Positions 1 to 64,000 of a stretch of 64,000 bases of DNA are shown here, in pieces. The position numbers and the translations under genes were made by a program. The DNA lies in the NCBI GenBank assembly GCA_020845705.1, contig JADLFH010000076.1:32277-96276 (forward strand), given 5' to 3'. The notes under the pieces were generated by a model. That model was not told where the DNA came from. It worked only from the letters and a program-made list of their open reading frames with translations, and ran no database searches. Source of the stretch: Microthrixaceae bacterium. GTDB lineage: Bacteria > Actinomycetota > Acidimicrobiia > Acidimicrobiales > Microtrichaceae. Within the stretch, counting starts at the first letter, position 1, and the number at the start of each line of letters is the position of its first letter.

Positions 1-35
1 CGAGCGATACCAGCGAGAGCGGCTCGCGCAGATCG

Positions 36-1574
36 TCAACGGGTGTTGCCTTGGCCATCGAACTCCTCCTGTTCCTCGTCCAACCCACGCGAAGTGCGAC
101 GCCGCAGCGCCCCGGCACGGTTCCACAGGCGCACCGTCGCATAGGAACGCCACGGTGCCCAGATCGCTGCGTCCACCTCGTGAAGTTGACGCCGGATGAT
201 CAAGTCGGTGCTCAACAGCACGTCGGGGTCGCCCAACGCACGCATCCTGATGTAGTCGACGGTCCATCTGCCCACTCCCCGAAGCGCCAGCAACCGTGCG
301 CAGGTCTCGTCACGATCGGCGCCCGGGTCCAAGGCCACATCACCCGAAACGACGGCCTGAGCCACACGCACGAGAGCCTGGGCTCGACCCAACGGCAAGG
401 GGAGCCGGGCCGGATCCAACGAGGCGACCCACTCGACATCTGGGAACAGGCCCGGCTCCACACCGGCGTCGACCAGCCGGGCGAGCGTACGTCTGGCAGA
501 GGCCAAAGACACCTGCTGGCCGACCACCGCCCTTGCTGCGATCTCCCAGCCGTCGAACCCTCCTGGAACCCGACCTCCCCGCGGACCGAGCGGCGCGAGC
601 GCCTCGTCGACCGCGACCGGGTCTGCATCCAGGTCCAGCATTCTGCGGCATCGCTGCGCTGCCGCGGACAAGTCACCGATCTCGTCGAGGCGCAGCTCGG
701 CTGCGACGTGATCCGCAGCGAAACGCAGTGCCACGACGGCCGACCCGCGCGGGAGACGGAGACGACGGCGGTACACCCCTTCCTCGAGCGACTCGACGCC
801 GTCGACTACGCGTGCAGCCAGGAACTCCCGCATCCCTGCGACGTCATAAGGAGGGCGGAAAGCCAGCCGAATGCGCACCACCCCTGGCCCACCCGCATCG
901 ACGACACCCGAACGGGCGCGCAGTTCCGAAGGCGTGGCAGCGAACACCTCACGTACCACCTCGTTGAACTGGCGAACGCTGCCGAAACCCGCCGCAAAGG
1001 CGGCTTGAGCGAACGGCAGGGAAGTGGTTTCGATGAGGATCCTCGCGCTCTGTGCGCGTTGGGCCCGAGCCAGCGCGTTCGCTCCGGTCCCCAGCTCGGC
1101 GGTGAGGATTCGGTTCAGTTGACGCTCGCTGTAGCCCAGCCTGGCCGCAAGGCCCCCGACCCCGTCGCGGTCGACCACGCCGTCAGCGATGAGCCGCATC
1201 GCGCGACCAACCACGTCGGATCGGATGTTCCACTCGGGTGATCCCGGCGACACGTCCGGACGGCACCGCTTGCAAGCCCGGAAACCACCGGCCTGGGCAG
1301 CCGCAGCGGTCGGGAAGAAGTGCATGTTCGCCCGCTTGGCGGGAGGAGCCGGGCAGGATGGACGGCAGTAGATGCCGGTCGACGCGACGGCGAACACGAA
1401 CCAACCGTCGAATCGGGCGTCGCGGCTACGACAAACCCGCTCGAGGTGATCACCGTCGAGTTGCACTCCGTCATTCTCACCTTGCTCACCGGGGTCGCGA
1501 TGGCGGAAATCGGACTTCGCTGTTCGAGATCCGAGGTCCCACGGACGGGGTGCACTTTGTTCAGCAGCGATCAT
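36..1574 (-). CDS. alkA: Ada Zn-domain + AraC HTH + AlkA (HhH-GPD) DNA-3-methyladenine glycosylase II fusion
   Basis: ORF 36..1946(-). 'FVFAVASTGIYCRPSCP...FRACKRCRPD' is an Ada Zn-binding domain. There is an AraC-type HTH 'LAARLGYSERQLNRIL'. The C-terminal 'LRGVGRWTVDYIRMRALGDPDVLLSTDLIIRR' is HhH-GPD. Start placed at ATG 1574, because the upstream part of the ORF is R/S-rich and collides with the divergent gene. Confidence 0.85.
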   Translation of the reverse strand: MIAAEQSAPRPWDLGSRTAKSDFRHRDPGEQGENDGVQLDGDHLERVCRSRDARFDGWFVFAVASTGIYCRPSCPAPPAKRANMHFFPTAAAAQAGGFRACKRCRPDVSPGSPEWNIRSDVVGRAMRLIADGVVDRDGVGGLAARLGYSERQLNRILTAELGTGANALARAQRAQSARILIETTSLPFAQAAFAAGFGSVRQFNEVVREVFAATPSELRARSGVVDAGGPGVVRIRLAFRPPYDVAGMREFLAARVVDGVESLEEGVYRRRLRLPRGSAVVALRFAADHVAAELRLDEIGDLSAAAQRCRRMLDLDADPVAVDEALAPLGPRGGRVPGGFDGWEIAARAVVGQQVSLASARRTLARLVDAGVEPGLFPDVEWVASLDPARLPLPLGRAQALVRVAQAVVSGDVALDPGADRDETCARLLALRGVGRWTVDYIRMRALGDPDVLLSTDLIIRRQLHEVDAAIWAPWRSYATVRLWNRAGALRRRTSRGLDEEQEEFDGQGNTR

Positions 1575-1596
1575 CGCCCGCCGATGAACACCGGCA

Positions 1597-4500
1597 GTGA
1601 CCCACGTAGAGCATGAAGACGCGCCCTCCGGGGCGATGGCGCCACCTGGCGCGCCCGACCCGTTCGGGAAGGGCCTCTGGGAGCGCGTCGCACGCGCCAC
1701 ACCCCAGGTCACGGTGCTGGTGGACCACGAGCTGGTGGTCCGGTTCTGTTCGGATTCGGTCCGTGAATTGGTCGGTCTCGAAGCCGAGGATCTCACAGAC
1801 GTCTCCCTCGCCCGCGTCGTCCACACCGAGGACTGGGATCGTCTCGTCCGGGCGATCCACAACCTGCAACAGGGTGTCGAGTCGGTCCACTTCGAATGTC
1901 GGATCCTGTTGGGCGACGCCACGTACCACGAGATCGACATCACCATCCGCAGCTTCGAGCATCACGAGCTCACCTGGTTCGTCATGACGGGTCGCGATAT
2001 CACCGAAAGCCGAGCGAACGCCGCGGCTCTCGAACGCAAGATCCACCTCGAGGAGATGATCGAGAAGGTTCAACGACGTTTCATCCACGTCGCAGCCGAC
2101 GACATGGACGACGCGCTCGGCTGGGCCCTTCGTGAGATCGGACGCTTCCTGGGTTCGGACCGGGCCTACCTCCTTCGCTACGACCTCGACGCCCGAACCG
2201 AGTCGATGACCCACGAATGGTGCGGGGTTGGAACCGTCGCGCAGATCGACGAGTACCAAGGGATCTCCCTGAGCGAGTGGCCGTTGCTCACCGACCTGTC
2301 ATTCGCAGGTGAGACGATTGCCATCAAGGACATCTCAGCCCTCGACGGCATGTGGGCCGCGGATCGCGAAGCACTCCTCGAGGACGGACTCGTGTCGATC
2401 CTCGAGTTCCCGATCATCATCGGCGGCCATACCGTTGGAAGTCTTGGCTTCGACTGGAGGAGGGAGACGGCAAGCTGGACGACCGACGACCTGGTCGCGC
2501 TCCGGATGTTCGCGTCCACCTTCGCGCAGCTGATAGCCCGCAAGCGGGCGACGGCCGAACTGAACCGCACCGTCGAGCAACTCCGTGTCGGTTTCGAGGA
2601 ATCACCTGTTCCCATCGCACTGCTGTCGGCCGACGGCCGGATCCAGCGGGTGAACGACGAGCTGTGCAGCCTGGTGGGCTTCCCCCGCAACACGCTGGAG
2701 GGCGCCCACGCGGGAATCCTCATTGCAGCCGGTGACCGCGCGTCGGTGCTGGTATGGGCCCAGGGATGGATGAACCGTCTGGCACACGGCTTGGAAGGGG
2801 ACGGCACGCCCCGTCACCAGTGTGAGCTCGCAACCGGCCATGGCCGTCGGGTGTTCGCCGAGTTCTTCCCCCGCGCCGTGCACGACCTCGCAGGACGAAT
2901 CGTCAACTACGTGGTGAGGATCGACGACATCACATCGGTTCTTGCAGCGAAGGCCGCTCTCGACGAGAGCGAGACGCGCTTCGCGACCTTGGTGAGCAAC
3001 CTCCCGTTCCCTGTCATTCGCATGAGCCCACAGGGCCAGACGGTCTTCGCGAATGTCGCCGCGGCGCGGCTTCTCTCCCTGCGCGAGGGCGACCAGGCTC
3101 GCTTCGATCCCGCGGCACAAGCATCCCTCGACGCCGCTCGAATCACAGCACTGGCCACCGGCGAGCCGCAGACCACCTCTCATGAGCTCCGGACATCCAA
3201 CGGGGTGAGGTACTTCATGAGCCGCTTCGTGCCTGAGCGCGGCGACGACGGCACCACCAGCTCGCTTCTGTTGTTCTCGATCGATCTGACCGAGCGGCGA
3301 CGCCATGAGGCGGAGCTGGCTCACCGCGCAACCCACGATCATCTGACCGATCTACCGAACAGGGCGGCTTTCCTGACACGCCTGGAGATCGCCCTCGATC
3401 AGCTCAACGACGCGTCCTCGATGCCCGCCGTGCTGTTCCTGGACCTCGATCGCTTCAAGGTCGTAAACGACTCGTTGGGTCACCGCGTCGGTGACGACCT
3501 GTTGATCGCGTTGAGCCGCCGCCTCGTCGCCGTGCTAGGACCCGATGATGTCCTAGCCCGCCTCGGCGGCGACGAGTTCGCTGTCCTGCTCACCTCCCCC
3601 TCAGACGAGGACGGGATCCATCGACTCACCGAGGAGATCCAAGCGGCGCTGGCCGAGCCCGTCATCCTGGAGCATCGATCGCTGTCGGTCGCCTGCTCCA
3701 TCGGGGTCGCGATAGCGCGGGACAGGTCGGTGACGGCAGCCGAGATGATGCAGTGGGCCGATGCTGCGATGTACCGGGCAAAGGAGTCTGGTCGCAATCG
3801 TGTCTCGATCTTCGACGACGACCTCGCTGCGGCGGTGCGTGACCGCCTCGAGCTCGACCAACGGCTCCGCCACGCGGTGGAACGACATGAGTTCGAGGTG
3901 CACTTCCAACCAGAGGTCGACCTGGAATCGGGCGAGGTACTCGGAGCCGAGGCGCTGTTGCGTTGGCGTAGCCCCGACGGCCTCGTGAGCGCGGCTTCCT
4001 TCATCGGTCTGGCCGAGGACAACGGGCTCATCATCCCCATCGGCGCCTGGGTGCTCGAACAGGCGTGCCGCCAGGCCGCCGACTGGACCAGACGCTTCCC
4101 CCACCAGCCCATCACGATGCGGGTGAACCTCTCGGCCAGACAGCTCGACGACCACCAACTCGTCGATCAGGTGTGCGAGATCCTCGATCGCAGCGGACTT
4201 GATCCCTCCAGCCTCTGTCTCGAGATAACCGAGACGGCGCTGATGGCCGATGCCGAAGCGAGCCGCTCCATCCTGGAAGCGCTGGACCGCCTCGGAGTGT
4301 CACTCGCCGTCGACGACTTCGGCACCGGGTATTCGTCACTCAGCTATCTCAAGCAGTTCCCCGTGGATGTCCTGAAGATCGATCGCTCCTTCGTGGAGGG
4401 CCTGCCGGGCGACGACGAGAACCTCGCGATCGTGGCCACGATCATCCAGCTCGCGCAGTCGCTGGGCATGGACGTGACCGCCGAGGGCATCGAGAAGGCC

Positions 4501-4608
4501 GAGCAGGCGGAGCTGCTCACCCAGATGGGTTGCCCACGCGGTCAGGGATTCCTCTACGCCCGACCGATGCCCGCAGCCGACTTCGAACATCTCCTCGACC
4601 CGGGCTGA
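1597..4608 (+). CDS. PAS/GAF/PAS sensor protein with GGDEF diguanylate cyclase and EAL phosphodiesterase domains
   Basis: 1003-aa ORF with 'RLGGDEFAVLL' (GGDEF) and 'EALLRW', 'DDFGTGYSSLSYL', 'KIDRSF' (EAL). The N-terminal two thirds are PAS/GAF-like. GTG start at 1597, with an in-frame ATG alternative at 1636. Confidence 0.9.
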   Translation: MTHVEHEDAPSGAMAPPGAPDPFGKGLWERVARATPQVTVLVDHELVVRFCSDSVRELVGLEAEDLTDVSLARVVHTEDWDRLVRAIHNLQQGVESVHFECRILLGDATYHEIDITIRSFEHHELTWFVMTGRDITESRANAAALERKIHLEEMIEKVQRRFIHVAADDMDDALGWALREIGRFLGSDRAYLLRYDLDARTESMTHEWCGVGTVAQIDEYQGISLSEWPLLTDLSFAGETIAIKDISALDGMWAADREALLEDGLVSILEFPIIIGGHTVGSLGFDWRRETASWTTDDLVALRMFASTFAQLIARKRATAELNRTVEQLRVGFEESPVPIALLSADGRIQRVNDELCSLVGFPRNTLEGAHAGILIAAGDRASVLVWAQGWMNRLAHGLEGDGTPRHQCELATGHGRRVFAEFFPRAVHDLAGRIVNYVVRIDDITSVLAAKAALDESETRFATLVSNLPFPVIRMSPQGQTVFANVAAARLLSLREGDQARFDPAAQASLDAARITALATGEPQTTSHELRTSNGVRYFMSRFVPERGDDGTTSSLLLFSIDLTERRRHEAELAHRATHDHLTDLPNRAAFLTRLEIALDQLNDASSMPAVLFLDLDRFKVVNDSLGHRVGDDLLIALSRRLVAVLGPDDVLARLGGDEFAVLLTSPSDEDGIHRLTEEIQAALAEPVILEHRSLSVACSIGVAIARDRSVTAAEMMQWADAAMYRAKESGRNRVSIFDDDLAAAVRDRLELDQRLRHAVERHEFEVHFQPEVDLESGEVLGAEALLRWRSPDGLVSAASFIGLAEDNGLIIPIGAWVLEQACRQAADWTRRFPHQPITMRVNLSARQLDDHQLVDQVCEILDRSGLDPSSLCLEITETALMADAEASRSILEALDRLGVSLAVDDFGTGYSSLSYLKQFPVDVLKIDRSFVEGLPGDDENLAIVATIIQLAQSLGMDVTAEGIEKAEQAELLTQMGCPRGQGFLYARPMPAADFEHLLDPG

Positions 4609-4616
4609 AGCCCCGC

Positions 4617-5762
4617 TCAGCGCGAATCGGCCACGGGCGCCGGCGCCCCCTTCAACCAACGTCGGCCGAAGAGGAAGATCACCGGCAGGGTGAACAGCAA
4701 GGGCCCGACGAAGGAGACCGGCCGAAACAGCCACCATCGCAGATCCGGTTGCCGTTTCGAGTAGAGCCCCACGCTCCGACCCAGCCAGAAGGCGATGGCG
4801 AGGCCGGTCGAGTGGAAGAGGAACAGCGGCATCGAGAACCGGTTGATCAGCCGATTCATCGCCGACCACCGCTCTCTCGTCTCGAGCCGGTCCAGAACCC
4901 GGTCACGGATCAGAGCCGCGATCCCCGCCTGGAAGAACACGAGGGCGACGATGCACATGGTGGGCGGCGCCATGTTGGAGAACTTGTCGCCCGGCACGCC
5001 GACCATCGAGCCGGGGTACCGATCCGAGTACACGAGTGCGGCCAGCCCGAAGAGGCCGCCCAGGGCCAGGGACCAAGCCACCCTTCTGTGAGCATTGACG
5101 ATCCGCTCGTAGAAGAAGCCGAGCTGATGTGCCGCGCCCCACACCAACACCATGTTGAGCATCGCGAAGTTGTTCCAGTCGTGGCGGAAACGGGTGACGT
5201 CGACCAGCCAGGCGAGCCCGATCAGAACCACCAGCACGACCACGTCGAAGCGGTCGTGGAGCCACTCGAAGATGGGGAACAGAGCGATGATCACCAGATA
5301 CGCCGCGATGAACCACAACGGGCTGATGACCAGCTTCACCGCGTTGCCGATCCACGCAGAGTCGTAGCGGATCGAGACCAAGACGCCGAGACCGATCCAG
5401 GTGCCCGCGAGCGCGAGCGACGGCGCTGCCAGTTGCCTCACCCGACTCCAGACGAAGCTGCCGATCGTGGCGCCATGCGCCTCCTTCGCTCGCCAGGCCA
5501 CGAGGTTCGAAAAGCCACCCACGAAGAAGAACAGTGGCATCACCTGCAACAACCACGTCATGGTCCACAGCCCCTCGGTGAAACCGATCGGACTCGTGGC
5601 ATGAGGCCCGTCGGGGCGCCAGCGGATCAGGGTGAAGCACCAATGCCAGGCGACGACCACCAACAGGCTGAAGGCCCGCACGAAATCGATGAAGGTGTCC
5701 CTGCCGACCGAAGGTTTCGCAGTGGGCTCGGTGAGCACCGCCGCGTCCGGGGCATGGTCCAT
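4617..5762 (-). CDS. acyltransferase family 3 (OafA/YrhL-like) integral membrane protein
   Basis: 'FIDFVRAFSLLVVVAWHW' N-terminal motif followed by many hydrophobic segments. Start set at ATG 5762 (MDHAPD...). The ORF is open to 5972, but that extension looks non-coding. Confidence 0.8.
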   Translation of the reverse strand: MDHAPDAAVLTEPTAKPSVGRDTFIDFVRAFSLLVVVAWHWCFTLIRWRPDGPHATSPIGFTEGLWTMTWLLQVMPLFFFVGGFSNLVAWRAKEAHGATIGSFVWSRVRQLAAPSLALAGTWIGLGVLVSIRYDSAWIGNAVKLVISPLWFIAAYLVIIALFPIFEWLHDRFDVVVLVVLIGLAWLVDVTRFRHDWNNFAMLNMVLVWGAAHQLGFFYERIVNAHRRVAWSLALGGLFGLAALVYSDRYPGSMVGVPGDKFSNMAPPTMCIVALVFFQAGIAALIRDRVLDRLETRERWSAMNRLINRFSMPLFLFHSTGLAIAFWLGRSVGLYSKRQPDLRWWLFRPVSFVGPLLFTLPVIFLFGRRWLKGAPAPVADSR

Positions 5763-5831
5763 GCGGACACAGTAGAAGTACGATTCCCCGCTGTGGTGCC
5801 CGCAGCATCCGATGTCACCGCCGCACCGGCA

Positions 5832-6509
5832 GTGACCGCTGTCGGGGTCCTCGCGGCTGCGAACGTCGTGTCGAATCGGGTGCTGCCCCGCTCCTGGTAC
5901 GTGCCGTGGAACATGGCCGTGGCACTCGGCTTGACGGTTATCGCCTTGGGTTGGGACCGCCGATCGCCACATGAGGTCGGCTTCGTCGAGTGGCGCCAGG
6001 GCCTCCGGTGGGGTGCCGGCACCGCCGGCGGGGTCACAGCCCTGTATCTGTGCGGCCTGGCGCTGCCTGCGACACGCGAGCTATTCGACGACGATCGTGC
6101 ATCCGAGGAGTTGTCGCGCCTGTTGTTCGACGCGTTCGTGGCCGTTCCGCTGGGCACGGTGGTCCTCGAGGAGGTCGCCTTCCGCGGGGTCGTTCCCGCC
6201 CTGTTCGAGTCGCGCTGGGGACCCAGGGCGGGAGTCGGTGGCGCCGCCGCGCTCTTCGGCCTCTGGCATGTGCTCCCCTCATGGACGCTCGGTTCAGCCA
6301 ACGCCGGGGTGCGGACCGCAGTCGAGGGCCCCTCCGGCCGACTCCTGACCGTCACCGGATCCGTGCTCGGAACCGCCGCCGCGGGCGTGGCCTTCTCCTG
6401 GTTGCGACGGCGTTCCGGAAGCCTCCTGGCGCCGGTCATCCTCCACACCTCGACCAATAGCCTCGGCTACCTGCTCGCCGGAGCGCTCCGCCATTGGCGC
6501 GCCTCCTGA
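5832..6509 (+). CDS. CPBP family intramembrane glutamic endopeptidase (CAAX protease-like)
   Basis: The C-terminal part of ORF 4530..6509 carries 'EEVAFRGVV', 'LFGLWHV' and 'ILHTSTNS' CPBP motifs. Start is uncertain: GTG 5832 is chosen because ATG 5754 would overlap the divergent acyltransferase start by 9 bp. Confidence 0.75.
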   Translation: MTAVGVLAAANVVSNRVLPRSWYVPWNMAVALGLTVIALGWDRRSPHEVGFVEWRQGLRWGAGTAGGVTALYLCGLALPATRELFDDDRASEELSRLLFDAFVAVPLGTVVLEEVAFRGVVPALFESRWGPRAGVGGAAALFGLWHVLPSWTLGSANAGVRTAVEGPSGRLLTVTGSVLGTAAAGVAFSWLRRRSGSLLAPVILHTSTNSLGYLLAGALRHWRAS

Positions 6510-6555
6510 AGGGGCGGAACAGTACGGTGGTGCCACCTGGAGGTGGCCTGCGCAG

Positions 6556-7005
6556 ATGGAATCCGAAGACGTGATGAAAGTCGCCTGGTTCGTCCTGGCA
6601 GCAGTCCTCGCAGCGGCAGAGATCGCGTTACCCGGCTTCGTCCTCCTGCCGTTCGGCATCGGCGCGGTCGGCGCCGCTGTGGCCGCTCTCGCCGGCGCGG
6701 ATCTGTTGATCCAGCTCGTCGTGTTCCTCCTGGTCTCGATCGTCGCCTTCGCCGCGCTTCGCCCTGTCGCTGCCCGACTCAACCGCGGGTCACAGCCTGC
6801 CGGTGTCGGTGCGAATCGCCTGATCGACCAGCAGGGTTCGGTCCTGGAGCAACTCGGCCCCGACGATCCCGGTCTGGTGCGAATCGACCGCGAGACCTGG
6901 CGGGCCGAGAGCGCCGACGGCTCCACCATGACGCCCGGCACTTCGGTGCGGGTCGTCGAGGTGCGCGGCACCCGCGTCTTCGTCATCCCCCAGAGTCCCG
7001 AGTAG
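6556..7005 (+). CDS. NfeD family membrane protein
   Basis: Two N-terminal TM helices plus a C-terminal OB-like 'GTSVRVVEVRGTRVFV'. It lies directly upstream of an SPFH gene, which is the classic NfeD-stomatin operon. Confidence 0.8.
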   Translation: MESEDVMKVAWFVLAAVLAAAEIALPGFVLLPFGIGAVGAAVAALAGADLLIQLVVFLLVSIVAFAALRPVAARLNRGSQPAGVGANRLIDQQGSVLEQLGPDDPGLVRIDRETWRAESADGSTMTPGTSVRVVEVRGTRVFVIPQSPE

Positions 7006-7029
7006 GGCTCGTCAATTCAAGGAGACCCC

Positions 7030-8067
7030 ATGAGCGTCGGCATCGCGATCCTGGTGGTGATCGCAGTGTTCCTGCTGATCATCGCCCTCGCCGGAATCAG
7101 GATCGTCCGCCCCTACCAGCGGGGGATCATCGAACAGCTGGGCAAGTACAAGGCCACCGTCGAGCCCGGCCTGCACGTGATCATCCCCTTCATCCAACAG
7201 TTCCAGTCCGTGGACATGCGTGAGCAGGTGGTGGACGTGCCGCCACAGGAGGTCATCACCTCCGACAACGTGATCGTGTCGGTGGATGCCGTCATCTACT
7301 ACGAGCCCACCGACCCACAACGGCTCGTGTACAACGTGGCGAACTTCATCGTCGCCATCATCAAGCTGGCCCAGACGAACCTCCGCAACGTCATCGGCGA
7401 CATGAGCCTCGACGACGCCCTTACCAGCCGCGATCAGCTCAACATGAACCTGCGCCAGATCCTCGACGACGCTACCGACAAGTGGGGTGTGAGGGTGATG
7501 CGGGTGGAGATCCAACGGATCGATCCGCCACCCGATGTCATGTCGGCCATGCACGAGCAGATGAAGGCCGAGCGGAACCGTCGCGCTCAGGTCCTCACCG
7601 CCGACGGCACCCGCGAGGCGGCGATCCTCTCCGCAGAGGGCCAGAAGCAGGCCGCCATCCTCACCGCCGAGGGCGTTCGCCAGCGCCAGATCCTCGAGGC
7701 GCAGGGCCAGGCGCAGGCGGCACGCGAGCTTGCCGACGCGGAGCGTTACCGACAGGAGACGATCGCGGCCGGGGAGGCGCTGGCGATCGAGCAGGTGTAC
7801 GAGGCGATCCACCGGGGCGAGCCCACCAACGACCTGCTGGCGATCAAGTACCTCGATGCGCTGCGGTCGATCGCCAATGGGCGCGCGACCAAGATCTTCC
7901 TCCCACTGGACACCGGCGGGCTCTACGGCACACTGGCCGGAGTGGCCGAGTTGTTCCGCGACGGGCCGGGCGCAGGCGTGCCGAGCGCTTCTCGGCCGCC
8001 GCGTGAGGAGGTTCCGGCCCCTGTGTTCACGCCCGTCCAACAACCAGTTGCCCCACCGCAAGTCTGA
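7030..8067 (+). CDS. SPFH/Band 7 (stomatin/prohibitin-like) protein
   Basis: N-terminal TM helix and 'IRIVRPYQRGIIEQLGKY...VDMREQV' SPFH core, followed by an Ala/Glu-rich coiled coil. AAGGAGA RBS about 7 nt upstream of the ATG. Confidence 0.9.
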   Translation: MSVGIAILVVIAVFLLIIALAGIRIVRPYQRGIIEQLGKYKATVEPGLHVIIPFIQQFQSVDMREQVVDVPPQEVITSDNVIVSVDAVIYYEPTDPQRLVYNVANFIVAIIKLAQTNLRNVIGDMSLDDALTSRDQLNMNLRQILDDATDKWGVRVMRVEIQRIDPPPDVMSAMHEQMKAERNRRAQVLTADGTREAAILSAEGQKQAAILTAEGVRQRQILEAQGQAQAARELADAERYRQETIAAGEALAIEQVYEAIHRGEPTNDLLAIKYLDALRSIANGRATKIFLPLDTGGLYGTLAGVAELFRDGPGAGVPSASRPPREEVPAPVFTPVQQPVAPPQV

Positions 8068-8107
8068 GCCACCCTCCCCCGGAGATGGGGGTTCGAAACT
8101 CCGGCGA

Positions 8108-9019
8108 TCAGGACTCGCGGGCCATGAAGGCGATGACGACCGCGGCGAGTTCCGCGCCCCGGTCCTCCTGGATGAAGTGGCCGGCACCCTCGATAGTCAC
8201 GTGGGCCTGGCCGCCGGCACCGGGGATCTCGGCTCGCAACACACGATCCGCTCCAGCGGTGATGGGATCGGAGTCGCCGAACGCGCAGAGGAACGGGCGG
8301 TTGAAGCGTCGGAGCACCTCCCATGCCCCACGGTTGTCGTCGCTCGCGGGATCGTCCGGGGTGGCCGGAACCAGGGTCGGGAACTGACGCGCCCCCTCTT
8401 TGTAGGCCTCGTCGGGGAACGGAGCGTCGTATGCAGCCATCACCTCCGGTGTCAGATCAGTGGTGCAGCCGCTGTTCACTATGAATCCGGTGGGGAACGT
8501 CTCGACGTTCTGGGAGAAGTCACGCCAGGCCCGGAAGGCGTCGCCCGGGTCTCGGTCACCGGTCGGCAGGAAGGTGTTCGCCGCCACGACCCCTACGAAG
8601 CGCTCCGGCTCCTCCGCCACGAGCCGCAGCCCGATCAGCCCGCCCCAGTCCTGACACACCAGCGTGATGCCGTCCAGATCCAGAGCACCGAAAAGCGCCG
8701 CGCCCATCCACTCCACATGTAGGGCGTAGGTGTAGTCACCTCGCATCGAGGGCTTGTCGGATCGACCGAAGCCGACCAGATCCGGGGCGATCACCCGGTG
8801 ACCCGCCGCGACCAGCGGCGGGATCATGTGGCGGTACAGGTAGCACCACGACGGCTCGCCGTGGAGGCACAACACAACGGCGCCGTCGCTGGGTCCTTCG
8901 TCCAGGTAGTGAACTCGAAGGGTTCCACCGTCACCGTCGTCGATCTCCACGTAATGCGGGGCGAAGTCGAAGCCGGGCAGGTTCGCGAAACGCTCGTCGG
9001 GTGTGCGCAGATGCTGCAT
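8108..9019 (-). CDS. haloalkane dehalogenase (HLD-I, DhlA/DmbB-like alpha/beta hydrolase)
   Basis: 'FANLPGFDFAPHYV...LHGEPSWCYLYRHMIPPL...APDLVGFGRSDKP...VCQDWGG' closely follows the DhlA-type N-terminus and nucleophile-Asp motif as I recall them. Confidence 0.8.
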   Translation of the reverse strand: MQHLRTPDERFANLPGFDFAPHYVEIDDGDGGTLRVHYLDEGPSDGAVVLCLHGEPSWCYLYRHMIPPLVAAGHRVIAPDLVGFGRSDKPSMRGDYTYALHVEWMGAALFGALDLDGITLVCQDWGGLIGLRLVAEEPERFVGVVAANTFLPTGDRDPGDAFRAWRDFSQNVETFPTGFIVNSGCTTDLTPEVMAAYDAPFPDEAYKEGARQFPTLVPATPDDPASDDNRGAWEVLRRFNRPFLCAFGDSDPITAGADRVLRAEIPGAGGQAHVTIEGAGHFIQEDRGAELAAVVIAFMARES

Positions 9020-9060
9020 CGGGTTCCCTTCAGTTGGGGCTCGTGAGACTTGCAGGGGAG

Positions 9061-11199
9061 TCAGAGCCTACGTATAGACACGCGGGTCCAACCGTTGGGC
9101 CCCACCCCGACGACCGATTCCCACGCGCCGCTCGAGTCATCCACTCGAGCGCCCTCCGGCGCGACACCCCATCCCGAGACCACCACCTCGCTGTGCGCAA
9201 CGCCCAGCACCAGGAACGAGACCTCGTCACCGCACTCGGTGATCGCGCCCACTCGACGACATCCTGCCGAGGCGAACTTCGACACGTCACCGAAGACCGC
9301 ACAGGAACCATCCAACAACAGGGGCGCCACCACCCACAGGTCGAGGGGGCCATCGGCAGGATCAAGGGGGAAGGTGTCGCCCCGATCCACCAAGCCCACG
9401 AGCACTCCGTCGAGGTCGCGCCGTGCGAGATGCGCCCCGACCGGACCGTCCAGATCGTCGAGGCCTACATCGAGGCGAGCAGATGCTTCGGGCACCGCGC
9501 AGCCCACCACGTAGTGCCACCGGCCGGCGGGATGCTCACTCCAGCACTCGGCTGCCAACGGAACGCTCGAGCCCATCGGCTCGGCGAAGAACGACCTTGC
9601 GAGCGCGGCCAGCGCAAGATCGGGTTGGACGAGGATCCCGTCCTCGCGGCAGGTTCGAGCGACCAGATCGCGATCGATCTCCCCGATCGGATCGCCAATG
9701 CCCACAGGACCGCACGACAACGCCGCGAGACACACCTCGACATCGGCGTAAGGGTCGTCGGTGGTTACGAATACATCCTTGGAGGCGGCCAGGCCGAGAG
9801 CGCGCGCCAGTGCGTTCACGTGCAGGAACCAACCCCAGTTGCCCTGGCGGTCCGCCAGGTAGCGGTAGTCCATGGAAGTGCGGATCGACGACACCTGGGC
9901 CATGGTCGCGGCGTGGAGGAAGTCAGCCGGGGACGCCATGCACAACTGGAGGGTGAGGCCCCGGCGTGCCGCGGAGCGGTCCATGCCGTCAAGCCAGGCA
10001 CCGGCGCGGCCGGGCCTGTGGCGCAGGCCCCCGACGGTGAGGAAGATCTCCACCAGCCAGTCCTGCTCATAGGTGCATGCCCCCCAACTCGCCGCCTGCT
10101 CCATCCACGCATCCAACAGGTCCGGAGCGGCCGGATGTGCGTGGCCGGACTCTCCGTCGCGGAAGGCGGCGAAGCCACCATCGTCGCCGCTGGCTGACGA
10201 TGCGGCGAAGTAGGAAGACGAAGCCGCCAGGTGGCGGCTGTGCAACACGAGCGGAAGCCCCCCGGTTGCAGCGTGCAGAGGCGCGAACCCGCCCGGGAGC
10301 GCGTCGTCGCGCGGCTCCCAGCGCAGAGCGCCCGACGGCGGCACGACCGCGGCACCCTCGCCGAGGCCACGCGACTCCACATGGGGGTACCACCAGGAGT
10401 CGAGCTGCACGGCGTGCATCGGCAGCCCTTCGGCGGCGAGTGCGTCGACAACCGCGCCGAGTGTCTCCGCGTAGGTTCGCTCTGGGGCCGGCCGGTAGTA
10501 GTAGGTGGCGCCGTTGTCGGTCCAGTAGCTGAGGCCACGAACCGCCGCGTCCGTCGCGCGAGCACCGTGGAGGGCACCGGCTCCTCCTCGCACCATCTCG
10601 CCGTAGCGGGCCATGGCCTGCCGGGCGTCGTCGGCGACGATGAGCACGAATTCCGACACGAGCTCATCCACGGTCTCGAGGTCGCCGTGCCATCCCGCCC
10701 GGATGTCGTCGCGCGGGAACTCCTCCGATGGCACCACGATCACCGACTCGTGCGGATGGTTCAGCGGACCCAACAGCAGGGCGGGCCGGCCTGCGCCTCC
10801 CCACAACAGCGGCATCGCGGCGGGCGGGCGAAGCGGCCACGGGGCCAGGCCCAGTCCATCCGCGCGGGCGGCCGACGGGAGAGCGAACTCCATGTACTGG
10901 TATCCGAAGCTGACCACCCCGAGGGTCTCCAGCTCCGCGACCACGGGGCGGATCGACCAGGCCACCTGCGGGTCGGCGAAGCCGGCGCCACGAACCCCAC
11001 TGAGTCCACTGCCGGCGAGTGAAAGGCTGACGGCAGAGCCGTCGATCACTCCCGCAGCCAGCTCGACCTCGCCGGCGACACCGTCGGCCACCGCGGGGAT
11101 CACTTCCAGCCAGGGATCACCGTCGACCAGCAGTCGAGCATGTTCGGACGGGTCGAACGCGAGGGAATGCGACACCTCAAGGACGGTATTCGGAAGCAC
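9061..11199 (-). CDS. large hypothetical protein, possibly a TIM-barrel glycoside hydrolase-like enzyme
   Basis: 712-aa ORF with coding-like composition. The central 'YWTDNGATYYY...HAVQLDSWWYPH...YEQDW...GPVGIGD' resembles a glycosidase barrel flanked by beta-sandwich-like ends. The family is not recognised. Confidence 0.7.
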   Translation of the reverse strand: MLPNTVLEVSHSLAFDPSEHARLLVDGDPWLEVIPAVADGVAGEVELAAGVIDGSAVSLSLAGSGLSGVRGAGFADPQVAWSIRPVVAELETLGVVSFGYQYMEFALPSAARADGLGLAPWPLRPPAAMPLLWGGAGRPALLLGPLNHPHESVIVVPSEEFPRDDIRAGWHGDLETVDELVSEFVLIVADDARQAMARYGEMVRGGAGALHGARATDAAVRGLSYWTDNGATYYYRPAPERTYAETLGAVVDALAAEGLPMHAVQLDSWWYPHVESRGLGEGAAVVPPSGALRWEPRDDALPGGFAPLHAATGGLPLVLHSRHLAASSSYFAASSASGDDGGFAAFRDGESGHAHPAAPDLLDAWMEQAASWGACTYEQDWLVEIFLTVGGLRHRPGRAGAWLDGMDRSAARRGLTLQLCMASPADFLHAATMAQVSSIRTSMDYRYLADRQGNWGWFLHVNALARALGLAASKDVFVTTDDPYADVEVCLAALSCGPVGIGDPIGEIDRDLVARTCREDGILVQPDLALAALARSFFAEPMGSSVPLAAECWSEHPAGRWHYVVGCAVPEASARLDVGLDDLDGPVGAHLARRDLDGVLVGLVDRGDTFPLDPADGPLDLWVVAPLLLDGSCAVFGDVSKFASAGCRRVGAITECGDEVSFLVLGVAHSEVVVSGWGVAPEGARVDDSSGAWESVVGVGPNGWTRVSIRRL

Positions 11200-11261
11200 C
11201 AGATCATGCCCCGTGTATTCGGCTTGCCTAACATCCCCTGATTGCGATACCTTATTTGCTT

Positions 11262-11873
11262 ATGACCTCCGACAGCGCTCTCGCCTCGCTGCGGTCCGCG
11301 GCGGCGATGGTCGCCGCTTTACCCTCCGTGCGTGTCCGAGTCAGAGTCGATGGCCGCACTCTCCTGGAGGCAGTACGCCCCCCGTTCCCTCCCCTTGCAC
11401 CACACCCCGTGGTCCCTTGGTGTCGTTTCCGCAACGCCGTGATCGACGCCCACAAGGAGCGAGCGGCGGGACGACACGTATCGCTGTTGGGAGTCGACTC
11501 AGCCTCCGAGACGAGGATCGCCTACGGCGTCCGACCCGGAGAGATCTGCCGCCCCGGAGGACTGGTACGAACGACCATCGGCAGCCGATGGATCCACGCG
11601 GTGGCGGTTGCGCTCCCGGCGAGCGCTCTGGGGAGCGCAACCGACGACTGGGTCCCCGCCGACGACCTGCTGGTACGGGTGGCCGCAGTCGAGGACCCGG
11701 CACTCGGGGTGAGCATCCTGCACGTGACGACCGACGCCGGCGACCACCGGCACTCCTCCGCAGCCTTCGACGGACTCATCACCGCTCTCGGCCGCGTTGC
11801 CGCCGACGAGATCGAGGCTCACCTCGCTCCGAGCGCGGCGTGGCAGGTGACGCCCGACCCGAAGCTCAGCTGA
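11262..11873 (+). CDS. hypothetical protein
   Basis: ATG 11262 lies in ORF 11256..11873. GC3-biased codons and balanced composition support it, whereas the competing frames are R/S/P-rich shadows. No recognisable motif. Confidence 0.5.
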
Positions 11874-12333
11874 GCTGCTCCGCGAGGTAAGCGGCCTCAC
11901 CCAGAGCATCGATCGCGTGGAGATGTGTCTCCAGCCAATCCGCGTGCTCCTCCTCGGCTATGAGGATCTCCTCCAGCAGGGAGCGAGTCCCGTTGTCGGA
12001 CTTCCCGACCGCCAGCGCTATTCCCCGGTTGAGTCGCTCGATCGCCTCCTTCTCGACGGCCAGATCATTGCGGAACTGCTCGGGGACCGACTCTCCGACC
12101 CGCAGAGCCGAAAGGCGCTGGAGGTTGGGAACGCCGTCGAAGTAGAGGATGCGATCGATGAGTCTCTCGGCGTGCTTCATCTCGTCGATCGACTCGTGAC
12201 GGATGTGATCGGCGAGGCGACCATATCCCCAGTTGGCGCACATCTTCGCGTGCACGAAGTACTGGTTGACGGCTGTGAGCTCAGCGGTCAAGACCTCGTT
12301 GAGGAGCTCGATGATCTCAGGGTCGCCGTGCAT
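11866..12333 (-). CDS. bfr: bacterioferritin
   Basis: '[37 protein letters not shown]' is a canonical Bfr N-terminus. The ORF is 155 aa. Confidence 0.9.
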
Positions 12334-12360
12334 GTGAACTCCGATCGCGGGGAACAGCCA

Positions 12361-12561
12361 TCATGCCGCAGCGGTGGCACTCCCGCGTCCGCCGCAGCGC
12401 ATGTGATGCTCATCGATCATGTCGCGGATCGTGACCCTGCACGTGCCGCAGTCCCCGCCGGCCCCGCACATCGCGGCGACGTCATCCACGTTTCCCGCGC
12501 CGCCGAGGATGGCCGCGCCAACTGTGTTGTCGTTCACCGCCCGGCAGGAACACACGATCAT
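12361..12561 (-). CDS. bfd: bacterioferritin-associated ferredoxin, BFD-like [2Fe-2S] protein
   Basis: 'MIVCSCRAVND...CGAGGDCGTC' Cys pattern. It lies immediately upstream of bfr. Start taken at the internal ATG 12561. Confidence 0.8.
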   Translation of the reverse strand: MIVCSCRAVNDNTVGAAILGGAGNVDDVAAMCGAGGDCGTCRVTIRDMIDEHHMRCGGRGSATAAA

Positions 12562-12654
12562 GGAATCAAGGCTACCTAACATGCTGTCGTGAGTCCACCC
12601 TTACATACGATGGGTGCTGCTGACTTCCGTCCCGGTGTCGGGCAGGCTTTGGGA

Positions 12655-13848
12655 ATGACCGATCGGCGTAACACCACAGCCCCGCCACCTTCGCCATTCG
12701 AGCCGTACCGCCTCGGGCCACTCACCCTCCGCAACCGCATCGTCAAGGCCGCCCCCTTCGAAGGTGTCATGCCCAAGGGTGCGGTCACCGACGCGCTCAT
12801 CGACTTCCACCGACGTGTCGCCGCTGGCGGCACTGCCCTCACGACCGTCGCCTACTGCGCGGTGTCCGAGGGCGGTCGTGTGCATCGCAACACGATGGTG
12901 ATGCGTCCCGAGATCGCGCCCGACCTGCGTCGCCTCACCGACGCCGTGCATGACGAGGGAGCGCTCGCCTCCGCGCAGATCGGCCACGCCGGGCTGGTGG
13001 CCAACACCCGCTCCAACCGCCGGCCGACGTTGGCGCCATCGACCCGGTGGAGCAACCCGGCGATGGCCGTGGTGCGGGGCGCGTCGCAGTCCCAGCTCGA
13101 CGAGGTGATCGAGGAGTTCCGTCGGGCAACCCAGGTGGCGCTCGACGGCGGCTTCGACGCCGTCGAGGTACACCTCGGCCACAACTACCTGCCCAGCTCG
13201 TTCCTCTCCCCCAACCTGAACAAGCGGCGCGACCACTACGGCGGCAGCATCGCCAACCGCTCCCGGTTCCCACGCCAGATCATCGACGCCGTGCGCTCGG
13301 TTGCGGGAGACCGGGTAGCTGTCACGGCGAAGCTCAACATGGCCGACGGCGTCGAGCGGGGCCTGTGGTTGGACGAGAGCCTCCAGGTCGCGCAGATGCT
13401 GGAGGCCGACGGCCAGCTCGACGCCATCCAGCTCACCGGCGGATCTTCGTTGCTCAACGGCATGTACTTCTTCCGCGGCGACGTACCGATGGCCGAGTTC
13501 ATCGCCACCCAACCCAAGGTGGTCGGCCTCGGTCTGCGGGTCATCGGCCCGAAGCTCTTCCCCGAACTGCCCTTCGAGGAGGCGTTCTTCCTTCCCTTCG
13601 CTCGCCAGTTCCGCAACGAGCTGCACATGCCGTTGATCCTCCTCGGTGGCATCAACCGCCTCGACACCATCGAGGGGGCGTTGGATGAGGGCTTCGAGCT
13701 GGTCGCCATGGCGCGCGCGCTGTTGCGCGAACCGGATCTGCCCCTGCGGATGCAGAAGGACGCGAAGCACGGCGTCGGGCTCTGCGTGCACTGCAACAAG
13801 TGCCTGCCGACGATCTACACCGGCACCCGTTGCGTGCTGGCCGGCTGA
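12655..13848 (+). CDS. NADH:flavin oxidoreductase (Old Yellow Enzyme family)
   Basis: 'FEPYRLGPLTLRNRIVKAAPFEG', 'AQIGHAG' and 'VEVHLGHNYLPSSFLSP' are OYE motifs. Start taken at ATG 12655 (MTDRRN...). Confidence 0.85.
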   Translation: MTDRRNTTAPPPSPFEPYRLGPLTLRNRIVKAAPFEGVMPKGAVTDALIDFHRRVAAGGTALTTVAYCAVSEGGRVHRNTMVMRPEIAPDLRRLTDAVHDEGALASAQIGHAGLVANTRSNRRPTLAPSTRWSNPAMAVVRGASQSQLDEVIEEFRRATQVALDGGFDAVEVHLGHNYLPSSFLSPNLNKRRDHYGGSIANRSRFPRQIIDAVRSVAGDRVAVTAKLNMADGVERGLWLDESLQVAQMLEADGQLDAIQLTGGSSLLNGMYFFRGDVPMAEFIATQPKVVGLGLRVIGPKLFPELPFEEAFFLPFARQFRNELHMPLILLGGINRLDTIEGALDEGFELVAMARALLREPDLPLRMQKDAKHGVGLCVHCNKCLPTIYTGTRCVLAG

Positions 13849-13857
13849 GCGGGACGC

Positions 13858-14478
13858 TCAGTTGATCCTGAAGCTCTGATCCTCACCGGGCGCCGGCACC
13901 TCGACGATCGGGTCGTCACGGTCGTCGAACTCGGTGCGCAGCGCCCGCGACATCACGCCGTGCATCAGATACAGCGACGTGATGTAGGTGAGCTCGAGGA
14001 TCTCGTGATCGCTCAGCCCGGCCCGCAGGGCGTCGAAGAGCCCGTCTGGGACCCGGCCGTGTTGCAACGCCAGCGCGTCGGTGTAGGCGAGCACCGCCCG
14101 TTCCAGCGGCGAGAACAGCTCGGAGGTCGACCACGACGGTATGTCTGCGATCTTCTCCTCTGAGATGCCCGCGGTCCTACACGACTTGGCGTGCTGGGAG
14201 TACACGAACTGGCTCTCGATGGCCCAGCCCACCCGTGTCTGGGCGAGCTCGCGAAGCTGCGGGTCGAGTAGTCGCTCGGGGTTTCGGTAGATCGCGAAGC
14301 CCCCGAGGCAGTTGTCGAAGATCTCCGGAACGGCCGCGAACACCGTCCACCAGTCGCCCGGGGTTCCGGTGACGGTACCCGGCTCTGCGACCGGGTCACG
14401 GTCACCGAAGAGCATGTCGTACATCCGCTCCACCGAGCCGGAGACCTCGGCCCGGGGCACCTGTCGCAATCGTGGCAT
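13858..14478 (-). CDS. carboxymuconolactone decarboxylase (AhpD-like) family protein
   Basis: 206-aa ORF whose 'MPRLRQVPRAEV...' N-terminus and helical composition are typical of CMD-family proteins. Confidence 0.75.
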   Translation of the reverse strand: MPRLRQVPRAEVSGSVERMYDMLFGDRDPVAEPGTVTGTPGDWWTVFAAVPEIFDNCLGGFAIYRNPERLLDPQLRELAQTRVGWAIESQFVYSQHAKSCRTAGISEEKIADIPSWSTSELFSPLERAVLAYTDALALQHGRVPDGLFDALRAGLSDHEILELTYITSLYLMHGVMSRALRTEFDDRDDPIVEVPAPGEDQSFRIN

Positions 14479-14618
14479 CGCGCATCACCTCCGAGGACCG
14501 GCACCATATCGATGCGGCGGGCCGTGTGGGCCTTTCCCCCTGAGCCCCAGACCGCGTAGCGTTTCGGCCCGCTTATCGAAGAGCACTCTCGATCCCTGGG
14601 CCAACGAAGTCCCCGGCA

Positions 14619-14643
14619 CCGAACGGACCCCCCGAAGGACCCC
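14619..14643 (+). repeat. tandem direct repeat CCGAACGGACCCC / CCGAAGGACCCC abutting the KimA-like start codon
   Basis: Read directly. The second copy supplies the GAAGGA Shine-Dalgarno-like sequence. Confidence 0.6.
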
Positions 14644-14644
14644 T

Positions 14645-16576
14645 GTGGCATCGACTCTGAAGCGCCTGCTGATCGGAAGACCGATCAGCACCGAGCACGC
14701 GGACCACCAGCGCATCTCCAAGACCATCGGCCTGGCGGTCTTCTCCTCCGACGCGATCTCCTCGACGGCGTACGCGACCGGCGAGATCCTCATCGTGTTG
14801 GTCGGCGTCGGCGGCATGGCGAGCATGCACCTGCTCCAGCCCATCGCCTTCCTCGTTGTGATCCTCCTGGCGCTGGTTGCCAACAGCTACCGCGAGACGA
14901 TCCACGCCTACCCCAATGGCGGCGGCGCCTACGTCGTGTCCAGGGAGAACCTCGGAGAAGTCCCATCGCTCGTGGCGGGTGCGTCCCTGCTCACCGACTA
15001 CGTGCTCACCGTCGCGGTGTCGATCGCCGCCGGGGTCCTGGCCATCTACTCGGTGTTCCCCAGCATGGAGCAGCACCGGGTGCTGATCTGCCTCGGCTTC
15101 GTCGCCATGCTGACCCTCGGCAACCTCCGCGGCGTGAAGGAGTCGGGGCGCATCTTCGCCGTGCCCACCTACATCTACATCGTGGCGATGCTCTCGTTCA
15201 TAGGCTTCGCCCTCTACCGGAAGGCCCGAGGCGAGCTCGACGTCATACCCGTCAACGAGGAGAGCCTCAAAGAGGTCATCAAGGACCACGGCCCCTACAT
15301 CGGGTCGATCTCCACCTACATCTTCGCCAGGGCGTTCGCTTCGGGTGCCGTGGCCCTCTCGGGCGTCGAGGCCATCTCGAACGGCATCCCTGCGTTCCGC
15401 AGGCCGACCTCGAAGAACGCCGCCACGACCCTGCTGTGGATGGCCGGCATCCTCGGAGTGACGTTCTTCGCCATCAACTTCATCGGCTCGTGGATGCGGC
15501 CCACGCCTTCGGAGACGGAGTCCGCTCTGTCGATCATGGGACGGGCTCTCTTCGGTGGGTCGAACCCCTTCTACTACCTGCTCCAGTTCTCCACGATGGC
15601 GATCCTGGTGCTCGCCGCCAACACCGCCTTCGCGGACTTCCCCCGGCTCGCTGCGATCATCGGCGCCGACGGCTACCTGCCCCGGCAGTTCGCTGCCCGG
15701 GGCGACCGCCTGGTGTTCTCCAACGGCATCGTGATCCTCGCCGGCGCGGCTTCGCTGCTGCTGATCGCGTTCGACGGCGATGTGACCGCCCTCATCCCGC
15801 TCTACGCCGTTGGCGTGTTCACCAGCTTCACCCTCTCGCAAGTGGGCATGGTGCGTCACCATTTCAAGGAGCGCCAGCCTCGCTGGCACCTCTCCGCGGT
15901 GAACTCGACACTGGGTGCTGCGGCCACCTTCATCGTGGCGATGGTGGTGATCGTCTCGAAGTTCGCGATCGGCGCGTGGATCGTGGTGGTGTTGATCCCG
16001 CTGATCGTGTTGATGTTCCGCAGCATCAAGGGGCACTACACGAGTGTCGGCCGTCAGCTCTCCGTGGCGCCTGCCCCTGAGGCGCCGTGCCTGACCCACG
16101 GTGCCGTGGTGCTCGTGGGGTCGGTCAACCGATCGGCGCTCATGGCACTCCGATATGCGAGGTCGCTCAACGCCAACTCCGTGCTCGCCATCAGCGTTGC
16201 CATCGACGAGGACCACACCGAGCGGCTCCGCAAGCAGTGGGCCGATTTCGAGCTCAGCGTGCCTCTCGAGGTCATCGACTCGCCCTACCGCGACCTGACG
16301 ACGATCGTGATCGACTACCTCGACGAGCTCGAGCAGCGGTGGGGATACGACTACCTCGCCGTGGTGATCCCCGAGGCGGTGGTTCCCCACTGGTGGCAAG
16401 GTGTCTTCCACAACCAGTCCGCGTTGGCACTAAAGATGCGACTGCTGAACCGTCGTGACACCATCGTGATCAACGTGCCGTTCCACCTCGCGCGCGACCC
16501 CGAGGCGGAGTCTCACATGGTCAGGAGGCGGTCCGGTGCCACCGCGATCGAGGCACCGACTCAAGATTTACCCTGA
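14645..16576 (+). CDS. APC-superfamily transporter, KimA-like (putative K+/H+ symporter)
   Basis: 'LKRLLIGRPISTEHADHQRISKTIGLAVFSSDAISSTAYATGEIL' parallels the KimA N-terminus. It has about 12 TM segments plus a cytosolic C-terminal domain. GTG 14645 is preceded by GAAGGA. Confidence 0.85.
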   Translation: MASTLKRLLIGRPISTEHADHQRISKTIGLAVFSSDAISSTAYATGEILIVLVGVGGMASMHLLQPIAFLVVILLALVANSYRETIHAYPNGGGAYVVSRENLGEVPSLVAGASLLTDYVLTVAVSIAAGVLAIYSVFPSMEQHRVLICLGFVAMLTLGNLRGVKESGRIFAVPTYIYIVAMLSFIGFALYRKARGELDVIPVNEESLKEVIKDHGPYIGSISTYIFARAFASGAVALSGVEAISNGIPAFRRPTSKNAATTLLWMAGILGVTFFAINFIGSWMRPTPSETESALSIMGRALFGGSNPFYYLLQFSTMAILVLAANTAFADFPRLAAIIGADGYLPRQFAARGDRLVFSNGIVILAGAASLLLIAFDGDVTALIPLYAVGVFTSFTLSQVGMVRHHFKERQPRWHLSAVNSTLGAAATFIVAMVVIVSKFAIGAWIVVVLIPLIVLMFRSIKGHYTSVGRQLSVAPAPEAPCLTHGAVVLVGSVNRSALMALRYARSLNANSVLAISVAIDEDHTERLRKQWADFELSVPLEVIDSPYRDLTTIVIDYLDELEQRWGYDYLAVVIPEAVVPHWWQGVFHNQSALALKMRLLNRRDTIVINVPFHLARDPEAESHMVRRRSGATAIEAPTQDLP

Positions 16577-16585
16577 TCGGCCGAC

Positions 16586-18097
16586 ATGAATTTTGTGATT
16601 CCACCGACTGCGGCCCAACCCATCTCACTCGACCAGCTCCCGTCTCTCCCGGCGGCGGCGGCAACCATCATCGGGCTGTGTGACGATCCGGAAGTCGGCC
16701 TCGACGAGCTGGGCTCTGCCGTCTCTCTTGACCCAGCGCTGTCCGCGCGTCTGCTGCGCCTGGCAAATTCCGCGGCATACAACCGCGGGCAGCCCATCAC
16801 GGCACTGGACCGGGCGATGATGCAGCTCGGACTGAAGATGGTGAAGCTCACCGCGCTGGGTTTCGTGGTCAGCTCGAGCCTCTCGGACTCCATCGGTGAC
16901 CACGGGGACGAAGTCGTAGACGGCGTCTGGCAGCGCTGCCTGGTAGAGGCTGTCGCGTGTCGGGAACTTGCCCGCGCCGCCGGCCTCCGCCAGACCTCCG
17001 AGGCGTTCCTCGTGGGTCTCTTCGACGGGATGGGCCAGCTCCTCGGCCTGATCGCCCGACCCGAGAGCTTCGGATCGATTCTGGAGTCGACGCCGTGGCC
17101 GTCGGACGAGGCCGTCGAATCCACACTCGGCATGACGCTTCCCGAGCTGGTAGGGGTTGCCCTCACCGCATGGGAGGTGCCACCGCTGTATCGCGAAGTG
17201 GTCGCAGAGGCATCCACCGATCGAGCAGCGGCATCCAATGCCGAGGTCGACCTGCTCGCCGGGGTGCTCTCGCTCGCACGGCACGCCGGCAGACAGCTTC
17301 TGGGGCACTCCAGCGGCCACGCCGAGCAGGTCGCGTCCGTCGCCGCTCGCCTGGGGGTACCTGGCGACGCGATCGACGAGATCGCCGAGGGGCTTGCCGC
17401 GAACGTCGCGCAGCTCGCCGCCAGCATGGACATCCGACTCGGTGAGACACCCGACTACGTGGCGCTCCTCACCCAGGCCCGCAGCCACATGATCGAGGCG
17501 TCGATCGCGGTCGCACAGGAGGCGATGGAGCGCTCTGCCCAGCTCAACAGCCTCCAGCAGCAGAGCGACGCCTTCCAGCGCGAAGCACGTACCGACAAGC
17601 TGACCGGCCTCGGAAACCGAGCGGCGTTCGACGAGGTGCTCAGCGCCGCGGTTGCCGACCGGATCTCCGGCGCAACCCTTTCGGGATATCTGGGCCTGCT
17701 GATCTTCGACATAGACCACTTCAAGCGGCTGAACGACACTCATGGACACCGCTGTGGCGATCAGGTGTTGGAGGAGATCGGTCGCAGTCTCGCATCGCTC
17801 ACCCGTGACCGCGAGACCGTCTGTCGTTACGGCGGCGAGGAGTTCGCTCTCATCGCCCCGACCGTCGATGACGCCACCGCCCTGCACGCGACCGCCGAGC
17901 GCATCCGCAACGCGATCGAGATGCTCGAGATCGTCTACGAGGGAATCCGTCTCGAAGTGACCGTGAGCGTGGGCGCGGTGGGTGTACGCGAGATCGCCGA
18001 TGACCGCGCCATCGAGTCGATCATCGAGGCCGCGGATCGGTTGCTCTACCAATCGAAGCACGCGGGCAGGAACCGCTCCCGCTCCGAGGTGATCTGA
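16586..18097 (+). CDS. HDOD domain-containing diguanylate cyclase (GGDEF)
   Basis: N-terminal 'LPSLPAAAATIIGLCDDPEVGLDELGSAVSLDPALSARLLRLANSAAYN' is HDOD. The C-terminal 'DKLTGLGNR...RYGGEEFALI' is GGDEF. It starts 9 bp after the transporter stop. Confidence 0.9.
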   Translation: MNFVIPPTAAQPISLDQLPSLPAAAATIIGLCDDPEVGLDELGSAVSLDPALSARLLRLANSAAYNRGQPITALDRAMMQLGLKMVKLTALGFVVSSSLSDSIGDHGDEVVDGVWQRCLVEAVACRELARAAGLRQTSEAFLVGLFDGMGQLLGLIARPESFGSILESTPWPSDEAVESTLGMTLPELVGVALTAWEVPPLYREVVAEASTDRAAASNAEVDLLAGVLSLARHAGRQLLGHSSGHAEQVASVAARLGVPGDAIDEIAEGLAANVAQLAASMDIRLGETPDYVALLTQARSHMIEASIAVAQEAMERSAQLNSLQQQSDAFQREARTDKLTGLGNRAAFDEVLSAAVADRISGATLSGYLGLLIFDIDHFKRLNDTHGHRCGDQVLEEIGRSLASLTRDRETVCRYGGEEFALIAPTVDDATALHATAERIRNAIEMLEIVYEGIRLEVTVSVGAVGVREIADDRAIESIIEAADRLLYQSKHAGRNRSRSEVI

Positions 18098-18186
18098 CCC
18101 GCTCACCCCTCTCACCCCCTCCTGACACCCCCCCGAACCGGCTTGGTTTCGGCTTCAGTGTCACAGGTCGTCGTCATGATCTGGGG

Positions 18187-19473
18187 ATGGACTTCCCTCT
18201 CGTCGTCGCTCTCGTGCTCCTCGGCCTGCTCGGAGGGGTCGCCGGTGCATGGCTGGCGCTCCACGCCCGCCCCGAACCAGGACAAGGCCCCACACCAGAG
18301 CTGCTCGACGCGGTTCGTGCCGCGTCGGCTCAGGGTGTCGCCATCCAGGGCGCTCAGCTCAACGAGCAGTTGGTCATGCTCGCGGAGGCCAAGTACGGAG
18401 CACTCCACGAGCGGACCGACACCGTTCTCCAGGGCCACAGCCGTCAGGTGGACGACGGCCTGCGATCACTCGCCGATCGGCTCGCCAAGTTGGAACAGGA
18501 ACGCCAGGCGGCCACCGTCGAGCTCGGCTCCATGGTCCGTTCGCTCGGCGAAGCCAACGAAGCCACACGCAGCGTCGCTGCCGGCGTGGCCAACGCGCTT
18601 CGGAACAACCGGATTCGAGGTGTGTGGGGTGAGGTCCAGCTCCGTCGTGTGCTGGAGCTCGCCGGGATGGAGCGTCACGTCAGCTTCATCGAGCAGCAAC
18701 AGGTCGAAGGCCCCGATGGCCGGGGTCGCCCCGACGTGGTCGTACCGCTCGCCAACGGACGATGCGTCGTGATCGACTCGAAGGTCCCCCTCGACCGCTA
18801 CCTCGACGCGGCCAACACCGAAGACGCCGACCAACAGGCGGAACTGCTGCGGAGTCACGCCAAGGCAGTCGGCTCCCACGTCGCGGCGCTCGCCTCCCGC
18901 GACTACGCGTCGAAGGTCGACGGCTCCATCGATCTGATACTCCTGTTCCTTCCCGCCGACCCCTTTCTGGCCGCAGCGCTCGACGCCGATCCGTCGTTGT
19001 TGGAGTCCGCGGCACGGCGCAACGTGCATCTCGTCACGCCCTCTTCGCTGCTTCCCGTGTTACGCGGAATCGCGCTCGGCTGGCGTGAGCGCCGTGCCGA
19101 CGAACAGGCCGCCGAGATCCACCGACTCGGAGTCGAGCTGCACGAACGATTCGTTGCGTTCGCCAACCACTACGCCAAGGTCGGCGCACAACTCGACAAG
19201 GCGGTCAGGGCCTACAACGACTCGGTGGGTTCCTTCGAGACCCGCGCGGCCGTGTCGGTCCGCAGGATGGCCGAGCTCGGCGTCGACTCCACCAGGGAGC
19301 TACGGGTGGTCGAGCCGATCAACATCGCGGCACGAAGGTTGGCAACGGCCGAAGCACCCGAAGGAGCGGATGCCCTGAACCGAGGCTCAGAAGCGGATGA
19401 ACTTCTGCTCGCCCATACCGAAGCAACCATCGACCGACACGCGCTCGCCGTCGTCGGCCTCGATCCACCCTGA
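18187..19473 (+). CDS. rmuC: DNA recombination protein RmuC
   Basis: N-terminal TM helix, coiled coil, 'NNRIRGVWGEVQLRRVLELAGM' and 'PDVVVPLANGRCVVIDSKVPL' RmuC motifs. Confidence 0.85.
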   Translation: MDFPLVVALVLLGLLGGVAGAWLALHARPEPGQGPTPELLDAVRAASAQGVAIQGAQLNEQLVMLAEAKYGALHERTDTVLQGHSRQVDDGLRSLADRLAKLEQERQAATVELGSMVRSLGEANEATRSVAAGVANALRNNRIRGVWGEVQLRRVLELAGMERHVSFIEQQQVEGPDGRGRPDVVVPLANGRCVVIDSKVPLDRYLDAANTEDADQQAELLRSHAKAVGSHVAALASRDYASKVDGSIDLILLFLPADPFLAAALDADPSLLESAARRNVHLVTPSSLLPVLRGIALGWRERRADEQAAEIHRLGVELHERFVAFANHYAKVGAQLDKAVRAYNDSVGSFETRAAVSVRRMAELGVDSTRELRVVEPINIAARRLATAEAPEGADALNRGSEADELLLAHTEATIDRHALAVVGLDPP

Positions 19474-20454
19474 ACAACGGCCGAAGGGCCCGTAATAGTC
19501 GGCCAGCAAGCCGCGGGGTCCGACATGCTGTTCGTTGCGCACCGTTGGGTCGAAGTCCACCTCGACCCGGCCGTCATGATCCCTCACGTGCCATCGCTCG
19601 TGGACACCATCGGGTCGCTCGAAGCGCACGCCGCCGAGCAGGTGGACTTCGCCGTCGAGGAACAGGGCGTTCTCGTTGAAGGTGTCGTGATCTCGTACCT
19701 GGTTGTCGGTCAGGTTGAACGCGACCCGCCGGCCACCGGGTTCGCGCCGGGCGCCGGTCACCCAGTCGTAGACCATCGGTGAGGGGTAGTGGCCCTTGTG
19801 ATCGTCAAGGACCAGCGTCGAACCACCACGCTCGAATCGGATGTCATCGTCGCCGATCCGAAGCGTGGCCTCGACCTCCATGACGCACTTGTGGCTGTAG
19901 AGGGGCATGTCGCCCGGGAACGGGTGACAGATCACCAGGTTTGCACCGTCTCCGGATTCAGCAGAGCAGAAGCCGTCGATCCGCAAGTCGATCGACGGCG
20001 ACCCGTGATACGCACTCGACATCGCTGTGACCGCCAGGCGACCATCCGCGACATCGTTGGCGATGGCAATCCGCAAGGGACCACCCCGCCCGCTGCTCCG
20101 GGTGCCTCGCAGACCTTGCGCGACCGACAACCTCGCGGAGCGAACCCGACGTTCCCACCGCGTCGCCGTGTTCGTGGTGGTGTCCACCACCACGATCTGG
20201 ACCAGCCCCAGCAACTTGGCGTCGTAGATGGCACCGAGGACGAGGTGCGACTCGCCGAAGAGCTGGAACGCCTGCCATTCCTTGAGCCTCGCGGAGTGCC
20301 ATCTGCGGACAACAGGATTCGGCCAGCGCTCGAGCAGGTTCAGCCGACCCGGTGCAGCGTCGAAGGTGCCCCACACGAACGCGCCGTCCGCAACGAGCGA
20401 GTCGGGCGCCGATCCACGGACTCGCCGAGATCTCGGCGGCTCATGTGAGGTCAC
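19387..20454 (-). CDS. hypothetical protein, tentatively DUF2804-like
   Basis: ORF 19387..20568(-) with start moved to GTG 20454, just past the stop of the upstream gene. Coding-like composition. The DUF2804 assignment is from memory only. Confidence 0.6.
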   Translation of the reverse strand: MTSHEPPRSRRVRGSAPDSLVADGAFVWGTFDAAPGRLNLLERWPNPVVRRWHSARLKEWQAFQLFGESHLVLGAIYDAKLLGLVQIVVVDTTTNTATRWERRVRSARLSVAQGLRGTRSSGRGGPLRIAIANDVADGRLAVTAMSSAYHGSPSIDLRIDGFCSAESGDGANLVICHPFPGDMPLYSHKCVMEVEATLRIGDDDIRFERGGSTLVLDDHKGHYPSPMVYDWVTGARREPGGRRVAFNLTDNQVRDHDTFNENALFLDGEVHLLGGVRFERPDGVHERWHVRDHDGRVEVDFDPTVRNEQHVGPRGLLADYYGPFGRCSGWIEADDGERVSVDGCFGMGEQKFIRF

Positions 20455-20467
20455 GCGGTTGATCTTG

Positions 20468-21427
20468 TCAGGACGTGAACTGAAGGGTGACGTTGCGGAG
20501 ATCGACGTACTTCGGGCTGGTCTCGGTGAAGTCGACCTGGTCTTCTTCACCGATGTAGACATCGACATGCGCCGGGCCGCCGAGTCCGGGCGTGAACTCG
20601 TCGTTCACCAACCACTCACCTGCCAATAGCTGTGACGCGAACCTGGCATCGAGTGGATCACCGTTGTCCTGCAGAAGCGGGGCGATCAACCTGAACTTCT
20701 GACCGCGCCTTGCAACAGAGGTGTCACAAGCCGCTGTCACCAGCGGAACCAACGCGTTGCCATAGGAATCCGACGCGATCGAGTCGAGCCAGTACCCCAC
20801 GTCGAAGGACCAGTTGAGATAGCGGCCGACATGAACCCCGGAGGTGATCCGCCCCGTCCCCTCCGCCCTCACCGCTTCCACGAACGAACGCGGATAGGTA
20901 CCGAGATCGGCATCGCCGAACTCACACTCCCGCACCATGCAGCCTCGAACCTCGTCGGTGGGCCCGCTGTGGAACGACTCCACCGCTGTGTAGTACACGG
21001 TTACCTCGATCCCGGTCCGAACAGCTCCTGTTGACGGTTCGGTCGGCACCGTGGTCGTAGGCCGCGTGGTTGGCACCGGAGGCCGCGTGGTTGGCACCGG
21101 AGGCCGCGTGGTCGGCAGGGCGCTCGAGGGTGGTTCGGTTGTCATCGTGGTCGCCCGAGGTTGAGTGGTGGGAACCACCGTCGTGGGCTTGGTGGTCAGT
21201 ACTCGGGTGGCCGCATGAGACGGCCGACCCAACGGCACGGAAGTGGAACTCGGTGGCAACCACATGGGCTTGGGCCGCCACCAAGTCGGCTTGGCGGTCC
21301 AGAAGTTCGACCGGGCCGCCGGCGTGCATCCTCCCACCAGTAGGGATACGGCGAGCAACGCCACCAACGCGCCCACTCGCCGTCGCGTTGGTGAAGCCAC
21401 GCCCGCTCGGGTGACATCTAGCCCCAC
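20468..21427 (-). CDS. lipoprotein with Pro/Thr-rich linker and C-terminal 3D/DPBB-like (MltA/RlpA-type) domain
   Basis: Lipobox 'LLVGGC', linker 'TTRPPVPTTRPPVPTTRPTTT' and C-terminal 'VTAACDTSVARRGQKFRL...AHVDVYIGEE', which resembles 3D-domain proteins. Confidence 0.7.
   Translation of the reverse strand: MGLDVTRAGVASPTRRRVGALVALLAVSLLVGGCTPAARSNFWTAKPTWWRPKPMWLPPSSTSVPLGRPSHAATRVLTTKPTTVVPTTQPRATTMTTEPPSSALPTTRPPVPTTRPPVPTTRPTTTVPTEPSTGAVRTGIEVTVYYTAVESFHSGPTDEVRGCMVRECEFGDADLGTYPRSFVEAVRAEGTGRITSGVHVGRYLNWSFDVGYWLDSIASDSYGNALVPLVTAACDTSVARRGQKFRLIAPLLQDNGDPLDARFASQLLAGEWLVNDEFTPGLGGPAHVDVYIGEEDQVDFTETSPKYVDLRNVTLQFTS
21060..21115. repeat. 21-bp in-frame tandem repeat (about 2.7 copies) encoding TTRPPVP units
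   Basis: GGCCGCGTGGTTGGCACCGGA occurs twice plus a partial copy, inside the lipoprotein gene 20468..21427. Confidence 0.85.
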
Positions 21428-21456
21428 GCCACCCCTTCGGCAGCGTTCTTATCTCG

Positions 21457-22782
21457 GTGTCGGTGCTGACCGTGTCCTACAGCTTGTTTCTCTTCGCATA
21501 CGGGTCCCGCCGCGAAGTCGACGTGCGTGACAGGCCCCCGAGGATGAGATTCGTCGTGATGATCCCTTGTCTGGACGAGGAACTGGTTATCGGCCGATCC
21601 ATCGAACGACTCCTCTCCATTGACGACGACCAGCTCATCGTTCTTGTGATCGATGACGGGTCGACCGACAGAACCGCGGAAATCGTGAACGCCTCTACCG
21701 ACCCCCGCGTTCGGCTCTTCCAGCGGGTCGCCCCCAACTGCCGGCAGGGCAAAGGCGAAGCACTAAACGCCGCGTACCGCTACGTCCGCGACCAGGCACT
21801 CATGACTGGGCTTGATCCGCACGAAGTGGTGCTCGTCGTGCTCGACGCCGACGGTCGACTCGATCCGGAGGGTATCAACAAGGTTGCACCGTGCTTCAGC
21901 TCCCCAGAGGTGGGCGCGGTCCAGATCAAGGTCCGCATCCACAATGCGCCCGACGCAACGACGGCTCGCATGCAGGACTACGAGTTCGCGACCTTCACCG
22001 AGGTGTTCCAGCGCGCCCGGGCCCGGCTGGGATCGAGCGGGCTGGGTGGTAACGGTCAGTTCAACCGACTCTCCGCGTTGATGGACCTGGGAGACTCTCC
22101 CTGGAGCGACTGTCTGACAGAGGATCTGGAGCTGGGCATAAACCTGCTTCTTCACGGTCACCGCAACACATTCCAGCCGTCAGCCTGGGTCAGCCAGCAA
22201 GGTCTCACGAAGATGCGACCGCTGATCCGACAACGATCACGATGGTTCCAGGGCCACCTTCAGTGCCTGAGGCTGCTGCCATCGATCATGCGATCGAACC
22301 TGCATCCTGTCGCCAAGTTCGACCTGTGCTTCCACTTGCTCAACTCGATCGTGATGCTCATGTTCCAGAGCCTCTCCATCTGGTTCGTCCTCACCGTCCT
22401 GTCGTGGACGATTGCCTCGCCCGAAGCGCTCTCCGTGTTCCTCAGCGGCCTCACCCCGGCGTTCCTGTATTTCGTTGCATTCGGGCTCGCTCCACTCGCG
22501 ACCTTCGCCTACCTGCGCACAGAACCAGGGATATCGATACCCCGGGCGATGCTCGACGGGCATCTCTACATCCTCTACACGTACATCTGGTGGTTCGCCG
22601 GAGTTCGCGCCGTATACCGCCAACTTCGCGGTTCCCGCTCCTGGGCCAAGACCAGCCGCATCCTCGGCACCGGCGATGAGGCTGTGCCGTACTTCGACCC
22701 GAGACCACCTGCCCCTGTGTTCTACGTGGTTCCAGATTCTCCGACTGAATCCATCGCGCCCCTCGAACGGATTGCGAGCTGA
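21457..22782 (+). CDS. family 2 glycosyltransferase, processive membrane synthase type (PgaC/cellulose-synthase-like)
   Basis: 'VVMIPCLDEE...VIDDGSTDRT', 'VLDADG' and 'QRSRWFQG' (QxxRW), followed by about 4 C-terminal TM helices. GTG 21457 is uncertain. Confidence 0.85.
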   Translation: MSVLTVSYSLFLFAYGSRREVDVRDRPPRMRFVVMIPCLDEELVIGRSIERLLSIDDDQLIVLVIDDGSTDRTAEIVNASTDPRVRLFQRVAPNCRQGKGEALNAAYRYVRDQALMTGLDPHEVVLVVLDADGRLDPEGINKVAPCFSSPEVGAVQIKVRIHNAPDATTARMQDYEFATFTEVFQRARARLGSSGLGGNGQFNRLSALMDLGDSPWSDCLTEDLELGINLLLHGHRNTFQPSAWVSQQGLTKMRPLIRQRSRWFQGHLQCLRLLPSIMRSNLHPVAKFDLCFHLLNSIVMLMFQSLSIWFVLTVLSWTIASPEALSVFLSGLTPAFLYFVAFGLAPLATFAYLRTEPGISIPRAMLDGHLYILYTYIWWFAGVRAVYRQLRGSRSWAKTSRILGTGDEAVPYFDPRPPAPVFYVVPDSPTESIAPLERIAS

Positions 22783-22851
22783 TCGATGACAAGACCAACA
22801 CCCCAAGAGACCCAGATCCGTTCTCGAAAGAGAGCCAGACAGGAGATCCAG

Positions 22852-24417
22852 ATGAAGCGCTTCAGAACGTGGCTGATCCTGGCCGTGGTACTGGGGGTCC
22901 TCAGCACGGGGTCGGGGGCTCTCGGAGTCACCCCGGCGTCAGCTGCGCCCGCTCCGAGCGTCACGGCCCTCGTGCTGTACGACACCACGGGACCATGGGG
23001 TCACCTGGGCGAGATGTACGCCGCGCTGACCGCCAACCTGGTCGGCCACTTCGGCAAGGCGACGACCAAGGCGGTTTCCAGCTACACCGCAGGAGACATC
23101 GAGAAGTACACGGCAACGATCTACATCGGGTCGACCTACGACGAGCCGATGCCGGCCGCGTTCCTGGCCGACAGTCTCGCCACGACGAAGCCGATCGTGT
23201 GGATCTACAGCAACATCTGGCAGCTCACAGCCACATCACCGACCTTCCTGGCCGATGAGGGCTGGATGTGGGCCTCATACGACACGAGCACCGTGTCCAC
23301 GGTTCGCTACAAGGGCGTCGACCTGCGGCGCTCCACGCTCAACCTCGGCGGCATCATGTCGTACTACTCCATTGACCCGCAGAAGGTCAGCGTGTTGGCC
23401 GAGGCCGTGCGAGCAGACGGAACCACGTTCCCATGGGCAATCCGCAGCGGCAACTTCACCTACGTCGGTGAGAACCCTTACTCCTACATGAGCGAACAGG
23501 ACCGCTACCTGGCCTGGTCCGACATCCTCTTCGACGTGTTCGCGCCACAGACCACCGAGCGCCATCGGGCGATGATCCGCATCGAGGACGTCGGACCAAC
23601 TTCGGATCCGACGGAGCTGCGTGCCATCGCCGACTACCTGTCGAGCAAGCACGTCCCATTCTCGGTTGCGACCTATTCGGTCTACCGGGACCCCAACGGC
23701 GTCCACACAAACGGCCAACCGCAGACGGTCACGCTGGCTCAGCGACCCCAGCTGGTTGCGGCCCTGAAGTACATGCAGAGCAAGGGAGGGATCATCATCC
23801 AACACGGCCGTACGCATCAGTACAGCAACATCAAGAACCCGTACAACGGGGTGAGTGGCGACGACTTCGAGTTCTACCGGGCACACTTCGACGCCAACGA
23901 CTACATCGTCTACGACGGCCCGGTCGCCGTGAACTCCTATCTCCGGGCGACCACCCTCATCACCCTTGGCCGCCTCGACTTCGCCAGGAACGGGCTTTCC
24001 GTGCAGAAGATCTGGGAGTTCCCACACTACGCGGCCGGCGTTCAGGACTATGCAGCGGTCAACACCCTGGTGGGCAAGGGTTACGACCGTCGCCTCTACT
24101 TCCCCGGGGTCCTGACAAAGAAGAAGATCGACTACACGCGGCCGATCGGCCAGTTCTTCCCATACGACGTTGTAGACGTCTACGGCACCAAGGTCTACCC
24201 GGAGAATGCCGGCAACTACGAGCCCGAGGCGGCGAACCACCACCCGGCGGTCCTCGTCCCCGAGCTGGTCGAACGGGCAAGGACCAACCTGGTGGTTCGA
24301 GACGGCTTCGCCAGCTACTTCTACCACCCGTACTACGGGCTGGAACCCCTCCAACAGCTCATCGAGGGAGTCAACGCGATCGGCGCGTACACCTGGGTGA
24401 GCCCAACCTCGTTCTGA
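22852..24417 (+). CDS. secreted DUF2334/polysaccharide-deacetylase-like protein
   Basis: ATG 22852 is preceded by AGGAGA. Signal peptide 'MKRFRTWLILAVVLGVLSTGSGALGVTPASA'. The core 'MIRIEDVGPTSDP...HVPFSVATYSVY' resembles DUF2334. Confidence 0.75.
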   Translation: MKRFRTWLILAVVLGVLSTGSGALGVTPASAAPAPSVTALVLYDTTGPWGHLGEMYAALTANLVGHFGKATTKAVSSYTAGDIEKYTATIYIGSTYDEPMPAAFLADSLATTKPIVWIYSNIWQLTATSPTFLADEGWMWASYDTSTVSTVRYKGVDLRRSTLNLGGIMSYYSIDPQKVSVLAEAVRADGTTFPWAIRSGNFTYVGENPYSYMSEQDRYLAWSDILFDVFAPQTTERHRAMIRIEDVGPTSDPTELRAIADYLSSKHVPFSVATYSVYRDPNGVHTNGQPQTVTLAQRPQLVAALKYMQSKGGIIIQHGRTHQYSNIKNPYNGVSGDDFEFYRAHFDANDYIVYDGPVAVNSYLRATTLITLGRLDFARNGLSVQKIWEFPHYAAGVQDYAAVNTLVGKGYDRRLYFPGVLTKKKIDYTRPIGQFFPYDVVDVYGTKVYPENAGNYEPEAANHHPAVLVPELVERARTNLVVRDGFASYFYHPYYGLEPLQQLIEGVNAIGAYTWVSPTSF

Positions 24418-24459
24418 GTCGGTCGACCACCGATTCCAACCGAGAAGGAAGACGAATAG

Positions 24460-25587
24460 ATGCGGGTACTTTCCGTCTTCGGCACGCGCCCCGAAGCCAT
24501 CAAGATGGCGCCGGTAGTCAAAGCACTCGAGCAATCAGTTGGCGTCACGTCAGCGGTCTGTGTCACCGGTCAACACAGGTCCATGCTCGACCAGGTCTTG
24601 GCGCTGTTCGAAATAGCTCCCGACGTGGACCTCGATCTGATGTCCGTCGGCCAATCTCCGACCGAGGTGTTGAGCCGGGTACTCGAGGGTATACGCCCGG
24701 TCCTCAGTTCGTTCGATCCCGACGTGGTGTTGGTCCAGGGTGACACCACCACCGCGATGGCGGCCGCACTCGGCGCTGCCTACCACGGTGCAGTGGTGGG
24801 CCACGTCGAGGCCGGACTGCGGACGTGGAACAAGCGCCAACCCTTCCCAGAAGAGCTGAACCGCCTCGTCGTGGCGAGCTGTGCCGACCACCACTTCGCT
24901 CCCACCGCTGGGGCTGCCGCCAACCTGCTGCGCGAGGGCCACGATGCGATGTCGGTGTCCATTACAGGCAACACAGTCATCGATGCGCTCCTTCATGTGG
25001 CCGACCTGACACTCGATCTGGACTCCAGCGACCCCCTTGCCCGACTCGACGAACGCGACATCGTCTTGGTAACCGCTCATCGACGGGAGAACTTCGGGGC
25101 CCCCTTCGAGGAGGCTTTCGGCGCCCTGGCGGAGCTTGCCGAGACCTTCGACGACGAGATCCAACTGGTCTATCCGGTGCACCCGAACCCGTCGGTATCC
25201 GCGATGGCACACCGCTTCTTCGATGCGGTCGACAATGTGACGCTGACAGAACCGCTCGACTACCGACGATTGGTCCACGTCATGCAGCGAAGCCGGCTGG
25301 TCATCACCGATTCCGGCGGAATCCAGGAGGAGGCACCGTCGTTGGGCAAGCCCGTGCTGGTGCTCCGCGAGGTCACCGAGCGCCCCGAGGCAGTCGAGGC
25401 CGGCACAGTGAAACTGGTCGGCTGCAACCGGCACGTGATCCTGACCGAAGCGACCCGACTGCTCACCGACGATTTGGAATATGCCGACATGGCACACCGC
25501 GTGAACCCCTACGGAGACGGCAAGGCATCCGACCGAATCGTCGCTGCACTGACCGGCTCGCCCATAGCCGATTTCCAAGCCGCATAG
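24460..25587 (+). CDS. wecB: UDP-N-acetylglucosamine 2-epimerase (non-hydrolysing)
   Basis: 'MRVLSVFGTRPEAIKMAPV', 'VLVQGDTTT' and 'HVEAGLRT' follow WecB/MnaA motifs. Confidence 0.92.
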   Translation: MRVLSVFGTRPEAIKMAPVVKALEQSVGVTSAVCVTGQHRSMLDQVLALFEIAPDVDLDLMSVGQSPTEVLSRVLEGIRPVLSSFDPDVVLVQGDTTTAMAAALGAAYHGAVVGHVEAGLRTWNKRQPFPEELNRLVVASCADHHFAPTAGAAANLLREGHDAMSVSITGNTVIDALLHVADLTLDLDSSDPLARLDERDIVLVTAHRRENFGAPFEEAFGALAELAETFDDEIQLVYPVHPNPSVSAMAHRFFDAVDNVTLTEPLDYRRLVHVMQRSRLVITDSGGIQEEAPSLGKPVLVLREVTERPEAVEAGTVKLVGCNRHVILTEATRLLTDDLEYADMAHRVNPYGDGKASDRIVAALTGSPIADFQAA

Positions 25588-25864
25588 TGGGGTGGCGCGG
25601 ATCGTTCCACCGGCAACGGTTGTCAGGCGACCTTGAGGCGGTTCTCGAGCTCGATGATCCGTGGGTCGTGGTGGTCACGGTTGCGTCGGCGGATGTAGAC
25701 CGCCCGCCCCCGGTAGGAGGGCGCAGCGACTCCATGCCATCAGAATCGAACTCGACGATCACCCGCCACACCTGGTTCCCATCGGTCTGCAACACCGGAG
25801 CGATCTCAGGCGCCGACTACCTCGACTCCGGCGCCAAGTCCAGCGCCACCCCACTGGCAGCGAC

Positions 25865-27001
25865 CTAGTCGCCGCCGCCCAGCGTGGCGGCCTGGATCGC
25901 AAAGGCGGAATCAAGGCCCGCCCAGAGAGGATTACCTTCATGAGGTACAACGTCCTGGTAGGCGTACCACCAGAAGTACCCGCCCTCGTAGTTCGGAGTG
26001 GCGATCGACAGCGAGTGGTACCGAGTCATCATCGCCACCTTCGCCTCGTCGGTGCTGTACCGCGCGTTACGCACGTTTCCGGGTCCCGCCCACCGATCGT
26101 TGCTGTAGCCGATTTCCCCAAAACCCAGTCGACTCGCCGGAAACATTCCACCGAGGTGGTCGAAGATCTGCTGCCAGTGCGACAGCGGGAAGACTGCTCC
26201 TGTGCAGTTGTCTTCGTAGTAGGAGATCCAGGCGTGGGTGACCCCTGCCTTCACCCTCGCGGAGATGTTCCTCGACAGCCATCCGAACATCTCGTTCTCT
26301 GCCCATTCGTTGCAATCCGGCATGTACATCGCGGTGAGAGCCGTGGGCCGATGTGCCGCTGTGAAGCGATCGAAGAGCGCATCCACCTTGGCCGTGGTGG
26401 CGGCCGGCCGAGCGTTCGCCCGTACCGGATAGCCCTCGTCAGCCCATTCGCCGTTGATCTCGTTGGCGATCTCCCAGATGTCGACAAGGTCTCCAAGCGA
26501 AGCGAGATACGAGCCGGCCCTCGCATTCACCTCGGCAAGACTCGCTCCTGCCAAAGCCGTTGAGTCGTACAGGAGTCCGACGATATCCGCATAAGGTTCG
26601 AGCGCGACGAGAGCGGGCCTGTAGTACGACGCGGCCGTCTCCTCCTGAAACACGACCCGCACCGTGGGCCGTTGCCGGAACGAACGAACCGCGCGAACCA
26701 ACGCCACCGTGTCCACGTCCTCGACGGTCAGCCCGAATACCGGCTCCACGGCCAAAGGTGAGGCGGGGGCGGTCGTCGTGGTCGGAGCAGTGGTGGTTGT
26801 CACAGGCGTTGTGTTTCCTCGTCGGCATCGACGGAGGCCGGGAGCTGAGCCCCCCCGGACACGACATTTTGGACCGGTCGCGCGCGCGGCGCCGGATGTC
26901 TCGATGGTTGGCGAGGGGCCAGGCGATACCGAGCATGCCACCAAGGCGAGGCCAACGATGAGACAGATCACCAAACGGGGTGTAGTGGGACTGAGGTTCA
27001 T
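25865..27001 (-). CDS. lipoprotein, putative clan GH-A glycoside hydrolase
   Basis: Lipobox 'LALVACS' and linker 'TTTTAPTTTTAP'. 'DIWEIANEINGEW' is an NE acid/base-type motif and 'GFGEIGYS', about 110 aa later, is nucleophile-like. Start set at ATG 27001. Confidence 0.65.
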   Translation of the reverse strand: MNLSPTTPRLVICLIVGLALVACSVSPGPSPTIETSGAARATGPKCRVRGGSAPGLRRCRRGNTTPVTTTTAPTTTTAPASPLAVEPVFGLTVEDVDTVALVRAVRSFRQRPTVRVVFQEETAASYYRPALVALEPYADIVGLLYDSTALAGASLAEVNARAGSYLASLGDLVDIWEIANEINGEWADEGYPVRANARPAATTAKVDALFDRFTAAHRPTALTAMYMPDCNEWAENEMFGWLSRNISARVKAGVTHAWISYYEDNCTGAVFPLSHWQQIFDHLGGMFPASRLGFGEIGYSNDRWAGPGNVRNARYSTDEAKVAMMTRYHSLSIATPNYEGGYFWWYAYQDVVPHEGNPLWAGLDSAFAIQAATLGGGD

Positions 27002-27165
27002 CGGCCACGCCTCCTCGGCAGGGATCCAGGCAGTCCGCAGGGCACTACCCACAGCCGCTGAGCTGTTGCCCGCCGGCTACCGCTCCCCTACGTTTCGGAA
27101 GGTCCGCGGCGGAAACTTGAGCGGGTTGGAACCGGGCATGCACCGGACGTAGCGGAAAGAGATAG

Positions 27166-27624
27166 ATGGCTCGAAGTCCAACGACCCGTATTCGTCGGCT
27201 CGTGCTTCCCGCCCTGGTCACGGCCGTCGCCGTTGCCACCGCGTGCGGCGGCGCGGAGGGGACCCGCCAGGAAGATCCAGCGTCAACGCCCACAACCGAG
27301 GCTGCATCCGCGCCGTCGGCAGGCGGACCTCTTCCCTCGTGCGAGATCTACCCACAGGCGTCCGAACTGCTTTCCGATCCGTCCATCCAGATCGAGGCGG
27401 CTTTCAGCATCACCCAGGGGGACATCATCTTCGTGGCGATGCAGGTTGCCGATGGCAACGACTCACCGGTCGTCCTGGCGAGACTCGCGAATGGAACCTG
27501 GGAGGCCCTCGATGCTCGATCATCCGCGGCATCGGGCCGAGCCGAGGCGGCGGGTGAGGACCCCGGAGCATCGATGGGAAGCCTCGGAGCGCAAAAAGCT
27601 GTGAGTTGCCTGTCGACCCGATGA
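27166..27624 (+). CDS. hypothetical lipoprotein
   Basis: Signal/lipobox 'LVTAVAVATACGG', RBS-like GGAAAGAGA upstream, 152 aa. Confidence 0.6.
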   Translation: MARSPTTRIRRLVLPALVTAVAVATACGGAEGTRQEDPASTPTTEAASAPSAGGPLPSCEIYPQASELLSDPSIQIEAAFSITQGDIIFVAMQVADGNDSPVVLARLANGTWEALDARSSAASGRAEAAGEDPGASMGSLGAQKAVSCLSTR

Positions 27625-27684
27625 GATCCGGGCGCGCAGAGCTTGCGAACCGACGCGCCGAGGGGATGTAGCTGCTTCTACGAG

Positions 27685-28182
27685 TTCAGAACTTCCGGGT
27701 CACGGCACCTCTCGGGCGGGGGACCCGGCACCGCAAGATCACGTGCTGGTGGCCAACGTGGTGGAGATGCTCGACGGCCGCGGCGGCTACAAGGGCCTCG
27801 ACAGCGCTGCGCTGCGCGACACCGTGGAGGCAGCGACGTGGCATCGCCGCCCGGGCATCGCGGGACGTGAAGCGCCAAACCGGCGTCGACGAACTACTTC
27901 CACGATGGCGGGGCGGAGCTGGAGGCAATCGGCTGGCCCGTCGAGCGCTTGGTCGCCCACCTGGGTTCGGCCTCGACCGTGCAGCCGGACCTGCCGTTCC
28001 CCATGACCGAAGCAGAGACCGACGACCTGGCCGCCGAGGTGCTCGACATCGACGGGCGGCTCCTGGCCAGCCACAAGGTCTTCACCCGCACGAACCTGAT
28101 CGCCGAGGTGGCGCCCCGCCTGTGCGGCCATGATCCCGCCGAGCTCGACCTTGGTACCCGACCACTTGACCTCCAGCCGTGA
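27685..28182 (+). pseudogene. frameshifted, N- and C-terminally truncated remnant of a MobF/TrwC-type relaxase
   Basis: 'FRVTAPLGRG' joins 'DPAPQDHVLVANVVEMLDGRGGYKGLDSAALRD' across a frameshift; compare the TrwC motif 'DPxLHxHxxxxN....DGRxxALD'. A further frame change leads to 'LTEAETDDLAAEVL...KVFTRTNLIAEVAPRL'. At least 3 frames are used and there is no start codon. Confidence 0.4.
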
Positions 28183-28229
28183 GGTGGTGCCCCTCATCGG
28201 CGTCGCCGGCGCCCGCGTGTCGATCGTGC

Positions 28230-28383
28230 CGGCGTGGCGCCAGGCGCTGCCTGCACACAGCAGCTCCGGAACGAGCCCACCGAGCACGACGAACTCGGGG
28301 CGACCGCCGTAGTGGTGCACCACGCGGACAAGCGCCGCCTCAGACGCGGCGCGAGCGGCGCGGGATCGCTCGGGTTCAGGCAT
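28230..28383 (-). pseudogene. truncated nucleotidyltransferase-like (AbiEii-type toxin?) N-terminal fragment
   Basis: 'MPEPERSRAARAASEAALVRVVHHYGGRPEFVVLGGLVPELLCAGSAWRHAGTID' then degenerates into shadow-like sequence that overlaps the relaxase remnant. Its ATG overlaps the upstream stop (ATGCCTGA). The end coordinate is approximate. Confidence 0.3.
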
Positions 28384-29353
28384 CGCCGACAACCTCCCAG
28401 AGGTGCTCCGCAGCCTCCTCGCCACGGATGCCCGAGGCGCGCAGGTCGGCGTAGATGCGGGGCCATGGCGCGACGCGGAGGTCACCAGCCGGGGCCGACA
28501 GCCGCTTGGTCACTGACGTGGGGAACGGACGCAAGACCAGGCGACCTCCCTCGATCGGCTTGAGGCCAGCGCGGTCCGCGACCTCGTCGAGCGTGGCCGG
28601 GGTCGGCGCATCGACGAAGGCGTCCAGGCCGCTCACCTCGGTTAGGTAGGGAGCGAGGACTGCGGCGGCAGCCGGGCCGGTGGCTGCCCATGCCAGGCCG
28701 TCGGCATCCCACCGCCGGCCGAGCTTCACCAGCTCGTCGGCGAGATCGCCGAGGACCCCAACACGGAGCATGAGGGGCTTGGTCGCAGCGAGAGCTGCAT
28801 CGGCGTACGCCGTCAACAGAGCCCGTCGGTCGACGAGCTCCCGTGCCGAGGCCCTCCCACGTGGCGCGTCGGCCTCGAGCAGCCCGAACGTCGTCAACGT
28901 CGCCAGCGCCTTCGTCGCAGAGCCGGCCGACAGACCGGTCGTTCGCTCGACGTTGGCCACCGTGGGGCGCGTGCCGAGCAGCAACGCCTCGGCCGTTCCG
29001 ATGACCGATGGCGTCCAGCGTGGGACCACCTCGGACTTCGTCTCAGGCCGACCGCTCCGGGAGACGACAAGGCCGGGCAGGGAGATCTCTGCTCCACCCG
29101 CCTCGTCCACCCACCCCAGCCCGGCGTCGGCGATCGCGACACGGGCCCCGGGCGACATGCGCCGCGCGACGACGACGTCGACGTCGCCCTTCGGGCGATC
29201 CAACACGACGCGGACGTCGCCGAGCCAACCCTCGCCTGCCCATGCGGCTCGGACGCGAGCGCCGGCCACGTCGACCAGCGCGATGCCCTCGCCCGAACGG
29301 GCGAGGCGCACAGGCGTGCCCGAAGGGAGGACGGCACGGATCGCCGTCTCCAT
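28376..29353 (-). CDS. AbiEi-like type IV antitoxin/transcriptional regulator (wHTH)
   Basis: Central wHTH 'TVANVERTTGLSAGSATKALATLTTFGLLEA' and a C-terminal 'RVAPWPRIYADLRASGIRGEEAAEHLWEV' that resembles AbiEi C-terminal domains. Start at ATG 29353 (METAIR...). Confidence 0.55.
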   Translation of the reverse strand: METAIRAVLPSGTPVRLARSGEGIALVDVAGARVRAAWAGEGWLGDVRVVLDRPKGDVDVVVARRMSPGARVAIADAGLGWVDEAGGAEISLPGLVVSRSGRPETKSEVVPRWTPSVIGTAEALLLGTRPTVANVERTTGLSAGSATKALATLTTFGLLEADAPRGRASARELVDRRALLTAYADAALAATKPLMLRVGVLGDLADELVKLGRRWDADGLAWAATGPAAAAVLAPYLTEVSGLDAFVDAPTPATLDEVADRAGLKPIEGGRLVLRPFPTSVTKRLSAPAGDLRVAPWPRIYADLRASGIRGEEAAEHLWEVVGDA

Positions 29354-29410
29354 CCTGCCGGAGCCGGCCTCCTGGTCGGTCGTGGTCACGACGACACAAT
29401 ACCTCAGCCA

Positions 29411-29436
29411 AGTGAAATACTCACTGTACAAGTGAG
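29411..29436. promoter_or_regulatory. operator-like array AGTGA-n5-TCACT-n5-AGTGA (10-bp phasing)
   Basis: Read directly: AGTGAaatacTCACTgtacaAGTGAG. It sits in the visibly AT-richer 152-bp divergent region between the AbiEi-like gene and gene F. Confidence 0.4.
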
Positions 29437-29505
29437 GATTTCGAATAGCTGATCCCTCCTCTCGCCCGACCATCCACCACCTGCGCCGGCTGGCAAGGCA
29501 CGCTG

Positions 29506-30549
29506 GTGAACATGGGTGGAGTGCCGCCGACGTTGCGTACTCGAACTGGTGAGGTCGCGTGGTACCTGTCCGCGTCGCTGGGTGCGGCTGAGGCCCACGA
29601 GTACGCGCATGCAAGCGGCGGTGTCGTGCTCCGCGGTGAGAAGGGGATTGAAACCGCCAACACCCTTCGACGCAACGGATGGACGGGACGCATCTGGCTC
29701 GACCCCGCAACGTACGAGCGACCTGGCAAGCAGTCGGATCTGACGCTCTTTGGCAACCGGTGGGCCGTTGCTCAGGATGATCTCGGCGTCGCCGAGCGGA
29801 TCAGTCCTGGATCCTTCGTGCCCGCCGGCGATCAGAGAGCACTACGGCGCGGACTTGCCAACGAGGTCGAATGGCTCGAGCGGGCGGGAGGAGGCCGGGC
29901 TTCGCTCGCGCTGCACGCGGGCTGGCTAGTCGACGGCACGCAACAGGTCATCGACGCACTCCGGCACCTCGACTCCCCGGTGGCCCTGGCTCTCGCCGAT
30001 CCGACCGACCCGCTGGGCCGCAGCGGTGCAGTCGCCGGCCTGGTCAGGATCGTCAGTGAGGTCGAGGACCTGATGCTGCTGCGCGGCGATCTCGGTGCGC
30101 TCGGAGCAGTGGCCCACGGTGCTCGGCAGGGAGCGATCGGTACGTCGACGATCGTCCGTCACGCCCTCCCGCCTGGGAAGCACGGGGGTGGGGTGCCTGG
30201 CGACAAGACCCCGTCGGTCTTCTGGCCGGAACTTCTTGGCTTCCGCTTGGGTTCCTTCATCGAGCAACTTCCGAGGGAGGCCGTACCCGTCTGCGACCTG
30301 GCGTGTTGCCTGGGGGCGCGCTTGAGCCGGTTCAACGACGAGCGGATGGAGGCTGAGGCGCGAGTCCACAACAGACTCGCGATCCAGGCACTCATCGACG
30401 CCGTGCTCCAACTGGCCGACTCGGAGCGGCCGGGTCGCTTCAGGTCGATGTGCCAGCAGGCAATCGTGGAGACGGAAACGCTCAGCGTGCGCGCTCGTCG
30501 GCAGATCGTCACCTCGCGGCAACTTGTTTCCTGGGCAGAGCTCAGCTGA
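29506..30549 (+). CDS. hypothetical protein (island gene F), family not recognised
   Basis: 347-aa ORF with GTG 29506 or ATG 29512 as start. Balanced, coding-like composition and no motif I can name. Its stop overlaps the convergent gene E stop in the palindrome TCAGCTGA. Confidence 0.65.
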   Translation: MNMGGVPPTLRTRTGEVAWYLSASLGAAEAHEYAHASGGVVLRGEKGIETANTLRRNGWTGRIWLDPATYERPGKQSDLTLFGNRWAVAQDDLGVAERISPGSFVPAGDQRALRRGLANEVEWLERAGGGRASLALHAGWLVDGTQQVIDALRHLDSPVALALADPTDPLGRSGAVAGLVRIVSEVEDLMLLRGDLGALGAVAHGARQGAIGTSTIVRHALPPGKHGGGVPGDKTPSVFWPELLGFRLGSFIEQLPREAVPVCDLACCLGARLSRFNDERMEAEARVHNRLAIQALIDAVLQLADSERPGRFRSMCQQAIVETETLSVRARRQIVTSRQLVSWAELS

Positions 30550-31132
30550 CTCGGACGAGCTCCGCGTAGAGCATCTCGGCGAGGTGCCATTGATAGGCGC
30601 CAATGTCGGGCCGCACGGGCTGCGCATGGTTGAGCACACGGATCTCGGCGCCTTCGGCCAAGCCCACGGCGACTCCGAAGAGTTGTGCATTCAGCAGCGT
30701 TGGGTCGGTGGGCGCGGGCGACGTTCCTGTGACTACCGCAGCTGTGGCGCACACTGACGAGAGCTGACCGATTGCGCCCAGGATTCGGGAGAGGCTGCCA
30801 GCAGTCGCAGCTGCAGCGTGGATGGTCAGCGGAGGGCGTAGGTCTCGCCGGACCGTTCTGGCGGCGTGACCATCGACGCCCACACTCAGACGGTCGACCA
30901 CCCAATCGGGAAGTGCGTTCGGCGGGAACTCGATGCCTGCCGGAAGCTCCCACAGGGCGTTGATCGTCCGGCGGTCAGTGATCGCACCCACACCGGCATC
31001 GTCTCGACGACGCACCTCCTCGGGGTCGACGTCGACGAAGAAGAGCACCGGCACCTGAGCCAGCGGGTGCTCGATTGCGATCGAGCCGGCGAAGCCGAAT
31101 GCGTCCCGAACGACCTCAGCGCTCGGGCTCAC
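30542..31132 (-). CDS. hypothetical protein (island gene E), co-translated with the XRE regulator
   Basis: 196-aa ORF. Its GTG start overlaps the XRE stop (GTGA, 31129..31132). Family not recognised. Confidence 0.6.
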   Translation of the reverse strand: MSPSAEVVRDAFGFAGSIAIEHPLAQVPVLFFVDVDPEEVRRRDDAGVGAITDRRTINALWELPAGIEFPPNALPDWVVDRLSVGVDGHAARTVRRDLRPPLTIHAAAATAGSLSRILGAIGQLSSVCATAAVVTGTSPAPTDPTLLNAQLFGVAVGLAEGAEIRVLNHAQPVRPDIGAYQWHLAEMLYAELVRVS

Positions 31133-31377
31133 GGCCGCGACCCCGCGTCGAGCTGCTCGAGCGAGACCCCTAGTGCCCGGGCGAGATCGGCGACGTTGAA
31201 GAAGCTCGGGCCAATGCTGCGACCACCGAGGACCGCTCGCACCGTCTCGTAGTGCACGCCCGACTCAGTTGATAGGTCGTGAACACTCCAACCGCGCTCG
31301 TCTCTGGCCGAGATCAGGTCGGCAACCAGACGTTCGGCCCGAACCCGCTCGCTCTCTTGAATCGCTCTCCGACCCAT
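31129..31377 (-). CDS. XRE-family helix-turn-helix transcriptional regulator
   Basis: 'ARDERGWSVHDLSTESGVHYETVRAVLGG...FFNVADLARALGVSLEQL' is a typical Cro/C1-type HTH. 82 aa. Confidence 0.85.
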   Translation of the reverse strand: MGRRAIQESERVRAERLVADLISARDERGWSVHDLSTESGVHYETVRAVLGGRSIGPSFFNVADLARALGVSLEQLDAGSRP

Positions 31378-31406
31378 TCGTGTAACAATACCGGATTGTT
31401 ACACGA
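31378..31406. promoter_or_regulatory. perfect 12-5-12 palindrome TCGTGTAACAAT-accgg-ATTGTTACACGA abutting the XRE start codon
   Basis: Read directly. On the coding strand it ends at position -1 of the ATG and contains TATTGT at -13..-8. This suggests a leaderless transcript with an operator overlapping the -10 element. Confidence 0.6.
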
Positions 31407-31514
31407 CATCGACGGAGCCGGAGGCCTCGGTGCCGCGCCCGGCCAACCGACGGAAGCGCGCAAGCCGCCCGCGCAGACTTCGACCTGCGGCCCCCGGGAA
31501 CGCCGGGTCCCTCT

Positions 31515-31534
31515 CCCGCCGCTGCTGCGGCGGG
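31515..31534 (-). terminator. GC hairpin (8-bp stem, 4-nt loop) about 65 nt downstream of the gene D stop
   Basis: CCCGCCGC-tgct-GCGGCGGG read directly. There is no U-tract. Confidence 0.25.
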
Positions 31535-31598
31535 CTGCCGTCAACTACTGGCGTCTCGTGCGCAGCACGCAACGGCCAGCAAGGCCGGATCGACGTGA

Positions 31599-32717
31599 TC
31601 AGTTCGATGCTGGGCCGGACTCAACGGATCGGAAACCACGCACCAAGACGCTGGTTCCGCCGGTCGAGTCGGGAGGACAGAGACAGATCCGCGATGTGCT
31701 GCAAGACGCTCGGTCCTGGAAGCTGACGAAGCCTGGGCCCTCGGGTGCCACCGCGATCGGCTCGCCGATCCAGTCCGCGACCGGTGCAGAGCTCAGGAAG
31801 AACGGGGTGAACTCGCCGCCCCGATCCCAGGCGCCGATCTGAGGCTCGACGTGCCCGGTCGGATCAGCTGCGTGGTAGGGGTAGCCAAGAGCGATGTCGG
31901 CGGTGACCTGGTCGGCTGTCTCTGCGAATCCTTGGAACGACGCGTGGCCTCGGAACGTGCAGCCGACGAGGAGGGTGCCCGCCTCCGTCGTTAGCCGGCC
32001 GCAGATGACCCTGAAATCGCCGCCGGGCCTCCCTCGGTCCATCCAACGCTTCGCTCGATCCCAGTCCCGCCGGTCCGTGGAGTCCCACTTGGGCTCCTCC
32101 GGATGAAGGCGGGTCGCGACGCCTGCCTGGTGCCGCAACGGAAAGCCCGTCCACTCGCCACCGGCCGCTCGGTGGATCGCCTTGGGGCACACCTCCCAGA
32201 AGAAGCGAGCAGCATCGAGGAACGTGTCGAGTACGTCGCTCCCCAGGAGATGAGCGTCGTAGTGGACACGCAACCCCTGCGTGTTGGGACGAAGGGATCG
32301 ATGTACCCGACGCGGGACATCGGCCCAGAGCGCGGACGTGCGAAAGCCGAGGGCCATGTTGTTGCCGACAACTCGCGCAGGGTCCGGCACCACCGGGTGA
32401 ATCAGGTGCTGGCCGACGTTGCGCACATACCGGAGCCCCTCAATCGTCTCGGCACCCGGATCGCCACCAGCGAGTCGCCCGGCGAAGACCTGCTGGTATC
32501 GGGCCTTCTGACCGAAGTCGTGCTGCAGCACCTCGTGCACCTTCTGGATGAACGCGACCGTCGCTCGCACCGGAGTGGTGAACTGCTCGGCGTCCTCGAC
32601 GAATCCGGTGGTGCCCAGGTAGTAGTCCGTGATCGACACCTGCAGGTCCCGCATAGCCGAACGGAGCGGCTCGACCTCGTTGGCTCTCGGCCGAACAGTT
32701 CGTGGCTGCATCGTCAC
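31599..32717 (-). CDS. hypothetical protein (island gene D) with HEPN-like R-N-x3-H motif
   Basis: 372-aa ORF. 'GLRYVRNVGQHLIH' (residues 99-104, DNA 32406..32423) fits the Rx4-6H HEPN signature. The rest is unrecognised. Confidence 0.7.
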   Translation of the reverse strand: MTMQPRTVRPRANEVEPLRSAMRDLQVSITDYYLGTTGFVEDAEQFTTPVRATVAFIQKVHEVLQHDFGQKARYQQVFAGRLAGGDPGAETIEGLRYVRNVGQHLIHPVVPDPARVVGNNMALGFRTSALWADVPRRVHRSLRPNTQGLRVHYDAHLLGSDVLDTFLDAARFFWEVCPKAIHRAAGGEWTGFPLRHQAGVATRLHPEEPKWDSTDRRDWDRAKRWMDRGRPGGDFRVICGRLTTEAGTLLVGCTFRGHASFQGFAETADQVTADIALGYPYHAADPTGHVEPQIGAWDRGGEFTPFFLSSAPVADWIGEPIAVAPEGPGFVSFQDRASCSTSRICLCPPDSTGGTSVLVRGFRSVESGPASN

Positions 32718-32818
32718 GGTCGAAGAATCGTCAGCGCGGACTGGTGGCTGAAGTTCTGCTCAGGTGATTGCGGCCGAACCACACGTCAGGGGTCATGGCA
32801 ATCGAACCTTCGTCCAGG

Positions 32819-33535
32819 CTACGGCCCGCTGGCGGTCGGCGCTTCGTCCTCGGAGGGGTCGTCGTAGCCGACGAAGACCGCCGGGAGCCGCTCTTCCAGA
32901 TCGACGAGCGCGACGTGCGCACCCTCATCGGCCGTGAAGTCGCAGATCCTGCGATCGAGGGAGCCGAAGCGCTCCTCGAACACCGCTCGCTCGCGGGGCG
33001 AACGGTCGAGCCCCCACGAGGCCTTCGAGGTGGAGGTTCGCAGGAACCGGATCGGGCGGTCACCGAGCACGTACAGCTCGGCCCGACGCCCCGAAGCATT
33101 CGCGGCGAGGTGCACGAGGTCCTTGAACACCTGGCGCTTCCGCATGGCGTCGGTACCGCCCCATCGGGAGAGCTTGAACTCAGCGACCCGCCGCTCGGTC
33201 TCGGCGTCGAACGGACGAGACGGGTCGTTGCCCGCGGCGAGTGATGGACGAACCAGCTGCTCATCGGGTTCGAGCAGATGCGGGAGGGCGAGCGCGATGG
33301 CGGTGGCATGGATCAGGTCGTTCATCCGCCCCAGGCGAGCGCGCACGACGAGCGCTGACTGCAGGAGACGACGATCGACCTTGGCGGCATCCAGGAGGGA
33401 CGGGATGTCGCCGACACGAACACCTTCGAGCTCGTGCTCGAGGCGTGCGATCCGCGTCGTGAGCTCCTCGTCTCCGAGGAACCCGACCAAGACGTCGAGA
33501 CTCTCGGGAAGGTTGACGCCCTCAGGGTCCGACAT
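32819..33535 (-). CDS. hypothetical protein (island gene C) with PD-(D/E)xK-like motif
   Basis: 238-aa ORF. 'PFDAETERRVAEFKLSRW' gives D110...E119-x-K121 (DNA 33173..33208). Family not recognised. Confidence 0.7.
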   Translation of the reverse strand: MSDPEGVNLPESLDVLVGFLGDEELTTRIARLEHELEGVRVGDIPSLLDAAKVDRRLLQSALVVRARLGRMNDLIHATAIALALPHLLEPDEQLVRPSLAAGNDPSRPFDAETERRVAEFKLSRWGGTDAMRKRQVFKDLVHLAANASGRRAELYVLGDRPIRFLRTSTSKASWGLDRSPRERAVFEERFGSLDRRICDFTADEGAHVALVDLEERLPAVFVGYDDPSEDEAPTASGP

Positions 33536-33547
33536 CTCGGCCTGCGG

Positions 33548-33796
33548 CTACGCAGACGGCAGAAGGTCGCGGTGCTCCTCGACGGTGCCGTCGAGCATTT
33601 GCAGGGTGATGCCTCGCTCGATGTCGACCGAGATGATCTGGGCCACCGCGGGCTCGGCATCCTCGCAGCCGACCACCGCGTACTGACCGGCGACCGGGAC
33701 GAAGCCCTCGCGGACATCGCTGAGGCGCGTCCACAGTCGACCGTCGTTGGTCATGTCCATGAAGTCGACGGCGATGTCGTAGTTGGTCGTGTCCAT
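33548..33796 (-). CDS. small acidic hypothetical protein (island gene B)
   Basis: ATG 33796 (MDTTNYDIAVDF...), 82 aa, GC3-biased. It starts 11 bp after the gene A stop and ends 12 bp before the gene C start. Confidence 0.55.
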   Translation of the reverse strand: MDTTNYDIAVDFMDMTNDGRLWTRLSDVREGFVPVAGQYAVVGCEDAEPAVAQIISVDIERGITLQMLDGTVEEHRDLLPSA

Positions 33797-33807
33797 GGCT
33801 CCTCCGC

Positions 33808-34269
33808 TCACCAAGGCTCCCGCGGGTGTTCGAGCCCAGGGTTGGGAATGGGCTCGTCGAAGCATCGAAGGAGCCGACCCAGCGTCACCTCCGACAGGTC
33901 GGAGAGAGCGATCGTGTAGTGGGGCGCGTCGAAGGTGGCGACGACCGGGAACCCTGCAGCCCGCAATCGGCCAAAGGTCGACAGCCGGACCTGGCGGTAC
34001 CTCCGCAGCCTCGGACTCGTCCGGCACGCCTCCGGGACCGAGAGATCCATCGCCCCTTCGACCGAGATCCCGAGGAGCCCGTAGCCCTCCAGGCAGCGAT
34101 TGGCTGCGTCCTCGACGCTCTGCTCGCTCAGCACGCCGGCCCGGATCACGACGACGGCGTCGTCCGGAGGCTGTTCGTCCCGCGTGGGCAAGCGGTGTTC
34201 CACGGGCACGAACCTACCCCGAGGGTGAGACAGCGATCCGTTCTCCGCCCAACCTCCGCCCAAAACCAT
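33808..34269 (-). CDS. hypothetical protein (island gene A)
   Basis: ORF 33808..34392(-) trimmed to ATG 34269, because the longer form would run into the tRNA gene. A later GTG start is possible. Family not recognised. Confidence 0.55.
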   Translation of the reverse strand: MVLGGGWAENGSLSHPRGRFVPVEHRLPTRDEQPPDDAVVVIRAGVLSEQSVEDAANRCLEGYGLLGISVEGAMDLSVPEACRTSPRLRRYRQVRLSTFGRLRAAGFPVVATFDAPHYTIALSDLSEVTLGRLLRCFDEPIPNPGLEHPREPW

Positions 34270-34317
34270 CCGAGAATCGAGGGATCTGGCGGTCTCTGGC
34301 GGACATACCCACAAGCG

Positions 34318-34345
34318 GCTGACCAGGCTATTCACCCTGGTCAGC
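34318..34345 (-). terminator. hairpin (10-bp perfect stem, 8-nt loop) 15 nt downstream of tRNA-Arg
   Basis: GCTGACCAGG-ctattcac-CCTGGTCAGC read directly. Only a weak T-rich tail follows on the tRNA strand. Confidence 0.45.
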
Positions 34346-34360
34346 CGCCGATTCGCGGGG

Positions 34361-34433
34361 CGCCCCCGGCAGGATTCGAACCTGCGACGCACGGTTTAGG
34401 AAACCGACGCTCTATCCCCTGAGCTACGAGGGC
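34361..34433 (-). tRNA. tRNA-Arg (anticodon CCT)
   Basis: The reverse complement folds as a cloverleaf: GCCCTCG/TA/GCTC-AGGGGATA-GAGC/G/TCGGT-TTCCTAA-ACCGT/GCGTC/GCAGG-TTCGAAT-CCTGC/CGGGGGC/G. The acceptor stem is 7 bp with one G-U, the T-loop is canonical, and anticodon CCT is flanked by T33 and A37. 73 nt, with no encoded CCA. Confidence 0.9.
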
Positions 34434-34523
34434 ATGTGGGCACAGTTGTGCGGATCTCTCCACTCTCGACGACCACGCTTCAGATGGTAGGCGGCCCATG
34501 ACCGATACCGACACGGCGCAAGG

Positions 34524-35600
34524 ATGCTGGCACAACGACCGTCCGGTCGGTCAGGCTCGCGGATCGTGTCGAGACCGATCCTGCCGCTGGAACCCCAACA
34601 GGCGCTGGTCGTCACGGGTTCGGAGAACTGGAACCCCGACGACCGGACGCTGGGCCGCGCCGCAATCCACCCGCTCCAGGTCCTCACTGCCGATGGCGTC
34701 CGCCCGGTGCACCGACTGGACAGCCTCGGCGTGCACGGCATCCGCGACCTGGTCGCGATCGACGACGACCACGTCGCGATCACCACCGGACACGACCTCG
34801 TCGTGCTGGATCTCGACACCGGGCTGATCGAAGAGTGGGACCTTCCCGAAGCCGCTGATCTGCATGAGCTCGCCGCAACCTCACACGGGTTGGTGGCGGC
34901 CAACACCGGACACGACGAGGGACTCGTCATCACCCTCGACGGGTTGATCGTCAGACGTATCGGTCTTGACGGGTACCGGCACGCATCCGCCCAGCCGATC
35001 GCACACGATCGACCCCTCGGCGGCATACTCCCAGGCGGACCAAAACCCATCCGCGATGACCACTTCCACTTCAACCAGCTGGCCGTCGGCCATGACGACC
35101 ACCTCCTTGCGGTGGTGCACCACTCGACCGGCTACCGACCCACGGTCCACCTGCGACAGCGCCTCACCGGCCACGGGGACGGAGCCGTCATAGACACCGA
35201 CGCTGGGCGTGTCCACCGTCTCGGCCTACGCGCCCCACACAGCCTTCGGCGAACCCCCGAGGGTGGTTATGCGATCCTCGACAGCGGTCGATCGGAGCTG
35301 GTGGTCTACGGGGCCGACTGGACTGAACTGCACCGCTGGTCGAGCCACGGTTGGGGCCGCGGCCTCGCGCTGGGTGCCTCCGTCTGGTACGCGGGTGTAT
35401 CGCCGACCCGAAAGCGCTACCTCAACCCCGGCGAGGCGAGCGGATCCGCAGCAGTGATCGCGATCGATCCGAACTCCGGCGCCCAGCTGGGACGCTGGGA
35501 CGTCGACGGAGTGGAACAAGTGTGGTCGGTCCACCTCATCGACGAGACGACCGCCAATCGACTGACCGCGCTCGACAACCTCGATACGCCCTTGTCCTGA
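34524..35600 (+). CDS. hypothetical protein (repeat-rich, possibly beta-propeller-like)
   Basis: 358-aa ORF with coding-like composition and recurring 'H..L..........D..G' strands. Family not recognised. Confidence 0.6.
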   Translation: MLAQRPSGRSGSRIVSRPILPLEPQQALVVTGSENWNPDDRTLGRAAIHPLQVLTADGVRPVHRLDSLGVHGIRDLVAIDDDHVAITTGHDLVVLDLDTGLIEEWDLPEAADLHELAATSHGLVAANTGHDEGLVITLDGLIVRRIGLDGYRHASAQPIAHDRPLGGILPGGPKPIRDDHFHFNQLAVGHDDHLLAVVHHSTGYRPTVHLRQRLTGHGDGAVIDTDAGRVHRLGLRAPHSLRRTPEGGYAILDSGRSELVVYGADWTELHRWSSHGWGRGLALGASVWYAGVSPTRKRYLNPGEASGSAAVIAIDPNSGAQLGRWDVDGVEQVWSVHLIDETTANRLTALDNLDTPLS

Positions 35601-35614
35601 TGTCAGGTTGCCGC

Positions 35615-36064
35615 TCAGGCTGGATGGTGAGGCACCACGATCACGGGACAGGGAGCATGACGCACCACATGCTGCATCGCGGATCCCTCGAGGAGCCGCC
35701 GGAACCAGCCCTTCTCGCTCTCCCCCATCACGATCACATCTGCGTTCCGTTCAACAGCCGTCTGGCAGATCGCTTCGCCGACATCGGCAGCGGAAACCAC
35801 CAGATGGGCGGCTGGGGTCCCCAGAGCTTCCTCGGTCTTGTTGATGATCTCCTCACCGTGCGCGACCTGCTGCTCGTGGATCTGCTTCACCTCCGCAGCG
35901 GTGAACAGCGGCCCCTCGAACCCGCCGGCCATCGCCATGGGGTCCTCCTCGAGCGGCACGACGTGCACGAGCGCAAGCTCGGCCTCTCCGGCGAGCAGCC
36001 GCAACGCCGAGCGAGCCGCCTCCAACGCCGCCTCTGATCCGTCCGTTGCGATCACGACCTGCAT
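35615..36064 (-). CDS. universal stress protein (UspA family)
   Basis: 'MQVVIATDGSEAALEAARSA...', 'ADVIVMGESEKG' and 'GSAMQHVVRHAPCPVIVV' are Usp motifs. Start at ATG 36064. Confidence 0.85.
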   Translation of the reverse strand: MQVVIATDGSEAALEAARSALRLLAGEAELALVHVVPLEEDPMAMAGGFEGPLFTAAEVKQIHEQQVAHGEEIINKTEEALGTPAAHLVVSAADVGEAICQTAVERNADVIVMGESEKGWFRRLLEGSAMQHVVRHAPCPVIVVPHHPA

Positions 36065-36261
36065 ACGTCGAACGTACCCGATCAAGCCACAGACGGGTCG
36101 GTCGGCCGGAAGACCAGCGACACCCGTTGCCACGCTCAGCGATCAGGGGCCGGAGGGTACCTGTGTCAGTGAGGCGCTGCCCACGGACACCGGCGGGTGG
36201 GGAGGGAAGGTCGGCACCCCCCGACTACCCGGATCGCTTACAGGTCGATGATTGCCCAGTG

Positions 36262-36291
36262 CGGTAAGAACAGCCCGGAGATCCGGTAAGA
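36262..36291 (+). promoter_or_regulatory. direct repeat CGGTAAGA x2, spaced 22 bp, upstream of the response-regulator gene
   Basis: CGGTAAGA occurs at 36262 and 36284, which is 51-80 bp upstream of GTG 36342. Confidence 0.35.
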
Positions 36292-36341
36292 CTTGAGTGA
36301 GAAGCGACCGCCAAGCCGGACCATGGGCTTACGTTGGAGTC

Positions 36342-37022
36342 GTGAGTTCCACAGTTCTGATCGCTGAAGACGATCGTGCGGTCCGAGGTGCCCTCATCCG
36401 CGCGCTCGAGCTGGAGGGCTATCGGGTGATGGCGGTCCCCGATGGTGCAGCCGCTCTCGAGACGCTGGAGTTGGAGCAACCCGATGTCGTGATCCTCGAC
36501 GTGATGATGCCGAACGTCGACGGGTTGAGCGTCTGTCGCCGAATGCGTAGCCGCGGTGACCACACCCCCGTGCTGATGCTCACTGCCCGAGTGGAGGTCG
36601 CGGATCGGGTCTCCGGCCTCGACGCGGGCGCCGACGACTACCTGCCCAAGCCGTTCGCGATGGACGAGCTCCTCGCTCGGCTACGCGCTCTCATCCGGCG
36701 AAGCGTGATCGACGCCGAACCCACCGAGTTGGTCATCGACGACCTCCGCATTGACGAGTCCGCTCGCCGCGCCTGGCGGGGTGACCGCGAGTTGGACCTC
36801 ACCAAGACGGAGTTCGACCTCCTCCAGGCGCTCGCCCGCAACGCCGGCATCGTGCTGACTCATAGCCGCATCTACGACTTGGTGTGGGGCTACGACTTCG
36901 GGCCCGAGTCCAAGTCCCTCGCGGTCTACATCGGCTATCTCCGTCGCAAGACCGAGGAAGGCGGTGAAGATCGGCTCCTCCACACTGTCCGAGGCGTCGG
37001 CTACACGTTGAGAGCACCGTGA
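36342..37022 (+). CDS. OmpR/PhoB-family response regulator
   Basis: 'VLIAEDD', 'DVVILDVMMPNVDG', 'LPKPF' and the wHTH 'LHTVRGVGYTL'. GTG 36342 chosen; GTG 36297 is possible. Confidence 0.9.
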   Translation: MSSTVLIAEDDRAVRGALIRALELEGYRVMAVPDGAAALETLELEQPDVVILDVMMPNVDGLSVCRRMRSRGDHTPVLMLTARVEVADRVSGLDAGADDYLPKPFAMDELLARLRALIRRSVIDAEPTELVIDDLRIDESARRAWRGDRELDLTKTEFDLLQALARNAGIVLTHSRIYDLVWGYDFGPESKSLAVYIGYLRRKTEEGGEDRLLHTVRGVGYTLRAP

Positions 37023-38401
37023 ACCTTCGGGCCCGCCTTGCCTTGTGGATGGGCGCACTCGCCGCCGCGGTTGCGATCGCTGTGGCGATCACCGGCTACC
37101 AGGCCACATCGGGAAGACTGCGAACCGAGGTCGACTCGTCGCTCACCGAGTACGCACGCCGCCTCGAAGGACCCGACGCAACACTCGCCAGTGACCTCTG
37201 CCGAAGCGTCGGCGCGGTCGCGGGACGATGGCGAACCTCGGACCGAAATCCCCTCCTCGCATTGCCCGGCGCCACCATCCAGTGCCTCGGCCCCGACGGC
37301 GAGGTGATCGCCCGTGCCGTGGACGGTGCCCTTCCGGTCAACGACCTCGACCGCGCCGCCGCGGCGGGAGCCATGCGAACCTCCTTCACCCGCACGATCA
37401 GCGGCTCCTCGGGGATCACCGCCCGCATGATCACGATCCCCGTGAACGGCGGGGCGGTTCAACTCGCCCGGACGACGGTGGAGACCGAACGGGTGCTGGC
37501 AGCGCTGCGGATCCGCTACCTCCTGCTGGTCGCAGGAATCACCGCAGTGGCAGCCGCGGCGGGAGCGGCCATCGCGCGACGGGTAACAAGCCCGGTCCTC
37601 ACCCTCACAGACATCACCGAACGTATCGCTGCCGAGGCACGGCTCGACCTCGACGTGCCGCCGAACGACGGAACCGACGAGGTCGGTCGGTTGTCCCGTT
37701 CCTTCGCCGGGATGCTCGACGCACTTCGCCGGTCACGAAGCCAACAGCAAAACCTCGTGCAAGACGCCGGCCACGAGCTCCGAACTCCGCTCACCAGCCT
37801 GCGAGCCAACGTGGACACTCTCCGCCGACATCCCGACCTCGGCGGAGCTGCCCGTGACGAGCTGTTGGCCGACTTGGATTCGGAGCTCCGTGAGCTGACC
37901 ACGCTCACGAACGAGCTGGTGAACCTTGCGGCGGATGTCAGTCCCGACGAGGCACCCACCGAGGTGGATCTCGCCGAAGTCGTGTCCAGATCGGCCGCAA
38001 GGGTGCGGCGCCGCACCGGCCGAGAAGTCAGAGTCGAGCAGACACCGGCACCGCTGCTGGGCCGGCCGCGTCAGCTGGCCCGCATGGTTGACAACCTGCT
38101 CGACAACGCTGCGAAGTTCTCCCCCGAAGGCTTGCCGATCGAGGTCACGATTCGCCCGGGTCTCCTGGCAGTCCGCGACCACGGCAGCGGAATAATGCCC
38201 AAAGACATGCCCCACGTGTTCGAGCGCTTCTACCGATCGGCTGAGGCACGCGCTACGAACGGTTCTGGCCTCGGGCTCGCCATCGTCAGGGAGATCGCGG
38301 CTCGTCACGGCGGAACGGTCAGCGCCATGAACCATCCCGAGGGCGGTGCCGGCATCGTGGTGAGGCTGCCGGTGGGGTCGACACCTGGCGGCGTCGAGTA
38401 G
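37019..38401 (+). CDS. sensor histidine kinase (TM-HAMP-HisKA-HATPase)
   Basis: H-box 'AGHELRTPLTSL', N-box 'DNLLDNAAKF' and G-box 'GSGLGLAIV'. The start overlaps the response-regulator stop (GTGA). Confidence 0.9.
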   Translation: MNLRARLALWMGALAAAVAIAVAITGYQATSGRLRTEVDSSLTEYARRLEGPDATLASDLCRSVGAVAGRWRTSDRNPLLALPGATIQCLGPDGEVIARAVDGALPVNDLDRAAAAGAMRTSFTRTISGSSGITARMITIPVNGGAVQLARTTVETERVLAALRIRYLLLVAGITAVAAAAGAAIARRVTSPVLTLTDITERIAAEARLDLDVPPNDGTDEVGRLSRSFAGMLDALRRSRSQQQNLVQDAGHELRTPLTSLRANVDTLRRHPDLGGAARDELLADLDSELRELTTLTNELVNLAADVSPDEAPTEVDLAEVVSRSAARVRRRTGREVRVEQTPAPLLGRPRQLARMVDNLLDNAAKFSPEGLPIEVTIRPGLLAVRDHGSGIMPKDMPHVFERFYRSAEARATNGSGLGLAIVREIAARHGGTVSAMNHPEGGAGIVVRLPVGSTPGGVE

Positions 38402-38424
38402 CCGGCAGAGCCACGGAGGAGGGC

Positions 38425-39231
38425 TCAGTTGACCGTCGTCGTGGTCGTGTCCTTGCCGCCCTCGACATCGTCGGGACCATGACCGCCCCTGTGGCCACCA
38501 CCAAGCTCACCGATCCAAGGCATCTTGGGCAGATCCCGATTGACCATCGCCTCCACCGCTTCACGCAGCCGGCTCTCGGTGGGCGGATCCACCCCCTCGG
38601 GCAGATCCATCTCCTCGATGGTTTCGGTGATCGACTTGACCATCTTGTCGATCACCGTCTGAACGTCAACGCCCTTCTCCTTGGCCACATCCGCGATCGA
38701 GGATCCGTCACGAAGGGCCGTTCGTAGATCATCCAGCGAGATACCAAGGGCTGAGGCGGCAGCGTCCAACTTGGTCCCGAACAGCCCACGGCCGCCCCGA
38801 TGGCGCTCACCCATACCCGAGCGGCGCTCGAAGGGTCGATGCTCGGGTGCCGCCTCCACAAGGCGTTTCACCACAGCATCACGCTGTGCGTCGGTGATGG
38901 TGCCGTCGTCCACCAGCGGCTGGAGCATTTCACTGAGACGCTTGGTCCGCGCCTCGACGCGTTCAGCCGCCCGGTCCTTGTGAGATCCGTCCTTGTCGGA
39001 TCCGTCCTTGTCGGTCGCGCCGGCAACGGTCGTGGTTGTGGCTGCCTGCGCGACACTGGAACGGGTCGTCTCGCCGGCACCGTTGATCACGAAACCAGCA
39101 GCCACGCCGGTCAGTCCGAGCGTCACCGTGCCCGCGGCAAGCCCCACGCGCCAACGGTTCGGACGTGACGGCGATTCGACCGTCTCGGTTATCGACTCGA
39201 CCTGCTCATACCACTGCCGCTGCTGTTCCAT
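38425..39231 (-). CDS. membrane-anchored extracytoplasmic hypothetical protein
   Basis: TM segment 'WRVGLAAGTVTLGLTGVAAGFVI', 'DKDGSDKDGSHKD' repeat, helical Asp/Glu-rich body with one degenerate LTxxQ-like 'ITDAQ', and a Gly/His-rich tail. Confidence 0.7.
   Translation of the reverse strand: MEQQRQWYEQVESITETVESPSRPNRWRVGLAAGTVTLGLTGVAAGFVINGAGETTRSSVAQAATTTTVAGATDKDGSDKDGSHKDRAAERVEARTKRLSEMLQPLVDDGTITDAQRDAVVKRLVEAAPEHRPFERRSGMGERHRGGRGLFGTKLDAAASALGISLDDLRTALRDGSSIADVAKEKGVDVQTVIDKMVKSITETIEEMDLPEGVDPPTESRLREAVEAMVNRDLPKMPWIGELGGGHRGGHGPDDVEGGKDTTTTTVN
38971..39013. repeat. 15-bp in-frame tandem repeat encoding DKDGS units
   Basis: GATCCGTCCTTGTCG occurs twice, preceded by a degenerate copy, inside gene 38425..39231. 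Confidence 0.8.
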
Positions 39232-39248
39232 GAGAGCAGTGTGAAACA

Positions 39249-39282
39249 GCCAGGTAAGAGCACGTCCAGAGCCAGGTGAGAA
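39249..39282 (+). promoter_or_regulatory. direct repeat GCCAGGT(A/G)AGA x2, spaced 22 bp, upstream of the membrane-protein gene 38425..39231(-)
   Basis: GCCAGGTAAGAG occurs at 39249 and GCCAGGTGAGAA at 39271. They share the GGT(A/G)AGA core and 22-bp spacing of the 36262 repeat. Confidence 0.35.
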
Positions 39283-39436
39283 TCCAAACGAAGGCGCGGG
39301 CGCGGCCGGATGGTTGGCGAGCGACAGAACCGACGGTGGTCGCCGATAGCTCGGCGAATCTCACCAACCTGCGTACGTTTCCGTCGCTGGACGCCGGATC
39401 CGTACGCAAGTCCGCCTTGGACCAATTGCGTCTAGG

Positions 39437-40054
39437 TCAGGGAAGCGCCACCACGACAGTCCCGACTGGTGCCCACATGTAGAGAAACGCCGCGTCGCCG
39501 ATCCATTGGCGCACGCAGCCGTGCGAACGGGGTGTCCCCAACTGGAACACCGTCTGGAGCGGACGCCGGCCCTGCGTGGGAATCGAATGGAACCCGATGG
39601 CCAGGCTTCGCCCGCGGGCGAAGCGAACCATGTACTCCATCCGGGCGGACCCCGAGAAGGCATGCCGGCTCTTGGAGTACACCCGATACACCCCGACGGC
39701 GGGTGTGCCGCGCCGGCCCGACACCAGGTGGGACTTCACCAGTCGATCCTGCTCGTCGACCAACCAGACACGCTGCCAACGGTTCGAGTAGACGATGCGC
39801 TTGCCCGAGCCGGAGTTCGGTGGCACCAAAGCACGGAGGAAGGCGTCGATCTGCTCTTGGCTCGGCGGCGAGGGGACTGCCGGCTGTGGCGGCTCGACCG
39901 GAGCAGGCACGACGGTGGTGGTAGTCGTGGTAGTCGGTGCCGTCACAGTGGTCGACGTTGATTCCTGTGGAGTCGGCCCGGTTTGGGCACCCGCTGTGGC
40001 GGGAAACGTCAGCCCAACCACGCAGAGGCCCGGAATCAGGAACTTCGCACGCAT
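39437..40054 (-). CDS. L,D-transpeptidase (YkuD domain)
   Basis: Signal peptide 'MRAKFLIPGLCVVGLTFPATAGA', Thr/Pro linker and catalytic 'FHSIP...GTPRSHGCVRQ'. Confidence 0.85.
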   Translation of the reverse strand: MRAKFLIPGLCVVGLTFPATAGAQTGPTPQESTSTTVTAPTTTTTTTVVPAPVEPPQPAVPSPPSQEQIDAFLRALVPPNSGSGKRIVYSNRWQRVWLVDEQDRLVKSHLVSGRRGTPAVGVYRVYSKSRHAFSGSARMEYMVRFARGRSLAIGFHSIPTQGRRPLQTVFQLGTPRSHGCVRQWIGDAAFLYMWAPVGTVVVALP

Positions 40055-40117
40055 TCGAGCAACGCTACAGGCGGTTCCAGCACCTACCTCCCTCCCCGGA
40101 TCGTACTGTTGCCGTCC

Positions 40118-42490
40118 ATGTCGAGGACCGGGCACAGGACGGATCCGCAACTCGGTCTGAGCGCGTTGGAGGTCGCATCACGGGTCGAGTCGGGTCTGGC
40201 AAACACGGTGCCCGACTCACCCTCGCGCAGCGTCTCGGAGATCCTCCGGGCGAACCTTCTCACGAGGTTCAACGCGTTGATGTGCACGTTGTTGGCGATC
40301 GTGTTGGTCTGTCGTGCCTACAAGGACGCTCTGTTCGGCGGGGTTGTCCTGGCAAACGCGGTGATCGGAGTGGTGCAGGAGATCAGGGCCAAGCGGACAC
40401 TGGATCGCCTGGCGGTTCTTTCCACCCCACGCGCTGTGGTGGTGCGTGAGGGCACGGTACGTGAACACCACCTGAGCGAACTGGTTCTCGACGACATCAT
40501 CGAGCTCCGACTGGGCATGCAGGTGGTCGCCGACGCCGAAGTGTCGGTGGCTAACCGCCTGGAGGTCGACGAGTCGTTGCTCACCGGGGAGTCCGACCCC
40601 GTCGTCAAGGAGATCGGAGACGACCTGTTGTCGGGGAGCTTCGTCGTGGCCGGCTCGGGCCGTGCCCAGGTGACCAAGGTGGGAGCGGACGCCTACGCGG
40701 CCCGACTAGCGGAGGAGGCAAGACGGTTCACCCTGGCCCGAAGCGAACTGCGCGCCTCGATGGATCGCATCATCACCAAGGTGAGCTGGGCGCTTGTCCC
40801 AACCGGAGCAGTGCTGTTCTGGAGCCAACTACGCGACGGCCAAAGATCGATCCGCGAGTCACTCGTCTCCGCCACGGGCGGGGTCGTCGCGATGGTGCCC
40901 GAAGGTCTGATCCTGCTCACCTCCGTCGCGTTCGCCGTCGGGGTTGTCCGACTGGCCCGTCACCGGACTCTCGTGCAAGAGCTCCCGGCGATCGAGACTC
41001 TGGCGAGAGTCGACATCGTGTGCCTCGACAAGACCGGCACCATCACCGAAGGAGCGATGGATGTCACCGAGATCCGGCCGCTCGCTGCCGGCACCGGCGA
41101 TGACTGCATCGTCGAGAACGCGCTCGCAGCGCTGTCCTGGTCCGAACCGAACCCGAACGCAACCCAGCTCGCGCTGCGGACCAGACTGCCGGAACTCCCC
41201 AGGGCCTGGATCGAGGAGAGCTCGCTTCCATTCAGCTCGGAACGCAAGTGGAGCGCGATGAGCTTCGCCGGGCGCGGCACGTTCGTACTCGGAGCTCCGG
41301 AGATGGTTGCCACCGGGCCACTGTGGGAATCGATCCGCGCCGAGGTCGAAGCAGAAGCCGAGGCCGGCAGGCGGGTCCTGGTCCTTGCGTCGGGCGACAA
41401 CCCCCCCGTCGGTGATGCCCTACCGGTGGACCTGCGCCTGCGGGCGCTCGTGCTCATCGAGGATCGGATACGCGCCGACGCTGCTGAGACCCTGTCCTTT
41501 TTCGAGGAGCAGGGGGTGACGCTGAAGGTCATCTCTGGTGACAACCCCAAGACGGTGGCCGCGGTCGCGAAACGCGCCGGATTGGCGGACGCCGAGAACC
41601 AGATGGACGCCCGCGACCTACCCCCGGTGGATGACATCGACTCGCTGGGGCGTGCGGTGGACGCAACAACCGTGTTCGGGCGGGTGAGTCCTCACCAAAA
41701 GCGCGCAATGGTCCGAGCCCTGCAGGCCCGGCACCACGTCGTTGCCATGACCGGCGACGGCGTCAACGACGTGTTGGCACTCAAGGACGCCGATGTCGGG
41801 ATCGCGATGGCGTCGGGATCCGACGCGACCCGCGCCGTGGCCCAACTGGTGCTGTTGGACTCGAACTTCTCCGGCCTACCCCACGTTGTGGTGGAGGGGC
41901 GTCGTGTCATCAACAACCTCCAGCGGGTTGCCGGCCTGTTCCTCACGAAGACCACCTACGCGCTGCTGATAGCGCTTGTCACCGGCGTATCGACGCTCGC
42001 CTATCCGTTCCTTCCACGGCACCTGACACTCGTCGGCACAGTGGCGATCGGTATCCCGTCGTTCTTCCTCGCGCTGGCACCATCCACCGAAAGGATCCAG
42101 GGCAACTTCCTGAGGTCGGTCGCCCTGGTGTCCATCCCCTCGGGGATCGTCGCCGCCGCGGCGACGATGACGGGATACGTGATTGCTCAGAACACCGACG
42201 GCGTGGCGTTACCACAGCAGCGGACCACGGCCGTACTGGTCCTGGCGGGGGTTTCGCTGCTGGTCGTGGTACGCACTGCACGTCCGTTCCTTCCGTGGAA
42301 GGCCGCGATGGTCGGGGTCCTCGGCGTGACGTTGCTGCTCTCGATCGTCACTCCCGTGGGCAGGCGTTACTTCGAACTCGAACTCCCCCCGGGAGGTCTG
42401 ATCTGGATCGTGGTGGGACTGGTGGCAGCGAGCGCGTGGCTTCTCGTTCTGGCGCGCGTCCTCATTCAGCGGCTTCGTTGGGCAACGTGA
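40118..42490 (+). CDS. cation-transporting P-type ATPase (HAD-IC family)
   Basis: 'LTGESDPV', 'CLDKTGTITEG' and 'MTGDGVNDVLALKDADVGIAM', with about 10 TM segments. Start at ATG 40118. Confidence 0.9.
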   Translation: MSRTGHRTDPQLGLSALEVASRVESGLANTVPDSPSRSVSEILRANLLTRFNALMCTLLAIVLVCRAYKDALFGGVVLANAVIGVVQEIRAKRTLDRLAVLSTPRAVVVREGTVREHHLSELVLDDIIELRLGMQVVADAEVSVANRLEVDESLLTGESDPVVKEIGDDLLSGSFVVAGSGRAQVTKVGADAYAARLAEEARRFTLARSELRASMDRIITKVSWALVPTGAVLFWSQLRDGQRSIRESLVSATGGVVAMVPEGLILLTSVAFAVGVVRLARHRTLVQELPAIETLARVDIVCLDKTGTITEGAMDVTEIRPLAAGTGDDCIVENALAALSWSEPNPNATQLALRTRLPELPRAWIEESSLPFSSERKWSAMSFAGRGTFVLGAPEMVATGPLWESIRAEVEAEAEAGRRVLVLASGDNPPVGDALPVDLRLRALVLIEDRIRADAAETLSFFEEQGVTLKVISGDNPKTVAAVAKRAGLADAENQMDARDLPPVDDIDSLGRAVDATTVFGRVSPHQKRAMVRALQARHHVVAMTGDGVNDVLALKDADVGIAMASGSDATRAVAQLVLLDSNFSGLPHVVVEGRRVINNLQRVAGLFLTKTTYALLIALVTGVSTLAYPFLPRHLTLVGTVAIGIPSFFLALAPSTERIQGNFLRSVALVSIPSGIVAAAATMTGYVIAQNTDGVALPQQRTTAVLVLAGVSLLVVVRTARPFLPWKAAMVGVLGVTLLLSIVTPVGRRYFELELPPGGLIWIVVGLVAASAWLLVLARVLIQRLRWAT

Positions 42491-42986
42491 GGGCCGAATG
42501 CTGATCGCCGGTCGCCGCGAACGCACGGCCCAACAGTCCGCCGCGCGGCTTCAGCAGGTCGGCAAGGTCGTCCACCGGCTCGACAGGTTTCTCCGGCTCG
42601 ACGTTCGGCGAGCGCTCACCGGCGAAATCCGGTTCGTCGGAGCCGGTTTCGTCTGTTTCCGAATCCCTTTCGACGACAGAGAAGTCGAGCATCGGCTCCT
42701 CGAAGCTCCCCCAGCGTCGCCGGGGCATCCGGGGGGTTCGCGAAGCGCGCTCGGCAGACACGGCGGCCGGCGCCTCGGACAGGATCGTGGTCTGCGCTCC
42801 CCTCCTGTCGACCACAACCCAGCCCCTCGGCGGAGACAACCGCTCGGCGTGCTCGACGCACAAGACCTGAGCGGACCTATCTGCGACGACGATCGGATCG
42901 AGCCACAGCTGGCACGACACAGGGTCGTAGTGGATCGTGACGGCGGCGACGTTTGCGCATCCGGGCCGCCTGCACGAGCCGGTCAT
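42462..42986 (-). CDS. DUF3499 domain-containing protein
   Basis: 'CRRPGCANVAAVTIHYDPVSCQLWLDP...LCVEHAERLSPPRGW' is typical of the actinobacterial DUF3499 family. It overlaps the ATPase 3' end by 29 bp (convergent). Confidence 0.8.
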   Translation of the reverse strand: MTGSCRRPGCANVAAVTIHYDPVSCQLWLDPIVVADRSAQVLCVEHAERLSPPRGWVVVDRRGAQTTILSEAPAAVSAERASRTPRMPRRRWGSFEEPMLDFSVVERDSETDETGSDEPDFAGERSPNVEPEKPVEPVDDLADLLKPRGGLLGRAFAATGDQHSALTLPNEAAE

Positions 42987-43017
42987 GGGCCAACGCTATC
43001 GAGCCGGGACACCTGCC

Positions 43018-43773
43018 TCACGCACCGACACCCGCGCGGGATCGCAGGTGCATTTCGCTGATCTCGACGCGGGCCGGCATCTCCAGAGCGCCCATCACGC
43101 AGTCGGCGATATCCACCGCATCCGGCACCGACCTGCCACTCTCGCCCGGACCGTCGCCTGCGGAGGCCCCCACATGGATCGTCGAAACCCGCACGCCGCT
43201 GCCCTCCACCTCACGCCGCGTCTCATCCGCGAGGGACCTCACACCGGCCCGGGTCATCGCGTACTGCGTGTCACCTGGTTCGGCCGTCGGGTTCACGAAG
43301 ACGATGTGGCCCCCTCCCTCGCGCAGGCTCGGAAGCAATTGCTGGGTCATCAGATAGGGCCCGCGAAGGTTGACGAGGTACTGCTCGTCGAGATCGGCGA
43401 CGACCCCCCCATCGACACCGTGGCGGACGTGGACGTCGGCCGTGTGGACCAGGACGTCGACCGGTCGGTCGAACCGGGTGATGAAGTCCGCGGCTCCTGA
43501 CACCTCCGACACACTCCCGAGATCGCACTGGAGGAACAGGATCGACGCGGTCGACCCAGCGGAGCTCACCGTCTCGCGGAGATCGGCGACATCTCGATCC
43601 AGAACGCAGACCCGCGCGCCGGCATCGGCCAGGGAGAGGGCGACCGCCCGGCCGACGGACCCACCACCGCCGGTTACCACCGCGACCTTGCCATCGAGTG
43701 GTTGGAGATCGTTGCCGTCGTCGAGCACTGACGCCGCCGCGCGATGCGAACCACCGGCCGCCTCACCCGTCAT
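43018..43773 (-). CDS. SDR family oxidoreductase
   Basis: 'KVAVVTGGGGSVGRAVALSLADAG' (TGxxxGxG) and 'YAMTRAG' (YxxxK-like region). Confidence 0.85.
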   Translation of the reverse strand: MTGEAAGGSHRAAASVLDDGNDLQPLDGKVAVVTGGGGSVGRAVALSLADAGARVCVLDRDVADLRETVSSAGSTASILFLQCDLGSVSEVSGAADFITRFDRPVDVLVHTADVHVRHGVDGGVVADLDEQYLVNLRGPYLMTQQLLPSLREGGGHIVFVNPTAEPGDTQYAMTRAGVRSLADETRREVEGSGVRVSTIHVGASAGDGPGESGRSVPDAVDIADCVMGALEMPARVEISEMHLRSRAGVGA

Positions 43774-43870
43774 CGCGCACCCCTCTCATCAACCGCCGCC
43801 CTCTCTCCGCCGTGATCCGGAGGGTACCCAGTGCTCCTCCGCCCGGCAACGCACGGAGAAGTACATCTGC

Positions 43871-44575
43871 TCAACAGCGGCGCGCGGTGACAACCAGTGG
43901 GCGATGGTCGCTGACCCCCACCGCGGGAATCTCAGCGTCGCCAAGGCTCAGACCGGCCGCGGCTATCCAGTCGATTGACCTCTTCGGGCGGTCCGCGGGA
44001 AACGTGGCGCCCGCGTCAACCCACCGAAACCCGGTGTCACGGAGAAGCGGAACCACGCTGTCGGACTCCAGGTTCAGGTCTCCCATCAGGACCAGCGGTG
44101 GCCGACACCCTGCGAGGACCGAGAGCACTGCTTCAAGTTGGCGGATCGCCGGCGTCCCACCCGCGCTCCGCCGGCGCTCGTCGAGGTGGGTCGCCGCCAC
44201 GGTCAGTCGGGTCCCGCCGACGAGGACAACCTCCGCCAACAGCGCCCTGCGCGGCCGGGCCGCTCCACTTCCCGGGAGCTCGACGACCACAGGATCGAGT
44301 AGCTGACCGCGCACCAACAGTGCGTTGCCGAACCGTCCCAACGCCCAGTGCGTCCAGTTCGGCAAGAAGCACCATTCCGCTCCGACTGCCGCGGCGATCC
44401 ATGCCGACTGGTTCACGAAGAAGGATCTCACGGCGGCTGCGTCCACTTCCTGTAGCGCCAGCACGTCGGCTCGCAGGCTCACACACGCTTCGGCGGCGCG
44501 GCCGATCCGAGCGAAGTGCCCGGGCGGCGCAGCATGTCGAAGGTTGAAGGTGGCCAGCCGGAAGGAGTCGCCCAC
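43871..44575 (-). CDS. endonuclease/exonuclease/phosphatase (EEP) family protein
   Basis: 'FRLATFNLRH', 'VLALQEV', 'VLMGDLN' and 'SDHRP' are EEP motifs. Confidence 0.8.
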   Translation of the reverse strand: MGDSFRLATFNLRHAAPPGHFARIGRAAEACVSLRADVLALQEVDAAAVRSFFVNQSAWIAAAVGAEWCFLPNWTHWALGRFGNALLVRGQLLDPVVVELPGSGAARPRRALLAEVVLVGGTRLTVAATHLDERRRSAGGTPAIRQLEAVLSVLAGCRPPLVLMGDLNLESDSVVPLLRDTGFRWVDAGATFPADRPKRSIDWIAAAGLSLGDAEIPAVGVSDHRPLVVTARRC

Positions 44576-44597
44576 TGAAGCTCAGATCGTCTCCGGC

Positions 44598-45722
44598 TCA
44601 GGCGTCGCCGCTGAGACCGCGACCGAGTCGCTCGACGGCATCGACGTACTCCTCGACCATCTCCAGGATCACGTCGCGGCTCTTGCGGATCCTGTTCATG
44701 CGCCCCACGATCTGGCCCACCGGGTTGAACATCACCCCTTTGGACTGATCCGCGTACTTCGCGGTGCGGGCCACTGCCTCCCCGGTGACCATGAACTGAA
44801 GAGGCATTCCCAGCGGCTTGGGGTTGTCCGGCGCCTCCCACGCCTCGGTCCAGTCGCTGCGCAGCATCCGACACGGCTTGCCAGTCCAGCTCCTTGACCT
44901 CACGGTGTCACGACTGGTCGCGGCGAGCAGCTCCGCCTGCTGTGCCGGAGGCGTCTCGGCCTCCTCCACCGTGAGCCACAGCGAACCTGTCCACACGCCG
45001 GCGGCTCCCATCGCCATCGCCGCAGCCATCTGCCGGCCTGTCCCGATGCCACCCGCAGCCAACACGGGAAGTGGTGCCACCGCGTCGATCACCTCGGGCC
45101 ACAACACCACCGAGCCCACGTCGCCGGTGTGGCCTCCGCCCTCGGTGCCCTGAGCTATGACGAAGTCGAGCCCGGCCTCCTTGTGCGAGAGCGCCTGCTT
45201 CGCAGCCCCGCACAACGCCCCGACGAGGCGTCCCGTCGACTGGATCTCCGCAACGATCTCCGCCGGTGGCGTACCGAGGGCATTGGCGATGAGCTTCACC
45301 TTCGGGTGAGTGAGCGCGATCTCGATCTGAGGACCCGCAGTCGCCTCGGTCCAGCCGATCAGCTCGGGCGCCTTCTGGTCCTCGGGCAACGACGGCACTC
45401 CGTGGCTGTCGAGCAGCTCGTGTACGAAATCCCGATGGCCCTGGGGGATCATGTCACGCAGGTCGTCCTCGAGCTTTTCGGCGTCCAGCTCGCCCATACC
45501 CTCGTACTTCATCGGGATGACGATGTCCACGCCGTAGGGGTGATCGCCAACATGCGCGTCGATCCAGTCGAGCTCGACCGCGAGCTGCTCAGGCGTGTAA
45601 CCCACCGCACCCAACACTCCGAGTCCACCGGCGTTGGAGACCGCTGCAACCACGTCGCGGCAGTGCGTGAAGGCGAAGATGGGGAACTCGATGCCGAGGC
45701 GCTTGGTCAGATCGTTCTGCAT
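44598..45722 (-). CDS. nitronate monooxygenase (NMO/2-nitropropane dioxygenase family)
   Basis: 'LGIEFPIFAFTHCRDVVAAVSNAGGLGVLG' and 'AAGGIGTGRQMAAAMAMGAAGVWTGS'. Start at ATG 45722 (MQNDLTK). Confidence 0.85.
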   Translation of the reverse strand: MQNDLTKRLGIEFPIFAFTHCRDVVAAVSNAGGLGVLGAVGYTPEQLAVELDWIDAHVGDHPYGVDIVIPMKYEGMGELDAEKLEDDLRDMIPQGHRDFVHELLDSHGVPSLPEDQKAPELIGWTEATAGPQIEIALTHPKVKLIANALGTPPAEIVAEIQSTGRLVGALCGAAKQALSHKEAGLDFVIAQGTEGGGHTGDVGSVVLWPEVIDAVAPLPVLAAGGIGTGRQMAAAMAMGAAGVWTGSLWLTVEEAETPPAQQAELLAATSRDTVRSRSWTGKPCRMLRSDWTEAWEAPDNPKPLGMPLQFMVTGEAVARTAKYADQSKGVMFNPVGQIVGRMNRIRKSRDVILEMVEEYVDAVERLGRGLSGDA

Positions 45723-45785
45723 GGAGACCGAGCGTAGAAGCTGACGAGAACACGTTCTACTCCCGACCCAGTTACGGTCGCGGCC

Positions 45786-47216
45786 GTGCCCCGCCCTCAC
45801 ATCACGGCCCACTCGACCGATCTCCACGAGGGTTTCGAGCAGATCCGACGGGAGCTCGACGTGCGCCAGGTCTTCCCTCCGGCGGTTCTCGACGCAGCGC
45901 GCGCCGCCTCCGACCATTTCGCGGGCGAGCGCGCCGACCGCCGGGATCTTCCTCTGGTCTCGATCGACCCTGCCGGAAGTCGGGACCTCGACCAGGCGTT
46001 CCACCTGGCCACTCGTGGTGGGGGCTACCGATTCAGCTACGCGATCGCGGATGTTGCGGCATGGATCCCCGCAGGCGGCCCGCTCGACAGCGAAGCACGG
46101 GAACGTGGCTCCACGGTGTACTGCCCCGACACGCGCATCCCCCTGCACCCGCCCTTGCTCTCCGAAGGGGCCGCAAGCCTCCTTCCCGATGGTGATCGGC
46201 CCGCCGTCCTTTGGACCATCGATCTCGACGACCGGGCCTCGGTCACCGACATCGGCGTCGAGCGCGCACTGGTTCGCAATCGCGAGGCACTCGACTACGC
46301 GGCCGCCCAGGGGCACCTGGACGCGGGTGGAACCCACCAACAGCTCCGCCTCCTCGAAGAAGTGGGCTCGCTTCGCCTCGCTCGGGAGATGGAACGAGGG
46401 GGCGTGAGCCTGACCCTGCCGGACCAGCTGGTCACCCGCGAGGGCGACCGCTATCGGATCGAGTACGGCGCAACCCTCGACACGGAGCGATGGAACGCCC
46501 AGCTGTCCCTCTGCTGCGGCATGGCGGCAGCAGAGTTGATGATCCAGGGAGGAGTTGGCGTCCTACGCACCCTTCCAGACCCCGACGCGACCGTCCTCGA
46601 TTCTCTCCGCTTGACCTCCGAGCAGCTCGGAGTTGCGTGGCCTGAAGGTCGCTCCTATCCCGAATGGGTCCGCTCCCTCGACCCGGCCACCGGCGAAGGG
46701 GCGGCGTTGATGGTCGCCGCCGCCCGAACCCTCCGCGGAGCCGGCTACACCACCTTCGACGGGACCGCGCCGACCTCGCCCAACCATCATGCGCTCGCCG
46801 CGCCTTACGCACATGTCACCGCACCGCTGCGTCGGTTGGTCGACCGGTTCGGCGCCGAATGCGCCCTCGCCCTTTGCAACGGGGTTCGCCCTCCCCGCTG
46901 GACGCTCGACGCGCTCGAAAGCCTCCCAGGGATCATGGAACAGACCGCGTCCCGCGTGTCGGCGGTGGAGCGGGCATGCGTAGATCTTGTTGAGGCTGCA
47001 ATTCTCCAACATCGCGTGGGCGAAGCCCTCGATGGCGTGGTGACCGCACTGCGTAACGGAACCACCGCCGTGGTGCAGCTGACCGATCCGGCGGTGATCG
47101 CTACCGCTCCGATCGTGAATCAGCTCGAAGCCGGCGACCACGTCGTCGCCCGGGTGGTCGAGGCAGACCCCCGGACCCGCACGGTCAGCTTCGAGATAGC
47201 ACCACTGCCGCGATGA
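45786..47216 (+). CDS. RNB domain-containing ribonuclease (RNase II/R family)
   Basis: 'SIDPAGSRDLDQAFHL', 'STVYCPDTRIPLHP' and 'YAHVTAPLRRLVD' are RNB motifs. Confidence 0.85.
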   Translation: MPRPHITAHSTDLHEGFEQIRRELDVRQVFPPAVLDAARAASDHFAGERADRRDLPLVSIDPAGSRDLDQAFHLATRGGGYRFSYAIADVAAWIPAGGPLDSEARERGSTVYCPDTRIPLHPPLLSEGAASLLPDGDRPAVLWTIDLDDRASVTDIGVERALVRNREALDYAAAQGHLDAGGTHQQLRLLEEVGSLRLAREMERGGVSLTLPDQLVTREGDRYRIEYGATLDTERWNAQLSLCCGMAAAELMIQGGVGVLRTLPDPDATVLDSLRLTSEQLGVAWPEGRSYPEWVRSLDPATGEGAALMVAAARTLRGAGYTTFDGTAPTSPNHHALAAPYAHVTAPLRRLVDRFGAECALALCNGVRPPRWTLDALESLPGIMEQTASRVSAVERACVDLVEAAILQHRVGEALDGVVTALRNGTTAVVQLTDPAVIATAPIVNQLEAGDHVVARVVEADPRTRTVSFEIAPLPR

Positions 47217-47228
47217 TGAGCCGTCAGG

Positions 47229-47840
47229 TCAGCTTGTGGGCCTGGCCACGACCCACCGCCGGCGCCACGGTCGGGGTGAGCCCGCGAGAAGCCACAGGAA
47301 CACGACTCCAGCAACATCTATGAGGTGCGCACTCAACTCGGGGAGCGCTCGTACAGCTCCCGTCGCGATGTCAACGGTTGCACCCAAGGCCATCGCGGCG
47401 ACCAACACACCGGCCACCGGCAGTAGCGCGTAGGCACGGTGGGGGCGCCAGGCGACGATCAGGAAACCGGCGAACAGCGCAAGGTTGAGTGCACCGACGT
47501 GTCGGGACAGGTGCCCGACCGCGTCGTCGCCCGATCCCACGAGGAGCTGGGGAAGAGATCGCGCTATTCCTGCGACTCCCACCCACGCCATCGCCACCCG
47601 GATCCAGGTGAGGCGCGTCGCTCGTGGGCGACGGGCGCGGGTGAGGATGGCGCCCGCCAGGTCTGGCACGTCGAGGACTGGACGTAGGCGGATCGTGCGA
47701 TGCAACGTCCACGCGCGTAGGTCGAACTCGCGACATGCGGGGCAAACCTCGAGATGGAGGTCGAGGAGCCGATCCTCAGTGTCGCTCACGCGGCCGTCCA
47801 ACCGGGCGGAGACGAGGTCACGGATCTGGTGACAGTCCAT
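47229..47840 (-). CDS. zf-HC2 anti-sigma factor, membrane protein
   Basis: 'MDCHQIRDLVSARLDG...LHLEVCPACREF' carries H-x3-C-x2-C, followed by several TM helices. Confidence 0.8.
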   Translation of the reverse strand: MDCHQIRDLVSARLDGRVSDTEDRLLDLHLEVCPACREFDLRAWTLHRTIRLRPVLDVPDLAGAILTRARRPRATRLTWIRVAMAWVGVAGIARSLPQLLVGSGDDAVGHLSRHVGALNLALFAGFLIVAWRPHRAYALLPVAGVLVAAMALGATVDIATGAVRALPELSAHLIDVAGVVFLWLLAGSPRPWRRRWVVARPTS

Positions 47841-47894
47841 GACGAAGTGGTCGTCCGACGTGCGCGGCTGGTTCCAGGTGACAAGGATGTGGGT

Positions 47895-48434
47895 GTGGAC
47901 GATCTCACCTACCTGGCGATCTCAGCCCGGGACGGCGACCCCGCCGCGATGGAGGATTTCGTTCGCGCGTGTCAGGCGGACGTCTGGCGTCTGTGCGCAT
48001 TCCTCGGCGGCCGCGACCGCGCCGACGACTTGTGCCAGGACAGCTTCGTGCGAATCATCGGCGCACTGCCGGCCTTCAGGGTCGAGTCGTCCGCGCGGAC
48101 ATGGATGTTGTCGATAACCCGGCGAGCATGCGCCGACGACGTTCGTCGCCGGCAACGACACCGCGGCCTCCATCAACGCCTGGACGCGCTTCGCCGCGAT
48201 GAGCCGTCCGTTCTGGGCAGCACAGCGGAGGTCGACGATCTGATCAGGCGCCTCGGCCCTGACCGCCGCGATGCATTCGTGCTCACCCAGCTCTTGGGTC
48301 TGAGCTACGAACAGGCGGCGGAGGTATGTGGATGTCCCGTCGGTACTATCCGCAGCCGTGTGTCTCGCGCTCGAACCGACCTCCTCGCAGCATCGGAACA
48401 AGGCATGGAGCTCTCGCGGCGCATCAGCCCCTGA
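47895..48434 (+). CDS. ECF-type RNA polymerase sigma-70 factor
   Basis: Region 2 'GDPAAMEDFVRACQADVWRLC...DDLCQDSFVRI' and region 4 'LTQLLGLSYEQAAEVCGCPVGTIRSRVSRAR'. The start is one of GTG 47847, 47889 or 47895. Confidence 0.85.
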   Translation: MDDLTYLAISARDGDPAAMEDFVRACQADVWRLCAFLGGRDRADDLCQDSFVRIIGALPAFRVESSARTWMLSITRRACADDVRRRQRHRGLHQRLDALRRDEPSVLGSTAEVDDLIRRLGPDRRDAFVLTQLLGLSYEQAAEVCGCPVGTIRSRVSRARTDLLAASEQGMELSRRISP

Positions 48435-48457
48435 GAACTCGGCTCAGCGCCACCCCA

Positions 48458-49111
48458 CTAGAGGGTGACGAGGATCCGCTCAGAGGCGAAGGATCCGATG
48501 CCGACGCTGCGTCCGGCCACTTCGACAGTCAGCGTCCCATCCGGCGACGCGGCGGTAACCACTCCGGTGCTACCCGGCACTAGCCGGGAGTCCTCCAGAA
48601 AGTCGAGCAGACCCGGCGAGAACTCGAGCTCCTCGGGGATCCGGGTGACCTTGAACTGGGCTCCGACAGCAAGCTCGGCCAAAGGGTGGAGATCAGGTGC
48701 GCTGTAGCCACTGCCTGGAATCGGGTTCCCGTGTGGGCAGGTCGTGGGGTCTCCCAGCAGTCGGGCAAGCGCTTCCTCCACCGGCTCGCTGATCACGTGC
48801 TCCCACTTGCCGGCCTCCTGGTGTGCGTATGCCCACGACAGACCGAGGACATCGGTCATGAACCTCTCGGCGAGCCGGTGCCGCCGAACCACCGACTCAG
48901 CAAGCGCCACGCCCTTCGGGGTGAGGCGAATGACGTTCGCGGAGACCTCGACGAGCCCCTCTGCGTCGAGCCGCTTGATCATCTCCGACACCGAGGGACG
49001 TGAGACCGCCAACCGCTCGGCGATCCGCGCCTGGACCACTGTGATGTCGTCCTCGGCGAGCTCGAAGATCGTCTCGCAGTACTCCTCGAACGCAGGATGC
49101 CACTCGGCCAT
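48458..49111 (-). CDS. DtxR/IdeR/MntR-family metal-dependent transcriptional repressor with FeoA/SH3-like C-domain
   Basis: 'YCETIFELAEDDITVVQARIAERLAVSRPSVSEMIKRLDAEGLV', 'HRLAERF' and 'CPHGNPIP'. Confidence 0.9.
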   Translation of the reverse strand: MAEWHPAFEEYCETIFELAEDDITVVQARIAERLAVSRPSVSEMIKRLDAEGLVEVSANVIRLTPKGVALAESVVRRHRLAERFMTDVLGLSWAYAHQEAGKWEHVISEPVEEALARLLGDPTTCPHGNPIPGSGYSAPDLHPLAELAVGAQFKVTRIPEELEFSPGLLDFLEDSRLVPGSTGVVTAASPDGTLTVEVAGRSVGIGSFASERILVTL

Positions 49112-49304
49112 GGGCCGGAGTCTACGCCCCTGCCCAACCGCTCATTCATGAGCGCCAACGAACTCCGAGGGGTCGCACCTGCGTCTGGGGCAGCACAGAG
49201 CGAACGTCGTCCCGCACACGGAGCGGTACCGGATCCTCATCGACACTGCTCCCAACAACTACCGGCGGGCGAAAGATCGTCGCCTCGAACAAGGGAACAC
49301 ACCA

Positions 49305-49733
49305 ATGAAGATCCGCTCACTGATCACAAGCATCGCGGTCGTTGCAGCCGGGGTGCTCGGAATGGTGGCCGTCGCTCCGACGGCATCAGCCGCCACCGCC
49401 ACGACCGCCTGCTTCAAGTGGTACACGGGCGCCCCATACGCCTCACAGCCTGTGCACCTGATGAAGTGGACCGGCTCCACCTGGACAAGTATTCGCAGCG
49501 GCAAGACGAACAAGAGCGGGTGCGCCACCTTCTCCAACACCCCGTCCAACGTGTACCTGACGATGAAGGGCTACAGCGTTGCGGGCAACACCAACATAGG
49601 GCTGGCGCTCTTCGAGGGATGGGCGCCTCGATACGCCAACCCGGGAGCGGGTGGCGTCGGCCTTGGCACGGGCGTGGTCCGGCTGGTTCAGTGCGTGCCA
49701 GGCCTGTACGGAGCGTGTGCCGGATTCGCCTGA
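49305..49733 (+). CDS. small secreted Cys-containing hypothetical protein
   Basis: Signal peptide 'MKIRSLITSIAVVAAGVLGMVAVAPTASA'. 142 aa. Confidence 0.65.
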   Translation: MKIRSLITSIAVVAAGVLGMVAVAPTASAATATTACFKWYTGAPYASQPVHLMKWTGSTWTSIRSGKTNKSGCATFSNTPSNVYLTMKGYSVAGNTNIGLALFEGWAPRYANPGAGGVGLGTGVVRLVQCVPGLYGACAGFA

Positions 49734-49852
49734 GCATCCCTTCGATAGCCAAGCGGTGCCCGGCCCCGACGGCCGGGCACCGGCGCGTCCGCATTCGATG
49801 GGTGCGATGCAACACGACACGCCCCCGGTGTCGGTCCTGCCAGGATGGTGCC

Positions 49853-50536
49853 GTGGCGAAGTTGTCGGCGAGTCGAACCGTACCCAGATGCAGCTGGGGC
49901 GCGACCGGTGTCTGGTCGCTACGGCTTCCGACGGTGATCGTCTTGTGGGTCGGCCTCTGGATCTTCGGCGCCGGAGAAGCACTGCTGATCCAGGCCCGCC
50001 TGGGCAACACCCCATGGACCGTGCTTTCCGAAGGCATCGCGGAGCGAGTCGGCCTCAGCATCGGCACCGTCACGATCATCATCTCCATGCTCGTGCTGAC
50101 GAGCTGGCTGCCCTTCGACGAGAGACCCGGATTCGGGACCTTCTCGAACATCCTCCTCATCGGGATCGCGATCGACGTCATGTCGCCACTCGTTCCCCGT
50201 CCAAACCGGTTCGGCTGGCAGCTCGGGCAATCGATCCTCGGGGTGGTCATCGGCGGCTTCGGCTGCGCGCTCTACCTGACGGCGAACCTGGGCCCGGGCG
50301 CACGCGACGGGCTCATGAAGAGCTTGCACCGCCGCTTCGACATCCCCATCGCCTGGGTTCGCTTGGCAATGGAAGCCACGGTGCTGTTCGCCGGAATCGC
50401 CCTGGGCGGAAGGGCAGGGCTTGGCACCGTGCTGTTCGCTCTCGGCGTCGGGCACGCGATGAGTTGGTCGTTCACTGCGTTCAGCACACTGGACCGCCGC
50501 GCTCGCGACACAACCGCACACGCGGTACCGGGATGA
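49853..50536 (+). CDS. YczE/YitT-type integral membrane protein (putative)
   Basis: The C-terminal part of ORF 49097..50536 is strongly hydrophobic ('LWVGLWIFGAGEALLIQARLGNTPW', 'GPGARDGL'). GTG 49853 is uncertain. The stop overlaps the sulfatase ATG (ATGA). Confidence 0.65.
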   Translation: MAKLSASRTVPRCSWGATGVWSLRLPTVIVLWVGLWIFGAGEALLIQARLGNTPWTVLSEGIAERVGLSIGTVTIIISMLVLTSWLPFDERPGFGTFSNILLIGIAIDVMSPLVPRPNRFGWQLGQSILGVVIGGFGCALYLTANLGPGARDGLMKSLHRRFDIPIAWVRLAMEATVLFAGIALGGRAGLGTVLFALGVGHAMSWSFTAFSTLDRRARDTTAHAVPG

Positions 50537-52035
50537 ACGTCCTGCTCGTCACCATCGATCAGTGGAGAGCCGACAGCCTCGGTTGCGCAGGCCATCCCTG
50601 CGCCCGGACGCCCACCATCGACCGACTCGCGGCACGCGGTGTGCGCTTCACGCGGCACTTCGCGCAGACGGCCCCTTGCGGTCCGAGCCGCGCCTCCCTG
50701 CTGAGCGGCATGTACCTCCACAACCACCGGGCGGTGGACAACGGAACCCCGCTCGACTCGCGCTTCACGAACCTCGCTCTGGAGCTCCGTTCCGCCGGCT
50801 ACCGGCCGACCTTGTTCGGCTACACCGACACGACCGTCGACCCCCGGACCGTCGACGACCCCGACGACGCCCGCCTTCGCACCTACGAGGGGGTGCTTGC
50901 CGGCTTCGACATCGAGGTGCAACTCCCCGAGGCGGCCGACGCATGGCTGGAATGGTTGAGAACCAAGGGCTACGACGTGCCGGCGTCGGTCGGTGAGCTA
51001 TACGAGGATCGGGACCACAACGGGGCCGAGGGCCGGGGTGCGTCGTGGGCTCCGGTCCGCTACGCGAGCGAGCACACCGAGGCGGCGTTCCTCGTGGAGC
51101 GGTTCATCGACTGGCACTCGAGGCTCCCCCACGATGAGAGCTGGGCCGCGCACGTCACCTTCCTCCGGCCGCACCCACCTTTCGTTGCGCCTGCACCTTG
51201 GCACGACCTCATCGACCCGGCCATCGTTCCAATGCCCGTGCGCCACCCCGACATCGACCGGGAGGGAGCCGTCCACCCCATGGTCGCCGCCGCCCTCATC
51301 GTCGATGCTGTCCGCGCACCGGCGTCAGAGCCCGACACACGTCAGCTTCGAGCCACCTACTGGGGCATGCTCGCCGAGGTCGACGAGAAGCTCGGTTGGC
51401 TGTTGGACCACCTGGACTCGACCGATGCCGAGGACACCCTGGTGATCGTCACCTCGGATCACGGCGAACAGCTTGGCGATCACTGGCTCATCCAGAAGCT
51501 CGGCTACTTCGACTCCAGCTACCACATCCCCTTGGTCATCGCAGGGCCGGGTGTCGTCGGCGGACGGACCGTGGAGCATTTCACCGAGAACATCGACCTG
51601 ATGCCGACGATCCTCGCCGGCGTTGGCGCCCCCGTACCTGCCCAATGCGACGGTGTCGCCCTCCAGCCTTTCCTTCGCGGTGACGAGCCTGAGGGCTGGC
51701 GAGATGCAGCCCATTGGGAGTGGGACTTCAGGGATCCGGCCACCTCGGCACTTCTTGGCGTGGCACTTCACGAGTCGAACCTCGCGGTGCTGCGCGACGG
51801 GCACGGCAAGTACGTTCACTTCGCCGGTCTACCGGCGGCCTTCTACGACCTCGACGAGGACCCCCACGAGCTCCGGAACCGAGCCGACGACCCCGAATAC
51901 CGGGATCGGGTCCTCGATTACGCGCAGCGGCTCCTGTCGTGGCGCCTCTCGACCGACGATCAGACCCTGGCGCGCCTCATTGCCACACCCGATGGCATCG
52001 TTCCGGTCGAGGAGACCGGCTCTCGTTACCGGTAG
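50533..52035 (+). CDS. sulfatase (Cys-type, alkaline-phosphatase superfamily)
   Basis: 'MNVLLVTIDQWRADSLG' and 'TAPCGPSRASLLSGMY' (C-x-P-x-R formylglycine site), plus 'VTSDHGE'. Start at ATG 50533. Confidence 0.9.
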   Translation: MNVLLVTIDQWRADSLGCAGHPCARTPTIDRLAARGVRFTRHFAQTAPCGPSRASLLSGMYLHNHRAVDNGTPLDSRFTNLALELRSAGYRPTLFGYTDTTVDPRTVDDPDDARLRTYEGVLAGFDIEVQLPEAADAWLEWLRTKGYDVPASVGELYEDRDHNGAEGRGASWAPVRYASEHTEAAFLVERFIDWHSRLPHDESWAAHVTFLRPHPPFVAPAPWHDLIDPAIVPMPVRHPDIDREGAVHPMVAAALIVDAVRAPASEPDTRQLRATYWGMLAEVDEKLGWLLDHLDSTDAEDTLVIVTSDHGEQLGDHWLIQKLGYFDSSYHIPLVIAGPGVVGGRTVEHFTENIDLMPTILAGVGAPVPAQCDGVALQPFLRGDEPEGWRDAAHWEWDFRDPATSALLGVALHESNLAVLRDGHGKYVHFAGLPAAFYDLDEDPHELRNRADDPEYRDRVLDYAQRLLSWRLSTDDQTLARLIATPDGIVPVEETGSRYR

Positions 52036-52137
52036 GTCGGCCGTCTCCATCTGGGCAGCGGCCATCGCGGGATCCCCACCGGTACGCTGGCGGCCCACCA
52101 CCATGGACTCCGATCCTCCGTCTCCGAACTGCTTCTC

Positions 52138-53406
52138 ATGGCTCGCCGGCCCCGCCTCCGCTGGGTCAACCTCGCGCCAGCGCGGTTGGCCCGTCGACTG
52201 GTCGACCTTCTCGGTCCGACCGGCGGAGCGGCGCGCCAGAGCCTGGTCGCGCTGGGGTTCAACTCACTGACCAGCTTTGTCGCCGGCGCAACGCTGGTCG
52301 GCATCCTCCCCACCTTCCAGCGGCTACCCGGACTCCTCGTCCTGGTCACCCCTGCGATCGGCCTGCGGGGCAACGTGTTTTCGACGCTCGGCAACCGGCT
52401 CTCCACCACAATCCACGCCGGCACGTTCAGCCCCTCGCTACGCCGTGAATCCATCCTCGGCCAGAACCTTCTGGCCGGCTTCTCGCTGACCACGTTCATG
52501 TCGGTGATCCTGGCGTTTCTGGCGAAGATCATCGCTGTGGCCGTCGGCATCCCCCACACGATCAGCCTCTTGGACCTCATGTTGATCTCGGTGCTCGGCG
52601 GGACCCTCGCGTCGGTGCCGGTGGCTCTCGCCACGCTCGTGTTGGCGCGCAGCGCTGTCCGCTTCGGCTGGGATCTCGACAACCTCGTCGCGCCGACCGT
52701 CGGAACCCTCGGTGATGGCATCACCATCCCTGCCCTGTGGCTGGCTGCCACACTCGTCGGTCACGGCAAGGGCTCCCAGGTTGCGGGCGCGGTGGTCGGC
52801 GTCGCCGCGATCATCGCCGTGGTGTGGGTCTTCCGCTCCCCCCTGGAGCAGCTAAACCAGATCGTTCGTGAATCGATCCCCGTGTTGGGCGTCGCACTGC
52901 TGTTGTCCGCACTCGGAGGGCTGGTCCTCCAAAAGCAGGTCGAGGTGCTGGCGGCACTACCGGCGATCCTGCTGCTGCAACCGGCGTTCGTGTCCACAGC
53001 CGGAGCGCTCGGGGGAATCCTCTGCGGCCGGGTGGCGACGAATCTGCACCTCGGCTCGGTGGAACCGACGTTGATTCCCGGTGGTGAAGTACGCCGAGAC
53101 ACGTCGTTCCTGCTCGGACTCACCGTGCCGATCTTCGTGTTCAATGCCGTTGGCGCCTGGTCCTTCAGCGCCATGTCACCTACCGGCCGGATCTCACCCG
53201 GGTGGTGGTGGATCCTTCTGATCGCGTTGGTGGCGGCAGCGCTCACCATGTTGTTCGTCGTTGCCATCAGCTACTACGCGACGATCGGGGCTTGGCGCAT
53301 CGAGGTCGATCCCGACTCCTACGGCATCCCGGTGGTTACGGCGGCAACCGACTTCATCGGCACCGTGATCCTCGTAGTCACCGTCGTCGTCCTCGGCCTC
53401 GCCTGA
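52138..53406 (+). CDS. divalent-cation transporter with duplicated MgtE/SLC41-type membrane domain
   Basis: Two homologous halves ('PAIGLRGNVFSTLGNRLST...' and 'PAFVSTAGALGGILCGRVATNL...'), each followed by 'D.D....P...T.GD'. The protein is polytopic. Confidence 0.75.
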   Translation: MARRPRLRWVNLAPARLARRLVDLLGPTGGAARQSLVALGFNSLTSFVAGATLVGILPTFQRLPGLLVLVTPAIGLRGNVFSTLGNRLSTTIHAGTFSPSLRRESILGQNLLAGFSLTTFMSVILAFLAKIIAVAVGIPHTISLLDLMLISVLGGTLASVPVALATLVLARSAVRFGWDLDNLVAPTVGTLGDGITIPALWLAATLVGHGKGSQVAGAVVGVAAIIAVVWVFRSPLEQLNQIVRESIPVLGVALLLSALGGLVLQKQVEVLAALPAILLLQPAFVSTAGALGGILCGRVATNLHLGSVEPTLIPGGEVRRDTSFLLGLTVPIFVFNAVGAWSFSAMSPTGRISPGWWWILLIALVAAALTMLFVVAISYYATIGAWRIEVDPDSYGIPVVTAATDFIGTVILVVTVVVLGLA

Positions 53407-53447
53407 CCCCACCCTCGGGCGGCGCTGAAGGGCGGCGCGCTCTGTGG

Positions 53448-54212
53448 TCAGGCGTCGCGGCGGCTCACCATCACCCCGCCAACCAGACACAGCAGGACAG
53501 CGACCGCGCAGAAGTACGCGAAGCCACCCCAGGGACTCAACAGATCGGGATCGCCGACCCGTTCAACAACCTGGGAACCGGCGTTGTACGGCATCCACCG
53601 TCCAACGGAGCTACGGAGGAAGGCGACGACGATCGGCTCTATCACCATCGGCCACGCAAGCACCGCGACGATCGAGCCGATCGGCTGGCGCAGGATCATC
53701 CCGATCCCGAACCCCGCGAGGGCATAGCCCGGCGCCAGCAACCAGGTTCCGACGAGCACCCTCCATGCACCCTCTACCGAAAGATCCAGACCGACACCCC
53801 GACTGGAGAGGATCGCTCCGCCAACGAGAAGCGACAGCGCAATGAGCGAGGCTGCGATCGTCAATGTGGCAACCACGACCACGACGACCTTTGCGACGAG
53901 AGCGCGCCCCCGTCGCGGTACGGCCGCGAAGGTCGCCCTGATCGTGTTGAACCGGTACTCCTGGCCGATCACCTGCACACCCAGCACACCAAGCAGTGCA
54001 AGGCCGAGCCCGAAACCCGCCGTAGCGATCTGCAAGCGGAGAAGCGGGTAGACACCCAGGTCGTTCTCGGCACCAGCTGTATCGTCGAGCGGAACGACGG
54101 CGCAGAGCAAGGCCCCCAGGCCGACCGCCAAGACCGCGATCGCGACCATCAACACCACGTTCGAACGGACCGAACGAAGCTTCAGCCACTCGGCGCGGAT
54201 GAGCCCGATCAT
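53448..54212 (-). CDS. ABC-2 type transporter permease
   Basis: 'MIGLIRAEWLKLRSVRSN' N-terminus and 6 TM segments. The start overlaps the ATPase stop. Confidence 0.8.
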   Translation of the reverse strand: MIGLIRAEWLKLRSVRSNVVLMVAIAVLAVGLGALLCAVVPLDDTAGAENDLGVYPLLRLQIATAGFGLGLALLGVLGVQVIGQEYRFNTIRATFAAVPRRGRALVAKVVVVVVATLTIAASLIALSLLVGGAILSSRGVGLDLSVEGAWRVLVGTWLLAPGYALAGFGIGMILRQPIGSIVAVLAWPMVIEPIVVAFLRSSVGRWMPYNAGSQVVERVGDPDLLSPWGGFAYFCAVAVLLCLVGGVMVSRRDA

Positions 54213-55159
54213 CGGGGCTCTCCTGCACCGCTCTCACGCCTGACCGGCGAGCCCGATCGGTACTGCTGCGCATCGCGGGTGACCTCGAGGAAGGCCTCTT
54301 CGAGCGAGGCCTGCTTGGGTGAGAGCTCGTGGAGCACTATGCCGTTCTCCGCTGCCAGCTCACCGATCGTCGCCGCCTCGATACCCGAAGCCGAGAATGC
54401 GCCTTCACCCATCGACACCCGCGCTCCCCTGGCCTCGACGAGTTGCGCCAACTCGGCCACCTGGGGACTGCGCACCTCCACCCACGAGCCGGCGGCGTCA
54501 CGCACGAAGTCCTCGACCCGGCCCTGGGATATGAGCCGACCTCGACCGATCACCACGAGGTCCTGGGCCGTCAGCGCCATCTCCGCCAGCATGTGACTCG
54601 AGACCAACACCGTCCGGCCCTCACCGGCGAGGGTCCGCATGAAGTTCCGAACCCACAAGATCCCTTCGGGGTCCAACCCGTTGACGGGCTCGTCGAACAG
54701 CAACGTGTGGGGATCGCCGAGCATCGCGGCAGCAAGCCCTAGGCGCTGGTTCATACCCAGAGAGAACCCGCCCACCCGCTTGGTGGCGACCTCCTCGAGT
54801 CCGACGAGACCGAGCATCTCGTCCACCCGCGGATAGGGGATCCCGTTGGTGAGCGCCATCGCCCGCAAGTGGTTGCGAGCAGTGCGGGTCGGATGCACGT
54901 ACTTCGCGTCCAACAGCGCCCCCACCTCACGCAACGGATGCCGAAGCTCACGGTATCGTCTGCCGTCGAAGGTGGCCGATCCGCGATCTGCACGGTCGAG
55001 CTGAAGCATCATCCGCATCGTGGTCGACTTGCCTGAGCCGTTCGGGCCGAGGAAGCCGGTGACCCGTCCCTCGTGCACCTCGAACGAGAGGCGGTCCACT
55101 GCAATCGTGGATCCGAAGCGTTTCGTCAGGTCATGCGCGACAAGCACGACGGCGCACAC
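54209..55159 (-). CDS. ABC transporter ATP-binding protein
   Basis: Walker A 'GPNGSGKST', signature 'FSLGMNQRL' and Walker B 'LLFDEP'. Confidence 0.9.
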   Translation of the reverse strand: MCAVVLVAHDLTKRFGSTIAVDRLSFEVHEGRVTGFLGPNGSGKSTTMRMMLQLDRADRGSATFDGRRYRELRHPLREVGALLDAKYVHPTRTARNHLRAMALTNGIPYPRVDEMLGLVGLEEVATKRVGGFSLGMNQRLGLAAAMLGDPHTLLFDEPVNGLDPEGILWVRNFMRTLAGEGRTVLVSSHMLAEMALTAQDLVVIGRGRLISQGRVEDFVRDAAGSWVEVRSPQVAELAQLVEARGARVSMGEGAFSASGIEAATIGELAAENGIVLHELSPKQASLEEAFLEVTRDAQQYRSGSPVRRESGAGEPR

Positions 55160-55207
55160 TATCGAAGCGGTCGCGGGAAGCGCTTGACGCCGCCAGGTGG
55201 CGGCGGC

Positions 55208-55882
55208 TTACTGCGCCGCCTCGCGGGGTGCAGCCAGGAAGTCGTAGGCCGACTGGAGGTTGAGCGACGCGGTCGGCTCGGTGGCGGACACCTGCAACTC
55301 GATCTCCACCAGATTCGCGTAATCCTGCGGATAGAGGCCGTAGCCCACCGAACTCAACTTCGCCGAAGTGGGCGAACCCTCGTAGGCGCCAATTCCGACC
55401 ACGTCCTGGTTGCACGTGCCGGTGGTGCGGAATGCGCCGATAGCGAGGGGGAGCGGGCCGAGTGCAACCATCACCACACCCGCTTGTCCGGCGCCGAGAT
55501 CCGACTTGCCGTAGACGACTCCGATGTTGCCCGCCTCGTCCTTGATGATGTTCATCTCACCTCCGGCCACCGAACCGGAAACGTTGCAGGATGCAGCGGT
55601 CTGTTCCCTGAACGACGCACCCAGGCTGAGCTGACCCGCTGTTACGTGCTCGCCGGGACGGTCGACCTGGGGAATGGTGGTGCTGGTGGGCGCAGGTGAC
55701 ACCTCTACCGTGGTGGTCGGCGCCTCGGGCAGCGTCGTTGTGGTGGTGGTCGGCTCGGCCACCGTGGTCGTCGGCTCGGCCACCGTGGTGGTCGACTCCC
55801 CCGTTTGGGACGCCGCCGGCGCGGCCGACAGCGCGACCGCGGAAACCACCACAGACACGACTGCTACCAGACGCTTCATCAC
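55208..55882 (-). CDS. secreted hypothetical protein with Thr-rich repeat linker
   Basis: Signal peptide 'MMKRLVAVVSVVVSAVALSAAPAASQ' and 'TTTVAEPTTTVAEPTTTTTT'. It lies upstream of the ABC-2 exporter genes. Confidence 0.65.
   Translation of the reverse strand: MMKRLVAVVSVVVSAVALSAAPAASQTGESTTTVAEPTTTVAEPTTTTTTLPEAPTTTVEVSPAPTSTTIPQVDRPGEHVTAGQLSLGASFREQTAASCNVSGSVAGGEMNIIKDEAGNIGVVYGKSDLGAGQAGVVMVALGPLPLAIGAFRTTGTCNQDVVGIGAYEGSPTSAKLSSVGYGLYPQDYANLVEIELQVSATEPTASLNLQSAYDFLAAPREAAQ
55749..55795. repeat. 21-bp in-frame tandem repeat (about 2.2 copies) encoding TTTVAEP units
   Basis: GTCGGCTCGGCCACCGTGGT(C/G) occurs twice plus a partial copy, inside the secreted-protein gene 55208..55882. Confidence 0.85.
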
Positions 55883-56010
55883 GATCAGTCCTTCCGCTGC
55901 CCCCCAGGAAGCAGCAACGCCTTCAAAGATAGCGCTGGACCCCGACAGTTCTCAACGCGCTACGAACACCTTCTCTCCTACGCTGCCGCAGCCCGCCGAC
56001 AACACCCGAG

Positions 56011-57282
56011 GTGACCGACATGGAACAAGACCTCCTTACGCTCGCCGAGAGACTCCTCGACGGATCGGCATCGATCGAAGATCATCATCCGCTCAACCTC
56101 CGGGGTGCTTCGGTGATCCAAGAGGTGGCACCTCGGGTGGCTTTCGTGGAAGCGTTCGCCAACGTCGTCGCCATCGACACCGACGAAGGCCTCGTCCTCG
56201 TCGATGCCGCAGGTCCGCTACATGCCCAGTCCGCCCACGACGCAGTCCGCGAGTGGTCGGCTCGGCCGCTGCACACCGCGGTCTTCACCCACGGACACGT
56301 CGACCACATCTACGCCGTTCGCATCTTCGAGTCCGAACCGGGAGCGAACCCCGCACATGTGGTAGCCCACGAGGCACTTCCGGATCGCTTTCGACGATAC
56401 GAATCCACCAACGGCTACAACGCGATCATCAACCAGCGACAGTTCCAACTCCCCCAACCGATCTTCCCCGGCAACTACCGCTACCCGGATGAGCTCTATC
56501 GGGACCGCTTGGACTTGGACATCGGTGGCGTCGAGCTCACCCTTCGCCACGACAGGGGCGAGACCGACGATGGAACCTGGGTATGGCTGGCCGATCGAAA
56601 GGTGCTGTGCACCGGTGACCTGTTCATCTGGGCTTCGCCCAACTGCGGCAACCCGCAGAAGGTCCAGCGCTACCCAGCTGAATGGGCGGCCGCGTTGCGC
56701 TCGATGGTGGCGTTGGGACCCGAACTGCTACTGCCTGGCCACGGACTTCCCATCGCCGGCAGGGACCGGATTGCGACCGTGCTGGCCGAGACGGCCGAAC
56801 TCCTCGAATCCCTGGTGGACCAGACGCTCGAACTGATGAACGCCGGCGCGCGCCTCGACGAGATCGTCCATGCCGTCACGGCGCCGCCGCACTTGTTGGA
56901 CAGGCCATGGCTCCAACCCGTCTACGACGAACCGGAGTTCGTCGTCCACAACCTCTGGAGGCTCTATGGCGGCTGGTACGACGGCGACCCTTCCCACCTG
57001 AAGCCTTCGCCCGCGAATGCGTTGGCGGGCGAACTTGCGATGCTCGCAGGAGGAGCCACCGCCCTCGCCTCGCACGCCGAGGCCCTCTCCGATCGCGGCG
57101 AGCACCGACTCGCCGGACACCTGGCCGAACTCGCAGTCCAGGCCGACCCCGACGATCCGGGCCTGCACAGGGTCCGAGCGCTCGTGTTCAGCCGACGCGC
57201 GGACCTCGAGCGCTCGACGATGGCGAAGGGCGTCTTCCGCTGGGCGGCGACTGAATCACATTCAGTCGCCCACTCCGCGTAA
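56011..57282 (+). CDS. MBL-fold alkyl/aryl-sulfatase-like hydrolase (SdsA1/BDS1 type, no SCP2 tail)
   Basis: 'FTHGHVDHI' (HxHxDH), 'GETDDGTWVWL' and the dimerisation-domain-like 'VHNLWRLYGGWYDGDPSHL'. Start at GTG 56011 or ATG 56020. Confidence 0.85.
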   Translation: MTDMEQDLLTLAERLLDGSASIEDHHPLNLRGASVIQEVAPRVAFVEAFANVVAIDTDEGLVLVDAAGPLHAQSAHDAVREWSARPLHTAVFTHGHVDHIYAVRIFESEPGANPAHVVAHEALPDRFRRYESTNGYNAIINQRQFQLPQPIFPGNYRYPDELYRDRLDLDIGGVELTLRHDRGETDDGTWVWLADRKVLCTGDLFIWASPNCGNPQKVQRYPAEWAAALRSMVALGPELLLPGHGLPIAGRDRIATVLAETAELLESLVDQTLELMNAGARLDEIVHAVTAPPHLLDRPWLQPVYDEPEFVVHNLWRLYGGWYDGDPSHLKPSPANALAGELAMLAGGATALASHAEALSDRGEHRLAGHLAELAVQADPDDPGLHRVRALVFSRRADLERSTMAKGVFRWAATESHSVAHSA

Positions 57283-57370
57283 CATCGCCGGCCTTCCACC
57301 CCGGGAGAGGGTGAGGTGGGCCTCGGGGACTCGTCCCCAGTCCATTTCGGGTTGAAAGAGAGTAGAAGTC

Positions 57371-57649
57371 GTGCTCGAGAAGCGAGTCCGGCGGTGGGTT
57401 AGGCGCTGGAAGCGGCCCATCTCCCCTATCGAATTGGACAACGAGATGATCACCAAGCGCGTCGAGCTGTTCGACATCGAATCCCACACGATCGATCTGA
57501 CCGATCCGCCGCTCTTCACCGTCCGACCGATGCCGTTCTCAGTGGAGGACCGGCCGCCGTTGTTCGGAGTTGACCCCTCCGCCGCCCCGCAGGTGGTCTT
57601 CGAGCCCCAGGCGCTCGAAGTCGGAACCGACGACACCCCCCGGGACTGA
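57371..57649 (+). CDS. small hypothetical protein
   Basis: GTG 57371 follows AAAGAGAG. 92 aa with clear GC3 bias. No recognisable family. Confidence 0.4.
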   Translation: MLEKRVRRWVRRWKRPISPIELDNEMITKRVELFDIESHTIDLTDPPLFTVRPMPFSVEDRPPLFGVDPSAAPQVVFEPQALEVGTDDTPRD

Positions 57650-57684
57650 TCGCCTCATCGCCCAGATCCTGGCAGGCTCTGGGC

Positions 57685-58476
57685 GTGCCGATCACCGATC
57701 ACTTCCTCGTCACAGACCGCGTAGCCATCGTCACGGGCGCAGGGCGAGGAATCGGCAGGGCAACAGCCTTGGCGCTGGCCGAGGCGGGGGCAGATCTTGT
57801 CGTGTCGGCTCGAACTGCCCAGGATCTCGACGCGGTAGCCGACGCCGCAGGTCACTTCGGTCGGCGAGTCGTGGCGGTGGTTGCCGACGCAAACGACCTC
57901 GACACTCTTCCCCTGCTGGTTGAGCGCGCCATCGACGAACTCGATGGCCTCGACATCGTCGTGAACAACGTGGGCGGGTCCTACCCGAGGCCGTTGTTGG
58001 ACACCTCGGCGCGGATGTTCGAGCAGGCATTCCACTTCAATGTGACCACTGCGCTCACCTTGTCGAAGGCGGCGATCCCCCCGATGCTCGAACGCGGTGG
58101 TGGCTCCATCGTCAACATCGGCTCCGCGATGGGACGGCTGGCCGACCGTGGCTACGCCGCGTACGGCACTGCGAAGGCGGCGCTGGCGCACCTCACTCGT
58201 CTCATGGCCGCGGACGGTGCCCCCCGAATCCGGGTCAATGGCATCGCTGTGGGTTCGACGGCTACGAGCGCGCTGGAGTCGGTCTTGACCGATGAGAACA
58301 TCCGCGTCTCGATGGAGCAGGGCACTCCACTCGGCCGACTGGGCCGCCCGCTCGACATCGCGCTCGGCGTCCTCTACCTCTGCTCGCCTGCCGGCGAATA
58401 CATCACGGGCAAGATGTTGGAGATCGACGGGGGTATCGAGGCACCCAACCTGGCACTGGGTCTGCCCGATCTCTAG
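57685..58476 (+). CDS. SDR family oxidoreductase (FabG-like)
   Basis: 'VAIVTGAGRGIGRATALALAEAG', 'NNVG' and 'YGTAKAAL'. Confidence 0.9.
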   Translation: MPITDHFLVTDRVAIVTGAGRGIGRATALALAEAGADLVVSARTAQDLDAVADAAGHFGRRVVAVVADANDLDTLPLLVERAIDELDGLDIVVNNVGGSYPRPLLDTSARMFEQAFHFNVTTALTLSKAAIPPMLERGGGSIVNIGSAMGRLADRGYAAYGTAKAALAHLTRLMAADGAPRIRVNGIAVGSTATSALESVLTDENIRVSMEQGTPLGRLGRPLDIALGVLYLCSPAGEYITGKMLEIDGGIEAPNLALGLPDL

Positions 58477-58494
58477 CGGCGCGTCCGACGTGGC

Positions 58495-59349
58495 TCAGTC
58501 GACCGTGGTGGTTGTCAGTTGGTCGTTCACCTCGGCGTTCAGCTTCGATTCGGCGATCTTGCGATCTGCCTCCTCCCGTTGCCGCTGAGCGTCGAGACCG
58601 GCCAGCAGTGGCTCACGCAGCTCCTCTCGCCGAGCTGCGGTCACGCACTTCCGGACAGCGGCCTCAGGATCTCGGATCTCCCGAGTGAGCTTCCCGGCAA
58701 GACCGTCGCGGAACTGATCGTCGGTGAGGTGATCGAGGCTGGCTTCGACGTAGCACTCCGCCTCTCCCTCTGTGAGATCCACACCTACCGCCTGCTTCAA
58801 CGAGGACTTACGGACCACGGTACGCGCCAAGGCAATATCGAGATCCGGCGCGATCTCATCTGCCTTCCGGCGATCGTTTGAGGCCTGTGTCAGACAAGTA
58901 GCGCTGTCTTCACGCACCTCAGGGGGAAGGTCCAACACGGTGATCTTCGTCCACTTCTGAATCGCCGCGACGGTGAGCTTCGCGAACTTCTCCGAACCGA
59001 ACACCGGAACCACCTTGTCCAGGTAGCAGTCGATCTCGCTCCGTCCGACACCACGAATTCCCAGGATCGTGGTGAGCAGAGCCGAGTTGTCCTCGATGGA
59101 GCCGAGGCTCACCCGACTCGGACCGACGCGATCGATGGCCTGGCTGATCACCAACTCGCTCGTCGCCGAACTCGAGTCGGACGCAGTCTTCTTCTGAGCC
59201 GGCTCGCCATCGGAGCATCCCACCAACAACACGGCGCAAAGCGCCGTGACCTTCGTGAGGGTCCAGGAGGTTCGACGATCGTCGCACTGCACGGGAGCAA
59301 GGGTACGGGCCCCGAGGGGTTCCCCGTTCGTACTTGACCAGGTGGTCAA
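58495..59349 (-). CDS. hypothetical lipoprotein
   Basis: Lipobox 'AVLLVGCS' followed by a helical Asp/Glu-rich body. The start may be downstream of 59349. Confidence 0.6.
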   Translation of the reverse strand: MTTWSSTNGEPLGARTLAPVQCDDRRTSWTLTKVTALCAVLLVGCSDGEPAQKKTASDSSSATSELVISQAIDRVGPSRVSLGSIEDNSALLTTILGIRGVGRSEIDCYLDKVVPVFGSEKFAKLTVAAIQKWTKITVLDLPPEVREDSATCLTQASNDRRKADEIAPDLDIALARTVVRKSSLKQAVGVDLTEGEAECYVEASLDHLTDDQFRDGLAGKLTREIRDPEAAVRKCVTAARREELREPLLAGLDAQRQREEADRKIAESKLNAEVNDQLTTTTVD

Positions 59350-59363
59350 GTACGATCCTCGGC

Positions 59364-60599
59364 ATGTACGAGTGGTCCGACGAACACAAGATGCTCCAGA
59401 CAGTCGTCCGCGACTTCGTGGAGCGGGAGATCAAGCCGAAGGTCGAGGAACTCGAGCACGGCGATCTACCCCCCTACGACATCCTCCGCAAGATGTTCAC
59501 CACGTTCGGTATGGACGCCATGGCACGGGCCACCTTCGCAAAACGAATAGAGAAGGAGAAGGCCGCCCTGGCCGAAGGCGCACAGCCGACGCCGGTCACC
59601 GAGGATGTCGAGAGCATCGCCGGAATGGACGCCGGCTTCACGCTCATCCCGATCGTCGAGATGTGTCGGTACTGCCCGGGCATGGTCACCGCCATGGGGG
59701 TGTCGATGGGACTCACCTCCGCTGCGATCATGTCAAAGGGCACGATCGCCCAGAAGGAACGCTGGGCGCTTGACCTCTTGACTCTCGACAAGATCGGCGC
59801 TTGGGCGATCACCGAGCCGGGCTCCGGCTCCGACGCGTTCGGTTCGATGCGCTCAACTGCGCGTCGCGATGGCGACGAGTACGTGCTGAACGGCTCGAAG
59901 ACCTTCATCACCAACGGCCCCTACGCCGACACGATCGTCTTCATCTGCAAGCTCGACGAGGGCAACGACCCGAAGGACCGCAAAGTGTTGTCCTTCGTCC
60001 TCGACTCGGGGATGGCCGGCCTCGAGCAGTCCAAGCCACTGCGGAAGATGGGCATGCACTCCTCGCCCACCGGCGAGCTGTTCCTCACCGATGTCCGCGT
60101 GGGTCGCGATCGACTCATCGGAGAGACCGAGGACGTGTCCTCCGGCGGGCGTGAAGGCGCCAAGGCAACCTTCATGATGGAGCGCTCGGGTGTTGCAGCG
60201 ATGGCCCTGGGCATCATCGAACAGTGCCTCATGCTCTGTGTCGACTATGCCAAGAACCGTGAGCAGTTCGGCCAGCCCATCGGCGAGTTCCAGCTGATCC
60301 AGCTGAAGCTCGCGAAGATGGAGGTCGCCCGGATGAACTGTCAGAACCTCGTGTTCCGGACCATTGAGATGTCGAAGGCCGGGCGGTCGATGACCCTTGC
60401 CGAGGCATCGGCCATGAAGCTGTACTCGGCCGGCGCCGCCGTCGAGTGTGCGCTCGAGGCGGTGCAGCTCTTTGGAGGCAACGGCTACATGGCCGAGTTC
60501 CAAGTGGAACAGCTCGCACGCGACGCCAAGGTTCTCCAGATCTACGGGGGCACCGACGAGATCCAAACCTCACAGATAGCGCGATCCCTCCTGGCGTGA
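59364..60599 (+). CDS. acyl-CoA dehydrogenase
   Basis: 'MYEWSDEHKMLQTVVRDFVEREI', 'ITEPGSGSD', 'KTFITNG' and 'GGNGYMAEFQVEQLARDAKVLQIYGGTDEIQ'. Confidence 0.92.
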   Translation: MYEWSDEHKMLQTVVRDFVEREIKPKVEELEHGDLPPYDILRKMFTTFGMDAMARATFAKRIEKEKAALAEGAQPTPVTEDVESIAGMDAGFTLIPIVEMCRYCPGMVTAMGVSMGLTSAAIMSKGTIAQKERWALDLLTLDKIGAWAITEPGSGSDAFGSMRSTARRDGDEYVLNGSKTFITNGPYADTIVFICKLDEGNDPKDRKVLSFVLDSGMAGLEQSKPLRKMGMHSSPTGELFLTDVRVGRDRLIGETEDVSSGGREGAKATFMMERSGVAAMALGIIEQCLMLCVDYAKNREQFGQPIGEFQLIQLKLAKMEVARMNCQNLVFRTIEMSKAGRSMTLAEASAMKLYSAGAAVECALEAVQLFGGNGYMAEFQVEQLARDAKVLQIYGGTDEIQTSQIARSLLA

Positions 60600-60747
60600 G
60601 CCTGCTACGCCTCCGGCACGCCCTACGGGCTACATCGGCTACGCAACTCCCGCGATCCCTCCCGGCGTGAGCCTGCTACGCCTCCGGCACGCCCTACGGG
60701 CTACATCGGCTACGCAACTCCCGCGATCCCTCCTGGCGTGAGCCTGC
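60580..60747 (+). repeat. 71-bp tandem repeat, 2 full copies plus a 26-nt partial third
   Basis: Copies start at 60580, 60651 and 60722. Copies 1 and 2 differ at one base (T/C at unit position 13). Unit 1 contains the last 5 codons and the TGA of the acyl-CoA dehydrogenase gene. Confidence 0.9.
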
Positions 60748-60763
60748 GTACTCTGAGCTGCGC

Positions 60764-61984
60764 ATGAACTCAGAGCGAAGGGTCTACCTCGACCGTTTCG
60801 GCAGCATCACCCTGCGAGTCGGCCGAACGCCGATCGCACTCAACTGGACCTTCCTCATCCTGGTCGCGTTCTACACACTCGTGTTGGGTCGCCCCTGGGG
60901 CTACGGCTTGATGTTCGCCGGCGTGGCATTCGTCGGGATCCTCTGGCACGAAACCGGACACGCCGTCGCCTTCCGCCTCGTGGGCCGTTCGTCGCGGATC
61001 GTCATCCACGGGATCGGCGGTGTCACCATCAGCGAGGACCCAGACGAGCTCCGCGACGCCGAGGCCGCCGGGGTCGCGCTCGCAGGACCCCTTGTGGGTA
61101 TCGCGGTGGGCCTCGTCGCGCTCTGGCTCCAGATCCACGACGTGGGCGCGCATGCTCTGTGGAGCCGGGTTCTCCTCGACGACGTGATTTTCGTGAACCT
61201 CGGTTGGGGGTTGCTGAACCTCCTGCCAGTGATCCCCCTCGATGGTGGACAGGTGCTCGAACGGCTCACCGGTCTGCTCCTGCCCAGTTGGCGTCACATC
61301 GTTCCCTACGTCGTAGGCATCGCTGTCTCGCTCGCGGGCCTCGGCCTGGCCTGGGCCGAGGGCTACCCCATCGCCGTCCTGTTGGCAGGAGCCTTCGCGC
61401 TCCTCAACCTGCGGTGGATGTCGGGCCAACGCCGCGCCCGACGCACCGAACGAGCAGATGCCGAAGCGGCTGATCTCCTCGACCGCGCCGCGCCGCTCCA
61501 ACATGTTTCCCAGGGCGACCTGCTCGCGGTCCTCGGAACACCACTGAGCCCCGCGATGGACGCCGCGGTCGCGCACGCCCTCGCCTGGCGCTCAGCGCTC
61601 CAGATGGGGCCCGGCGATCAGCAGGTGCTCGCAGGCATGTGCCATCGCATCGCCGGCAGGTACGACACGGGGCTGCTCGCCGCGGTCGATGCACACGCTC
61701 GCGCCGACCACCACGGCTGCATCGCCCTGTTGGCCCGCGGCTTCGCGACCGAATCCACACCACCCCCGTCGTGGCTCGTCACCCGCCTGCTCCCCGGCTA
61801 CGACGAGGTGGAGGAACTCGCCGAGTTGATCGACCATCTCGCACTAGGCGAACGCCACCAGGGACTCAGCAGGCTGATCACCACCCTGGAGCGCGAAGGT
61901 CGAACGGCGGAGGCGGTCGGGGTTCGCTCCAGGCTGGCGGTGCCCGTGGCCGACGACACCTTCGCATGGGCACCCGCCCGCTGA
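60764..61984 (+). CDS. site-2 protease family (M50) membrane metalloprotease
   Basis: 'WHETGHAVAF' (HExxH) and 'LLNLLPVIPLDGGQV' (NxxPxxxLDG). Confidence 0.85.
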   Translation: MNSERRVYLDRFGSITLRVGRTPIALNWTFLILVAFYTLVLGRPWGYGLMFAGVAFVGILWHETGHAVAFRLVGRSSRIVIHGIGGVTISEDPDELRDAEAAGVALAGPLVGIAVGLVALWLQIHDVGAHALWSRVLLDDVIFVNLGWGLLNLLPVIPLDGGQVLERLTGLLLPSWRHIVPYVVGIAVSLAGLGLAWAEGYPIAVLLAGAFALLNLRWMSGQRRARRTERADAEAADLLDRAAPLQHVSQGDLLAVLGTPLSPAMDAAVAHALAWRSALQMGPGDQQVLAGMCHRIAGRYDTGLLAAVDAHARADHHGCIALLARGFATESTPPPSWLVTRLLPGYDEVEELAELIDHLALGERHQGLSRLITTLEREGRTAEAVGVRSRLAVPVADDTFAWAPAR

Positions 61985-62007
61985 TCTGGAAGTCCCTCAC
62001 CCACCGT

Positions 62008-63162
62008 TCACCCGTGGAACAAGCCCAGCGATGCCTCGGTGGTCTCGATGGGCGCGCCGAACACGGCCGCCGCCACCTCGGACTGGAACACCCGCAGGTC
62101 GTTGACCGCCCTTATGTCACCGTCGTCCAGATCCCCCAGCCCCGGCCAGTCGCCCCGAAGGCCGCCGGCCACCCCGCCACCGATCACGATCGCCACGCAC
62201 CCGCGACCGTGATCCGTGCCGCCGGAGGCGTTCTCAGCCACTCGCCTACCGAACTCGGTCATCACCGTGACGACCAGGCCGTCGGCGTCATCGAAATGGC
62301 GGTCGATGAGACCGCCCACGCCCGCATCGAGCGAGGAAACCAACTCGGCGAACTGCCCGTCCAATGTGCCCTGGGCAGTGTGGGTGTCCCAACCGCCAAG
62401 GTCGACCTGTACAACTTCGGTGCCCACCGAGGCTCCCAGCAGCTCGGACGCGGCAGCGAATATGGCTGCGCTTTCGCCTGAGCCGAATGACGAGGGGTCA
62501 CCCACCTCGATCGGCGAACGCGCCATCAGGTCCAACACCCCCACCGCAGCGCCCACCCCGACGGCCGCGCCCTCGGGAAGCAGATCAGCCCTCGACCACT
62601 CCTCGACCAGCCTGGATCCCGCAGGAACGAGCAGGCTGTCGACCACCGTGTAGCCTCCTCCTGCTCCTCCACCACCTGCTCTCCGCCGTTTCGGACGGAG
62701 AGCACCGAGGCGCAACGCGGACGGGTCGGGTACCCCCAGCGCATCGGCGGTACCCCACAGCGACGGAGGCACCGACACCGTCCCGACAGCGACACCCCGA
62801 AACGGCGAAGGCACCGAGTCGGCGGCAGCCGCAAGACGACTCCCCAACCAACCGGATCCCGATACTGGCTTCCCGTCGGAATCCACCGCCGCCTCCAACA
62901 ACGCCTGGGCTTGGAAGTGGCTCCGCGACTGGCCCTCGTAGCCCGCGGCAGGGAGGATCGCAGCCCTCCCTCCTCGAAGCAGCTCTGCGAGCCGAACCGC
63001 CTTCGGATGCAGGGCGAACCCGTCGATGCCCACGTCGAGTCCCTCACCCTCGCCCACCGCGAGCGTCGGCCGGGCCGCGTGATATGCGGGATCGGCAATC
63101 GGAGCGAACAGACTCAGCCCGTCGGCTCCACCCCGCAGGAAGATGTTCACCAGCTTCGCCAC
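62008..63162 (-). CDS. DUF1501 domain-containing protein (sulfatase-like fold)
   Basis: 'FLRGGADGLSLF' and 'TEFGRRVAENASGGTDHGRG'. GTG 63162 is preceded by GAGGAGGAG. Confidence 0.85.
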   Translation of the reverse strand: MAKLVNIFLRGGADGLSLFAPIADPAYHAARPTLAVGEGEGLDVGIDGFALHPKAVRLAELLRGGRAAILPAAGYEGQSRSHFQAQALLEAAVDSDGKPVSGSGWLGSRLAAAADSVPSPFRGVAVGTVSVPPSLWGTADALGVPDPSALRLGALRPKRRRAGGGGAGGGYTVVDSLLVPAGSRLVEEWSRADLLPEGAAVGVGAAVGVLDLMARSPIEVGDPSSFGSGESAAIFAAASELLGASVGTEVVQVDLGGWDTHTAQGTLDGQFAELVSSLDAGVGGLIDRHFDDADGLVVTVMTEFGRRVAENASGGTDHGRGCVAIVIGGGVAGGLRGDWPGLGDLDDGDIRAVNDLRVFQSEVAAAVFGAPIETTEASLGLFHG

Positions 63163-63172
63163 GCGCTCCTCC

Positions 63173-64000
63173 TCAATAGACCTGATGTTCGGGTCCACAC
63201 AGAGCCTCCACGAGCTCTGTGCCATCCCCGGCGCCCAGCGCCGAGGGATCCAACACGACGACACCGCCATTGGACGCCACGGCGAGGGTGACGATGGCGT
63301 TCCAGCGGCCGATCATCGCGCCGGGGTTCGACCAGACTGCCGATCCGAACGGATAGCCGTCCGGCGAGGGCCAGGCATAGGGAACCTGGCCGAGCACCCG
63401 CATCAGCCCGACGAGGGACCGCAGGACAGGATCGCCGTTCTCCCCAACCTCGAGAGTTGCGCTCGTGACACGAAGGGTGTGTGCCACCAGATCGATCGGC
63501 CTGCGCACCATCAGCGTCGCCGAGTCGGCGAAGCGCTCTGAGGTGAGCAGATGCCGTACGACCGGTCCGATCTCCGTGTCGCGTTCCAGATACACCGCGG
63601 CGGCCTCTTCGACGAGGGGATCGTCGCGCTGGATCGACTCGGACACGAACCGTCGGGCGAAGAGATGTGCGATCCGCTCCGCGGTTACACGGTGCCGGGC
63701 GAGGTGCTCCAGGGCGGCTCGCCCCGCTTCCTCACCTACCTGATCCTTGCTCGGTCGCCATCCGACGATGTCGCCACCAGAGCTCATCGGTCCCAAGTCA
63801 TGCCACGCGGAACGGAACACGAACGCCCCCGAAGACTTATCGAGGGACCAGCCCGTCATCACGTGCGCGAGTTCCTTCACGTCTCCTTCGTCGTAGCCGC
63901 CATCGACGCCCAGGGTGTGCAGCTCCATCACCTCGCGGGCGTAGTTCTCGTTCGGCGTCCGATCTCCGTCGGCACGGCTCCGGGCCTGATCCAGGTAGAG
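63173..64000 (-). CDS. DUF1800 domain-containing protein (5' end beyond window)
   Basis: 'NENYAREVMELHTLGVDGGYDEGDVKELAHVMTGW'. The frame stays open to the window edge, so the gene is partial. Confidence 0.85.
   Translation of the reverse strand, partial: LYLDQARSRADGDRTPNENYAREVMELHTLGVDGGYDEGDVKELAHVMTGWSLDKSSGAFVFRSAWHDLGPMSSGGDIVGWRPSKDQVGEEAGRAALEHLARHRVTAERIAHLFARRFVSESIQRDDPLVEEAAAVYLERDTEIGPVVRHLLTSERFADSATLMVRRPIDLVAHTLRVTSATLEVGENGDPVLRSLVGLMRVLGQVPYAWPSPDGYPFGSAVWSNPGAMIGRWNAIVTLAVASNGGVVVLDPSALGAGDGTELVEALCGPEHQVY

Follow-up and report, generated by a model that had tools for sequence, protein, structure and literature searches.

An XRE regulator, an unnamed partner protein and a TGT-fold barrel protein probably form a new TA-like or anti-phage module in a Microthrixaceae bacterium

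Three overlapping genes of a Microthrixaceae bacterium, encoding a small XRE-family regulator (xre), a protein of an unnamed family (gene E) and a TIM-barrel protein on the opposite strand (gene F), probably constitute a conserved, mobile and previously undescribed module, and hence a new TA-like or anti-phage system (Table 1). On balance, we lean toward a self-contained three-gene conflict module, TA-like or anti-phage, which belongs to the cargo of a tRNA-Arg integrative island. The trio is best read as a variant form among conflict modules like "TIM-B"/P4 gop-beta-cII, with component roles that we infer. It was analyzed within a window of 64,000 nucleotides (the whole stretch of DNA under study), for which a sequence-only reading was already available; every sequence feature described in that reading was found again on checking coordinates and sequence, and its sole correction concerns the start of F.

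Table 1. Features of the xre-E-F module and adjoining DNA (positions within the window).
Feature	Position	Strand	Remarks
Conserved DNA motif CCATCCACC	29470..29478	+	Ends 33 nt before F ATG
CACGCT, CAnnnT -10-like hexamer	29499..29504	+	7 nt before F ATG
Gene F, 345 aa from ATG	29512..30549	+	ORF opens at GTG 29506; predicted TGT-fold TIM barrel, putative C-terminal Cys/His zinc motif
F zinc-motif region	30292..30369	+	C263, C267, C268 ... H288-N289 (numbered from GTG 29506)
E/F tail-to-tail overlap, 8 bp, TCAGCTGA	30542..30549	.	Coordinates and sequence checked
Gene E, 196-aa alpha/beta protein	30542..31132	-	GTG start; unnamed family; convergent partner of F
GTGA, XRE TGA stop/E GTG start overlap	31129..31132	-	From sequence
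XRE-family HTH regulator, 82 aa	31129..31377	-	HTH_3 match
Perfect 12-5-12 palindrome TCGTGTAACAAT-accgg-ATTGTTACACGA	31378..31406	.	Predicted XRE operator; abuts XRE ATG
TATTGT -10 hexamer	31385..31390	-	In palindrome right arm; 7 nt before XRE ATG

Conservation and Co-inheritance of the Trio

The XRE-E-F module recurs, with E and F both present, at 17 of the 18 distinct related loci, and does so at F identities as low as 27%; E and F are convergent at every related locus that has both genes (17 of the 18). Their 3' ends overlap by 4-53 bp at all related loci except L035, where a 3-bp gap separates them. Pairwise distances for E and for F are correlated (Mantel r 0.91, p 2e-4; 14 loci), and at the nearest relative (L001) the DNA homology is confined to 29467-31395, with unlike flanks. 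Two variant loci, L030 and L046, carry F and E with no small XRE gene. On this comparative evidence, F and the xre-E operon are passed on together as a single unit, and F is an obligate partner of E, not a bystander. The sequence-only reading had E simply facing F across a palindromic 8-bp overlap; the overlap is real and palindromic, but F is no mere facing neighbor. The palindromy of the overlap arises because both genes end Ser-stop (AGC TGA on each strand), and it is, judged from these codons, a coding by-product with no signal in itself.

Regulator and Predicted Leaderless Promoter

The regulator matches HTH_3 (PF01381; E 1.5e-7, 31.7 bits against a gathering cut-off of 23) and HTH_31 (PF13560; E 1.2e-6, 29.1 bits against a cut-off of 27) in Pfam, and resembles HipB-type (Y4mF) antitoxins below threshold (E 8e-4, 19 bits against the 72-bit cut-off in NCBIfam). 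Homologues of 81-89 aa lie upstream of E in 7 other loci, by which the XRE-E pairing that the sequence-only reading had proposed to survey is found to recur. The translational coupling that it described is likewise conserved: regulator and E overlap by 4 bp in 8/8 loci with XRE, and the Tsukamurella locus (L047) has an AbrB/MazE-type gene in the place of XRE, with the same 4-bp coupling to E. By analogy, this exchange of XRE for AbrB/MazE at the coupled position would resemble the swapping of antitoxin DNA-binding domains. At the level of layout, the trio thus has the coupled regulator-E operon and candidate autoregulatory operator of a type II TA system.

The window has 5 distinct perfect palindromes whose arms reach 12 nt or more with a spacer of up to 20, which exceeds chance, Markov-1 shuffles giving an expectation of 0.2. 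All 8 loci examined have an inverted repeat shortly before the XRE ATG, ending 0-3 nt from it in seven loci and 15 nt from it in L004; the repeat of L001 is an imperfect 9/12 match, aligned by eye. A TAnnnT hexamer precedes the ATG by 6-7 nt in six of the 8 loci and by 9 nt in L001, which in these seven leaves no space for a Shine-Dalgarno sequence, and L004 has TATAAT 20 nt upstream of the ATG as well as TACGCT at 7 nt. This conserved arrangement of palindrome and hexamer supports a leaderless, self-repressed xre promoter, as already proposed from the perfect 12-5-12 palindrome abutting the ATG and from TATTGT at -13..-8, both of which are present. The palindrome is the predicted XRE operator, covering the -10 element and the transcription start.

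Two other roles were considered for these elements and rejected. Control of F by XRE was discarded, given that the operator half-site has no other occurrence in the window with fewer than 2 mismatches, and is present only in the palindrome. A function of the palindrome as terminator of the upstream 372-aa gene is contradicted by its lack of a U-tract, as well as by its constant position at the xre ATG where the upstream genes differ. A scan for consensus sigma-70 promoters found none, including ahead of F.

Start and Upstream DNA of Gene F

Gene F had been described as an ORF encoding 347 aa; the ORF (29506..30549, + strand) is present, but its start is likely ATG 29512, which gives 345 aa, rather than GTG 29506, because homologues begin MGGV, MGEV or MAxx. 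Upstream, a (C)CATCCACC motif (CCATCCCCC in one locus) ends 32-35 nt before the F start in 9/9 loci and is still conserved where protein identity has fallen to 27%; since its reading frame varies between loci, it is non-coding. Its counterpart in the window, CCATCCACC, marks the left edge of the DNA homology to L001 (which begins at 29467), shows no enrichment elsewhere in the window, and is probably a promoter-proximal or protein-binding element. An RNA hairpin between CCATCCACC and the GGTG...ATGG start region, by which translation would be occluded, was considered and dropped, as RNAalifold gave no consensus structure and the alignment columns lacked covariation. In 8/9 aligned loci, the alignment being read by eye, the F ATG is preceded at 6-7 nt by an xAnnnT hexamer, in most cases CAnnnT, and the F transcript may be leaderless too.

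Fold and Active Site of Gene F

The sequence-only reading could name no motif in either E or F; this holds for E, which lacks both a family and a fold match, but not for F, in which the profile and structure searches that it had recommended point to a TGT-like TIM barrel with a zinc motif. The AF2 model of F (pLDDT 88, pTM 0.87) retrieves TGT of Z. mobilis as the first Foldseek match in the PDB (1y5w; E 1.6e-7, TM 0.55/0.54) and mouse QTRT as the second (7b2i_C; E 4.6e-6), with generic barrels appearing only from E 6e-4. Against viral structures in BFVD, F has weak matches only (best E 4e-3), one of which is a putative viral queuine tRNA-ribosyltransferase. As modeled, F is a protein of the tRNA-guanine-transglycosylase (TGT) fold, namely a (beta/alpha)8 barrel with a zinc motif. 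The proposed relationship of F to TGT draws on one AF2 model plus motifs, with weak support from hhalign (E 0.0035, probability 9%, for the broad F-family alignment A4 against 14 TGTs). PDB sequence-profile searches with profiles A1, A2, A4 and A5 returned nothing significant.

Among 47 diverse relatives of F, C263 and H288 of the zinc motif are invariant and C268 nearly so; the family consensus is CxCxxC...HN, as in TGT (the letters of F itself are CDLACC), and hhalign sets the Cys/His motif of F onto the TGT CxCxxC/HN, suggesting a putative zinc site. In the same relatives, R193, D195, R218 and H219 are invariant and D66 and D168 nearly invariant. D66, at the end of a barrel strand, aligns with the Asp of the TGT "LTDSGG" motif in three hhalign runs. 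The column of the TGT nucleophile contains no Asp of F, and is occupied by R218-H219 ("RHALPP" vs. "DCVLPT," in a motif alignment made by hand) or by a gap; the three Asp residues that are invariant in TGT/DpdA are not all recoverable in F from sequence alignments. With catalytic residues assigned by sequence and secondary-structure reasoning, the active site of F appears remodeled, with the general acid/base Asp retained and no Asp aligned with the nucleophile.

F has no match in Pfam at E <= 0.1, and its 47 relatives have none at E <= 0.01 (PF01702 and PF14350 included); nor does F match any model in NCBIfam, PADLOC or PHROGs. The unnamed F family comprises 648 cluster representatives at E <= 1e-3 in a public protein library. 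The close family is confined to 7 loci in 6 genomes among 185,579 species genomes, all from Actinomycetota or unclassified-bacterium MAGs, and one MAG has two copies of F, one of which adjoins IS21 genes.

Gene E

The E family has 52 members, none of which has a Pfam domain, and E itself has no match in Pfam, NCBIfam, PADLOC or PHROGs. The AF2 model of E (pLDDT 83.5) has no credible fold match in the PDB by Foldseek (best E 0.085, TM below 0.4). Foldseek matches of E to YaeQ and FANCM/FAAP24, at E 0.5-1.3, are a marginal hint of a restriction-endonuclease-like fold and do not amount to evidence. Only R43, A149 and W182 are invariant in E, with W61, R96, E186 and Y189 nearly so, and a conserved D...ExK was not found in a 20-sequence alignment. 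An effector role for E is therefore a guess, because the protein has no recognizable catalytic motif or fold.

Genomic Context

The trio is cargo of a tRNA-Arg island, and every related locus has defense, TA or mobile genes as neighbors, including integrases, IS elements, R-M, SIR2-HerA, TIR, Bil, HipBA, MazE/PemK, zeta toxin and Tn7-like TniQ genes, as well as plasmids. This context agrees with the earlier likening of the layout to the control module of a toxin, defense or mobile-element function, and at none of the related loci does the module sit in a metabolic operon. The neighboring gene that had been called a TA remnant is weakly AbiEi-like (AbiEi_2, E 0.0017, under the Pfam cut-off; HTH_IclR, E 6.3e-5). 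An att repeat of the tRNA-Arg 3' end was not found within the window, in which an Rfam scan gave tRNA only. The genome from which the window derives encodes both a canonical TGT and QueC. Of the 6 other F-bearing genomes, 5 have no QueC at E <= 1e-10, and 5 have TGT, the one without it being among those that lack QueC.

Comparison With Known Systems

F resembles TGT/DpdA proteins (PF01702; 1y5w; mouse QTRT1/QTRT2, 7b2i) in placing a beta-hairpin and a helical Cys/His zinc subdomain (CxCxxC...HN) after the barrel, and in the alignment of D66 with the "LTDSGG" Asp. In TGT/DpdA, three invariant Asp residues serve as general acid/base, in base recognition and as nucleophile (PMC10164549; S. Montevideo DpdA). 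F differs in lacking a PF01702 HMM match (the profile-profile probability being the 9% given above), and no Asp of F aligns with the nucleophile (TGT D280, DpdA D256), R193, D195, R218 and H219 being invariant instead; furthermore, F has no link to preQ0 synthesis and no partner genes for tRNA or DNA modification nearby. The non-catalytic QTRT2 retains the TGT fold and zinc site without the nucleophile, and F is similar in keeping the fold and zinc motif without it. In type IV CBASS, the TGT-family enzyme Cap10 acts on protein-linked 7-deazaguanine (10.1101/2025.04.06.647259); F would share with Cap10 the recruitment of a TGT-family barrel to an anti-phage system in which the partner is a protein rather than tRNA. 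Unlike F, however, Cap10 lacks the zinc site and keeps the catalytic Asp/His pair, and it depends on two partners, a CD-NTase whose N-terminus is Gly-rich and the QueC-like Cap9; neither is present here, and the N-terminus of E is not Gly-rich.

With type II TA operons (HigA, HipB) and C-protein R-M operons, the module has in common a small HTH gene in first position with 4-bp coupling to the gene after it, a predicted palindromic operator that spans the promoter of this HTH gene, a predicted start without leader, and a regulator domain that is swappable (XRE vs. AbrB/MazE). It departs from both in having F as a third, obligate and convergently overlapping gene, and in that E has no match among the known families of toxins or nucleases.

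The closest parallel in layout is to TIM-B systems (P4 gop-beta-cII and PD-lambda-2), which combine a Beta_protein (PF14350) with a convergent sce7726/cII-type REase (preprint 10.64898/2026.10.19.760177, section 33; PMC9519451; 10.1101/2023.04.06.535777). The preprint unifies Beta_protein ("TIM-B") with the TGT barrel (section 33) and puts forward a model in which TIM-B restrains effectors as their negative regulator, with antagonism through convergent transcription (10.64898/2026.10.19.760177); PD-lambda-2 is an Abi defense by experiment, in which the C component is needed for defense (Vassallo et al., 2022, PMC9519451). The TIM-B-type layout was found in the window and at 16 further loci. 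Shared features are a barrel of ~340-375 aa of TGT-related fold, a convergent partner of ~200 aa with overlapping 3' ends (as in the Beta_protein >< sce7726 pair at L038), and the presence of HTH or HTH-peptidase regulators, HigB and a defense-island location; HTH-peptidase or ImmA genes occur at the variant loci L030 and L046. At L030, the genes directly ahead of an F-like/E-like pair are HigB-like and homologous to PD-Lambda-2_B (E 1.1e-36), respectively, and the pair so fills the Beta/cII slot of a PD-lambda-2-like cassette, where PD-lambda-2C (P4 Beta-like) sits. PADLOC gave no PD-Lambda-2 match among the tested proteins between 28376 and 34392.

There are also clear differences from TIM-B systems. 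F has no PF14350 match and E no NF033832 match; hhalign gave a probability of 0.1% for the F alignment (A4) against one Beta protein and 0.07% for E against one sce7726 protein, and the F-family HMM did not retrieve the Beta protein of L038. F has a TGT-type Cys/His zinc motif that is absent from the single Beta protein examined, and the sce7726 protein shows a D...ExK nuclease motif that E lacks. In addition, the regulator is here coupled to the small partner instead of the barrel, and there is no separate effector gene upstream of the barrel.

Proposed Mechanism and Alternatives

In the proposed mechanism, an XRE dimer on the palindrome would repress its own leaderless xre-E transcript, so that E is kept low and buffered, in the manner of type II antitoxins or of the controller (C) proteins of R-M systems. 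F, as a zinc-bearing TGT-fold barrel with a remodeled active site, would target a flipped nucleobase or E itself, independently of host-made preQ0, and would serve as sensor or as constitutive negative regulator of E, with E as the effector. No terminator-like folding was found after the stop codon of either E or F, and the convergent transcripts therefore probably collide or pair, which would render expression of the two arms mutually antagonistic. It is possible, although we hold it only tentatively, that F/E is the founding pair of a branch of its own among TGT-fold conflict enzymes, one that bears zinc, corresponding to the 648 cluster representatives and working without 7-deazaguanine, in which F binds, excises or exchanges a flipped base of invader or host nucleic acid, or modifies E, via a rewired D66/R193/D195/R218/H219 site, and in which the terminator-less overlap with xre-E acts as a toggle, freeing the effector E once F is disturbed by infection or by loss of the element.

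Reversed polarity is unlikely. Here F would be the toxic component and would act by excising or exchanging a base of tRNA, rRNA or DNA; E, expressed from the XRE-buffered operon, would be the antidote to F or its specificity subunit, and convergent xre-E transcription would damp F. This reading would account for F alone having an enzyme-like fold and a conserved polar cluster (R193, D195, R218 and H219, with D66 and D168 nearly invariant), for E having no catalytic motif and evolving faster than F, as antitoxins often do, and for the antitoxin-like order of regulator first and partner second. However, F presumably has a separate promoter on the other strand, such that toxin and antidote would not be co-expressed; no Asp of F aligns with the TGT nucleophile; and P4 Beta and PD-lambda-2C are, by analogy, not toxic components (PMC9519451; preprint 10.64898/2026.10.19.760177). 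Quite improbable is a minimal Dpd-like R-M system, in which F would insert 7-deazaguanine in host DNA like DpdA, E would restrict unmodified DNA, and XRE would be a C-protein delaying E for as long as the DNA lacks its modification. QueC is missing from all but one of the six other F-bearing genomes, one of which also lacks TGT; F has no PADLOC match, although PADLOC covers Dpd, and no PF01702 match; there are no dpdB- or dpdC-like genes nearby and no nuclease motif in E; and the three Asp residues invariant in TGT/DpdA (PMC10164549) are not all recoverable in F. In favor of such a system are the TGT/DpdA fold and zinc motif of F, the QueC and canonical TGT of the window's own genome, and a layout in which a small leaderless XRE-type controller, coupled to the next gene, converges on a modification-type enzyme. 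Such a layout is that of C-protein-controlled R-M operons, including PvuII, AhdI and Esp1396I.

The 4-bp coupling, the autoregulatory palindrome and the small HTH protein in first position would equally suit an ordinary pair of XRE antitoxin and E toxin with F as an unrelated chance neighbor, but we give this very little credence: F stays with E in 17 of 18 loci despite very different flanks and at identities as low as ~27%, their 3' overlap persists, E and F diverge in a correlated manner, and the small XRE is missing from L030 and L046, which do have both F and E. No more credible is F as a housekeeping or metabolic TIM-barrel enzyme, with XRE and E as local regulators and no conflict function. 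Most TIM barrels are metabolic, and the Foldseek list continues after TGT with generic barrels; yet only 6 genomes among the 185,579 species genomes have the close family (7 loci), which is always on an island or plasmid with defense, TA or mobile genes as neighbors, is part of no metabolic operon, and includes the MAG with two copies, one beside IS21 genes.

Significance

The TGT fold was long thought to be devoted to tRNA modification only, and DpdA, Cap10 and the "TIM-B" proposal (October 2026) point to its reuse in immunity. F adds a large branch of this fold (648 cluster representatives) that lies outside the models of Pfam, NCBIfam, PADLOC and PHROGs; it keeps the zinc motif but apparently not the nucleophile, travels with a partner of ~200 aa, and probably has no dependence on preQ0. 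The regulatory half of the module offers a clean, comparatively supported candidate for a leaderless, operator-embedded promoter in Acidimicrobiia, to our knowledge a class with almost no experimental genetics. As it comprises three genes in 1.9 kb, the module is directly testable, and it could reveal the role of the barrel component in gop-beta-cII and PD-lambda-2-type defenses. The reading of F/E as a toggle, if true, would represent a new anti-phage or addiction mechanism.

Gene architecture and conservation of the trio

In the window, the XRE gene is coupled to E by GTGA, in which the TGA stop of XRE overlaps the GTG start of E, and E meets F tail to tail in an 8-bp overlap (TCAGCTGA). The sequence-only reading had these features and the coordinates of XRE and E correct, as well as the perfect 12-5-12 palindrome touching the XRE ATG (TCGTGTAACAAT-accgg-ATTGTTACACGA); perfect palindromes of this size number five in the window, against 0.2 expected from shuffles. 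The E/F overlap is itself palindromic, as had been claimed, but as a coding by-product, because both genes end Ser-stop (AGC TGA on each strand). The F ORF, read earlier as 347 aa, is present, but its start is most likely ATG 29512 (predicted product 345 aa), because F homologues begin MGGV, MGEV or MAxx; residues of F are numbered here from GTG 29506. A second inverted repeat (22-nt arms, 77% complementary; 5-nt spacer; core CTCACT-gtaca-AGTGAG) sits in the AT-rich gap between an AbiEi-like gene and F, and probably belongs to the AbiEi-like gene, because the DNA homology to locus L001 does not extend to it.

Positions of features in the window and in compared loci
Feature	Sequence	Position	Strand	Remark
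XRE	window	31129..31377	minus	82 aa; HTH_3 and HTH_31 matches above Pfam cut-offs
E	window	30542..31132	minus	196 aa; GTG start
F ORF	window	29506..30549	plus	
xre palindrome	window	31378..31406		
Further perfect palindromes, arms >=12 nt	window	59328-59355, 49754-49782, 34315-34348, 11605-11643		34315-34348 is 10 nt from the tRNA-Arg 3' end
Second inverted repeat	window	29404-29452		
F upstream region	window	29470-29504		alignment A6
tRNA-Arg	window	34358..34434		
Island features	L001	1829-1903, 2042-3196, 13031-13071, 14768-14808		compared with window tRNA 34359-34433
Genes divergent from xre-E	L003	8105-10851		
E-family gene and facing ORF	L029	8001-10427		
204-aa ORF	L046	4789-5403		
Regulator, 207-aa gene and F-like gene	L047	3650-5713		

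Close relatives number 29 for F and 13 for E, with 52 E relatives by profile search; all E relatives are ~190-230 aa, and the 52 carry neither Pfam domains nor informative names. F and a facing E are both present in 17 of 18 distinct loci (contigs L001, L003/L033, L032, L004, L005/L006, L028/L037, L030, L034, L035, L036, L039, L040, L041, L043 and L045, and plasmid records L046 and L047, whose facing ORFs of 204 and 207 aa escape the E-family HMM and are assigned as E by position, size and overlap only). In the sole exception, L029, the gene opposite the E-family member is an unrelated ORF of 584 aa, which matches neither Pfam nor PADLOC. The 3' ends of E and F overlap by 4-53 bp in every locus but L035 (3-bp gap), and pairwise F and E divergences are correlated across 14 loci (Mantel r 0.91, p 2e-4), E evolving somewhat faster. 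A small XRE gene with a 4-bp overlap with E is found in eight loci. The nearest relative, L001 from an Acidimicrobiaceae MAG, has 76.5% DNA identity; homology is limited to 29467-31395, starting 45 bp before the F ATG and ending inside the palindrome, and the flanking genes differ. At the level of sequence, comparison between loci establishes the membership of XRE, E and F in one unit and its gene architecture.

In L047 (Tsukamurella tyrosinosolvens NZ_LR134456.1), an AbrB/MazE/SpoVT-type regulator fills the XRE slot, 4-bp coupled to the 207-aa gene, which faces an F-like gene of 385 aa; the locus adjoins a Tn7-like TniQ and a mer operon, and RefSeq lists all its products except the regulator as hypothetical proteins. 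In L046 (Arthrobacter agilis plasmid pAAG24-80), the unannotated 204-aa ORF overlaps the facing F-like gene by 4 bp, and its C-terminus (IWRRFYEEQLYDWAL) is similar to the motif at the end of E-family proteins; no gene is entered at this position in the PLSDB table.

Upstream regions of xre and F

An AT-rich inverted repeat (arms 10-13 nt) precedes the XRE ATG in 8/8 loci, ending 0-3 nt from it in seven and 15 nt in L004; the L001 repeat is an imperfect 9/12 match, aligned by eye. A TAnnnT hexamer (TATTGT in the window; TATAAT, TATAGT, TATACT or TAGATT in other loci) precedes the ATG by 6-7 nt in six loci and by 9 nt in L001, leaving no space for a ribosome-binding site; L004 has TATAAT 20 nt upstream and TACGCT at 7 nt. 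With a -10 element at that distance, transcription would begin at the A of the ATG, as is usual for leaderless genes in actinobacteria. The predicted operator would lie over the -10 element and start site, which implies autorepression, and the leaderless, autoregulated xre transcript proposed from the window gains support from these loci. Comparison establishes the anatomy of this putative promoter and operator. The repeat arm sequences vary between loci. As the half-site has no other occurrence in the window, regulation by XRE is probably confined to the xre-E operon. That the palindrome is instead a hairpin terminator of the upstream 372-aa gene is unlikely, as it lacks a U-tract and travels with xre into different contexts.

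Upstream of F, an invariant CCATCCACC-type motif lies 32-35 nt before the start codon in 9/9 loci (window, L001, L003, L004, L006, L028, L034, L036 and L043), and a GGnCAnnnT block lies 6-7 nt before the ATG. The motif falls in different reading frames among the loci and is therefore not coding, and RNA folding predicts no shared structure across the nine aligned regions. Possible roles are a promoter used by a specific sigma factor and a site bound by one of the module's proteins.

Structural affinities of F and E

The AlphaFold model of F (pLDDT 88, pTM 0.87) has as its best PDB neighbours tRNA-guanine transglycosylase (TGT; 1y5w, E 1.6e-7, TM 0.55) and mouse QTRT (7b2i_C, E 4.6e-6), generic TIM barrels ranking far behind. 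An exhaustive profile search recovers 648 cluster representatives of the F family (E <= 1e-3); in 47 diverse members R193, D195, G212, R218, H219, C263, H288 and W343 are invariant and D66, D168 and C268 nearly so, and the cysteine consensus CxCxxC...HN is the TGT zinc motif. Against 14 actinobacterial TGTs, hhalign gives a weak match (E 0.0035, probability 9%); it consistently pairs D66 with the Asp of TGT 'LTDSGG', and also pairs the F Cys/His motif with that of TGT. No F Asp is aligned with the nucleophile of TGT or DpdA (its DNA-modifying relative) in sequence alignments, and R218-H219 may occupy the TGT nucleophile position, by the motif 'RHALPP' vs 'DCVLPT'. The PF01702, PF14350, PADLOC and PHROGs models match neither F nor its relatives. 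QueC and a canonical TGT are both present in the window's own genome, and TGT in 5/6 other F-carrying genomes; a DpdA-like dependence of F on host-made preQ0, the precursor made via QueC, is unlikely because only 1/6 of these encodes QueC.

The E model (pLDDT 83.5) has an alpha/beta fold with no credible structural neighbour, and no sequence relative has a solved structure. Only R43, A149 and W182 are invariant in 20 diverse members (W61, R96, E186 and Y189 nearly so), with no nuclease, NTase or peptidase motif. The earlier statement that E and F lack a nameable motif stands for E, but not for F with its TGT fold and zinc motif.

Genomic context and relation to known systems

The close family comprises seven loci in 6/185,579 species genomes, all MAGs labelled Actinomycetota or simply 'bacterium', and phage records yielded no relative. 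In the window, the module is part of a tRNA-Arg-linked island and adjoins the AbiEi-like gene; neither an integrase nor an att copy is present there. At the same tRNA-Arg, the L001 island contains the trio and an AbiEi-like gene, together with an intact tyrosine integrase. Its two 41-nt att copies repeat the 3' part of the tRNA in direct orientation and possibly mark tandem islands. Neighbours at other loci include mobile functions (IS21 and ISL3 elements, tyrosine recombinases, Tn7-like TniQ, plasmid relaxase), defence functions (HsdM, SIR2+HerA, a TIR protein, Mrr, a Bil system) and toxin-antitoxin genes (HipBA, MazE/PemK, zeta toxin). This setting supports the sequence-only reading of a control module of a toxin, defence or mobile-element function.

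One Actinomycetota MAG holds two trio copies (L032 and L033 = L003) with identical XRE and xre upstream DNA; the presence of two IS21-type transposase/IstB pairs beside one copy points to recent transposition. The genes that run divergently from xre-E in L003 encode a 401-aa fusion of XRE and Peptidase_M78, an unassigned 204-aa protein and a DUF1883-TIR protein, and perhaps form a defence cassette of their own.

L030 encodes an F-like protein that matches the F profile in hhalign (E 2e-33), with an E-like gene facing it; the two genes come after a HigB-like gene and a PD-Lambda-2_B homologue (E 1.1e-36), occupying the PD-lambda-2C slot of PD-lambda-2; PD-lambda-2C is 'related to a P4 phage antitoxin' and required for defence (PMC9519451). 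In the reference locus L038, a canonical HTH-M78 + Beta_protein pair faces sce7726 in the same convergent-overlap layout as F/E. Beta_protein ('TIM-B') has been unified with the TGT barrel, the P4-type REase is convergent and overlapping, and TIM-B is proposed to restrain effectors constitutively, with antagonistic convergent transcripts (preprint, October 2026, 10.64898/2026.10.19.760177, section 33). Judged by sequence, F and E are families different from Beta_protein and sce7726: there is no HMM or hhalign match between the pairs, the zinc motif is in F but not in the one Beta protein examined, and the D...ExK motif is in sce7726 but not in E.

We lean, by a modest degree, towards reading the trio as a self-contained three-gene conflict module, a variant of the TIM-B / gop-beta-cII / PD-lambda-2 kind; the identity of the toxic component, the target of F and any role in phage defence are inferred. 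XRE would repress its own leaderless xre-E operon, and F, as a TGT-fold zinc barrel, would sense a trigger or restrain E.
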